Made by a program: the position numbers and the translations under genes
The notes under the pieces: model-generated
What the model saw: the letters and a program-made list of their open reading frames with translations, nothing else
What the model was told of the DNA's origin: nothing
Database searches by the model: none
Shown here: in pieces, positions 1 through 7,469 of the stretch
How positions within the stretch are numbered: the first letter of the stretch is position 1
Layout: every line of letters starts with the position of its first letter
Source of the DNA: a virus
Lineage: Duplodnaviria > Heunggongvirae > Uroviricota > Caudoviricetes
Direction: 5' to 3' (one strand)
DNA length: 7,469 nucleotides
IMG/VR virus record: IMGVR_UViG_2778261691_000002
Span: 1-7,469 of that record

Positions 1-46
1 CTGTGTTCTGGTCATTTGTTGACACACGTACATAGCCAATAAGCAT
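1..46 (-). CDS. Serine DNA invertase (Gin/Cin/Pin/Hin family), N-terminal 15 codons only; gene continues beyond the left window edge
   Basis: Reverse complement of 1..46 reads atg ctt att ggc tat gta cgt gtg tca aca aat gac cag aac aca g = MLIGYVRVSTNDQNT, the N-terminus I recognise from Gin/Pin-type invertases, including the catalytic-serine motif YVRVST. SD-like GGGAG lies 7 nt upstream on the minus strand (revcomp of 54..58). Located 55 bp from a 26-bp crossover site. Gin, Cin and Pin cannot be told apart from 15 residues. Confidence 0.85.
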   Translation of the reverse strand, partial: MLIGYVRVSTNDQNT

Positions 47-72
47 GGTAGATCTCCCTGACAAAAGCAGGA

Positions 73-594
73 ATGATGCCATTTGCTCGTTATTTCTGCA
101 TTTTCATAAACGTTGGTTTGGGAGAAGGTTCTGCGTTGCCTGTTGGCGTACCAGTTCCTTGGCCTTCAGCTACGCCGCCGACAGGCTGGCTGAAATGCAA
201 CGGAGCAGCTTTTTCTGCTGAAGATTACCCTAATCTGGCAAAGGCTTACCCGACGTTAAAATTGCCTGATTTACGCGGTGAGTTTATTCGTGGCTGGGAT
301 GATGGAAAGGGAGTGGATAGTGGGCGAACTCTGCTTTCAGCACAAGGAGATGCTATCCGAAACATTACCGGGGTGGTTGGCTACAGTTCAATTGGCGATT
401 CACAAGGGTTATTAGGATACGTGTCAGGGGCCTTTTCGGCTTCGGAGTCAAAAGCTCCCGCATTAAGTGGTGCATCAGCATCCGGGTATCAACGCTCCCT
501 GTATGCGAATTTTAATGCTTCAGCCGTTGTCCCAACCGCAAATGAGAACCGCCCACGTAACATTGCCTTTAATTATATTGTGAGGGCTGCATAA
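73..594 (+). CDS. Alternative tail-fibre C-terminal cassette (Sv'-like, tail-collar domain), silent in this orientation; functional boundary is the crossover site at 113/114, not the ATG at 73
   Basis: Tail-collar-type motif PTGWLKCNGAAFSAEDYPNLAKAYPTLKLPDLRGEFIRGWDDG. The ORF begins only ~40 nt upstream of the crossover site and has no fibre N-terminal domain. Stop TAA at 592..594 overlaps the ATG of the downstream tfa (TAATG). Confidence 0.75.
   Translation: MMPFARYFCIFINVGLGEGSALPVGVPVPWPSATPPTGWLKCNGAAFSAEDYPNLAKAYPTLKLPDLRGEFIRGWDDGKGVDSGRTLLSAQGDAIRNITGVVGYSSIGDSQGLLGYVSGAFSASESKAPALSGASASGYQRSLYANFNASAVVPTANENRPRNIAFNYIVRAA
101..126. repeat. 26-bp invertase crossover site (gix/pix/hix-like), left copy
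   Basis: Plus strand ttttcataaacg|tt|ggtttgggagaa. The reverse complement of 1992..2017 is ctctcgaaaacc|tt|ggtttgggagaa: 21 of 26 positions identical, same central TT dinucleotide, imperfect dyad symmetry like hix (TTATCAAAAACC TT GGTTTTCAAGAA). Confidence 0.8.
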
Positions 595-1196
595 TGGATA
601 ACGCTGTATTAAATAGCGAGATTATTGCCACGAAGGCAGGGAATATTACCGTCTATAACTATGATGGTGAAACACGGGAATATATTTCCACTTCAAATGA
701 ATATCTTGCCGTTGGTGTTGGTATCCCGGCATATTCCTGTTTAGATTCACCAGGCACATATAAGGCTGGTTATGCTATCTGCCGTTCTGCAGATTTTAAC
801 TCATGGGAATATGTGCCAGACCATCGCGGTGAAATCGTCTATAACACCGAAACGGGAGAAGCCAAAGAAATCACAACTCCGGGTGATTACCCTGAAAATA
901 CAACCACTATCGCCCCGTTAACGCCATACGATAAATGGGATGGTGAGAAATGGGTGACCGATACTGAGGCACAGCACGGCGCAGCAGTAGATGCAGCAGA
1001 AGCACAGCGCCAGTCGCTGATTGATACTGCAATGGCCTCCATCAGTCTGATTCATCTGAAATTACAGGCCGGACGGAAGCTGACGCAGGCAGAAACCACC
1101 CGACTTAACGCTGTGCTGGATTACATTGACGCGGTGACGGCAACAGATACCAGCACCGCGCCGGATGTCATCTGGCCTGAACTGCCGGAGGCGTAG
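594..1196 (+). CDS. Tail fibre assembly chaperone (Tfa family), cognate to the silent fibre cassette
   Basis: 200 aa. C-terminal Tfa signature ...LNAVLDYIDAVTATDTSTAPDVIWPELP (compare lambda Tfa ...VDTSTAPDIEWP...). Start is translationally coupled to the upstream cassette. Length matches what I recall for e14 TfaE. Confidence 0.85.
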   Translation: MDNAVLNSEIIATKAGNITVYNYDGETREYISTSNEYLAVGVGIPAYSCLDSPGTYKAGYAICRSADFNSWEYVPDHRGEIVYNTETGEAKEITTPGDYPENTTTIAPLTPYDKWDGEKWVTDTEAQHGAAVDAAEAQRQSLIDTAMASISLIHLKLQAGRKLTQAETTRLNAVLDYIDAVTATDTSTAPDVIWPELPEA

Positions 1197-1611
1197 GCCA
1201 TTCAATATCTGGCGCCCCGGAAGTATCGACCAGTTCCAGTGCGTCCAGATAATCCAGCCACAAATTATATTGCGCCAGCTCGTCACCTTTCAGACGACCA
1301 ATAGCGGCTTTACCGGGCCATTGTTTACTGTTCATGTATTCGTTGGCCTGGTTAATTAGTAGCTGTCTTTCTGATTCAGTAATTTCAATAAGTTCTTCAT
1401 GCGTGGGTGGAGGAATATCTGCCCACGCAGGCAGCCCATCATCTCCGGCAATACGGATTTTTCCTTGTGGCGGTTCAGCCATAAACTCACTGATAATATT
1501 TTGATTTACTTCCTTAGCGTCTGATAAATCCCACCCCTCTGATTTATATTTATCAATCATATCCACAGGGAAAAAAGCATTATGCCTTGCGCTATAAACA
1601 TATTCGTTCAT
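1168..1611 (-). CDS. Tail fibre assembly chaperone (Tfa family), cognate to the currently expressed fibre
   Basis: C-terminal Tfa signature ...LWLDYLDALELVDTSGAPDIEWPTPP. I prefer the ATG at 1611..1609 (MNEYVYSA...), which has AGGGTGA 7-13 nt upstream, over the GTG at 1620 used by the ORF track. Sits directly downstream of the fibre gene. Confidence 0.8.
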   Translation of the reverse strand: MNEYVYSARHNAFFPVDMIDKYKSEGWDLSDAKEVNQNIISEFMAEPPQGKIRIAGDDGLPAWADIPPPTHEELIEITESERQLLINQANEYMNSKQWPGKAAIGRLKGDELAQYNLWLDYLDALELVDTSGAPDIEWPTPPAVQAR

Positions 1612-1631
1612 ATAAATCACCCTGAATAAAA

Positions 1632-2360
1632 TTACTCACCAACAGCCCACCAACTGTAATTCATCGATACCGTGTCGCTGGTTGATGACGTTCTGTAAGC
1701 AGAATTAAAACCGGTTAATGTTGGGCCTTCTGCGGTCATCACGAATCCCCGCCCAGCACCTAAAGGCGCACCACCATCACCAGAATGAGTAAGCATGGCG
1801 CAGTCCACTTTTTTAGGAAAAGGGATGCTGAATGTAATTCTCATTGTTTGCGTCGATAATGTCGGCGTAACCGCACCACGACCATATTGCAGGATTTTCC
1901 CGTTGGGTAATTTCATCCATCCATCACCACTGGCAAAAGAGGCCATGTCCGGTATCTGATTTTCCCCTGTTCCCACCCCCCGTTTCGCTGCTTCTCCCAA
2001 ACCAAGGTTTTCGAGAGCCGTTTTCACCGTGCCATCCGATTTGATATCACCAAACGGATTCTTGCGGCTCAGGTATTCAACAGCAAACCCCGATCCCAGC
2101 AATTCAACAAAACCGGGCAGATCACCATTATCAAGCACATCCCGTTGCGTTTTATCACTTACAAACTGGGCCAGAGCTGCAGCAATAAAGCTGGCCTGCC
2201 GAATAACCTTATTGACTTGCGCACTGGAGGCTTTCCCTGCTGTAAATCCGGATAAAAGCGCAGGCAACGCTTCCCATTCCTCCTGCGACATAACATTGGC
2301 ATTTTTACCCGTTGCGAATGCTTTAAAGTCATTTTTTGCCATCAGAGTAATACTCCCCAT
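1632..2360 (-). CDS. Tail fibre protein: constant N-terminal part (2360..2006) fused at the crossover site to a variable C-terminal receptor-binding part (1991..1632)
   Basis: Position at the end of the baseplate operon and followed by Tfa. The crossover site is in frame inside the ORF. An alternative start at ATG 2342..2340 (MAKNDF...) overlaps the upstream stop as TGATG and may be the true start. Short for a fibre (236-242 aa). Confidence 0.75.
1992..2017. repeat. 26-bp invertase crossover site, right copy, in inverted orientation relative to 101..126
   Basis: Plus strand ttctcccaaacc|aa|ggttttcgagag. Lies inside the minus-strand tail-fibre ORF, where it encodes ...ALENLGLGE... at the constant/variable junction. 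Confidence 0.8.
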
Positions 2361-3022
2361 GCCCCTACATCAAAACCACTGATAAATTCGTTATCCATAT
2401 CAAAACCAAAAAATTTTGAACCTTCCGATGGGGTTTCCACCGAAGGTGTTTCAATACCACCCGCCCACACCCCGGCGGCTTTTACTGTGAGATATCCCTG
2501 TTTAATTGCAGCAATTAACTCACGCGATACATCTGAAATATCAGTATCAGGAAAGACCCAGACCGATATCGTCATGTCCTGGTTATCGACAATCTGCATT
2601 CGCAGCCCGGATCCTGCTGTCGCCGTGTCAAGAATTGCTGGAAGCGAATCATTCCGTCCGTCCCAGTTATTAATCGCAATCTTCGCTTTAAGAATGACAC
2701 GATAAGTTTCATCGCTGAGATACATGTATCCTGAATCAGGATCGTATGGTCCCTGCCATACCCCCTGATCATATCCAAGCCCGTCGGTATCCCAGCTGAA
2801 ATAGACACCTGAGATAGGCTGGCTGACAACACGGCTACGTCCGATCCACAATCCAAGAATGTCAAGTTGCACACCAACCGCAGAGTCAATATCAAATGCA
2901 GTAATCAGCCCTCTGGTGGCAGCCGCAACATCAATAAGTGGCCGGGTCATCAGATCAACATGCGCAAGAAATTTAGGTTTGGTGGCGTGGTAGTTCGTGA
3001 TTAGTTCGGTGTATTTGCTCAT
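2342..3022 (-). CDS. Baseplate / tail-fibre-proximal protein (DUF2612-like; position equivalent to P2 gpI or Mu gp48)
   Basis: 226 aa. ATGA overlap with the upstream J-like gene at 3019..3022. Sits between the baseplate J-like gene and the tail fibre. Family assignment is by synteny and recollection, not a search. Confidence 0.6.
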
Positions 3023-4218
3023 GTCTCCACCGTTATAACGATATTTTCCGGGGTACAGGACGCAGATTCGTTGTATCTGATATCAATGTTTGATGACGAC
3101 AAAGCCCCCGGGGATTTCCCAATCGTCAGTTCCTGAATATCGTAATAGCGTGCATTCCCGCCACTCACCACGCCAAGATTCGCCGGTGAGTAAATGCGAC
3201 TTAAAAGGACCGAATCACCAATCATCAGACTATTGATATAGTCGGAAATAGCCTGCTGGATCTGCTGCCCTATCTGTGAGGTATAACCCGTAAAAACTTT
3301 TAATTTAATCCGGGCATAAACAGGTACATCACTGGAACGCGAAAATTTGATTACATGGGGATTGCCGTATTTATCCGGAACCGTAACGGATGTTGTACCG
3401 TGAGTGGCTGTTCCCTGGCCTTTATTCCCTCTGATAGCCTGAGCAATATCCGTCACATCACCGCCATCCACAATTACAGCAACAGAGTGTGGCGGTAACC
3501 CGTTACCGTCCTCCGAACCATTATCGTTTTCATAGAGTTTGTGGCGGGTTACACCGGTAACATTAGAAACAGCACCATTCAGTGCTTCAAATGGGGTTAT
3601 TGATGGTAACGCAACACTTTGCGACTGTCGGATACGTAACTCCGCATCAGTTTCTGCTGGAGTGCCTACAGTAGCTGCAGCAGGATTGGTTACCGAAACC
3701 CAGCCACGGGTTGGCGTATTAATTTCAGTGATAGTTCCAGCCAGCGCCGCCACTGCACCACTGACGGAACATGTTGCGGTCACCATCACTGTACCATCCA
3801 CGCCGACCACCACTGAAGCAGGCAAACGCCATATCACATTATTACTGTCTTTCACGCTGCCATTAATGATGGTTGTTCCGGCAGTTCCTGTAAGAAGCAA
3901 ATCAACCGTAGAATTCGTCGCGCCTTTACGTGAAATACCATTTATTTTCACGTTACTGGTCAGTGCAGCCCCATAGCCGGTTGCCGGTGAAAAACAGTTG
4001 TAGACAGTTATCGCCATATTATTGGCATCATGAATCGCCAGCGCCATCAGAGCCACCATCTGGCCGTCTTTGCTGTCCGGTTCGAGGTAGGCATCACTGC
4101 CATAAATCTGCTGAAAATAGCTAATCAGGGTGCTGAGTATCGTCTGATAATCAGGCGCACTGATCCCCTCCGCGGTTACCTTTGCAGATAAACCGAGAGA
4201 ATCAAGGTTCAGAGCCAT
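3019..4218 (-). CDS. Baseplate J-like protein (P2 gpJ / Mu gp47 / T4 gp6 family)
   Basis: 399 aa. TAATG stop/start overlap with the upstream W-like gene at 4216..4220. Position after the gp25/W-like gene. Gly/Thr/Val-rich beta-type composition typical of baseplate wedge proteins. Confidence 0.7.
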   Translation of the reverse strand: MALNLDSLGLSAKVTAEGISAPDYQTILSTLISYFQQIYGSDAYLEPDSKDGQMVALMALAIHDANNMAITVYNCFSPATGYGAALTSNVKINGISRKGATNSTVDLLLTGTAGTTIINGSVKDSNNVIWRLPASVVVGVDGTVMVTATCSVSGAVAALAGTITEINTPTRGWVSVTNPAAATVGTPAETDAELRIRQSQSVALPSITPFEALNGAVSNVTGVTRHKLYENDNGSEDGNGLPPHSVAVIVDGGDVTDIAQAIRGNKGQGTATHGTTSVTVPDKYGNPHVIKFSRSSDVPVYARIKLKVFTGYTSQIGQQIQQAISDYINSLMIGDSVLLSRIYSPANLGVVSGGNARYYDIQELTIGKSPGALSSSNIDIRYNESASCTPENIVITVET

Positions 4219-4571
4219 TACGCCTCCGATGTAACAGTCGTTATTCCATAAAGAGTGTCGATTTCAGCGGAAAACATGACACGTCGGGTCGTGGTATCCA
4301 CCGTCGTATTGAAAGAGAGGATTGATTTAACGCCCTGCGTTTCGAGGATGCGCTTACGGATCGCCAGGTTGTAGGTTTCCGGCTTCTGCTTACCGAGTAC
4401 GGACTGGATCCACGGAGTCCCCTCGGTGGTGTCGAGAAACCATTGCCCATACCACAATTCGAATCGCGTTTTTACCGCCTGCGCCACGGCCTCCGGTGAG
4501 TTAATCAGCCAGGTGTCATCACCGCTGCCAAAGGTGTAATCGCCATCGGCGTCTTCACGTCTGTATCGCAT
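4218..4571 (-). CDS. Baseplate protein, GPW/gp25-like (P2 gpW / Mu gp46 position)
   Basis: 117 aa, the typical size for this family. TGATG overlap with the upstream spike gene at 4569..4573. Synteny V-W-J. Confidence 0.6.
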   Translation of the reverse strand: MRYRREDADGDYTFGSGDDTWLINSPEAVAQAVKTRFELWYGQWFLDTTEGTPWIQSVLGKQKPETYNLAIRKRILETQGVKSILSFNTTVDTTTRRVMFSAEIDTLYGITTVTSEA

Positions 4572-5323
4572 CAGTTTACTCCGTCGGTATTGCTTCCACC
4601 GCGCTGAACACCACCATGAGTGTGCGTATCATCAATTGGCTTGCCGTTAGCCTTCACGCTACCCAAAAACTCAACAGCACCAGTGATTTTTGAAGCCACA
4701 CCAGAAACCACAGACCCCACCATGCCACCCATCCAGGTTAACAGGCCATGAATGGTTACTTTCTCAGAAAAATCAGCCAGAGGGGCAACCACATCAAGAC
4801 CACCCGGAGCGACAATTTTAATTTTCCTGGTATCAGGATTAAGCTCAAAATAGGTGCTGCCGTCATCACTACGCAACTGTGTGGCACTGGTATTAATACC
4901 GCTAATCTTCCTTGCCTGCGACTGGGGACCGACAATACAAAACGCATCCGATAAATCATGCATTCTGTCATCGACCGGCTCCTGTATCCCGCCGCTCTGC
5001 CACCAGAAATCAATACAACGATCGGCAAAAATCATCAAACATTCATCACCGGCTTTAACTGGGAACGTTAGCGTGCATCCTCCGCCGCGCGGGAATACCA
5101 CTGGCACATCCACCAGCAATGGGTAATTTTGGGTAATGCGGTTGCCGTCATTATCCTTTTCAACCGAACGGATAGCAGGCTGCACAACTGCCGTCACCGC
5201 ATCAGGATCGAATGACTGAATAATGCCAGGCAAGGCGACACGGATCTGGTTCTTTGTTGTTTCCCGTTCAGATTTGAATGTTTCGGCAAGGTCGCCGCTG
5301 CGGGTCTGGTCAGATACGGCCAT
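4571..5323 (-). CDS. Baseplate central spike / assembly protein V-like (P2 gpV / Mu gp45 position)
   Basis: 250 aa. ATG at 5323..5321 with GGAG about 10 nt upstream. C-terminal tip ...KPIDDTHTHGGVQRGG has an HxH motif like the metal-binding spike apex. First gene after the inserted cassette and terminator. Confidence 0.65.
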   Translation of the reverse strand: MAVSDQTRSGDLAETFKSERETTKNQIRVALPGIIQSFDPDAVTAVVQPAIRSVEKDNDGNRITQNYPLLVDVPVVFPRGGGCTLTFPVKAGDECLMIFADRCIDFWWQSGGIQEPVDDRMHDLSDAFCIVGPQSQARKISGINTSATQLRSDDGSTYFELNPDTRKIKIVAPGGLDVVAPLADFSEKVTIHGLLTWMGGMVGSVVSGVASKITGAVEFLGSVKANGKPIDDTHTHGGVQRGGSNTDGVN

Positions 5324-5342
5324 TTAGTAGGCTCCAGAAAGC

Positions 5343-5367
5343 AAAAAACCCGCCTGGTGGCGGGTTT
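5343..5367 (-). terminator. Rho-independent terminator for minus-strand transcription
   Basis: Minus-strand RNA: aaacccgcc-acca-ggcggguuuuuu. A GC-rich 6-9 bp stem (cccgcc/ggcggg at 5349..5354 and 5359..5364), 4-nt loop, then a U6 tract. Lies 18 nt downstream of the 57-aa ORF stop and ~20 nt upstream of the spike gene SD. Confidence 0.8.
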
Positions 5368-5384
5368 GATTTATAAGAACTTCA

Positions 5385-5558
5385 CTAACTATCTTTCTTG
5401 GGAAAAGTTGAAGGCTTGTCGTGATAGCTTTCCGTCATAATTTCGATATCCCCGAAAGGTACTCTAGCCATAATCTCTTGCTCATAGTTATCTAGGAAAG
5501 AGACCTCAGGCTCACTTGGTTTAGGTTGTGGTTCATTTTGGTCTTCTGGACAGGACAT
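5385..5558 (-). CDS. Hypothetical small acidic Pro/Glu-rich protein (57 aa), putative partner of the membrane protein
   Basis: Hand translation: MSCPEDQNEPQPKPSEPEVSFLDNYEQEIMARVPFGDIEIMTESYHDKPSTFPKKDS. The ATG at 5558 is 2 nt after the TGA of the upstream membrane gene (TGAatATG), with AAGG 7 nt upstream. Ends 18 nt before the terminator. Not in the ORF track (under 60 aa). No family recognised; could be non-coding. Confidence 0.4.
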   Translation of the reverse strand: MSCPEDQNEPQPKPSEPEVSFLDNYEQEIMARVPFGDIEIMTESYHDKPSTFPKKDS

Positions 5559-5560
5559 AT

Positions 5561-6091
5561 TCAAACCTTACTTATTAACATGCACGTTACAGAAATAATA
5601 AAAAATACAAATGACATAACCATCCATCGAAACAACTCATTTACAAACGCTGATTTTTCTTTATGGATTTTCTCGATTCTATCAATAGCCCTACCATACA
5701 TTATCAAATGAAATCTGACTGTGTCATCTCTACTACCCCTCAGAAGAAATTCATGTTGTTCAGGTGTTCGATGCACAGGCATTTTGGGAATATTTCTAAG
5801 TTCCCAACATTTCCATAAATAATAAAAACAAAAAACCAAACATACAAAACATGAACATAGACACAATAGAGACAATCTTGCGGATAGACTAGTCTTTAAC
5901 TGTTGTCCCAGCTCAAAGGACCCAAAAACGGCTAATAATGCAGAAATCTCAACACCAAGCACAGCAAGAAGAAAATTAGCTTTGTCCTCTAACCGCCTGT
6001 ATGTTGTCTTAACTTCTTCATACCTGTCTCTCGAGTACGACAAAATCGTATCTACTTCAAGGCCAACAGCCTCATTCCTTTGATTGCACAT
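5561..6091 (-). CDS. Hypothetical three-TM membrane protein (176 aa) encoded in an AT-rich insert; no family recognised
   Basis: ATG at 6091..6089. Charged N-terminal ~40 aa, then hydrophobic segments FLLAVLGVEISALLAVFGSF, LSLLCLCSCFVCLVFCFYYLW and WMVMSFVFFIISVTCMLI, with a charged ~60-aa loop between the second and third. An open frame of 176 codons in roughly 36% GC DNA is unlikely by chance. Begins 6 nt after the stop of the signal-peptide gene. Confidence 0.6.
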   Translation of the reverse strand: MCNQRNEAVGLEVDTILSYSRDRYEEVKTTYRRLEDKANFLLAVLGVEISALLAVFGSFELGQQLKTSLSARLSLLCLCSCFVCLVFCFYYLWKCWELRNIPKMPVHRTPEQHEFLLRGSRDDTVRFHLIMYGRAIDRIEKIHKEKSAFVNELFRWMVMSFVFFIISVTCMLISKV

Positions 6092-6097
6092 ATTGTA

Positions 6098-6451
6098 TTA
6101 ATCGTCAACCTTCTTACAAGGAAACGAACCTATGATTCTCGGCGCATCCATGCTGTTCTGCAGTAGTTGGACATTCAAGAAACGCGTTTCGGTACCCGGA
6201 CGGCGAATGAACTCGAAACCGTAATTGTTACCGTCTTTGGCTGGCATAAGCCCCATATCCGCCTTCATTCCATTACCGTTGCCGAGCGTTTTGATTTTCT
6301 GGGAGGTAACTGTCTCACCATTAATCCTGAACAATGAATCAGGAATCAACTCTAATTTGTAGCCACCACACTGAAGCGTGACACCGCCAGGATTCGCAGC
6401 AAATGCGAACCCCGGAAGGAAACAGAGTCCAATAACAATCCACTTTTTCAC
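6098..6451 (-). CDS. Hypothetical secreted/periplasmic protein with Sec signal peptide (117 aa)
   Basis: N-terminus MKKWIVIGLCFLPGFAFA|ANPGG is a classic signal peptide with an AFA-A signal peptidase I site and no lipobox. GTG start at 6451..6449 shares one base with the TAG of the upstream gene (taGTG), with GAGG upstream. Two Cys in the mature part (possible disulfide). Normal GC (~47%). Confidence 0.65.
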   Translation of the reverse strand: MKKWIVIGLCFLPGFAFAANPGGVTLQCGGYKLELIPDSLFRINGETVTSQKIKTLGNGNGMKADMGLMPAKDGNNYGFEFIRRPGTETRFLNVQLLQNSMDAPRIIGSFPCKKVDD

Positions 6452-7469
6452 TATCCTACCTCACGCTGTAAAGACGACGCCGAACGAAGATCCGCCGCAC
6501 CGCGCGCTTCGCACATCATATCCATGTACCACGCCTGGCCCCTTGTGTCGCCAGTGTACATAATCCCGCGCACAATATAAACGCCATCCGTTGCGATGCT
6601 GGCAGGCTGCGATATGGTGCCGCTTAGCGTAATATTTCCGTCCGTGTTCTGGTCGGTGATCTGCCCACCAGCCATAGCGATATCGTTGTTCGACAACGCG
6701 GTGCGATATACGGAAGCCTGATCCAGTTGAATGAGCCCATTAACCCGGATGTTCGGATTAATAAGCGCGCGGACGTTTACGCCGTTGCCGATGGTCTGCT
6801 GCGGCATGCCAATAAGCCCGGTAGCGCTGTTGAGCACAATCGCTTCGTGAACATATTCATTATTCACCACCATCTGGCGCTGACCATCCACGAATTGCCA
6901 TGTTGCGCCACATTGCCCGGCTACGTTATCCATTAGATGCCGCGTCATGCCAAAGAGCACCCGCCCCCGGGGGAATACAGTAGCAGGCATTTCAGGCGTC
7001 AGGCCTTCGGTCGCACCTTTGGCTTCGAAGTCTTTCATCAGCGCACGGTTCACATCAGCGACCGTGTAACCGGCAGCCAGCGTCTGTGAGGTTATACTGG
7101 TGGCAAAAGCCAGATCAGTATCTGCTGCCTGAATCAGGACGTAGGAATCAACCGGACTGTCTTTTCCTGTGACCGAGTAGCGAATTTCACCGCTGAAAAT
7201 CAGTCCGTAGTTGCGGCCATCTCTCTGGCCCACATCTGCCGCGTCGACTTCGCGCACGGTCCCGACGTCGCTTGCCGCCACCTCCGGCGCGATACCGTCG
7301 TAACCGGCAATCAGCCGCACTTTCGAAAATTCCTTCCCGGTGATTCGGTTCACAGTATCTGCCGAGAGGTTATAAATTTTGATAGTCCCTACCCGGGACG
7401 CGCTGCTGATGTTGAACCAGTCGATCGTAAAGGTGACTTTGAAATCACTTAGCTCAATTCCCTGACCGT
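6451..7469 (-). CDS. Phage tail/baseplate structural protein, 5'-truncated by the window edge (possibly baseplate hub, Mu gp44 / P2 gpD position)
   Basis: The frame stays open from the annotated GTG at 7353 up to position 7469 (hand-translated upstream codons ...GQGIELSDFKVTFTIDWFNISSASRVGTIKIYNLSADT-V-NRITGKEF...), so the real start is outside the window. Gly/Thr/Asn/Val-rich composition. The hub assignment is from synteny only. Confidence 0.5.
   Translation of the reverse strand, partial: GQGIELSDFKVTFTIDWFNISSASRVGTIKIYNLSADTVNRITGKEFSKVRLIAGYDGIAPEVAASDVGTVREVDAADVGQRDGRNYGLIFSGEIRYSVTGKDSPVDSYVLIQAADTDLAFATSITSQTLAAGYTVADVNRALMKDFEAKGATEGLTPEMPATVFPRGRVLFGMTRHLMDNVAGQCGATWQFVDGQRQMVVNNEYVHEAIVLNSATGLIGMPQQTIGNGVNVRALINPNIRVNGLIQLDQASVYRTALSNNDIAMAGGQITDQNTDGNITLSGTISQPASIATDGVYIVRGIMYTGDTRGQAWYMDMMCEARGAADLRSASSLQREVG

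Follow-up and report, generated by a model that had tools for sequence, protein, structure and literature searches.

A Pin-type invertible segment as the probable switch between two tail-fibre tips in a SEN34/E217-like prophage of Escherichia coli

The window analyzed here is an entire draft contig of 7469 bp, which carries the last gene of a phage baseplate operon, two alternative cassettes for the C-terminus of a tail fibre, and a pair of inverted repeats, and ends after codon 15 of a serine DNA invertase gene. This arrangement raises the question of whether the locus is a DNA inversion switch and, if so, whether the switch works and what it changes. We conclude that positions 113-2005 very probably constitute a Pin-type invertible P segment, a member of the Gin/Cin/Hin/Pin family, that swaps tail-fibre tips. 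The system is of an already well-known kind, with the textbook Pin/Gin mechanism, and carries little weight as a discovery: its sites are identical to those of the e14 element, and its cassettes match something in 2903 of 5426 complete E. coli genomes, where segment-related matches occur at a median of two places per genome.

Two 26-mers, TTTTCATAAACGTTGGTTTGGGAGAA at positions 101-126 and TTCTCCCAAACCAAGGTTTTCGAGAG at positions 1992-2017, are inverted copies of each other and match at 21 of 26 positions once the first is reverse-complemented; a repeat search of the window recovers the core of the pair as arms 108-127 and 1991-2010 (20 nt, 95% complementary). The left site has TT as its central dinucleotide (113-114), and the right site has AA (2004-2005). 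All five mismatches between the two sites fall in the outer half-sites, and the 14 nt that comprise the inner half-site and the core show no difference; taken alone, each site is an imperfect palindrome (16/26 and 18/26). Exact computation thus reproduces the pair, its degree of matching, and the TT/AA core given in the original prediction; paired inverted, imperfectly palindromic 26-bp sites that share their central dinucleotide are the hallmark of Gin/Cin/Hin/Pin (Din) systems. The sites were set directly against the genome records of K-12, Mu, and P1-like phages. Each agrees at 26 of 26 positions with a crossover site of the P segment in E. coli K-12 e14, the left, invertase-proximal one with positions 7606-7631 of the e14 locus (L007), adjoining pinE, and the right, fibre-internal one with positions 5779-5804, within stfP, and both are assigned to the pix type. 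The alignment to gix, cix, and pix that had been proposed along with the prediction is in register throughout, with 18/26 matches for Mu gix (placed by the annotated boundaries of the Mu G segment) and 20/26 for P1-type cix. A third crossover site, as expected of a Min- or shufflon-like multi-inversion system, is absent from the window at up to 8 mismatches, and a full-text literature search with the exact pix and hix sequences and with the names gix, cix, hix, and pix returned no useful match.

The fibre gene (1632-2342, minus strand, 236 aa) closes the baseplate operon from which it is expressed (2342..5323, minus strand), and its start and the stop of the wedge gene overlap. Pfam matches identify the operon genes as wedge1/DUF2612, Baseplate_J, sheath initiator, and a spike with PF18352; the operon is 97% identical to that of Escherichia phage vB_EcoM-606R2 and 79% identical to that of Salmonella phage SEN34. 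The host element is an E. coli prophage of the SEN34/E217-like myovirus type. The fibre protein consists of a constant N-terminal stem (2006..2342, about 112 aa before the core), which matches the tail fibre N-terminus families phrog_1396 and phrog_11303, and, in a continuous reading frame, the currently expressed variable C-terminus (1632..2005, minus strand), namely, GLGE followed by a 119-aa Gp53-like tip (Gp53-like_C, E 2.2e-12; the scan used the ORF 1632-2360, and the real gene is 1632-2342). Downstream lies the 147-aa chaperone of this cassette (1168..1611, minus strand; Caudo_TAP, E 1.7e-30, obtained with the ORF 1168-1620), which is 54% identical to TfaP of e14. The other, promoter-distal cassette is currently unjoined (115..594, plus strand) and encodes GLGE and a 155-aa tail-collar C-terminus (Pfam Collar, E 1.5e-15; phrog_523, tail collar fibre; 59% identity to e14 StfE), followed by a 200-aa TfaE-like chaperone (594..1196, plus strand; Caudo_TAP, E 6.6e-32; 90% identity to K-12 TfaE). 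The two tfa genes are convergent and overlap by 29 bp.

At both sites, GGT TTG GGA GAA is translated as Gly-Leu-Gly-Glu in the frame of the adjacent fibre cassette (115-126, plus strand; 2003-1992, minus strand). When the segment between the cores (113..2005, 1893 bp) is inverted in silico, the frame stays open, and an unbroken 272-aa ORF forms that reads GSALPVGVPVPWPSATPPTGWLKCNG after the junction; the constant part of the fibre, 117 aa up to GLGE, is then joined to 155 aa rather than to 119 aa. The predicted exchange of an approximately 120-aa C-terminus for one of approximately 156 aa is borne out, as are the in-frame GLGE on both sides and the separate Tfa chaperone for each cassette, and the locus has the architecture of the Mu S/U-S'/U' cassettes, that is, a site in frame within the fibre gene and two C-termini, each with its Tfa. 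This architecture entails a warning for annotation: the mechanical ORF 73-594, a "phage tail protein" beside pin, combines a leader with a cassette and should not be taken for a whole fibre gene.

Both orientations of this type of element exist in nature, as in other Gin/Cin/Hin/Pin (Din) systems. Among the 5426 complete E. coli genomes, the junction that connects the collar tip to the stem is present in 62, and the one that connects the Gp53-like tip in 87; the full 2.4-kb arrangement on the wedge1/DUF2612 backbone occurs in the state of the window in 4 genomes (H1-H4) and in the flipped state in 7 (H101-H107). On the backbone of the window, three loci (L012, L028, and L036) are in the state opposite to that of three others (L019, L025, and L029), and L028 and L029 represent one prophage type in opposite states. 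In L012 and L036, the flipped state, with the collar tip on, is found beside an intact 184-aa invertase; the L036 backbone is 99% identical to the window, and the alignment continues across the flipped junction. The sister clinical isolates CH458 and CH423 differ solely in the orientation of the segment: their 3127-nt and 3079-nt flanks match at 100%, and the intervening 1881 nt, bounded by identical sites, read in one isolate as the exact reverse complement of the other. In addition, the public Logan unitig SRR3987977_615 (1893 bp) corresponds exactly to window positions 113..2005. As support for both orientations in the source reads, this unitig is indirect: a 100% identical second copy, carried by another prophage, would interrupt the assembly graph at these two bases as well. 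The wedge protein and the cargo protein are very common (695 and 1590 index blocks, respectively), and exact-protein look-ups with them did not show the flanking contigs of SRR3987977 among the longest contigs listed. Altogether, the identity of the sites with those of e14, an N-terminus identical to that of PinE 55 bp away, and the flipped fusion on near-identical prophages agree with the view of the locus as known Gin/Pin-type biology.

The invertase gene is represented by codons 1-15 (MLIGYVRVSTNDQNT; 1..46, minus strand, with the codons at 46..2), which are identical to residues 1-15 of K-12 PinE, and its start lies 55 bp from the left site, as in e14. The original prediction described a complete, apparently intact switch contained in 101-2017, which requires correction on two counts: the invertase is outside this interval, and the window stops at its codon 15, and many relatives have shortened or deleted invertases. 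Relatives with 97-100% identity in the first 100 nt of the invertase gene encode a 184-aa Resolvase+HTH_7 protein that is 95-97% identical to PinE, compared with 83% for JL22 Cin and 78% for SfMu Gin. Under the main reading, the invertase of the source strain would be intact. In Gin, Hin, and Cin systems, the Fis-dependent recombinational enhancer sits in the 5' part of the invertase gene. The window includes 46 nt of this gene, and the expected position of a cis enhancer falls beyond its left end. A search of the whole window against Rfam detected no RNA family.

The fibre gene is read on the minus strand from position 2342 through about 112 constant codons, with the right site inside the coding sequence; in the present orientation, the stem ends in the Gp53-like receptor-binding tip of 119 aa, and the Tfa gene belonging to this tip (1611-1168) comes next. 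Under the proposed mechanism, the divergent serine invertase, encoded 55 bp to the left of the left site, would pair the sites and cut at the central AA/TT, and the cut DNA would be rotated and rejoined such that the 1893-bp segment is reversed. Fis bound to an enhancer inside the invertase gene presumably assists, by analogy with Gin and Hin. After the flip, the same stem would be in frame with the tail-collar tip of 155 aa, and the gene of the TfaE-like chaperone (594-1196) would come next. A lysogen population would therefore release two kinds of particles that differ in adsorption specificity. The original prediction's term "host-range switch" draws on the analogy with Mu G and P1 C rather than on the window, and the two tips may, on this analogy, confer different host ranges.

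The most serious alternative, which we consider unlikely albeit by no means negligible, is that the locus is a frozen relic with Pin architecture, in which the invertase has been cut or lost, the fibre is fixed in the Gp53-like form, and the contig break reflects an insertion or deletion. The contig indeed stops 46 nt into the invertase gene, and although some relatives on the same backbone possess the intact 184-aa Resolvase+HTH_7 invertase, others have shortened versions: in roughly half of about 25 fetched loci, the invertase is shortened or gone, or half of the segment is deleted (L002, L005/6, L008, L009, L015-L018, L021, L022, L033, and L035). Specifically, L002 retains about 35 residues of the invertase, joined to an unrelated gene, about 104 aa are left in L005/6 and L021, L033 and L035 are down to a 31-aa remnant, and in L008 and L009 the invertase is missing together with one half of the segment. 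However, a multi-copy gene would also break a short-read contig inside pin, and segment-related sequences are present in multiple places in E. coli genomes, as indicated above; breaks of short-read assemblies at this locus are explained by the segment. The unitig bounded exactly by both core dinucleotides suggests that the reads include the segment in a further junction context. Furthermore, PinQ of the Qin prophage acts in trans on the identical sites of e14 (PMC12529663), and loss of the cis invertase need not freeze the switch because Pin-family invertases work in trans on these sites.

Less probable still, and in our assessment improbable, is that the segment serves, instead of or besides the host-range role, as a host-defence switch. 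The spacer (47..100) that separates the left site from the start of the invertase gene contains an ATGATG (73/76) that opens a short leader ORF entering the site, and this leader (MMPFARYFCIFINV-GLGE-...) would be translated into the invertase-adjacent cassette. The flip might then yield a free 137-aa protein consisting of the leader and the Gp53-like domain, an analogue of StfE2 that would coat receptors and block the adsorption of other phages; we regard this outcome, too, as rather doubtful. The precedent is the e14 chimera StfE2 (StfE leader plus Gp53-like domain), which is reported to block T2 adsorption after inversion by PinQ or PinE (Kirigo et al. 2025, PMC12529663), and the window shares with e14 the leader, the sites, and the layout. 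Two diverged spacer families, despite differences at many codons of the leader, both preserve the ATGATG and the open leader frame, and the NCBI annotation pipeline calls leader-fused ORFs as genes in relatives. Conversely, the Gp53-like domain of the window shares just 35% identity with its counterpart in e14 StfP; a sigma-70 scan of positions 1-2500, which had 72 nt upstream of the leader, produced no convincing promoter for either the invertase or the leader ORF, the matches being at the level of shuffle expectation; and the overlap of the leader with the 5' region of the invertase gene and the outer half-site could alone account for its conservation. The fibre role is sufficient because the prophage backbone appears structurally complete in relatives. 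There is a slim chance that the invertase-adjacent cassette is not silent, with the leader ORF (73-114) translated through the left site in either orientation and freeing a receptor-binding domain; if it were true, an apparently functional prophage would have a switch that doubles as a recombinase-activated host defence, comparable to the claim for the cryptic e14 (PMC12529663).

Finally, the idea that the inverted repeat arose by chance and plays no part in recombination can be rejected as extremely improbable: even though 3 of 40 composition-matched order-1 Markov shuffles of 7.5 kb contain an inverted pair that matches at 21/26, the observation is beyond chance because both sites are identical to those of K-12 e14 at all 26 positions, and the sites lie in frame at the constant/variable join of the fibre with a PinE-type start 55 bp away, and the sister isolates CH458 and CH423 show exact inversion between identical sites.

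The closest known counterpart of the Pin-type segment is the e14 P segment (stfP-tfaP-tfaE-stfE-pinE; Plasterk and van de Putte 1985, as cited in PMC4272514). The e14 sites are experimentally invertible, with both orientations coexisting in MG1655 cultures (PMC4272514), and PinE and PinQ invert at TTGGTTTGGGAGAAGG, which equals window positions 113-128 (PMC12529663). The e14 segment is given as 1797 bp (Kirigo et al. 2025, PMC12529663) versus 1893 bp core to core in the window. Beyond both 26-bp sites, the two loci share the gene order, the 55-bp site-invertase spacing, the 29-bp convergent tfa overlap, the first 15 invertase residues, the similarity of TfaE and of the collar cassette to StfE given above, and a 27-residue protein motif preceding the site. 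In contrast, e14 carries a Mu-like jayE/ymfQ remnant, whereas the window has a SEN34/E217-like baseplate (wedge1/DUF2612, PF18352 spike); the constant stem is unrelated past about 52 nt from the site, and the Gp53-like tip and its Tfa have diverged from StfP and TfaP (35% and 54% identity).

The Mu G/Gin and P1 C/Cin systems resemble the window in having inverted 26-bp sites, one of them at the constant/variable join within the fibre gene, convergent alternative C-termini with a chaperone each, and a serine invertase just outside one site. They differ in the core, which in Mu is GA instead of AA, in the far greater size of their cassettes (about 3 kb for the Mu G segment), and in their tips, which are not homologous to those of the window. 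The same invertible cassette pair is found also in P2-like prophages (L001, L023/L024; phage pro483): window positions 101-2010 are 96% identical to L001, and both orientations are represented (L023 versus L024). The window offers a worked example of one pin-plus-segment module on three unrelated myovirus tails (P2-like, Mu/e14-like, and SEN34/E217-like), and the identical 147-aa Tfa is found in P2-like, Mu-like, and SEN34-like prophages. The P2-like versions differ in the stem, a long fibre of the P2 gpH type (509 aa when fused), in the fibre-side outer half-site, which is TTCTCCCAAACCAAGGTATGTGAGAA, and in the invertase, which is 86% identical to PinE.

The element is a real Pin/P-segment tail-fibre inversion switch, of a kind that is already known. 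Its two 26-bp crossover sites, TTTTCATAAACGTTGGTTTGGGAGAA at 101-126 and TTCTCCCAAACCAAGGTTTTCGAGAG at 1992-2017, are inverted copies that match at 21 of 26 positions, with TT at 113-114 and AA at 2004-2005 as the respective centres. All five mismatches are confined to the outer half-sites, and the inner half-site together with the core (14 nt) is identical. Exact comparison of the sites and translation of both sides bear out the original prediction of this inverted pair with a common TT/AA core and of a Gly-Leu-Gly-Glu motif (GGT TTG GGA GAA) encoded in the frame of the fibre cassette at the left and right sites alike. An inverted pair matching at 21 of 26 positions is not rare by itself, being reached in 3 of 40 shuffles, so that the case for the switch rests on the identity of the sites and the evidence of flipping. 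No third crossover site is present in the window and, thus, this is a simple two-state switch.

Both sites are identical (26/26) to the two that flank the P segment of e14, a cryptic prophage of Escherichia coli K-12 MG1655. One of the e14 sites lies within stfP and the other within stfE, 55 bp from pinE, and the layout of the window is the same: to the left of the left site, at a distance of 55 bp, a minus-strand ORF starts with MLIGYVRVSTNDQNT, identical to residues 1-15 of the invertase PinE. The TfaE-like chaperone of the window is 90% identical to TfaE, the collar cassette 59% identical to StfE, and the other chaperone 54% identical to TfaP; the 27-residue stretch directly preceding the site in StfP is also found in the stem, the constant N-terminus of the window fibre. 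The sites can further be aligned, in register, with the G-segment boundaries as annotated in the phage Mu genome record (TTCCTGTAAACCGAGGTTTTGGATAA; 18/26) and with the cix sites in that of the P1-like phage JL22 (20/26). These alignments with e14 pix, Mu gix and P1-like cix, originally proposed as a check, uphold the assignment to the Mu G, P1 C and e14 P type. In MG1655 cultures, the e14 segment occurs in both orientations side by side (PMC4272514), and it is inverted by PinE and PinQ at TTGGTTTGGGAGAAGG (PMC12529663), a sequence identical to window positions 113-128. Published work thus shows that sites identical to those of the window do recombine.

The present fibre consists of 117 constant residues, through GLGE, and a following variable part of 119 residues that bears a Gp53-like_C domain. 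In-silico inversion of 113-2005 produces an open 272-aa protein in which the same stem is joined to a 155-aa tail-collar C-terminus, in agreement with the predicted exchange of about 120 for about 156 aa in an uninterrupted frame. Each cassette also carries its own Tfa chaperone (Caudo_TAP), as anticipated, at 594-1196 on the plus strand for the collar cassette (TfaE-like) and at 1611-1168 on the minus strand for the Gp53-like cassette. By analogy with Mu and P1, the two tips would confer different host ranges. The tfa genes are convergent, their 3' ends overlapping by 29 bp (1168-1196), the same overlap as that of tfaP and tfaE in e14 (L007, 6518-6546). An inverted repeat, 1115-1132/1241-1258, corresponds to the C-terminal LDYIDA/LDYLDA motif common to both chaperones. 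For the 147-aa Tfa, 129 of the 493 index blocks contain no contig longer than 2 kb.

For a search of 5426 complete E. coli genomes, we constructed the junction and the 2.4-kb region of the flipped state. The stem is joined to the collar tip in 62 genomes, with the junction covered to at least 80% in a single piece, and to the Gp53-like tip in 87; on the backbone of the window, the full 2.4 kb occurs in the window's arrangement in four genomes (H1-H4) and flipped in seven (H101-H107). The related prophage L036, 99% identical to the window across 5.5 kb of the backbone, aligns to the flipped window unbroken across the junction into the collar cassette, and there too an intact invertase comes after; L012, located at argW/intS, is flipped and its 184-aa pinE is intact; and L028 and L029 are one prophage type in opposite states. 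The cleanest case of flipping is that of the sister hospital isolates CH458 and CH423, which carry an e14-like prophage with identical sites: their sequences agree at 100% across both flanks (3127 and 3079 nt), and the intervening 1881 nt of one isolate exactly reverse-complement those of the other. In CH423, the flipped isolate, the fused collar-type fibre (L011, 4799-5312) bears a pseudogene annotation ('missing C-terminus'), although its DNA exactly inverts that of CH458; this e14-like element may have a defective fibre in one orientation, or such fusions may be handled incorrectly by the annotation pipeline.

Logan assemblies are built on 31-mers. A 1893-bp Logan unitig from run SRR3987977 provides one indirect sign for the source strain itself: it is exactly window 113..2005, from core dinucleotide to core dinucleotide. 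The perfect inverted repeat in the window is just 14-15 nt, shorter than a 31-mer, and thus cannot alone branch the graph, so the breaks at both cores imply that each end of the unitig also occurs in a second sequence context. This context could be the flipped orientation in the source strain; it could also come from another prophage that carries a perfectly identical second copy, but this is less likely, given that the exact 200-aa Tfa is recorded on two contigs only, that of the window and Logan SRR3987977_615.

The window does not support the original description of the switch as complete and apparently intact within 101-2017, because the invertase gene lies outside these coordinates and is cut by the contig end at codon 15, 46 nt into the gene. 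In the Gin, Hin and Cin systems, a Fis-dependent enhancer resides in the 5' part of the invertase gene and, by analogy, one should be located in the missing 5' part here. Among relatives, the switch has often decayed: the invertase is replaced after about 35 aa in L002, remnants of about 104 aa (L005/6, L021) or 31 aa (L033, L035) persist in others, and L008 and L009 lost the invertase along with half of the segment, freezing the collar state. In view of such decay, the switch of the source strain might itself be a frozen relic. We consider this rather unlikely, however, because pin-linked segments of the same kind occupy a median of 2 places per E. coli genome having any, so that a shared pin gene alone can end a short-read contig, and because Pin enzymes work in trans on sites identical to those of the window (PMC12529663). 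Assemblies seem to fragment systematically at the inversion switch.

The ORF at 73-594 starts with a 14-residue leader, MMPFARYFCIFINV, which reads through the left site and is the same in K-12 stfE. Both the open frame and its ATGATG start persist in two diverged spacer families, with several leader codons differing and with the peptide variants MMPFARYFCIFINV, MMPVSHYLCIFINV and MMPVSRNRCIFLNV (window 73-114; spacers of L001, L021, L023 and L027). According to Kirigo et al. (PMC12529663), StfE2, the e14 protein in which inversion unites the leader and a Gp53-like domain, prevents T2 and other phages from adsorbing; the flipped window is predicted to encode an analogous 137-aa protein. That this protein would similarly block other phages, as the shared leader and its retained start and frame might suggest, appears quite improbable: a sigma-70 scan of window 1-2500 detected no convincing promoter for the leader ORF, and the leader overlaps the outer half-site as well as the 5' region of the invertase, which may account for its conservation.

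One module, comprising the invertase, segment and sites, recurs on tails of three unrelated types, namely P2-like fibres (L001, L023, L024, L027 and L030; segment 96% identical to L001), Mu/e14-like baseplates (L010, L011 and L026) and the SEN34/E217-like backbone of the window. In e14-like elements, the homology reaches about 52 nt beyond the right site into the stem, with matches spanning query 1-2069; in P2-like elements, it ends at the right site, about 2010-2016. Among prophages at argW/intS, the CPS-53/KpLE1 attachment site, L002 has the Gp53-like tip ON, and L008 and L012 the collar tip. The BLAST survey of Kirigo et al. found inversions in e14 only, not in CPS-53 (PMC12529663); the K-12 CPS-53 remnant, their query, probably lacks the segment.

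The window is the entire contig NLHC01000045.1 (7469 bases; draft assembly GCA_002226375.1). Its minus strand encodes the distal portion of a myovirus tail operon: the baseplate hub (from the right end, where it is incomplete, to 6451), three small cargo ORFs (6451-5385), the spike protein (5323-4571; Pfam PF18352), the sheath initiator (4571-4218), Baseplate_J (4218-3019), wedge1/DUF2612 (3022-2342) and the short tail fibre (2342-1632; 236 aa by gene call, start 2342). In the backbone, identity amounts to 97% with induced E. coli prophages, vB_EcoM-606R2 being an example, and to about 79-81% with Salmonella phage SEN34 and Yersinia phage YP3. Prophages of this type occupy several sites in complete E. 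coli genomes, including argW/intS.

Within the baseplate operon, the slot between the hub and spike genes has the appearance of a moron or defence hotspot in this family of prophages. In the window, it holds a low-GC cassette (5385-6451, minus strand; GC 0.32-0.41, compared with about 0.50 around it) that encodes a 117-aa protein (phrog_3443) whose N-terminus has a signal-like sequence, a 176-aa protein (phrog_18554) that has three hydrophobic segments by reading of the sequence and weakly matches the Pycsar effector PycTM (E 2.6e-4), and then a 57-aa acidic ORF; a strong terminator-like hairpin (5367-5346) closes the cassette. The 176-aa protein occurs widely in exactly this form (1590 index blocks, E. 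coli IAI1 among them). In relatives, the cargo of this slot varies (L002, 11361-11933; L017, 7241-7657; L015, 7209-7499; L008, 7655-7894) and includes DUF2335, a YafO-type toxin, DUF4236, DUF4282 and others.

Follow-up and report, generated by a model that had tools for sequence, protein, structure and literature searches.

The 7469-bp stretch of DNA analysed here, referred to below as the window, very probably carries a two-state, invertase-driven host-range switch acting on the tail fibre of a myovirus-type Escherichia coli prophage. Two crossover sites in inverted orientation enclose a segment that holds two alternative fibre tips, each with its own tail-fibre assembly gene, and both orientations of the segment are found in natural genomes. 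The feature is of a kind already known, an ordinary prophage DNA switch like the P segment of the e14 element. As a discovery it matters little, being a textbook invertible host-range switch.

Anatomy and natural states of the invertible segment

The minus strand of the window is a myovirus baseplate operon that ends in the fibre gene. Its features, from the operon to the left end of the window, are listed below.

6451-7353, minus strand: hub-like gene
5385-6451, minus strand: low-GC insert of small ORFs
4571-5323, minus strand: membrane-puncturing spike
4218-4571, minus strand: 117-aa protein, sheath initiator by annotation of the homologous locus
3019-4218, minus strand: Baseplate_J
2342-3022, minus strand: DUF2612 or 'baseplate wedge 1' gene (Pfam 4.6e-47, profile positions 1-177 of 181; homologous-locus annotation)
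1632-2342 (ORF 1632-2360), minus strand: fibre gene
2005-2342, minus strand: constant N-terminal part of the fibre, about 112-117 aa, predicted helical
1992-2017, plus strand: right 26-bp crossover site, TTCTCCCAAACC AA GGTTTTCGAGAG, inside the fibre ORF
1632-1991, minus strand: expressed variable cassette, Gp53-like_C tip, 119 aa (Pfam; profile matches to solved structures)
1168-1620, minus strand: expressed tail-fibre assembly chaperone, 150 aa (Pfam Caudo_TAP 1.7e-30; BLASTP 54% identity to K-12 TfaP)
594-1196, plus strand: silent tail-fibre assembly chaperone, 200 aa (Pfam Caudo_TAP 6.6e-32; BLASTP 90% identity to K-12 TfaE)
128-594, plus strand: silent variable cassette, Collar-type tip, 155 aa after the junction (Pfam; PDB matches)
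102-127, minus strand: left 26-bp crossover site, TTCTCCCAAACC AA CGTTT... as read on the minus strand
73-107, plus strand: short leader ORF, MMPFARYFCIFI..., outside the invertible segment and homologous to the K-12 stfE leader MPFACYFFIFINVGLGEG
1-46, minus strand: 5' end of a serine DNA invertase gene (Pin/Gin/Hin-type), first 15 codons MLIGYVRVSTNDQNT (translation; homologous-locus annotation)

Inverted copies of TTCTCCCAAACCAA(G/C)GTTT, with at most one mismatch, lie at 108-126 on the minus strand and at 1992-2010 on the plus strand. The window contains exactly two crossover sites, where 0 are expected by chance, and their cores, which share the central AA, match in 19 of 20 positions. 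Their layout of half-site, central AA and half-site is typical of hix, gix and pix sites, hixL among them. The right site falls within the fibre ORF, where it encodes the residues ...ENLGLGE. A multi-inversion shufflon of the p15B Min type was considered and rejected, since no third crossover site was found within the window. The invertase gene runs off the left end of the window after 15 codons; its start lies adjacent to and outside the invertible segment, and in homologous loci the same place is taken by pinE or a DNA invertase. The Fis-dependent recombinational enhancer that segments of the Gin/Cin/Pin/Hin type carry in the 5' part of this gene would lie beyond that end.

Both variable cassettes include a tail-fibre assembly gene, and by Pfam the two are Caudo_TAP genes that converge on each other. 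The gp53-like tip is paired with the 150-aa Tfa as its cognate chaperone, and the collar tip with the 200-aa Tfa. The convergent tfa genes share a 29-nt overlap (1168-1196), which is flanked by an 18-nt inverted repeat (1115-1132 and 1241-1258, 83% complementary). This repeat reflects a C-terminal motif common to both Tfa proteins (LDYIDA and LDYLDA) and is not a recombination site.

Both orientations of the segment give in-frame, full-length fibres. The present one encodes 236 aa with a 119-aa variable part, and inverting the segment in silico at the central dinucleotide extends the fibre to 272 aa, or 278 aa if the upstream start is used, of which the variable part makes up 155 aa. This predicted flipped fusion has a natural counterpart in P0121, a 272-aa E. 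coli protein with 99% identity over 100% of the fusion. Both states were also recovered in a survey of 5426 complete E. coli genomes with a 300-nt probe across the present junction and another across the in-silico flipped junction: intact matches numbered 87 genomes for the present junction and 63 for the flipped one. Strain MS20658 carries the mirror image of the locus in the window, with the collar fibre and tfaE in the expressed position after the DUF2612 gene and a gp53-like ORF with its tfa in the silent position.

Next to the segment in MS20658 lies a truncated recombinase pseudogene (L006 1448-1715), and in the related strain MEI1A-0323 an XF1762-family gene stands beside the segment with no annotated invertase (L001 5342-6046). 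The switch appears to be locked in some close relatives such as these two. The homologous prophage of MEI1A-0323 adjoins tRNA-Arg and intS. The backbone of the window is 97% identical to the deposited phage records vB_EcoM-606R2 and vB_EcoM-611R5.

Under the reading that we favour, the late operon would be transcribed on the minus strand through the baseplate genes and the constant part of the fibre into whichever cassette faces it. A Pin-family serine recombinase, encoded just left of the window, would exchange strands at the central AA of both sites, and exchange at 102-127 and 1992-2017 would flip the 1.9-kb segment between them. In the present orientation the constant part would be joined to the 119-aa gp53-like jellyroll tip, followed by the 150-aa Tfa; in the other, it would be joined in frame to the 155-aa Collar-type tip, followed by the 200-aa TfaE-like chaperone. 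With low-frequency flipping, a lysogen population would release particles bearing either tip, each folded by its cognate Tfa. As the two tips are probably unrelated folds, they presumably bind different surface receptors. By homology to the Mu, P1 and e14 systems, we infer invertase activity, a trimeric fibre, chaperone dependence and a different receptor for each tip.

A separate feature of the operon is the low-GC insert on the minus strand (5385-6451, GC 0.36-0.41), which sits between the hub-like and spike genes and holds three ORFs. The ORF at 6098-6451 encodes 117 aa and begins with what resembles a signal peptide, the one at 5561-6091 encodes a 176-aa membrane protein, and the one at 5385-5564 encodes 59 aa. 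The membrane protein has weak PADLOC matches to PycTM (E 2.6e-4), and no Pfam family scored above its cutoff. Because different genes occupy this place in related prophages (DUF2335 in the MEI1A-0323 and MS20658 loci, L001 and L006), the insert looks like a variable moron slot.

Known invertible segments and the leader ORF

Among studied systems, the locus most closely resembles the e14 P segment of E. coli K-12 (stfP-tfaP / tfaE-stfE, pinE), for which inversion and phase variation have been documented experimentally (PMC4272514; PMC12529663). The crossover core of the window is identical to the P-segment repeat, TTGGTTTGGGAGAAGG, as given in PMC12529663, and Kirigo et al. describe the inversion of this repeat by both PinE and PinQ (PMC12529663). 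The two elements also share their gene order, namely fibre, tfa, tfa', fibre tip' and invertase, the same 25-aa junction linker in their fibres, and the same pairing of tip families, with Gp53-like_C in StfP and Collar in stfE by Pfam. That the StfP tip is gp53-like and related to pyocins has already been pointed out in print. TfaE and TfaP are 90% and 54% identical to the respective Tfa proteins of the window, and the collar cassettes are 57% identical. The differences lie in the constant N-terminal domain, which is unrelated, and in its setting, as StfP follows a DUF2313 (P2 gpI-like) gene whereas the fibre of the window follows DUF2612. Furthermore, the gp53-like tips are only 35% identical and the collar insert is different.

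A serine-invertase flip inside the fibre ORF is likewise known from the Mu G segment (S/U, S'/U', Gin) and the P1 C segment (Cin), in which a constant N-terminus is joined to either of two alternative C-termini, each with its own chaperone, as in the window. The tips of Mu S and S' also belong to different Pfam families (Gp34_trimer/Phage_fiber_2 and gp37_C, respectively). Mu S differs in its 169-aa constant part and long shaft. Its Pfam domains, Gp34_trimer and Phage_fiber_2, are absent from the fibre of the window in either orientation, and no sequence relationship to Mu S was found outside the junction. The switch in the window works like the G segment, but its fibre is not a Mu S homologue. 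The unusualness implied by the initial annotation, which had stressed a short fibre with two structurally different C-termini, fails on these comparisons: the e14 P segment has the same pairing of different folds and an even shorter fibre (StfP, 209 aa), and the tips of Mu S and S' differ as well.

The leader ORF reads into the silent cassette, forming a 173-aa StfE-like ORF at present and, after in-silico inversion, a 137-aa StfE2-like ORF that consists of the leader and the gp53-like tip. In e14, StfE2 was reported to block T2 adsorption after inversion by PinQ or PinE (Kirigo et al. 2025; PMC12529663). Besides or instead of changing host range, the switch could then be the host's own recombinase-controlled anti-phage device, in which a free tip would mask outer-membrane receptors. 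We consider this unlikely, even though conservation links the leader ORF to K-12 stfE, inversion would yield the leader followed by the gp53-like tip, and the e14 counterpart is reported to block T2 adsorption. The published StfE2 effect came from plasmid-expressed proteins, and the gp53-like tip of the window shares just 35% identity with that of e14 StfP. A promoter scan, in which matches overall were no more frequent than chance, found no promoter-like site before the leader ORF. Moreover, the element sits in an apparently intact baseplate operon, which makes host-range switching the simpler reading.

A related claim is that, in an apparently intact prophage, the flip also swaps a free leader-ORF protein between a 173-aa collar form and a 137-aa 'StfE2-type' form; we regard this as distinctly improbable. 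If true, the switch would also give the lysogen a defence, under recombinase control, in which receptors are masked against other phages.

Start, length and family of the fibre

The fibre of the host-range switch is 236 aa long from the ATG at 2342 (MAKNDFKAF...) or 242 aa from an upstream ATG. The former is almost certainly the true start, because it overlaps the stop codon of the DUF2612 wedge gene directly upstream (ATGA), is the start annotated in relatives and is the point at which homologues match from residue 1. The initial annotation had put the fibre at 236-242 aa, which holds for the expressed form with its two possible starts and not for the flipped fusion of 272 or 278 aa. The constant part, which that annotation had estimated at ~120 aa, measures 117 aa if counted from MAKND and 123 aa if the upstream ATG is used, with ...ENLGLGE as the last residues. 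This part is presumed to be a baseplate-attachment domain followed by a conserved linker.

The same annotation had called the fibre unusually short. It is indeed shorter than Mu S, which has 504 aa, but within its own family its length is normal. When the constant domain was searched against 1.84 billion representative proteins, 3036 representatives matched at E ≤ 1e-3. Among the best 150 of these 3036, lengths range from 94 to 597 aa with a median of 294, and 51 of the 150 are 250 aa or shorter; nearly all match the constant domain from their own residue 1. Tip families among the same best 150 of 3036 include Gp53-like_C (48), Gly_rich_2 (15) and Collar (9). The fibre is short because in this family hardly any shaft separates the attachment domain and linker from the tip, and nothing is missing from it.

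Alternatively, the fibre could be short because the prophage is cryptic and its fibre gene has decayed, through truncation, a frameshift or loss of an upstream part. Such decay would have a precedent in e14, which is itself a cryptic element, and the window shows just 7.5 kb of the prophage. We nevertheless find it highly improbable. The upstream DUF2612 wedge gene is complete and joined to the fibre gene by the ATGA overlap, nearly all of the best 150 of 3036 representatives align with the N-terminus from residue 1, and the lengths in that set, given above, embrace that of the window fibre. The phage records with the 97% identical backbone carry a fibre of 264 aa, and the fibre protein is conserved on more than 1000 contigs at 96-100% identity, with one database protein (P0002) being 100% identical. 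A missed upstream exon or frameshift, which the initial annotation had named as one finding that would overturn its view of the fibre, is rejected on the same grounds: the wedge gene that abuts the start is complete, and conservation of the N-terminus begins at residue 1. The fibre proteins are already in databases under the names 'gp53-like domain-containing protein' and 'phage tail protein'.

The same cassette is also found behind another constant part. In the P2-like Escherichia phage pro483, the whole 1.9-kb segment and the invertase are ~93% identical to the window at the DNA level, and the cassette stands behind a longer, P2 H-type constant part to give a 399-aa fibre (L004 4643-5842). 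Fibre length is thus set by the constant module only.

Two tip families at a common junction

The expressed and silent tips belong to different Pfam families. The expressed tip matches Gp53-like_C (PF21882; E 2.2e-12, 47.7 bits, cutoff 24.9) and gave no Collar match in Pfam, whereas the silent ORF at 73-594 matches Collar (PF07484; E 1.5e-15, 57.3 bits, cutoff 24). This agrees with the initial annotation, which had seen a collar motif in the silent C-terminus and none in the expressed one. Profiles were built from 30 sequences for the gp53-like tip (A4) and from 10 for the collar tip (A5) and compared with solved structures.

Profile A4 matched AP22 gp53 (4MTM, 2e-11), the R1 pyocin fibre foot (6CXB, 7.5e-11; 6CL5, 6.5e-10), the short fibre gp92 of the Pakpunavirus P7-1 (9ZD7, 1.7e-8), R2 pyocin (6CT8 and 6CL6) and, faintly, Helix pomatia agglutinin. 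Its matches to pyocin foot and AP22 structures span 2e-11 to 6e-06. The 30-sequence profile was needed because a single-sequence PDB search of the expressed fibre gave only a marginal match, to 9ZD7 (E 1.2e-3). According to Salazar et al., eight strands form the jellyroll of the pyocin/AP22 foot, whose distal loops make a lectin-like network. By this homology, the expressed tip is predicted to be a lectin-type jellyroll 'foot' of the R-pyocin/AP22 gp53 kind. The R-type pyocin foot and AP22 gp53 (6CXB, 6CL5, 6CT8, 4MTM) are homologous to it at the profile level, and fibres of the pyocin type need a co-expressed chaperone (Salazar et al.). Pyocin fibres differ in having a long head and shaft before the foot, whereas the foot in the window follows almost directly after the attachment domain.

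Profile A5 matched the T4 gp37 tip (2XGF, 2e-44), the phiTE short tail fibre (9CUY, 2e-29) and T4 gp12. The alignments of the silent tip with 2XGF and 9CUY extend over the terminal NIAFNYIVR motif, the return strand, so that the tip shares with T4 gp37, gp12 and the phiTE short fibre (2XGF, 1OCY, 9CUY) both the collar domain and the return strand ...NIAFNYIVR... Between the collar and the invariant C-terminal ...NRPRNIAFNYIVRAA lies a hypervariable block of ~60-70 aa (alignment A2). There is no histidine in the 155-aa silent tip, which therefore lacks the His-x-His iron needle of T4 gp37; compared with gp37, it has only the ~60-70-aa hypervariable insert and no long needle. HxH repeats are present in some relatives in alignment A5. 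Its profile matches point to a collar-family member that resembles segment 154-303 of the phiTE short fibre, and not to a gp37-type needle.

Several comparisons bear on the relation between the tips. BLASTP between them gave no match, and aligning profile A4 with A5 by hhalign found no relationship (7% probability over 12 columns). Four jackhmmer rounds from each tip over 390 collected homologues recovered 175 proteins for the gp53-like tip and 133 for the collar tip, with no overlap. The sets of solved homologues are likewise disjoint, with 4MTM and the pyocin feet on one side and 2XGF, gp12 and 9CUY on the other, and Salazar et al. describe 2XGF and 4MTM as structurally unrelated. These results support the assignment of the two variable C-termini to different, unrelated structural families, and with it the suggestion of the initial annotation that the two orientations give different receptor-binding folds.

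AlphaFold2 monomers of both fibres were built from alignments A1 and A2, which are shallow, as near-identical E. coli sequences dominate the homologue listings. The model of the expressed fibre has a mean pLDDT of 48.3 and a predicted beta-rich tip with strands from 141 to 235; that of the flipped fibre has a mean pLDDT of 47.0. Foldseek found no PDB match at E ≤ 1e-3 for either low-pLDDT model. The fold assignments rest on sequence-profile homology to solved structures, because the monomer models are poor and their Foldseek matches stay above this threshold. Below significance (none at E ≤ 1e-3), the top matches of the expressed model were the R1 pyocin foot (6CL5 and 6CXB) and the C-domains of the phi297 and LKA1 tailspikes, followed by Helix agglutinin (an H-type lectin), discoidins and SLL-2. 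Precisely this set of structural neighbours is given by Salazar et al. For the flipped model, the top match was T4 gp37 (2XGF), again not at E ≤ 1e-3. The weak matches of both models agree with the evidence from sequence and are only corroborative.

That the two C-termini are instead divergent variants of one fold, with the switch altering only fine specificity, is effectively refuted: both tips would be distal ends of trimeric fibres dependent on Caudo_TAP chaperones, and the AlphaFold2 models are too poor for a direct comparison of folds, but the hhalign probability of 7%, the jackhmmer families of 175 and 133 proteins with no overlap, the disjoint solved homologues, the published description of 2XGF and 4MTM as structurally unrelated (Salazar et al.) and even the weak Foldseek top matches, which differ in the expected direction, all speak against it.

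The locus is a clean illustration of the ...ENLGLGE junction as a universal splice point, at which tips of apparently unrelated fold are swapped between unrelated fibre backbones; it is useful for the annotation of prophage host range and for the engineering of chimeric fibres or tailocins. The junction at the crossover site is a general point of module exchange. Always at ...LENLGL.., N-termini 96-100% identical to that of the window lead into at least 23 C-termini that are unlike one another, and these alternative fusions (P0241-P0263) range from 173 to 382 aa in length and include a P2 H-type tip among their C-termini.

Follow-up and report, generated by a model that had tools for sequence, protein, structure and literature searches.

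The hairpin that precedes the baseplate spike gene in the DNA analysed here (IMG/VR record IMGVR_UViG_2778261691_000002, 7,469 nt; henceforth, the window) is probably best explained as a moron-type terminator, or insulator, which stands at the right border of a slot for accessory genes and is read through by RNA polymerase modified by the antiterminator Q. The backbone of the window is 97% identical to that of Escherichia coli phage vB_EcoM-606R2 and ~79% identical to that of Salmonella phage SEN34 (genus Brunovirus), and its exact cargo occurs in eight complete E. coli genomes, including ECONIH2 (100%) and IAI1 (99.7%), where the prophage adjoins yfhH/tadA. SEN34 is a myovirus with lambda-like regulation (PMC5261728), and the source of the window is a SEN34-like (Brunovirus-type) prophage that combines lambdoid regulation with a Mu-type contractile tail. 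A protein-level search of isolated phages returned only 12 records with a spike identity of at least 60%.

The hairpin and its gene context in the window

All of the genes around the hairpin are on the minus strand (Table 1), and the hairpin lies on the same strand, 17 nt 3' of the TAG stop codon (5387-5385) of the last cargo ORF. Read along this strand, the order of elements is GATAGT, TAG, TGAAGTTCTTATAAATC, AAACCCGCC, ACCA, GGCGGGTTT, TTTGCTTTCT, GGAG, CCTACTAA, and ATG. The first three T residues of the T6 run are paired with the AAA of the stem, and the 22 nt that separate the end of the stem from the spike ATG are taken up by the T-run and the Shine-Dalgarno sequence. A preliminary description of this DNA had placed a GC stem with a U6 tail on the minus strand, ~20 nt upstream of the spike gene, and its coordinates proved to be correct. 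The strength that it attributed to the stem was borne out as well, i.e., the 35-nt element folds at -15.7 kcal/mol as compared to -6.0 ± 2.2 for 200 dinucleotide shuffles (z = -4.5), none of which was as good. In its 67-nt context, the fold reached -22.3 (z = -3.5) and included an outer helix that joins the GGAG region to cargo sequence. A consensus scan ranked the hairpin (9 pairs, 6 of them G-C) first among the terminator-like sites of the window. Since the window-wide count of weak terminator-like matches was not above chance (9 vs. 6.8 ± 2.9), the case for the hairpin rests on its strength and conservation. It has the anatomy of an intrinsic terminator, i.e., a G+C-rich stem, a short loop, and a U-tract on the 3' side, on the coding strand and past a stop codon. 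Rfam searches of the whole window and one related locus gave only sub-threshold matches to generic terminator-like hairpins (P9, E = 0.49) and assigned the hairpin to no known RNA family. By these sequence characteristics, the element is a genuine, strong, and deeply conserved predicted intrinsic (Rho-independent) terminator.

Table 1. Features of the window, listed in the direction of minus-strand transcription.
Feature	Position	Strand	Remarks
Baseplate hub, 3' part	6451..7469, runs past window end	-	phrog_196, E = 3e-67; PF22759 weak
Small conserved protein, 117 aa	6098..6451	-	phrog_3443; N-terminal signal-peptide-like sequence
Promoter-like site TTGTAA-16-TACAAT	6092..6119	-	Left cargo junction; -10 abuts ATG
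First cargo ORF, 176 aa	5561..6091	-	Low G+C; phrog_18554, E = 5e-60
Second cargo ORF, 59 aa from TTG	5385..5564	-	Acidic; phrog_18231, E = 2e-6
Predicted terminator hairpin	5346..5367	-	9-bp stem (6 G-C + 3 A-U), 4-nt loop ACCA
Stem arms	5367-5359 with 5354-5346	-	AAACCCGCC pairs with GGCGGGTTT; loop ACCA 5358-5355
U-tract	5336..5348	-	T6 (5348-5343), then GCTTTCT
Spike ribosome-binding site and start	5321..5335	-	GGAG 5335-5332; ATG 5323-5321
Baseplate central spike, 250 aa	4571..5323	-	First gene past terminator; gpV-type N-terminal domain and apex motif
gp25-like wedge protein	4218-4571	-	
Baseplate J	3019-4218	-	
DUF2612 protein	2342-3022	-	
Tail fibre	1632-2360	-	
Tail-fibre chaperone (tfa)	1168-1620	-	

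Upstream of the hairpin, the hub gene has homologues of 355 aa in SEN34 and ECONIH2. The start of the phrog_3443 gene overlaps the hub stop, and its own stop codon forms the left boundary of the slot. Its product has a signal-peptide-like N-terminus (VKKWIVIGLCFLPGFAFA, followed by ANPGG) and a conserved C-terminus ending in PKIIGSFPCKKV, and belongs to no Pfam or NCBIfam family. The gene is present in most related loci and missing from some; therefore, phrog_3443 is itself semi-accessory. The window's cassette begins 6 nt past this gene, and the G+C content of its ORFs is 0.34-0.40 vs. 0.50-0.58 for the hub and spike genes. The 176-aa cargo protein has three hydrophobic stretches, judged by eye to be membrane-spanning, while the second cargo ORF, more likely 57 aa from the ATG at 5558, had no match in Pfam, NCBIfam, or PADLOC. 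Across Pfam, NCBIfam, PADLOC, and PDB sequences, the window's cargo proteins gave only uncharacterised PHROGs and, for the 176-aa protein, weak PycTM-like matches (E = 3e-4). RefSeq has no CDS for the 176-aa and ~57-aa ORFs in IAI1 (L165 20001-20774) or ECONIH2 (L166 20001-20774), and the locus-tag numbering skips one, so the cassette is invisible in standard annotation.

Downstream of the hairpin, the spike protein belongs to PF18352 (E = 2e-44), PF18946, and TIGR01644, and its RefSeq product name is "membrane-puncturing spike protein." The tight coupling previously described for the genes from spike to tfa was confirmed, with overlaps of 1, 1, 4, and 19 nt and a single 11-nt gap before tfa. 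At the far end of the window (1-1200, plus strand), a set of genes encoding an alternative C-terminus of the tail fibre, and a chaperone, is convergent with the fibre and tfa genes of the minus strand (1168-2360), and ECONIH2 carries a pinE invertase beside its fibre and chaperone genes. This arrangement indicates an invertible host-range segment of the P2/Mu type.

The slot and its hairpin in related loci

We fetched 160 loci encoding the spike protein (80 from viral contigs and 80 from genomes; spike identity 45-100%) from genera including Escherichia, Salmonella, Citrobacter, Enterobacter, Erwinia, Pantoea, Yersinia, Rahnella, Serratia, and Photorhabdus. Between hub and spike, these loci have anything from an overlap to an interval of ~2.8 kb. 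On its left, the slot is bounded by the stop codon of phrog_3443, or by that of the hub gene if phrog_3443 is absent, and unrelated sequence follows directly. On its right, the slot ends at the hairpin foot, and homology between phages resumes there. When this right boundary was compared for 20 cargo types in phages with spikes at least 88% identical, 186 of 190 pairs of loci with different cargo lost homology 0-4 nt from the CCCGC core, and positions -20 to +90 relative to the spike ATG were 92% identical across the 20 types. Inserts of at least 150 nt (150-2800 nt) were found in 129 loci and fell into 59 sequence clusters with G+C contents of 0.35-0.46, i.e., at least 59 cargo types that are unrelated to one another. 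The cargo sampled includes PD-Lambda-1 (E = 5e-83), a YafO-family toxin, DUF4282 and DUF2335 membrane proteins, a secreted OB-fold protein, and a T5orf172 protein. The largest cargo group consists of two genes (~250 aa and ~130 aa), and the smaller protein, with an RSAISRAYY..YH motif, gave only a marginal HEPN match (PADLOC HEPN_IX, E = 0.009). Loci with known or likely defence or toxin cargo include L100, L101, and L122, the L014 cluster, and L019/L027/L010/L025/L044/L055/L080/L105.

Some of the cargo is 91-98% identical across backbones that are only 75-83% identical, and cargo that is more alike than the backbones carrying it shows recent exchange. Since one cargo type was found with different local hairpin variants, the hairpin belongs to the recipient backbone. 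A terminator can also travel with cargo, as judged from one Yersinia artesiana locus (L104) that has two tandem terminators ~60-100 nt before the spike gene. The second matches the local type, and the first, which has a truncated GCTTTCT leader, corresponds to the type of the E. coli/Salmonella clade; the pair looks like the footprint of cargo imported along with its own terminator. A separate observation concerns a 19-nt motif, CCTGAYATTTGATCAGTAA, which has 5-bp inverted arms and contains GATC. The motif lies directly 5' of the hairpin, touching the 5' side of the terminator stem, in nine loci (L041/L045/L046, L061, L098, L106, L142, L146, and L153) whose backbones differ widely and whose cargo is mostly unrelated. 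In three Photorhabdus loci (L125 2953, L127 2461, and L131 2740), it lies inside the cargo, 1.0-1.5 kb upstream. The motif does not occur in the window and had no match in Rfam; it may represent an operator, the remnant of a gene, or an sRNA seed.

To be scored, a hairpin had to have a dG of -6 or lower and a T-run, and to lie no more than 90 nt from the spike ATG. By this measure, 146 of the 161 sequences evaluated had a hairpin with a T-run (median dG, -13.8 kcal/mol). One call (L161) was false and lay within coding sequence, and one hairpin with a long loop (L128) was missed by the script and seen by eye; genuine scored hairpins are present in ~145 of the 161 loci, which extend from Escherichia to Photorhabdus, Serratia, and Pantoea. 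The stem usually ends 15-25 nt ahead of the spike ATG, and the ~74 distinct hairpin sequences have loops of 3-12 nt. In an alignment of 62 distinct sequences (A1), the T-run and GGAG were invariant or nearly so (GGAG or GGGG being kept) and the stem core was >90% conserved, with loop columns free to vary. Across the 9-pair helix, 87% of cells pair, as compared to 34-59% when the partner column is shifted. Changes on both sides occurred in five of the nine pairs vs. 2.0 ± 0.8 in shuffles (0 of 500), and RNAalifold recovered a core of five pairs, three of which show compensatory changes (e.g., CCTGC/GCAGG and CCCACC/GGTGGG). Covariation is thus real and above the shuffle control; it is modest, as most of the stem core keeps its sequence. 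Stronger arguments than covariation are that the loop varies on a stem that is fixed, that the T-run is invariant, and that the position does not change. Two other classes of element were considered for the hairpin and rejected. A protein-binding dyad, such as a site for a Mu C/Mor-type activator, does not agree with loops of 3-12 nt, compensatory stem changes, and an ATG that is too near for a promoter. Likewise, an integron attC-type site does not agree with a single 22-nt perfect G+C hairpin and T-run that is accompanied by neither a left-boundary repeat nor an adjacent integrase.

The hairpin was found in none of the 10 loci in which the hub or phrog_3443 gene abuts the spike gene; in these cargo-free loci, the spike gene overlaps the hub gene. 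Ten empty slots of 30-86 nt (L099, L109, L117, L118, L136, L137, L149, L154, L155, and L160) keep the hairpin and T-run, and they come from several lineages and have different stem sequences. Among known phages such as ST64B, only SEN34 matched the empty-slot Salmonella locus L136 (73%). The T-run has been lost from the sister empty loci L151, L156, and L120. Of the eight cargo types with their largest ORF on the opposite strand, seven also kept the hairpin. One opposite-strand type, represented by two loci (L054 and L059), is without a spike-proximal hairpin; the far side of its slot, directly past the phrog_3443 stop, instead carries a hairpin flanked by T-runs (AAAGCCTCA...TGAGGCTTTTTT). 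Overall, the hairpin correlates with the existence of an intergenic slot and is not just one cassette's own terminator. Since it is kept in empty and opposite-strand slots, a pure "cargo terminator" role does not explain it, and a role for the backbone is possible.

These results bear on the earlier claim that the hairpin marks the window's cassette as a separate expression module. The claim held only in part. The cassette is inserted DNA of deviant G+C content with a terminator downstream. However, the terminator is tied to the backbone and slot, with the same core accompanying at least 59 cargos, and it persists in the 10 empty slots and in seven of eight opposite-strand types. A promoter for the cassette was likewise elusive. 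The TTGTAA-16-TACAAT site (Table 1) was rejected as a cargo promoter, as its -10 element lies against the ATG and the site is not conserved in the homologous-cargo loci L031 and L087; judged from its sequence, it is probably non-functional for the first cargo ORF. A promoter scan of the window gave 10 matches vs. 10.4 expected and none between hairpin and spike. Among the 59 cargo types, sigma-70-like sites occurred near the cargo start in 19, a modest enrichment over the 12.0 ± 3.1 in shuffles (5 of 200 as high), and inside the spike gene in none. Some cargo types therefore look self-driven, while the window's cargo may be a late gene or may be served by a promoter further upstream.

Transcription from spike to tfa and rival explanations

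In 606R2, SEN34, ECONIH2, and IAI1, a Q antiterminator gene is followed by a ~400-nt gap and then by late genes in one direction, in the order holin, endolysin, terminase, head, tail, and fibre. The 7.5-kb window does not extend to Q, which was seen in prophages with a near-identical backbone and in SEN34; Pfam confirmed it in 606R2 (PF06530, E = 8e-41) and SEN34 (PF03589, E = 1e-50), and it is annotated in ECONIH2 and IAI1. The gap between Q and holin in ECONIH2 contains a 9-bp hairpin followed by T7 (L166 38058-38037). Within the ~18-kb late operon of ECONIH2, the pre-spike hairpin is the only canonical same-strand terminator, and it is likewise the only internal one in the late region of SEN34. 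Two differences in annotation and gene content were seen among these phages. The hub of 606R2 (L164 10410-11474) is annotated as two ORFs (212 and 139 aa) and is one 355-aa gene in SEN34, IAI1, and ECONIH2; a frameshift or an error in sequencing could account for the split. In SEN34, the spike and gp25-like genes, which overlap in the window, are separated by a second small insertion, the 46-aa ORF gp23 (L163 17073-17314).

The preliminary description had offered two options for the genes beyond the hairpin: antitermination, or a promoter for the baseplate genes that overlaps the hairpin region. The latter fared poorly, as only 22 nt are available, no promoter-like match occurs there, and the sequence 5' of the hairpin is non-homologous, being unrelated between cargo types. 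Since there is no room for a promoter, the 5' sequence is unrelated, and the spike gene overlaps the hub gene where cargo is absent, spike to tfa would have to be transcribed by read-through from upstream. The antitermination option fits the position of Q ahead of a single co-directional late operon in near-identical backbones. Q renders RNA polymerase terminator-resistant (PMC9388147; bioRxiv 10.1101/651190), and a Q-modified polymerase is most likely the simplest mechanism of read-through, as judged from the way the genome is organised and from the established behaviour of Q. Under the preferred explanation, the intrinsic terminator would serve as the fixed right-hand boundary of a variable slot between the hub, or the small secreted-type protein, and the spike. 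In a lysogen, transcription entering or starting in the slot would stop at the hairpin, which would presumably keep the genes for spike, baseplate, and tail fibre silent. After induction, polymerase modified by Q at the late promoter would ignore the hairpin, and a single late transcript would continue into spike through tfa, an expectation that again draws on genome organisation and what is known of Q. A further, rather doubtful extension is that the insulator is encoded by the backbone, defines the slot, is gated by Q, predates its cargos, and outlasts them in empty slots and beside reverse-oriented genes, providing a safe harbour upstream of an essential tail gene, with the ~22 bp perhaps acting as a homology anchor for the exchange of unrelated defence cargo among Enterobacterales prophages with diverged flanks.

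Conservation of the hairpin in empty slots of several lineages, with different stems, and in seven of eight reverse-oriented cargo types could also mean that it is a checkpoint intrinsic to the late operon. Baseplate and fibre expression would then be antitermination-dependent or attenuated with or without cargo, and cargo would gather upstream only because the position is harmless. That hairpins go with the backbone when the same cargo type is found beside different local variants, and that homology resumes at the hairpin foot, agree with such a role. However, the absence of the hairpin from all 10 abutting loci shows that this type of phage works without it, the lost T-runs of L151, L156, and L120 look like decay after loss of cargo, and a Q-modified polymerase would escape attenuation. 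We therefore consider a checkpoint unlikely. Transcription of spike to tfa from a promoter of its own over the hairpin region, with one late transcript ending and another starting there, has a precedent in Mu, in which a separate late transcript starts near the hub gene. No such promoter was found here and the analogy is what speaks for it; against it are the 22 nt of T-run and Shine-Dalgarno sequence with no promoter-like match, the unrelated sequence 5' of the hairpin in relatives, and the overlap of hub and spike in cargo-free loci, which together make a separate promoter exceedingly improbable.

The hairpin might instead act mainly in mRNA stability or processing, with little effect on transcription itself. 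It might guard hub and cargo RNA from 3' exonucleases after cleavage, or shape translation of the spike gene, as it lies 10 nt ahead of the spike Shine-Dalgarno sequence in every locus and the outer helix of the 67-nt fold pairs the GGAG region with cargo. However, the outer helix relies on cargo sequence that is not conserved, and the invariant T6-T8 run after the stem is a hallmark of termination that stability does not need, so a stability or processing hairpin has only a slight chance of being correct. A boundary acting at the level of DNA, in which the ~22-bp hairpin and T-run are a homology anchor or target for cargo exchange, is similarly improbable. Such a boundary is consistent with the sharp breaks in homology at the hairpin foot, the 91-98% identity of cargo on backbones 75-83% identical, the tandem terminators of L104, one of a foreign clade type, as an import footprint, and the RecT and exonuclease encoded by SEN34. 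However, purifying selection on any functional element also gives sharp edges, the left boundary is a plain stop codon with no repeat, and no recombinase is linked to the slot. In addition, free variation of the loop together with conservation of the T-run points to a function in RNA.

The slot as a hotspot and its likeness to known systems

A more useful result than the terminator is a precisely bounded hotspot for accessory genes that spans the interval from the hub or phrog_3443 stop codon to the conserved terminator foot in SEN34-like prophages of many Enterobacterales. Our literature searches found no described hub/spike hotspot and nothing specific on SEN34 transcription. The boundaries of the slot translate into a simple rule, based on sequence, by which candidate genes for defence or exclusion can be collected, and the slot itself is a natural test bed for the insulation, by a terminator, of prophage cargo from toxic structural genes. 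The defence hotspots of P2-like phages and their P4-like satellites (Rousset et al., 2022, as cited in PMC11364771) are alike in that conserved core genes flank a site at which unrelated defence or toxin systems are interchangeable, and a known system, PD-Lambda-1, is among the cargo of the hub/spike slot. They differ in phage group and location, and the boundary here is a conserved terminator before an essential structural gene. In Tn916, a terminator likewise blocks premature downstream expression and is overcome by the element's own antitermination (PMC11658703). However, the analogy is one of logic only; Tn916 is conjugative, belongs to Gram-positive bacteria, and works by an unrelated mechanism.

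Closer parallels are found in the lambdoid phages. Lambda-type Q antitermination (PMC9388147; bioRxiv 10.1101/651190) shares with the present system Q itself, a promoter-proximal terminator, a long co-directional late operon, and an internal terminator that must be read through for the tail genes to be expressed. The differences are that the Q families are not the same in 606R2 (PF06530) and SEN34 (PF03589), and that the tail here is contractile and of the Mu type. Morons are defined by deviant G+C content, their own promoter, and their own terminator (PMC3594210), and the window's cassette has inserted DNA, deviant G+C content, and a downstream terminator. Lambdoid morons such as HK97 gene 15, in the tail operon, and lambda lom and bor are similarly low-G+C DNA between structural genes that are adjacent in relatives, with a factor-independent terminator inside a Q-dependent late operon, and their cargo includes a small membrane protein (PMC3594210). 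However, the position here is between hub and spike rather than between chaperone and tape-measure genes, and the window's cassette is without a clear promoter. In addition, the terminator here is a fixture of the slot that is shared by at least 59 cargo types and survives in empty slots. With these differences, the element is of a known kind, probably a moron-type terminator in an antiterminated late operon.

Follow-up and report, generated by a model that had tools for sequence, protein, structure and literature searches.

Temperate phages reportedly carry extra genes as morons and in cargo hotspots, and the strict definition of a moron includes a promoter belonging to the inserted gene. Exclusion proteins such as HK97 gp15 and T4 Imm block DNA injection or the passage of the spike or tape measure. 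SpoIISA/SpoIISB of Bacillus subtilis combines a toxin with three membrane helices, about 248 residues long and with an alpha/beta cytoplasmic domain, and a disordered antitoxin of 56 residues. PycTM, an effector of Pycsar defense, is a membrane-disrupting protein thought to kill the infected cell via membrane damage (PMC11224242). Here, we describe a two-gene block in a 7,469-nt stretch of a Caudoviricetes record from IMG/VR (the window). The block occupies positions 5343-6097 on the minus strand and consists of a 176-aa ORF, an acidic 57-aa ORF, and a strong hairpin/U-run terminator. The pair of encoded proteins is probably a toxin/antidote-like or anti-phage module rather than a part of the virus.

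The block stands out by composition. In the sliding-window comparison that an initial annotation of this DNA had proposed, its G+C content is 37.6%, whereas the remaining 755-nt windows average 49.0% (sd 2.5%; z = -4.5). That annotation had counted about 36% overall, with 60-nt lines between 28% and 43% and a flanking line (6601-6660) at 57%; our recount gives 35.8% for positions 5581-6060, with lines spanning 27 to 43%, and 55% for the flanking line. The ORFs, three hydrophobic segments, charged loop, 2-nt gap, and hairpin that it had listed are all found at its coordinates; they lie on the minus strand (Table 1). GC3 is 31.6% in the 176-aa gene, compared with 42 to 63% in the neighboring genes.

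Table 1. Coordinates in the window of the two-gene block, the borders of the slot that holds it, and the flanking genes
Feature	Coordinates	Strand	Basis
Baseplate central spike gene, 250 aa, right flank	4571..5323	-	Pfam spike N-terminal domain (E 2e-44) and Apex motif
Intrinsic terminator, right border of slot	5340..5367	-	9-bp G+C-rich stem, 4-nt loop, U-run
57-aa acidic Pro-rich partner peptide gene	5385..5558	-	ORF, dN/dS 0.179, phrog_18231
176-aa inner-membrane protein gene	5561..6091	-	ORF, hydrophobicity, AlphaFold2, phrog_18554
117-aa protein gene, left border of slot	6098..6451	-	phrog_3443 (E 1e-46), function unknown
Baseplate hub gene, left flank, cut by window end	6451..7469	-	phrog_196 baseplate hub (E 3e-67)

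Neither ORF is annotated by RefSeq in any of the eight complete E. coli genomes that carry both. This lack of gene calls would imply AT-rich, noncoding filler with chance ORFs: RefSeq/PGAP places no feature under the block in 8/8 of these genomes, and the sister prophage KFu024 has 426 bp of AT-rich filler without an intact ORF. Selection and conservation data, however, refute the filler reading, to which we assign practically no probability. When E. coli and Salmonella copies are compared, dN/dS comes to 0.105 in the 176-aa gene and just under 0.18 in the 57-aa gene. Protein-level conservation, with a consistent architecture, reaches relatives at 17-50% identity; both ORFs have PHROG families, the mini-ORF keeps its motif in different genera, and there are fused forms. 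Both ORFs are genuine genes. The KFu024 filler was also considered as a remnant of the cassette and was dropped, as it has no similarity to the cassette. Rfam finds no RNA family in the window.

The 176-aa protein has hydrophobic segments at residues 37-62, 67-96, and 152-176 and a charged loop of about 60 residues with 12 Lys and Arg residues. Its predicted order is an N-terminal cytoplasmic helix closed by a Y-R-R-L-E-D-K motif, TM1, TM2, the basic, helical cytoplasmic segment of about 60 residues, and a third hydrophobic helix. An AlphaFold2 model (mean pLDDT 80) contains long helices at residues 10-58, 69-97, and 121-175. Three charged residues at the cytoplasmic face (E35, K37, and K146) are nearly invariant. 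The positive-inside rule places the C terminus in the periplasm. The protein is a full-length member of phrog_18554 (E 5e-60), a family of unknown function, and fold searches return generic helical bundles only.

The peptide gene begins with an ATG 2 nt past the TGA of the 176-aa ORF, a gap indicating that it is translationally coupled to the membrane-protein gene. The program-made ORF listing gives the peptide as 59 aa, starting from an upstream TTG. The peptide has a pI of 4.25, with 13 Asp and Glu and 8 Pro residues, carries no signal sequence, and matches phrog_18231 (E 2e-6). Its conserved core reads Y-E-x-x-I-M-x-x-V-P-F-G-D-x-x-x-x-T-E-S-Y. Across the family, the head is variable, usually acidic and Pro-rich, and a hydrophobic-E-S-Y strand motif is conserved. 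The copies in Pseudomonas and Acinetobacter are basic, so the peptide need not be acidic.

Pfam, NCBIfam, and PDB sequence searches give no family above threshold for either protein, and no family of known function is reached for the pair when PHROGs are included. The profile searches suggested in the initial annotation thus find no structural family for either protein, in line with its view of the block as accessory cargo rather than a virion component. A place in the virion or in tail assembly, for example as a baseplate accessory protein or chaperone, is suggested by one thing, the position within the baseplate gene block. We consider it extremely improbable and close to refuted: the larger protein has three hydrophobic membrane helices, no structural family is matched, copies occur outside phages, and the block is missing from most related prophages as well as from the isolated phages SEN34 and 606R2.

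The phage that carries the block is a SEN34-like (Brunovirus-like) temperate myovirus rather than the e14-like phage initially proposed. The full-length hub gene encodes about 355 aa in related records and measures 1,068 nt in IAI1 and other records; the spike gene product is named membrane-puncturing spike protein in RefSeq. Next to the hub gene, the 117-aa protein has an N-terminal signal peptide (MKKWIVIGLCFLPGFAFA), its gene has a G+C content of 46.9%, and the gene at this position in related prophages varies in length, encoding 113 to 154 aa. The 176-aa gene follows 6 nt downstream, and the corresponding distance in homologs is 3-8 nt or an overlap.

Comparison of genomes indicates that the block is an allele of a cargo slot with many alleles, which extends in this phage group from the hub-proximal gene of about 115 aa to the spike gene. 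The cassette is present in 8 of 5,426 complete E. coli genomes, and in about 350 these hub and spike flanks enclose other inserts, so the presence/absence comparison proposed at the outset reveals a clearly polymorphic locus. At least 10 insert-length classes were sampled. Other alleles include a YafO toxin pair, DUF4282, DUF2335, and a 142+243-aa pair, among others; their G+C content is 36 to 46%, and that of homologous cassettes is 34 to 41%. Induced phages such as vB_EcoM-606R2 and SEN34 have other genes in the slot, and tblastn with the 176-aa protein finds no match in 50,697 deposited phage genomes. The premise that a baseplate operon of this type runs hub-spike-W-J without interruption does not hold for these phages: the slot is nearly always filled with variable, G+C-poor cargo, and the gene for 113-154 aa also sits between hub and spike.

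Nor is the cassette a recent one-off acquisition, since related phages have pair alleles at 42-52% identity in this slot. Seven diverged phage lineages retain the pair, as do 13 of 13 IMG/VR loci, always in this slot. At one related locus (L012), the spike and W proteins are 98-99% identical to those of the window, whereas the membrane protein is 49% and the peptide 41% identical, suggesting that alleles of the slot swap and that membrane protein and peptide diverge together. Salmonella prophages and their remnants commonly carry the pair, which persists in remnants that are without most late genes (L013). In the literature searched, we found no account of this slot in SEN34-like myoviruses, and searches on the slot, on SEN34 cargo, and on DUF5706 returned nothing that describes the pair.

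At the right border of the slot, the terminator has a 9-bp stem, AAACCCGCC-ACCA-GGCGGGTTT, followed by a T-run (5346-5367), with an RNA folding energy of -15.7 kcal/mol (z = -3.3 against shuffles). The hairpin, the U-run, the ribosome binding site of the spike gene (GGAG at about 5334-5337), and the spike start are common to five of six other cargo alleles; homology begins exactly at the hairpin, and across these alleles the stem is kept and the loop varies. The 59 nt immediately upstream of the spike gene have matches in 193 genomes, and those listed are about 90% identical. The initial annotation's strong terminator is present directly downstream, as a moron's own terminator would be, but the same hairpin serves the other cargo alleles and is not owned by the cassette. 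Its description of the block as a moron likewise stands in part: extra DNA of distinct G+C content lies between conserved flanks, but no promoter of its own is evident.

A promoter scan gives three promoter-like sites, against 2.6 expected in shuffles, and none is suitably placed. No cassette-specific promoter is evident from the sequence, although one could lie inside the upstream gene. The prophage of IAI1 encodes a Q-family antiterminator, and in lambda, Q-modified polymerase reads through intrinsic terminators; the hairpin is therefore compatible with a late operon.

Beyond this phage group, the pair behaves as a unit. A profile search of 1.84 billion representatives finds only 37 relatives, all of them full-length matches. 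Relatives at 17-50% identity are nearly always accompanied by a coupled ORF of 28 to 63 aa that shares a ...P-x-L-V-x-V-x-E-S-Y motif. When 12 distinct loci were checked (Oceanobacter, Thiocapsa, Thauera, Marinobacterium, Pseudomonas, Acinetobacter, and others), all 12 had a mini-ORF whose start lies -16 to +30 nt from the stop codon and which in most cases carries the shared motif; the same range of distances holds in more than 25 loci. The layout of membrane protein plus small partner, recognized initially from the window, is thus real and conserved across relatives. When one genome per species was scanned with a pattern for the close family, no member was found; the broad family alignments are too diverse for such scans.

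In five independent relatives (238-259 aa, 44-66% identical), the membrane protein itself continues into the peptide as a C-terminal extension, with a K/R-rich linker after helix 3. An AlphaFold2 model of one fused relative has the same helical body with a disordered tail, so the model carries no docking information. Non-phage copies lie in variable or defense-type islands of Pseudomonas, Acinetobacter, Thiocapsa, and others. One such context contains a Type ISP restriction enzyme and a UvrD/GajB-like gene; another has a SEFIR/TIR protein, a HicB-like protein, and TniQ. The TIR candidate defense gene PDC-S73 neighbors a non-phage copy, and further neighbors of distant copies include DarT/NADAR, nSTAND3, capP, integrases, and a Mu-like prophage. 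Ordinary housekeeping genes are also found near distant copies, so guilt by association is only moderate here. We regard the pair as an old, mobile two-gene module, family-wide and also present outside phages.

We favor, with confidence just short of even, the following explanation: the block is an allele of a variable slot that carries this old mobile module, in which a membrane effector is held by its peptide and serves in defense or addiction. The product of the first gene would be a small inner-membrane protein with a two-helix hairpin, a C-terminal third hydrophobic helix, and a basic cytoplasmic stalk, acting as a membrane-damaging or depolarizing effector, in principle like PycTM, SLATT, and SpoIISA-type toxins. 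The peptide (28-63 aa) would be its cognate, coevolving controller, an antidote or a sensor that may bind the effector 1:1 and keep it inactive. Phage attack or stress would lead to loss or displacement of the peptide and hence release the effector. A lysogen could benefit through abortive infection or exclusion of incoming phages, through an addiction module, or both. As in toxin-antitoxin systems, the pair is bicistronic and coupled, with a small codiverging partner and fused forms, and the original guess of superinfection exclusion, abortive infection, or a toxin-antitoxin-like module is plausible. A role in defense or addiction needs expression in the lysogen, and the lack of a visible dedicated promoter counts against the explanation we favor.

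The fused forms bear on how such an effector could be gated. Positive-inside prediction leaves the C terminus of the membrane protein in the periplasm, yet fusion attaches an otherwise cytoplasmic peptide after helix 3 through the K/R-rich linker. This conflict makes a more specific proposal possible, which we regard as unlikely: that the pair represents a widespread but unrecognized class of two-component membrane effectors that need no cyclase, and in which the peptide, free or fused, gates helix 3 of a PycTM-like protein, for example by holding it out of the membrane. Loss of the peptide during infection would then let the helix insert and a pore open. Such a self-contained system of abortive infection or toxin and antidote would be new, and its carriers would be prophages, transposon-type islands, and defense islands.

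An inner-membrane protein encoded beside spike and hub genes could also act without killing the cell, by nonlethal superinfection exclusion in which membrane protein and peptide block DNA injection or the passage of spike or tape measure of related phages. The fast-changing alleles on near-identical backbones fit an arms race between related phages, and we treat exclusion as an unlikely alternative to a peptide-held effector. Relatives of the pair in non-phage islands of distant genera, beside restriction and TIR genes, are unexpected for a lineage-specific injection blocker, and we found neither homology to any known exclusion protein nor a lysogenic promoter.

The tight packing of the pair in late-operon orientation (with the short or overlapping junctions described above) and the lack of a visible separate promoter would suit a function in the phage's own lytic cycle, such as lysis timing, membrane state, or counter-defense, with transcription from the late operon only. 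One relative adjoins a protein with an Acb2/Tad1-hairpin domain, an anti-defense sponge family. A lytic function is nevertheless distinctly unlikely in our estimate. The phage has a separate lysis block of holin, endolysin, and spanin type elsewhere; in the IAI1 prophage, holin and GH24 endolysin lie about 16 kb from the pair. Further, the pair is dispensable, with sister phages carrying unrelated cargo in its place (including the YafO toxin pair), copies occur outside phages, and the Salmonella remnants retain the pair after most late genes are gone.

The similarity to PycTM invites a different reading, in which the 176-aa protein is an orphan Pycsar-type effector, a true PycTM homolog that senses a cyclic pyrimidine or other nucleotide made by a cyclase of the host or of an invading phage. 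PADLOC PycTM models match the protein with E values of 2.6e-4 to 1.5e-3 and 16 to 19 bits, covering only residues 24-104; in the best match, residues 24-89 align with model positions 9-66 of 165. Weak matches of this kind occur in 9 of 35 family members (best E 2.2e-5). Some Salmonella homologs carry faint precomputed PF18967 flags. The co-linear matches in the window protein and its relatives, the flagged homologs, the similar size (176 aa against 154-165 model positions), and the description of PycTM as membrane-disrupting (PMC11224242) are consistent with such an effector.

Direct searches argue otherwise, and we find an orphan Pycsar effector very doubtful. PF18967 is matched neither by the window protein (E <= 0.1), nor by the 35 members (E <= 0.01), nor by 10 further members or homologs (E <= 10), and NCBIfam gives no hit for the 176-aa protein. 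A profile search with the 35-member alignment does not reach bona fide PycTM proteins, and the search of 1.84 billion proteins recovered no PycTM that scores with Pfam. No cyclase gene, PycC included, is adjacent at any of the more than 30 loci examined, the phage neighbors being baseplate genes, and the 73 neighbors of distant copies include no cyclase among the Pfam families listed (25 of 46) or the PADLOC families matched. What is conserved beside the membrane protein is a peptide, not a cyclase. Overall, the similarity to PycTM is weak and below threshold, which leaves PycTM a doubtful homolog.

The peptide-held effector that we favor would add a concrete candidate to the defense and toxin-antidote modules borne by prophages. 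RefSeq overlooks both genes in complete E. coli genomes, which hides the pair from annotation-based surveys. Within the baseplate operon of SEN34-like temperate myoviruses, the slot marks a cargo hotspot that could be mined for more accessory or defense genes, like the P2/P4 hotspots. A mini-peptide partner that is fused in some lineages offers a handle on binding, gating, and topology. If the link to PycTM were true, such membrane effectors could be controlled by peptides rather than by nucleotides.

Among described systems, the slot most resembles the morons and hotspots of temperate phages (HK97 gp15, lambda lom and bor, and the defense hotspots of P2-like phages and P4 satellites) in placing G+C-poor extra genes between conserved structural genes. 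It is likewise multi-allelic, ends in an intrinsic terminator, and has toxin-antitoxin-type alleles such as YafO. Unlike morons, the cassette has no evident promoter of its own here, and the terminator belongs to the slot.

The pair itself shares with SpoIISA/SpoIISB a three-helix membrane protein with a cytoplasmic domain, followed by an acidic, probably disordered partner of about 56 aa. SpoIISA is also the top match in the PDB sequence search, at a level that is not significant (E 0.2), and we found no sequence or fold homology to it; the cytoplasmic part here is predicted to be all-helical. The gene order and hosts of SpoIISA/SpoIISB differ from those of the pair. The membrane protein resembles PycTM in being small (about 160-180 aa), in its charged cytoplasmic helix at the N terminus, which ends in an acidic-Lys motif right ahead of membrane helix 1, and in weak co-linear HMM matches over the N-terminal 65 residues; it differs in falling short of the Pfam threshold and in its conserved partner, a mini-peptide, sometimes fused, in place of a cyclase. 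The 176-aa protein belongs to phrog_18554 and the peptide matches phrog_18231, entries that carry no annotation or record of the features that appear to be new here: the family-wide pairing, the spread outside phages, and the fused forms.

The block at 5343-6097 (minus strand) is very likely dispensable accessory cargo encoding a real, conserved membrane-protein/peptide pair. About 350 E. coli genomes have its hub and spike flanks; only 8 of them hold the cassette, with other cargo in the rest. Presence or absence is thus polymorphic across related prophages, and the initial annotation's view of an accessory cassette rather than a virion component holds; a structural role is extremely improbable. 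The further statement that such baseplate operons run without interruption fails for this lineage, in which an insert of variable content is the norm. The window operon is transcribed on the minus strand in the order hub, 117-aa gene, 176-aa gene, 57-aa gene, terminator, spike, W, J, DUF2612, and fibre.

Features of the window, alleles of the cargo slot, and neighbors of non-phage copies (L numbers denote loci compared with the window)
Feature	Source	Coordinates	Strand	Remarks
Baseplate hub gene	Window	6451 to window end	minus	phrog_196
117-aa gene with signal peptide	Window	6098-6451	minus	phrog_3443
176-aa ORF, membrane protein	Window	5561-6091	minus	phrog_18554
57-aa ORF, peptide	Window	5385-5558	minus	ATG 2 nt past preceding TGA; phrog_18231
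Hairpin/U-run terminator	Window	5346-5367	minus	
Spike gene	Window	4571-5323	minus	
W/gp25-like sheath initiator gene	Window		minus	Downstream of spike gene
Baseplate J gene	Window		minus	After W gene
DUF2612 wedge gene	Window		minus	After baseplate J
Fibre genes	Window			After DUF2612 wedge gene, end of listed order
Tail-fibre C-terminal/fibre-assembly genes	Window	73-594 and 594-1196	plus	
Tail-fibre/fibre-assembly set, opposed	Window	1168-1620	minus	
Slot allele: YafO-family type II toxin	L003 (E. coli 98191)	808-1798		190-aa upstream partner
Slot allele: DUF4282				
Slot allele: DUF2335				
Slot allele: 142+243-aa pair				
Slot allele: 426-bp filler	L002 (E. coli KFu024)	1054-1479		Gene-free
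Type ISP restriction enzyme, UvrD/GajB-like helicase, DUF4760	L039/L040			Non-phage neighbors
SEFIR/TIR protein, HicB-like gene, TniQ	A. pittii			Non-phage neighbors
Convergent 761-aa TIR protein				Non-phage neighbor; candidate defence family PDC-S73, E 2e-158
DarT + NADAR antitoxin, nSTAND3, capP, integrases, Mu-like prophage				Non-phage neighbors; housekeeping genes intermixed

Among 24 two-piece matches, chosen for spread, the slot showed at least 10 span classes, from 2,337 to 3,550 bp. Its content differs again in the nearest deposited phages, Salmonella phage SEN34 (Brunovirus) and the induced phage vB_EcoM-606R2. Toxin-antitoxin-type cargo recurs at the slot, as indicated by the YafO-family allele and a SEN34 gene of the same length (417 nt; L025 6769-7440). 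The AT-richness first described for the cassette was reproduced: G+C content is 35.8% over 5581-6060 (27 to 43% in single 60-nt lines) and 55% at flanking 6601-6660, and the whole block has 37.6% against 49.0 +/- 2.5% for all other 755-nt windows (z = -4.5), with a GC3 of 31.6% in the 176-aa gene. The cargo alleles are all G+C-poorer than their own spike genes (36 to 46% versus 50 to 56%). The KFu024 filler is likewise AT-rich (36% G+C), has neither an intact ORF nor the terminator hairpin, and shows no similarity to the cassette.

The three-TM 176-aa protein and the 57-aa ORF 2 nt later are both present as initially annotated. Hydropathy analysis of the 176-aa protein identifies hydrophobic segments at residues 37-62, 67-96, and 152-176, and AlphaFold2 (mean pLDDT 80) yields long helices at 10-58, 69-97, and 121-175. 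The N-terminal segment has 7 Lys plus Arg residues, the first loop 1, the second loop 12, and the C terminus 1, a distribution that predicts an N-in, C-out topology. The block was found at 99.6 to 100% identity in 8 of 5,426 complete E. coli genomes, and RefSeq/PGAP annotates zero features under it in all 8 (window 5324-6097; NC_011741.1 2730842-2731615 and seven others); in the annotation of E. coli IAI1, which carries the cassette in a prophage, a gap separates the spike and 117-aa genes. Both ORFs are nonetheless true genes under purifying selection, although RefSeq calls neither: in a comparison of the window with the Salmonella copy, the 176-aa gene has a dN/dS of 0.105 (dS 0.42) and the 57-aa gene one of 0.179. 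Both match PHROGs of unannotated function (phrog_18554, E 5e-60; phrog_18231, E 2e-6, respectively). Length, architecture, and the small downstream ORF are kept in homologs at 42 to 52% identity, and the pair is present in 13 of 13 IMG/VR loci. That so empty an annotated interval is noncoding filler is scarcely credible.

The exact 176-aa protein as found in Salmonella occurs on >700 contigs, including degraded prophage remnants adjoining sopE. One such remnant (L013, GCA_006823965.1, 4261-14660) lacks most head and tail genes and retains the pair in the order integrase, RecT, gap, 115-aa gene, pair, spike, W, J, fibre assembly, SopE. Some Salmonella records (L013, L014) annotate the 176-aa gene and omit the 57-aa ORF. 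In L031 (IMG/VR UViG_2558860444_000015, 4001-4504), the membrane-protein gene stops at residue 165, with most of the third hydrophobic helix lost, and an intact peptide ORF lies 22 nt downstream; this copy may have kept the partner of an effector that has been inactivated.

We aligned the sequences preceding the spike gene in the window and in six other slot alleles. Five of the six share the window's hairpin stem, U-run, RBS, and spike start; the stem is kept, the loop varies, and similarity starts exactly at the hairpin. In 193 genomes there is a match to the 59 nt directly preceding the spike gene, with ~90% identity among the matches listed. The strong terminator initially annotated (-15.7 kcal/mol, z = -3.3) exists, but this sharing and the start of homology mark it as the right border of the slot and not the cassette's own. 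An Rfam scan of the window detected no RNA family. The 117-aa gene stop lies 6 nt from the ATG of the 176-aa gene (3 to 8 nt or overlap in homologs), and a promoter scan found sites at chance level (3 versus 2.6 expected), none usefully placed. Q-modified polymerase reads through terminators in lambda, and a terminator amid the late operon is probably tolerable because the IAI1 prophage encodes a Q-family antiterminator. A late lytic function for the pair is improbable.

The 117-aa protein has a clear N-terminal signal peptide, MKKWIVIGLCFLPGFAFA|A, and its gene overlaps the hub gene stop; a secreted protein is an odd product for a virion gene. Most related prophages have a gene of 113 to 154 aa at this position (a 77-aa gene in SEN34), and the protein changes faster than W (59 to 90% versus 86 to 99% identity). 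It may be a further accessory, envelope-targeted gene coexpressed with the cargo. At the other end of the window (1-1620), tail-fibre C-terminal and fibre-assembly gene sets lie in opposed orientation, and in vB_EcoM-606R2 a DNA invertase gene (L024 960-1274) adjoins the equivalent region; the arrangement resembles a Gin/Cin/Pin-type invertible segment for host range.

On similar backbones, the pair is swapped as a unit between diverged alleles, since the L012 locus is 98% identical to the window in spike and 99% in W, versus 49% in the membrane protein and 41% in the peptide, whereas the Salmonella copy is 90% identical in the membrane protein and 71% in spike. The two proteins change together, the pattern expected of a cognate pair.

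Our main new result is that the pair is a family-wide module not confined to phages. A close-family profile searched against 1.84 billion representative proteins (E <= 1e-3) found only 37 relatives, the distant ones (17 to 24% identity) matching over the full length. Their alignment shows one architecture throughout: an N-terminal helix carrying Y..(R/K)..Y and (R/H)-(L/F)-E-(D/E)-K immediately ahead of TM1, a TM2 ending W...MP, a basic helical stretch in which one Lys is nearly invariant, and a hydrophobic third helix. We examined the relatives' DNA in L039/L040, A. pittii, and eleven loci from one-genome-per-species contigs (Oceanobacter, Thiocapsa, Thauera, Marinobacterium, a gammaproteobacterium, two Pseudomonas, three Acinetobacter, and a Zixibacteria MAG). 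L023 ends at a contig edge and gave no such ORF. In every locus that continues beyond the stop, a 28- to 58-aa ORF starts at -16 to +30 nt relative to it, except in the Zixibacteria MAG, where the membrane protein carries the peptide as an in-frame C-terminal fusion. Aligned with the phage peptides, most share the core ...P-x-(L/I)-V-x-V-x-E-(S/G)-(Y/F) after a variable Pro-rich head (APELVSIMEGY, APDLVPVKESV, APEIVVVRESY, and APPLVVATESY versus VPFGDIEIMTESY in the window). Most are acidic (pI 4.0 to 4.6); those of Pseudomonas and Acinetobacter are basic. A search with the Zixibacteria fused protein returned, beside short forms, four more long forms of 238 to 244 aa (40 to 50% identical to the query), and every long form contains a K/R-rich linker, a Met conserved at the would-be free peptide start, and the motif KPP-x-F-D-x-VT-E. 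These in-frame fusions are strong evidence for physical joint action of the two products.

The non-phage copies sit in variable regions, and their inspected neighbors include no cyclase and no recurrent third gene. On three independent contigs (L039 4317-4910, L041 122-715), the gene directly preceding the distant module, on the same strand, encodes a 197-aa DUF4760 protein, and several further distant loci have a same-strand gene of ~200 to 260 aa just upstream (L044 2807-3586, L049 3162-3863, L053 203-853). On one short metagenomic contig (L042 241-732, 857-1594), a 245-aa distant relative is directly downstream of a protein with the Acb2/Tad1-hairpin domain, whose family comprises nucleotide sponges that phages use against defence.

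PADLOC models of PycTM, the Pycsar transmembrane effector, match the 176-aa protein weakly (E 2.6e-4, residues 24-89 versus model 9-66 of 165) and, among 35 relatives, match 9, the best at E 2.2e-5. A precomputed PF18967 flag is attached to some Salmonella homologs; direct Pfam PF18967 scans of family members gave 0 matches, and an NCBIfam scan gave none. PycTM is defined by partnership with the PycC cyclase (PMC11224242; PMC13069673), whereas the pair here has no cyclase, and we therefore rejected Pycsar membership. The 176-aa protein may be a remote relative, or merely an analogue, of a PycTM-type effector; an orphan effector responding to cyclic nucleotides is very unlikely.

Taken together, the architecture, the coupled mini-partner that coevolves with the membrane protein and is fused to it in some relatives, the presence of toxin-antitoxin-type alleles (YafO) among the slot's other cargo, the mobile and defence-type surroundings, and the weak PycTM resemblance lead us to favor, at nearly even confidence, a membrane-damaging effector that would be kept in check by its cognate peptide. 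The pair would then give the lysogen abortive infection, exclusion, or an addiction module. Nonlethal blocking of injection by the same membrane protein is unlikely. For the effector-peptide reading, topology presents a conflict: the positive-inside rule places the C terminus in the periplasm, whereas fused forms carry the peptide after helix 3 via a basic linker (the tail is disordered in an AlphaFold2 model of one), and the free peptide has no signal sequence. At rest, helix 3 may not cross the membrane; alternatively, the tail may be translocated, or the simple topology may be in error. The conflict makes peptide-gated helix insertion a candidate reading.

Our literature search found no description of the slot in SEN34-like prophages. 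New here are that slot, the two genes missed by RefSeq annotation, and the family itself, with its conserved mini-peptide, free or fused, and its spread beyond phages, all relevant to phage defence and toxin-antitoxin research. As an element, it is of a known kind: phage cargo in a hotspot, comprising a membrane effector and a small partner.

Follow-up and report, generated by a model that had tools for sequence, protein, structure and literature searches.

Does the short open reading frame that lies directly behind a membrane protein gene in the tail region of an E. coli prophage encode a protein, and what might such a protein do for its neighbor? The question arises from the 7,469-nucleotide stretch of phage DNA analysed here (the window), in which an earlier note had described a 57-codon ORF next to a gene for a 176-aa protein. 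The ORF is present as described (Table 1), and the ORF listing also contains a 59-aa version with an alternative TTG start at 5564. Proteins of less than 60 aa are routinely lost from annotation, and the small gene is a case of this. It had been called unannotated, which is true of RefSeq, where it is omitted in E. coli IAI1 and ECONIH2 together with the 176-aa gene, but not of GenBank, where both genes are entered as hypothetical proteins (for the small one, for example, ECIAI1_2628, the 59-aa version), nor of PHROGs, where the small product matches phrog_18231 (E 2.1e-6, 43 of 56 positions), a family without assigned function. At least 1000 public contigs encode exactly this 57-aa protein. 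The pair was not described in the literature searched, which covered the locus, the two families, SEN34/Brunovirus and PycTM in prophages.

Table 1. Positions of the features discussed in the text, numbered along the window.
Feature	Positions	Strand	Remarks
57-aa small protein gene	5385-5558	minus	ATG 5558-5556, TAG 5387-5385, 57 codons
VPFGDIEIMTESY core, codons 33-45	5424-5462	minus	best-conserved part of the small protein in homologue alignments
176-aa membrane protein gene	5561-6091	minus	partner of the small protein
Shine-Dalgarno sequence TAAGG	5566-5570	minus	within the final membrane-gene codons, 7 nt before the small-ORF ATG
Cargo insertion (membrane gene, small gene and short flanks)	5368-6097	minus	by comparison with a prophage with an empty slot
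Intrinsic terminator	5336-5367	minus	stem 5367-5346 and T-run, between the small and spike genes
117-aa signal-peptide protein gene	6098-6451	minus	STY1065/STY2022 family, phrog_3443; outside the cassette

The sequence by itself is weak evidence for a gene, because the frame also stays open in 2.7% of the sequences obtained when the ORF body is shuffled with its composition preserved. The question left by this weak evidence is settled by conservation, and the ORF can therefore be taken as a real gene. All related loci that were retrieved have, 1-13 nt behind the membrane gene, a gene for a homologue of 53-63 aa. They were collected from E. coli, Salmonella and Klebsiella and from unassigned viral or metagenomic contigs, and their membrane proteins are 43-100% identical; a Citrobacter homologue is represented by a protein record only. 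The frame of the small gene, its length, its start position and its Shine-Dalgarno sequence are kept down to 31-36% amino-acid identity. The earlier note had proposed conservation of the frame as a check and frame-breaking indels in homologues as a refutation. The frame is kept, and all length differences between homologues are in frame. The dN/dS ratios of unsaturated pairs are 0.18, 0.21, 0.20, 0.15 and 0.20, and the substitutions in three homologue pairs are distributed over codon positions 1, 2 and 3 as 10/8/25, 12/7/26 and 10/9/19. In three homologue pairs this frame is the sole one of the six that is open in both sequences. These comparisons indicate that the small ORF is a genuine protein-coding gene under purifying selection. 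That it might instead be an untranslated 3' region of the membrane gene, open by chance up to the terminator, would agree with the open shuffles and with the missing RefSeq annotation, but this reading is effectively refuted by the comparative data, namely the conserved frame, length, start and ribosome binding site, the dN/dS of about 0.2 with its third-position excess, and the homologous tails that are joined in frame to the membrane protein in relatives. The small gene diverges faster than its partner (dN 0.20 vs 0.044, window vs L007).

The junction of the two genes reads TGAatATG: the TGA of the membrane gene occupies 5563-5561 and is followed, after a 2-nt gap, by the ATG of the small ORF. 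The start 2 nt past the stop and the Shine-Dalgarno sequence ahead of it are thus both as had been reported. TAAGG is found 6-8 nt before the ATG in 8 of 9 representative loci; the Klebsiella locus has a 13-nt gap, with TAAGG about 19 nt upstream and a GGGG stretch nearer to the ATG. The TAAGG and the TGAatATG junction indicate that the small gene is translationally coupled to the membrane gene. Ribosomes that finish the 176-aa protein would most likely reinitiate 2 nt further on, at the conserved TAAGG-N7-ATG, and in that case the two proteins would be produced jointly, in roughly matched amounts. Fusion of the two genes by a programmed frameshift or readthrough was considered and is excluded, because the relative frame varies between lineages with gaps of 1, 2, 3 or 13 nt.

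The product of the small gene has a net charge of -8, a pI of 4.25 and 14% Pro. It consists of an acidic N-terminus, a predicted helix at residues 16-32, the VPFGDIEIMTESY core and a Lys-rich C-terminus. Residues V33, T42, E43 and S44 are invariant in the alignments, as is Y25 just upstream of VPFGDIEIMTESY. AF2 predicts the helix at residues 16-32 alone; elsewhere there is no secondary structure and the confidence is mostly low, pointing to a protein that is disordered outside the helix. A small disordered product had been expected, and the model agrees with this. The acidic character, also noted earlier, holds for the window protein but is specific to its clade, as distant partners have pI values of 4.05-10.2. 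What is conserved is not the Pro/Glu-rich N-terminus but a short motif, Pxφxφx[T/L]E[S/G], which VPFGDIEIMTESY matches and which is found in partners and fused tails of distant relatives. No match to the small protein exists in Pfam, PADLOC, NCBIfam or PDB sequences, and a search of the first three for a DNA-binding or known antitoxin domain found none.

The 176-aa protein has three hydrophobic helices, at about residues 40-57, 72-95 and 153-173. In the AF2 model (pLDDT 89) helices span residues 13-58, 69-96, 110-118 and 121-175, and the N-terminal helix and residues 110-152 form a predicted cytoplasmic bundle. The protein belongs to phrog_18554 (E 5.3e-60, 165 of 184 positions), a PHROGs family without assigned function. 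There is no significant match in Pfam or NCBIfam, and fold searches returned generic helical bundles only. A family signal is given by the PADLOC PycTM models, which match weakly (E 2.6e-4, 6.1e-4 and 1.5e-3) with model positions 9-66 of 165; the alignment spans residues 24-94, that is, the N-terminal helix and the first two hydrophobic helices. The same models match 12 of 42 members of the wider family (best E 2e-5). Pfam PF18967 (PycTM) does not match the window protein or the A2 members at E<=1; four close homologues carry a weak precomputed match to it. A tblastn comparison of the membrane protein with 50,697 isolated phage genomes gave no match, and a scan of genome contigs gave no confirmed relative. 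All known copies of the cassette come from prophages or metagenomes.

The relationship between the two proteins is illuminated by distant relatives of the membrane protein (17-24% identity), which were collected in an exhaustive profile search. All six unfused relatives for which DNA is available are followed by a coupled ORF of 34-45 aa, with gaps of -4 to +6 nt. In 7 of 33 representatives, an extra tail of 38-81 aa is fused to the protein after TM3; in the two fused cases that were checked, the DNA translates into the fused protein. The core Pxφxφx[T/L]E[S/G] is found in five of the seven tails and in most of the free ORFs. Alignment of the window protein with the distant tails and partners by hhalign gives P 0.0011 across VPFGDIEIMTESY, and an HMM ranks the partner at locus L036 second of 1359 segments. 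For the most distant partners (E 0.055 and 0.46) the homology of the motif is suggestive only, and the partner in P0058 is without the E-S core of the motif. The small protein is present at every locus examined alongside the membrane protein. These findings support the view that the small protein is an obligate partner of the membrane protein and that related tails are fused in its distant relatives. The small protein would thus be the free-standing form of a C-terminal tail that, in these relatives, comes right after the third hydrophobic helix. As the equivalent tail is fused there, the small protein is probably a physically associated subunit. Contact with the membrane protein would probably be made by the Pxφxφx[T/L]E[S/G] segment and, in this clade, by the amphipathic helix 16-32.

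Some distant relatives lie in accessory contexts, which agrees with an accessory role of the cassette. One relative lies beside a CI-type repressor, one near RelA_SpoT and Panacea genes, and one within a helicase/DUF4760/DUF5677 neighborhood. A lipoprotein gene is found upstream of one distant relative.

A functional unit that is borne by a prophage and exists either as a single chain, whose C-terminus is the regulatory element, or split over two neighboring genes resembles the split and fused toxin-antitoxin defence proteins, such as bicistronic toxSAS-antitoxin pairs and CapRel(SJ46), which Zhang et al. reportedly described in Nature in 2022. In both cases the effector is the slower of the two parts to diverge. 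Here, however, it is a membrane protein and not a nucleotide pyrophosphokinase; the regulatory element is a largely disordered peptide of 35-60 aa rather than a folded domain, and its autoinhibitory and phage-sensing roles are putative.

In a SEN34/Brunovirus-like E. coli prophage, the pair is low-GC cargo in a variable slot that has the baseplate hub gene on one side and the spike gene on the other; plug, sheath initiator and wedge genes are also among its neighbors. The G+C content across 5400-6100 is 34-41%, compared to about 48-58% in the flanking tail genes, and the two-gene cassette was probably acquired horizontally. The slot is empty in E. coli DX6, where the stop of the 117-aa gene is followed by about 25 nt, the terminator and the ATG of the spike gene. 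Other prophages carry different DNA at this position: AR_452 has genes for a YafO-family toxin and a 191-aa protein, Sx181-0-1 and phage SEN34 have other hypothetical genes, and NRZ96606 has a reversed Zn-ribbon ORF. Locus L025 had appeared to be an independent, integrase-proximal context, but it is a decayed prophage in which a hub-gene fragment and the secreted-protein gene are still found upstream. Thus the locus has two properties of a moron: 1) it is extra DNA between conserved phage genes that is missing in relatives; 2) its composition deviates from that of its surroundings. As a low-GC insertion in a tail operon with a terminator at its end, it agrees with part of what defines a moron in the sense of Juhala and Hendrix (PMC3594210). 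That definition also calls for a promoter and a terminator of the element's own, from which it can be expressed in a repressed prophage.

The terminator stem has nine pairs, six of them G-C, and lies downstream of the small-ORF stop as previously described, although it begins 17 and not 18 nt after it. The terminator is conserved in nine related loci and is also present in the empty slot of DX6, and it therefore belongs to the phage backbone. Two promoter-like sites were found in a consensus scan, one ending at the start codon of the membrane gene and the other inside that gene; the scan gave no more sites than shuffled sequence does and no convincing lysogenic promoter. The internal site (5727-5700), a candidate promoter for the small gene alone, was rejected as a conserved feature, as its -10 box is kept only in a 90%-identical Salmonella lineage. 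Rfam returned sub-threshold, terminator-like noise only. With no convincing promoter and a terminator that is part of the backbone, the pair may be expressed only with the late tail operon.

By putting these results together, it is possible to outline how the cassette might work. It most likely serves phage exclusion or abortive infection. The membrane protein may be a PycTM-type effector that perturbs the membrane and needs no nucleotide cyclase. As an inhibitory or sensor tail, the small protein would hold or gate this effector; when another phage infects the cell, the effector would be released, or else the complex would block genome entry. An antitoxin-like role for the small protein, as the earlier note had suggested, is plausible. 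For the account in its entirety, from the coupled gene, the tail subunit and the cargo to a membrane effector that is held by the small protein and directed against phages, the chances appear to be about even.

In Pycsar, the pyrimidine cyclase anti-phage system, the effector is activated by cCMP or cUMP. The TM effectors of Pycsar act through membrane disruption, and a typical Pycsar system pairs the TM protein with a cyclase (PMC13069673). The window protein resembles PycTM in being a small helical membrane protein (PycTM has about 155-165 aa) with a presumed membrane-perturbing action. It differs in that the match is weak and partial (E 2.6e-4 at best for the window protein), with PF18967 unmatched. 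Among the called genes, none for a pyrimidine cyclase (PycC) was found, either in the cassette or in any of the related or distant neighborhoods examined. We know of no description of PycTM with a small coupled partner or a motif-bearing tail. Other membrane proteins are known to work with soluble partners, such as the T4 holin T with the cytoplasmic antiholin RIII, and the inner-membrane protein of the lambda RexA/RexB pair with its soluble protein. The likeness to these lies in a small soluble cytoplasmic protein that is proposed to control an inner-membrane protein able to compromise the membrane. There is no similarity in sequence or fold to either system, however, the present pair lies outside a lysis cassette or immunity operon, and RexA is much larger than the small partner here.

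A more far-reaching version of the preferred account, which is offered as a speculation, is that the locus might be the founding example of a widespread and so far undescribed module of membrane immunity with two parts. Its three-helix effector, PycTM-like and independent of a cyclase, would be kept closed by a tail peptide with the core Pxφxφx[T/L]E[S/G] until an invading phage displaces or cleaves the tail, and this tail would come either fused after TM3 or as a translationally coupled micro-ORF. The charge distribution (K+R) of the membrane protein and its AF2 layout place the C-terminus outside the cytoplasm, and fused tails would therefore be periplasmic. This conflicts with the free small proteins, in which no export signal was found, and counts against the preferred account. 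The conflict might mean that the third helix inserts into the membrane only upon activation.

With a micro-ORF that is under selection, that invariably accompanies a membrane protein and whose place is taken by a fused tail in distant relatives, the locus makes a testable two-component module, and one that is missing from the current defence catalogues. If the module is directed against phages, it would represent cyclase-independent control of a PycTM-like membrane effector, and the interval from baseplate hub to spike would be a new cargo hotspot to search in E. coli, Salmonella, Klebsiella and Citrobacter prophages of the SEN34-like kind. Otherwise, the locus is still a clean case for better annotation of small genes.

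One piece of evidence has a bearing on several readings. In L029, a prophage remnant in Salmonella, an intact 176-aa gene stands next to a small gene that breaks off after about codon 40. This argues against an indispensable antitoxin and counts against a constitutively toxic effector that needs an inhibitor.

The first alternative to a held effector is superinfection exclusion in the narrow sense: the inner-membrane protein itself would block genome injection, as HK97 gp15 and P22 SieA do with the genomes of incoming phages, the small protein would be a structural or stabilising component rather than an inhibitor, and no cell death would be involved. A non-toxic protein of this kind suits the intact membrane gene of L029 that tolerates a truncated partner. 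The secreted 117-aa protein just upstream, along with the lipoprotein upstream of the distant relative, hints at an envelope-directed function. The setting is that of HK97 gp15, a tail-operon moron that codes for an inner-membrane exclusion protein (PMC3594210): in both cases a cargo of foreign composition, with a terminator at its end, lies between conserved tail genes of a temperate coliphage and encodes a small inner-membrane protein. Yet gp15 stands alone and has a promoter of its own, whereas here two coupled genes without a clear promoter use a backbone terminator, and the two membrane proteins have no sequence relationship. More generally, neither sequence nor fold searches linked the pair to gp15/YebO, SieA, Imm or Cor, the sole family signal is that of PycTM, a membrane-disrupting effector, and the same slot carries a toxin-type cargo in AR_452. 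This alternative is considered unlikely.

Less probable again is a classical toxin-antitoxin addiction pair, in which a constitutive membrane toxin would be countered by a proteolytically labile, disordered antitoxin, mainly to stabilise the prophage and with no sensing of phages. As in type II systems, two short, adjacent genes appear to be co-expressed, given the TGAatATG junction and the conserved Shine-Dalgarno sequence. The small product, with charged tails and no predicted structure beyond one helix, and the faster evolution of its gene would suit an antitoxin, and the slot is occupied by the YafO toxin pair in another prophage. Against this, the gene order is toxin-first, the small gene is truncated beside an intact membrane gene in L029, and a fused tail cannot be degraded separately unless it is cleaved. 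No antitoxin or DNA-binding domain and no known toxin-antitoxin family or other system was matched in PADLOC, Pfam or NCBIfam, and the small protein has no relative among PDB sequences.

It is very improbable that the pair is an accessory of the phage's own lytic cycle. The two proteins would then form a holin/antiholin-like or envelope-remodelling pair that is expressed late and tunes the timing of lysis or release, the cytoplasmic small protein modulating the membrane protein as T4 RIII does holin T. A small soluble protein next to a small multi-helix membrane protein does resemble holin-antiholin pairs, and the genes lie in the same orientation within the late operon, with no independent promoter found. 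However, close relatives of the prophage that share its tail module lack the cassette, which is therefore dispensable. The neighbors of the pair are tail genes, and the endolysin or spanin of a lysis cassette, where a holin and antiholin would be expected, is absent around it; distant relatives, moreover, lie beside repressors and in non-phage islands. The upstream 117-aa gene, whose GTG start overlaps the stop of the hub gene, is also in keeping with a late function through this coupling. It is far more widespread among prophages than the cassette: of 215 E. coli genomes with a match to some part of the query, eight match the full cassette, and most of the matches listed cover the 117-aa gene only.

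Several observations make it virtually certain that the 57-codon ORF downstream of the gene for a 176-aa membrane protein (the small gene and the membrane gene; together, the cassette) is a real gene. Since 2.7% of shuffles remain open across its length, the open frame is unremarkable by itself. The earlier note described its layout accurately: the ORF starts just after the membrane-gene TGA (junction TGAatATG) behind a Shine-Dalgarno sequence, and the terminator begins 17 nt past its stop codon, against 18 in the note (see the table). The note had also named conservation of the frame in homologs as a check, and this is borne out. The membrane-protein relatives recovered by protein and locus searches share 90%, about 50% or 43% identity with it; their sources are E. 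coli, Salmonella, Klebsiella and viral or metagenomic contigs that are unassigned. A 53-63 aa ORF lies downstream of the membrane gene in every locus retrieved; a Citrobacter homolog of the small protein is present as a protein record only. The gap between the two genes is 1, 2 or 3 nt, and 13 nt in Klebsiella. In eight of nine representative loci, TAAGG lies 6-8 nt ahead of the ATG and within the final codons of the membrane gene; in the Klebsiella locus it is farther upstream.

Features of the window, of the slot between hub and spike genes in related prophages, and of the distant relatives (L, retrieved loci; P, protein representatives)
Feature	Window position	Strand	Description
20-nt inverted repeat	108-127 and 1991-2010		95% complementary; AAACGTTGGTTTGGGAGAAG / CTTCTCCCAAACCAAGGTTT
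ORF at inverted repeat	73-594	+	
ORF at inverted repeat	594-1196	+	
ORF at inverted repeat	1168-1620	-	
ORF at inverted repeat	1632-2360	-	
Intrinsic terminator, strong	stem 5367-5346	-	9 pairs, 6 G-C, T-run
Small gene	5385-5558	-	ATG 5558-5556, TAG 5387-5385, 57 codons
Shine-Dalgarno TAAGG	5570-5566	-	7 nt ahead of small-gene ATG
Membrane gene	5561-6091	-	176 aa, TGA stop 5563-5561
Slot, E. coli DX6			empty; about 25 nt separate the stop codon from the same terminator, then spike
Slot, E. coli AR_452			YafO-family toxin and 191-aa protein
Slot, E. coli Sx181-0-1			hypotheticals, 243 and 142 aa
Slot, phage SEN34			hypotheticals, 77 and 138 aa
Slot, E. coli NRZ96606			reversed Zn-ribbon ORF, own terminator
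L034 partner			38 aa; gap 1; MSDDKDRLAEVPEEVEVPDVEVCLESFSKKDNSKDKKD
L036 partner			40-45 aa; gap 6; ...PPPQLQIVTESYDKPLPKGDGNRKK
L042 partner			44 aa; ATGA overlap
L043 partner			44 aa; gap 2; ...VPFVVDILESDQ...
L044 partner			35 aa; gap 2
L045 partner			34 aa; ATGA overlap
P0050 extension segment			...GPCLGVALESYRS...
P0064 extension segment			...APALRMSLESLDS...
P0044 extension segment			...SPNLQYVTEGLDS...

The aligned homologs are 25-95% identical to the small protein of the window, with M1, Y25, V33, T42, E43 and S44 invariant and a core of Y-E-x-x-I-M-x-x-V-P-F-G-x-L-x-x-[M/A]-T-E-S. The dN/dS ratio of the small gene (Nei-Gojobori) is 0.18 for the window versus locus L007, 0.21 for L012 versus L026, 0.20 for L020 versus L025, 0.15 for L012 versus L022 and 0.20 for L022 versus L026; the membrane gene gives 0.07-0.13 in the same five pairs. 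Substitutions at codon positions 1/2/3 number 10/8/25, 12/7/26 and 10/9/19 in three homolog pairs, an excess at the third position, and every alternative frame, on both strands, is closed in at least one member of each of these pairs. As far as sequence comparison can establish it, the small gene is conserved, protein-coding and under purifying selection, and its coupling signals are kept across lineages. The two genes stand in different relative frames in different lineages, which excludes their fusion by frameshifting and fits termination-reinitiation. When the E. coli lineage is compared with that of Salmonella (window versus L007), the small gene has 75% nucleotide identity, dN 0.20 and dS 1.1; the membrane gene, with dN 0.044 and dS 0.42, has diverged far more slowly. 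Recombination inside the cassette could account for the higher synonymous divergence of the small gene, as could sampling noise, since the synonymous sites number only about 40.

The ORF had been called unannotated. This holds for RefSeq (PGAP), which annotates neither gene in E. coli IAI1 and ECONIH2, but not for GenBank, where the small gene is a hypothetical protein (e.g. ECIAI1_2628), nor for PHROGs, where it is phrog_18231; the exact protein sequence occurs on at least 1000 contigs. In loci L001 and L002 the RefSeq omission leaves a 774-bp gap and one skipped locus-tag number. The membrane gene appears in GenBank and UniRef as a hypothetical or transmembrane protein. The product was also described as acidic, which is correct for the window (computed pI 4.25, net charge -8) but is not a conserved property, as the pI of distant partners ranges from 4.05 to 10.2.

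By combining the distant relatives of the membrane protein, it is possible to recognize a new feature of this family, a micro-partner that is either split or fused. In all six unfused relatives with DNA (about 17-24% identity to the membrane protein), a coupled micro-ORF follows the membrane gene, consistent throughout in position, size and coupling. In 7 of 33 distant representatives, a 38-81 aa extension follows immediately past the third hydrophobic helix. A similar segment is found in five of the seven (P0042, P0044, P0050, P0056 and P0064), and a clear motif is absent from P0049 and P0062; translation of the DNA confirmed the fused protein for P0050 and P0064. Free partners and tails, once aligned, share the core Pxφxφx[T/L]E[S/G]. 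Profile-profile comparison with the small-protein family of the window aligns exactly VPFGDIEIMTESY (P 0.0011), and when the HMM of that family was run against all 1359 stop-to-stop segments from the distant loci, the L036 partner came second (E 0.055), followed by the L034 partner (E 0.46). Homology of the motif between the small protein and the distant partners and tails is thus suggested.

Judged from the retrieved loci, the co-occurrence of small and membrane genes is obligate, and the unit exists in both split and fused forms. Such a pattern is the classical argument for two products working as one physical unit, and it argues the same for the membrane protein and the small protein, whose physical partnership we consider highly probable. 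Locus L044 (3962-4597, 4600-4707) has a fused tail plus a second, similar micro-ORF downstream, with NKPIPP...TPPI repeated.

The small protein has neither a signal peptide nor a hydrophobic segment. AlphaFold2 (AF2), with 16 homologs, predicts a single helix (residues 16-32, pLDDT 83-92) and no secondary structure elsewhere, with mostly low confidence, the conserved VPFG..TES stretch included; this would be the behavior of a peptide that folds on its partner. The membrane protein is modeled at pLDDT 89 with helices 13-58, 69-96, 110-118 and 121-175; in this layout three spans are hydrophobic, and the N-terminal helix and residues 110-152 form a cytoplasmic bundle. Lysines plus arginines (K+R) in the family members number 3-14 in the N-terminal tail, 0-3 in loop 1 and 6-14 in loop 2, a distribution that predicts an N-in, C-out topology and, together with the AF2 layout, implies that the C-terminus lies outside the cytoplasm, so that fused tails would be periplasmic; no export signal was found in the free partners.

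The membrane protein (phrog_18554) is covered by neither Pfam nor NCBIfam, its 42 aligned family members have no meaningful Pfam match, and its fold searches yield nothing more specific than generic helical bundles. At E<=1e-3, only 39 proteins came out of an exhaustive profile search over 1.84 billion representatives. PADLOC gives weak partial matches to three models of PycTM, the Pycsar membrane effector (best E 2.6e-4), and 12 of the 42 members match PycTM (best 2e-5). With matches short of the model thresholds and no cyclase gene in the cassette or the neighborhoods examined, the cassette is not assigned to Pycsar. Judged from the PADLOC, Pfam and NCBIfam searches, it also belongs to no catalogued toxin-antitoxin or defense family.

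The tail module of the window is SEN34/Brunovirus-like (Dit-like protein, plug, hub, spike, sheath initiator, baseplate J, wedge), and the window belongs to an E. coli prophage and is 100% identical to strain ECONIH2 and 99.6% to IAI1. The cassette lies between the stop codon of a 117-aa secreted-protein gene and the terminator ahead of the spike gene, with a G+C content of 34-41% versus about 50% around it. Of 5426 complete E. coli genomes, 8 carry it in full. This hub-spike slot (window 5368-6097; L021, L030-L033) is a variable cargo hotspot in SEN34-like prophages, and the comparisons identify the cassette as horizontally acquired cargo. The three criteria for a moron are extra DNA, foreign composition, and a promoter and terminator of its own (PMC3594210). 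The cassette shows the first two; bearing on the third, the terminator after the small gene belongs to the phage backbone, and a scan of the window found no credible promoter for the cassette.

The 117-aa protein (window 6098-6451, minus strand) has a cleavable signal peptide and belongs to the STY1065/STY2022 family (phrog_3443); the GTG start of its gene overlaps the hub-gene stop codon. A 1.2-kb query was matched in 215 E. coli genomes, versus 8 with the full cassette, most of the matches listed covering the 117-aa gene only.

Distant relatives lie near RelA_SpoT and Panacea genes (L036), in a UvrD-helicase/DUF4760/DUF5677 neighborhood (L034), beside an apparent Zot-like gene of a filamentous phage, judged from its sequence start (L042), and, fused, convergent with a CI-type repressor (HTH plus Peptidase_S24; L040). 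No nucleotide cyclase is found near these four. The terminator stem of the L040 relative (1030-1070) is the same as that of the window at 5346-5367 (aaacccgccacccggcgggttttt); it is either a terminator type common in enterobacterial phages or one that travels with such cargo. At L045, a lipoprotein gene (111-620) lies upstream of the membrane-gene relative.

The cassette may work most like a membrane-effector defense or exclusion cassette, a functional label that we propose by analogy. PycTM-type effectors perturb the membrane (PMC13069673), and the membrane protein might do so in a similar manner. The small protein would bind it through the conserved motif, with the amphipathic helix adding to the binding in the window clade, and would restrain or gate it. 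The lysogen would profit by the exclusion or abortion of other phages. An anti-phage role has about an even chance; an inhibitory direction for the small protein is a more tentative suggestion. The cassette resembles Pycsar in its membrane effector and differs in having no cyclase. HK97 gp15 is a positional precedent. CapRel-type regulation occurs in split and fused forms and is an architectural precedent. In T4, RIII is a small cytoplasmic controller of the membrane protein holin T, a precedent for such control here.

The weak PycTM link, the absence of a credible promoter and the conflict between predicted periplasmic tails and free partners without export signals count against this mechanism, as do two decayed cassettes. 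In a Salmonella prophage remnant (GCA_006403435.1; L029 4001-4231), a deletion junction cuts the small gene after about codon 40; homology stops after ...VPFGDLEV, followed by DNA next to cstA, and the upstream 176-aa membrane gene is intact. A viral contig (L008 4001-4504) shows the reverse: through a frameshift its membrane gene (167 aa) has lost the third hydrophobic helix, and the small gene downstream is intact.

Elsewhere in the window, which contains no invertase gene, an inverted repeat brackets 1.86 kb with opposed tail-fiber C-terminal and tail-fiber-assembly-like ORFs. It resembles an invertible host-range segment of the Gin/Cin/Pin type.

Follow-up and report, generated by a model that had tools for sequence, protein, structure and literature searches.

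A conserved gene pair encoding a three-helix membrane protein and a small acidic peptide in a prophage tail-region slot, a putative anti-phage or toxin-antitoxin-like module

Introduction

Among the cargo genes of phages, HK97 gp15 is a superinfection-exclusion moron located in the tail region and, together with T4 Imm, it represents exclusion that proceeds without killing of the cell. Other small membrane proteins act as toxic effectors. PycTM is the membrane-impairing effector of Pycsar and is defined by its activation through cCMP or cUMP, upon which the membrane is impaired (PMC11224242, PMC12489823). In Bacillus, the SpoIISA/SpoIISB system consists of a toxin with three transmembrane (TM) helices and a cytoplasmic domain, and of an antitoxin of ~56 amino acids encoded by the gene downstream (PMC3057836, PMC4926146).

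Here, a stretch of 7,469 nucleotides of the IMG/VR virus record IMGVR_UViG_2778261691_000002 (hereafter the window) was analyzed. It derives from an E. coli prophage, of which it covers a block of tail and baseplate genes, and is 100% identical to ECONIH2 and 99.6% identical to IAI1. An original prediction, made without database searches, had pointed to a cysteine-rich second TM helix in an open reading frame on the minus strand. On its own, the cysteine-rich helix is of low interest; the cassette to which it led is of moderate interest and can be tested directly by experiment.

Results

An unannotated gene for a membrane protein

The open reading frame harboring the cysteine-rich helix is located as follows:

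5561..6091, minus strand: gene for a TM protein of 176 amino acids with three TM helices (only open frame; PHROG 18554 member; characterized by dN/dS and an AF2 model)

It is the sole open frame out of six in this interval, with 4 to 20 stops in each of the others, which agrees with the long stop-free frame noted in the original prediction. The deduced protein matches PHROG 18554 with an E-value of 5e-60. A search of 5.8 billion proteins yielded 18 close homologues, some of which are 90% identical and originate from Salmonella; four full-length homologues and one fragment, all from metagenome or read-archive contigs, are 49-56% identical. Two further orthologues of the TM gene, at 52% and 43% identity, were located by a scan of viral contigs. 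Conserved motifs are shared among the TM-protein orthologues, and the frame is open in all of them down to 43% identity. Stops or frameshifts in homologous regions, which the original prediction had named as the sign of a spurious frame, were looked for and occur in none of the orthologues. In comparison to the Salmonella orthologue the TM gene shows a dN/dS of 0.105 at a dS of 0.42, and 35 of the 54 nucleotide differences fall on third codon positions. Synonymous sites are saturated with respect to the distant phage orthologues, while protein identity is still 43-52%. The frame is a real gene, as had been predicted from the sequence, and it is unannotated in RefSeq: in IAI1, ECONIH2 and 2011C-4315 no annotation is present within the 775 bp that separate the spike gene from the gene for a 117-amino-acid protein. 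One number is left out of the series of RefSeq locus tags at this stretch. No good Shine-Dalgarno sequence was found ahead of the ATG of the TM gene. The original prediction was right about the gene itself, but it had missed the partner peptide gene, the cargo slot and the unannotated status described here.

Predicted architecture and topology of the TM protein

The protein is predicted to consist of a cytoplasmic N-terminal helix with a YRRLEDK motif, TM1 at residues 40-58, TM2 at residues 73-96, a cytoplasmic helical region at residues 97-150 and TM3 at residues 151-173. The AF2 model (mean pLDDT 80) places helices at residues 10-58, 69-97, 110-118 and 121-175. Four elements of this architecture recur throughout the family, namely a near-invariant E-x-K in the N-terminal helix directly before TM1, an A-W at the end of TM2, a P-x-M-P turn, and a helical region of ~50 amino acids with a near-invariant lysine ahead of TM3. 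Residues E35, K37 and K146 of the window protein are conserved throughout the family. The family-wide content of lysine plus arginine is 3.3 in the N-terminal flank, 2.5 after TM2 and 3.1 before TM3, whereas loop 1 and the C-terminus have 1.1 and 0.8, respectively. This distribution of positive charges indicates that an N-in/C-out topology is favored for the TM protein. Structure searches returned generic helical bundles only, and a Foldseek search against viral structures gave no match at E<=0.001.

The cysteine-rich second helix

The helix that had drawn attention to this gene is found at the following position:

5804..5875, minus strand: cysteine-rich TM2 (residues 73-96) with six cysteines, five of them on one face and four in small-residue columns

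The segment LSLLCLCSCFVCLVFCFYYLWKCW corresponds to residues 73-96 of the 176 amino acids encoded by 5561..6091 and to positions 5804-5875 of the window. As stated in the original prediction, it is the second of three hydrophobic helices. The count given there, seven cysteines in ~25 residues, has to be corrected to six in 24 (C77, C79, C81, C84, C88 and C95); the whole protein contains eight. When the nucleotides of the ORF were shuffled, the mean maximum was 2.9 cysteines per window of 24 amino acids and six or more occurred with P = 0.009. Shuffling of the T-rich segment alone (43 T in 72 nucleotides) resulted in a mean of 2.0 cysteines and P = 0.0085. Thus, the helix is truly enriched in cysteine, although it exceeds what the base composition yields by a moderate margin only. 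The caveat that a T-rich coding strand might contribute to the cysteine content was correct in kind, as 36% of the coding strand of 5561..6091 is T and all six helix cysteines are encoded by TGT.

The cysteines are poorly conserved. C81 is the only one kept by all phage-type orthologues, C88 is replaced by serine in one of them (locus L031) and C95 by serine in Salmonella. TM2 contains six cysteines in the window, five in Salmonella, one to four in the other phage orthologues and zero to three in the distant relatives. In an alignment of 39 family members, column 88 harbors alanine 21 times, serine eight times and cysteine six times; column 95 harbors serine (16), alanine (15) and cysteine (2), and column 81 harbors threonine (15), cysteine (10), serine (4) and alanine (3). 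Columns 81, 84, 88 and 95 are occupied by small residues (Ala, Ser, Thr, Gly or Cys) throughout the family. On a helical wheel, five of the six cysteines (C77, C81, C84, C88 and C95) lie within 20-80 degrees on one face. Since the small-residue columns share one face of the helix, the cysteines can be regarded as the filling of a packing stripe in a T-rich gene. Thus, the simplest reading of the alignment is a conserved small-residue packing face which was filled with cysteine in an AT-rich lineage. The data fit a local quirk of this lineage, and no cysteine-specific function is indicated.

This bears on the functions that the original prediction had suggested for the helix. Metal binding, or a specific cysteine motif, finds no support in the retention of C81 only and in the mixed occupancy of the columns, and a metal or disulphide motif was rejected, as the cysteines are not conserved and the distant members carry zero to three of them in TM2. 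The suggested oligomerization is still plausible, as a small-residue face fits helix-helix packing, although this does not point to a role of cysteine as such. The helix may serve as a worked example of a striking cysteine-rich segment that is explained by a small-residue packing face and codon bias rather than by metal chemistry.

The TM gene is paired with a gene for a small acidic peptide

Immediately downstream of the TM gene, a second gene was located:

5385..5558, minus strand: gene for an acidic peptide of 57 amino acids with a pI of 4.25 (conserved pairing; PHROG 18231 member; characterized by dN/dS)

The ATG of this gene lies 2 nt past the stop of the TM gene and is preceded by AAGG at a distance of 7 nt. 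With a spacing of 2 nt, the peptide gene is apparently translationally coupled to the TM gene. The peptide matches PHROG 18231 with an E-value of 2e-6, but no family or match was obtained for it in Pfam, NCBIfam or PADLOC. Its motif VPFGD(I/L)xxxTES, or VPFG(D/G)LxxxTES across the orthologous loci, is conserved, and the dN/dS of the gene is about 0.18. In all six phage-type loci (window, L008, L009, L012, L013/L030 and L031), down to 43% identity, the TM gene is followed by an ORF of 56-63 amino acids. The TM gene and the peptide gene form a conserved pair.

A comparable arrangement occurs in distant loci, whose TM proteins share ~20% identity with that of the window. Nine of the 12 distant loci contain an ORF of 28-54 amino acids starting between -4 and +12 nt from the stop of the TM gene, compared with 31 of 197 control ORFs (15.7%) that are followed by such a coupled small ORF (P=8e-6), the effective number of distant loci being smaller than 12 because two pairs of them are close relatives. 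One of the coupled small ORFs is annotated in RefSeq as a CDS of 51 amino acids on the A. baumannii plasmid pK09-14. The distant peptides are rich in proline, lysine, glutamate and glutamine, and by eye a P-x-(L/I)-x-V-x-(T/R)-E-(S/G)-(Y/F) core is common to them. With an HMM of the phage peptides, the downstream ORFs from Pseudomonas ranked first and second among 3760 segments (E 0.02-0.04), and among these segments no sequence-level support was obtained beyond the Pseudomonas peptides.

In seven representatives of the family the peptide forms the C-terminal end of the TM protein itself, as a fused tail in which a similar motif, PxLxxxxES, occurs. The fusion junction often carries a methionine. 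AF2 modeling of a natural fusion, P0047, reproduced the core fold with a pLDDT of 85-94 and a disordered tail, so the docking site of the peptide was not revealed. With the favored N-in/C-out topology, the fused tails would lie on the periplasmic side of the membrane, whereas no signal sequence is present in the free peptides.

The cassette occupies a cargo slot in the tail region

The flanks of the gene pair are formed by three elements:

6098..6451, minus strand: upstream flank, gene for a protein of 117 amino acids with an N-terminal signal peptide (PHROG 3443, 1e-46)
5346..5367, minus strand: intrinsic terminator hairpin with a 9-bp stem, six GC pairs and a T tract, part of the backbone and downstream edge of the slot
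4571..5323, minus strand: downstream flank, gene for the tail spike (membrane-puncturing spike), assigned by its N-terminal domain and apex motif

One RefSeq record designates the 117-amino-acid protein 'STY1065/STY2022 family phage-derived protein'; no match to it was obtained in Pfam, NCBIfam or PADLOC. The stop of its gene lies 6 nt before the ATG of the TM gene. At the other end, the terminator hairpin is positioned directly upstream of the ribosome-binding site of the spike gene. With 37.3% GC, the cassette (5385-6097) differs in base composition from the spike gene (50.3%) and the hub gene (56%).

Comparison of related prophages showed that the content of this position varies. In the DX6 prophage the slot is empty, its flanks are conserved and the gene for the 117-amino-acid protein adjoins the spike gene. 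The slot of AR_452 contains a YafO toxin gene and an ORF of 190 amino acids, two other ORFs are present in Sx181 and in phage SEN34 (genus Brunovirus), and NRZ96606 harbors an ORF for a zinc-ribbon-like protein on the opposite strand instead. The flanks and the terminator can be aligned across DX6, AR_452, Sx181, SEN34 and NRZ96606. The terminator is kept in DX6, SEN34, AR_452, Sx181, Salmonella, L009 and L031, and the ribosome-binding site of the spike gene likewise belongs to the backbone and is conserved whatever the content of the slot. Hence the characteristics of a moron, namely presence/absence and replacement polymorphism between conserved flanks together with a deviant base composition, are observed here, and the cassette is exchangeable cargo in a slot of SEN34-like prophages. 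PADLOC gave no match among the other slot cargos. A promoter scan upstream of the TM gene found no convincing site; the sequence TTGTAA-16-TACAAT abuts the ATG. As the TM gene begins only 6 nt past the upstream gene, it may be expressed solely together with the late tail operon.

Distribution and genomic context of the family

The cassette was detected in eight of 5426 complete E. coli genomes. Some part of a 1.2-kb query was present in 215 of the 5426, mostly the flanking genes. A single Salmonella protein, identical throughout, is listed for 1249 blocks of a contig collection, and the Salmonella copies include degraded prophage remnants next to sopE. Neither the 50,697 deposited phage records nor the 72,556 plasmids that were searched by tblastn with the TM protein gave a match, and a profile scan of genome contigs with the close alignment gave no match. 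An exhaustive HMM search of 1.84 billion representative proteins retrieved only 37 at E<=1e-3, and a homologue search starting from the distant members only four. The family is rare and unnamed.

The distant relatives (about 20% identity to the window protein) are located in diverse surroundings. In Pseudomonas (L040) a relative is positioned between DarT1-NADAR and an Mrr-nSTAND3 gene, and the surroundings of the relative at L041 include genes for a reverse transcriptase and for a DUF4062 protein. The relative from Marinobacterium (L038) is found beside an integron-type integrase, and that of A. pittii (L014) adjoins a SEFIR/TIR gene and Tn7 TniQ/TniB. Others follow a Mu-F gene in the head module of an Acinetobacter prophage (L045) or lie near Zot (L042), and Acinetobacter plasmids of 7.8-14.8 kb carry relatives beside RelE/ParE. 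Several neighbors of distant relatives are housekeeping genes. Among 74 neighbors from 11 distant loci no Pfam family occurs in more than one locus, which indicates that neither a conserved large partner nor a recurrent cyclase accompanies the family. PADLOC gave no match for candidate partners in the distant loci.

Similarity to described effectors

Comparison of the TM protein with the PADLOC models returned three PycTM models only, with E-values of 2.6e-4, 6.1e-4 and 1.5e-3 (16-19 bits). The match is partial and below threshold; it connects residues 24-94 with profile positions 9-75, and alignments reach residue 104. PycTM matches were obtained for 11 of the 39 family members (best 2e-5), and other defence models were hardly hit at all. 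Precomputed tags for PF18967, which we take to be the PycTM domain, are attached to five close homologues and to P0059, but live Pfam scans of the TM protein showed no PF18967 match even at E<=10, and live Pfam and NCBIfam scans assigned no family to it. No pyrimidine cyclase is present among the window ORFs or in the orthologous loci. A canonical Pycsar system was rejected, as no locus contains a cyclase. Comparison of the family profile with all PDB sequences gave nothing significant; the best hit was the cytoplasmic domain of SpoIISA at E=0.25, with an alignment of 14 bits over about 40 residues.

Discussion

The cassette is probably a membrane-acting module of the anti-phage or toxin-antitoxin-like type. 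From its gene content and context we infer toxicity of the membrane protein, a regulatory role of the peptide and a function in defence. The proposed model is as follows. Positions 5385-6097 would represent a horizontally acquired two-gene accessory cassette ('moron') of a SEN34/Brunovirus-like E. coli prophage, inserted between the gene for the secreted 117-amino-acid protein and the conserved terminator before the spike gene. The first gene would provide an inner-membrane protein with a cytoplasmic N-terminus, distantly PycTM-like, whose N-terminal helix and residues 97-150 would form a bundle, and the second a disordered acidic peptide of 57 amino acids that works together with it. The membrane protein would be a latent membrane-permeabilizing effector or toxin which oligomerizes via the small-residue, here cysteine-rich, face of TM2, and the peptide would restrain or regulate it in an antitoxin- or sensor-like manner. 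When a second phage infects the cell or the element is lost, the effector would be released, and the resulting abortive infection or exclusion would benefit the lysogen. The cysteines would merely be the small residue that this lineage, with its preference for TGT, uses on the packing face, and form neither a metal nor a redox site. Taken as a whole, this reading of a moron cassette with a latent membrane effector, a coupled restraining peptide and an anti-phage benefit is tentative, but we consider it quite possible. The PycTM matches and the surroundings of the distant relatives speak for it. Points against it are that the PycTM similarity is weak and sub-threshold, that the scan revealed no promoter suited to expression in the lysogen, that housekeeping genes adjoin several distant relatives, and that the favored topology makes fused tails periplasmic although free peptides carry no signal sequence. 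A wider generalization is possible though doubtful. It holds that three-helix proteins and their translationally coupled, in some cases fused, peptides with a PxLxVxTES(Y/F)-like motif constitute a previously unrecognized, self-contained two-gene anti-phage or toxin-antitoxin system, in which the peptide would act as sensor or antitoxin and a PycTM-like pore-forming effector would operate without a nucleotide signal, and which in Gammaproteobacteria would move between the cargo slots of prophages, loci associated with integrons, small plasmids and defence islands.

Other functions have to be weighed against this model. Rather unlikely is a non-lethal superinfection exclusion, in which the TM protein and the peptide block DNA injection or receptor function, as gp15 and Imm exclude phages. 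The position of a gene for an inner-membrane protein within the tail-region cargo slot, where it neighbors the gene for a secreted protein, would suit this role, as would the variation of slot cargo between related prophages. However, an exclusion function is opposed by the location of relatives on small plasmids, adjacent to an integron-type integrase and within defence islands that house abortive-type systems, the sole model similarity is to the killing effector PycTM, and the known exclusion proteins lack a conserved or fused peptide partner.

An analogue of SpoIISA/SpoIISB that serves only addiction or stabilization, with no anti-phage role, is unlikely. It would account for the succession of a three-TM gene and a gene for a hydrophilic protein of ~56 amino acids, for the Acinetobacter plasmids on which the module adjoins RelE/ParE, and for YafO in the same slot of AR_452. 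On the other hand, the similarity to SpoIISA is not significant, and a sensor-effector arrangement would account for the fused proteins and for the location in defence islands no less well. In its mechanism, pure addiction overlaps with the model proposed here.

That the protein is an orphan Pycsar effector answering to the cCMP or cUMP of a cyclase whose gene lies at another place in the host or on another element is very unlikely. The weak PycTM matches, the PF18967 tags and the length of 176 amino acids, near that of the models, agree with such a role, but the similarity is sub-threshold, the window and all orthologous loci are devoid of a cyclase, the neighbors include no recurring Pfam family and the partner that is conserved is a peptide.

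A role in the lytic cycle, either as a holin/antiholin-like lysis control or as a tail or baseplate assembly factor expressed from the late operon, appears highly improbable. The orientation shared with the tail genes, the tight spacing and the failure to detect a promoter would be in line with it. Yet the module of DX6 is otherwise intact with an empty slot, and other prophages carry unrelated cargo there; the neighbors are baseplate and tail genes, and neither an endolysin nor a spanin gene is close by. Relatives are located on plasmids, in chromosomal islands and adjacent to an integron-type integrase, and the deposited phage records yielded no tblastn match. A holin proper was rejected, since there is no lysis cassette and the family is not restricted to phages. 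Finally, a spurious ORF generated by the T-rich strand, to which the missing RefSeq/PGAP calls in three genomes, the poor Shine-Dalgarno context and the low GC content might point, was rejected as virtually impossible in view of the comparative data, i.e. the low dN/dS, the synonymous saturation, the intact frames, the conserved motifs and the high AF2 confidence.

If the cassette does function in defence or as a toxin-antitoxin module, it represents a compact (~0.7 kb) membrane effector and peptide system that is invisible to RefSeq/PGAP, Pfam, NCBIfam and PADLOC 2.0, and would show that no cyclase is required for a PycTM-like effector to act. The slot between the spike gene and the hub side in SEN34-like prophages would then be a place to seek further cargo such as YafO, and the widespread Salmonella copy would become a candidate for a role in phage resistance. 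The libraries and papers searched gave no description of the pairing, its distribution or the slot, and a limited literature search returned no account of the slot between the 117-amino-acid protein gene and the spike gene of SEN34-like myovirus prophages as a hotspot. Database entries of the proteins are confined to hypothetical proteins and to PHROGs without an assigned function.

Comparison with known systems

The closest database entries are PHROG 18554 and PHROG 18231, of which the TM protein and the peptide of the window are members. Both are annotated as 'unknown function', and the entries record neither the link between the two families nor the relatives outside phages.

Like PycTM, the protein is small, resides in the inner membrane and is built of several helices, and its length is comparable (176 amino acids versus model lengths of 154-165). 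Further shared features are an aligned region in which an N-terminal helix ending with acidic-x-Lys is followed by two TM helices, and an occurrence on mobile or defence-type loci. It differs in TM3 and the conserved cytoplasmic helical region of 50 amino acids, both of which lie outside the match, and in its constant partner, which is a coupled or fused mini-peptide and not an adjacent cyclase.

The similarity to SpoIISA/SpoIISB lies in the gene order, a gene for a three-TM protein followed by one for a small hydrophilic and largely disordered protein. SpoIISA is larger (248 amino acids), possesses a GAF-like domain and comes from different taxa, and for the pair described here a toxin-antitoxin relation is putative.

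Compared with prophage morons, the slot cargo proteins are unrelated to HK97 gp15, no promoter was identified, and the terminator belongs to the backbone. Like morons, however, the cassette is optional, AT-rich cargo bounded by a terminator and placed between conserved structural genes, and as in morons and the anti-phage hotspots of P2/P4-like elements, the cargo, YafO included, is swapped among related prophages.

Annotation and composition of the TM-plus-peptide pair

The pair lies in a 775-bp stretch in which RefSeq/PGAP places no features in three complete genomes (loci L001, L003 and L004).
Window 5324-6097; L001 6025-6798; L003 and L004 1525-2298: unannotated 775-bp stretch
The locus-tag series across this stretch misses one number, which suggests that a gene call was dropped. 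The protein is called in some GenBank records ('hypothetical protein D0Y99_18855').

In the natural fusions among the representative TM proteins (P0025, P0027, P0032, P0033, P0040, P0045 and P0047; alignment A8), the peptide follows TM3. Given the favoured N-in/C-out topology, the fused peptide is predicted to be positioned on the periplasmic side, whereas the free peptides lack an export signal. Across the family, the peptides have (K/E/Q)-P-rich N-terminal halves that resemble extended spacer regions (alignment A8). Directly upstream of the pair, a further ORF is kept in two different Pseudomonas islands.
L040 5162-5863; L041 5166-5867: 233-aa ORF, Pseudomonas
This ORF had no matches in Pfam or PADLOC in either island and may represent a third component in the Pseudomonas lineage.

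Genes and signals around the slot

The gene on one side of the slot sits in the baseplate block and overlaps the end of the hub gene by 1 nt.
6098..6451, minus strand: gene of the 117-aa protein, PHROG 3443 match
Its product carries a signal peptide with a cleavable-looking site (MKKWIVIGLCFLPGFAFA/AN), appears in one RefSeq record under the name 'STY1065/STY2022 family phage-derived protein' and is absent from phage SEN34. Because secreted proteins are not likely to form part of the virion, the 117-aa protein may itself be accessory cargo, e.g. an exclusion factor.

On the other side, a terminator lies within the tail operon and is kept in related prophages (L002, L008, L009, L031, L032, L034 and L035), among them the prophage whose slot is empty.
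5346-5367, minus strand: strong intrinsic terminator directly upstream of the spike gene
The spike gene and the baseplate genes that follow it can therefore be expressed only by read-through, which implies antitermination or an undetected promoter. The terminator is missing from the slot of E. coli NRZ96606 (L033), which holds a further uncharacterised cargo on the opposite strand.
L033 2140-2424, plus strand: unannotated ORF
With two CxxC pairs (…KCLHCGAWF…CPKCHK…), its product looks like a zinc ribbon.

Tail-fibre segment

An inverted repeat of 20 nt (95% complementary) occurs at window positions 108-127 and 1991-2010 and contains AAACCAAGGTTT, the core of Hin/Gin/Cin-type crossover sites. 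The 1.9 kb between the copies harbors two sets of genes in opposite orientation, each comprising a tail-fibre C-terminus and an assembly gene.
73..594, plus strand: tail-fibre C-terminus, set 1
594..1196, plus strand: tail-fibre assembly gene, set 1
1632..2360, minus strand: tail-fibre C-terminus, set 2
1168..1620, minus strand: tail-fibre assembly gene, set 2
The two assembly proteins share 33% identity across 80 aa. The invertase gene would be located beyond the window. Segment 108-2010 looks like an invertible host-range switch resembling the G-segment of Mu.
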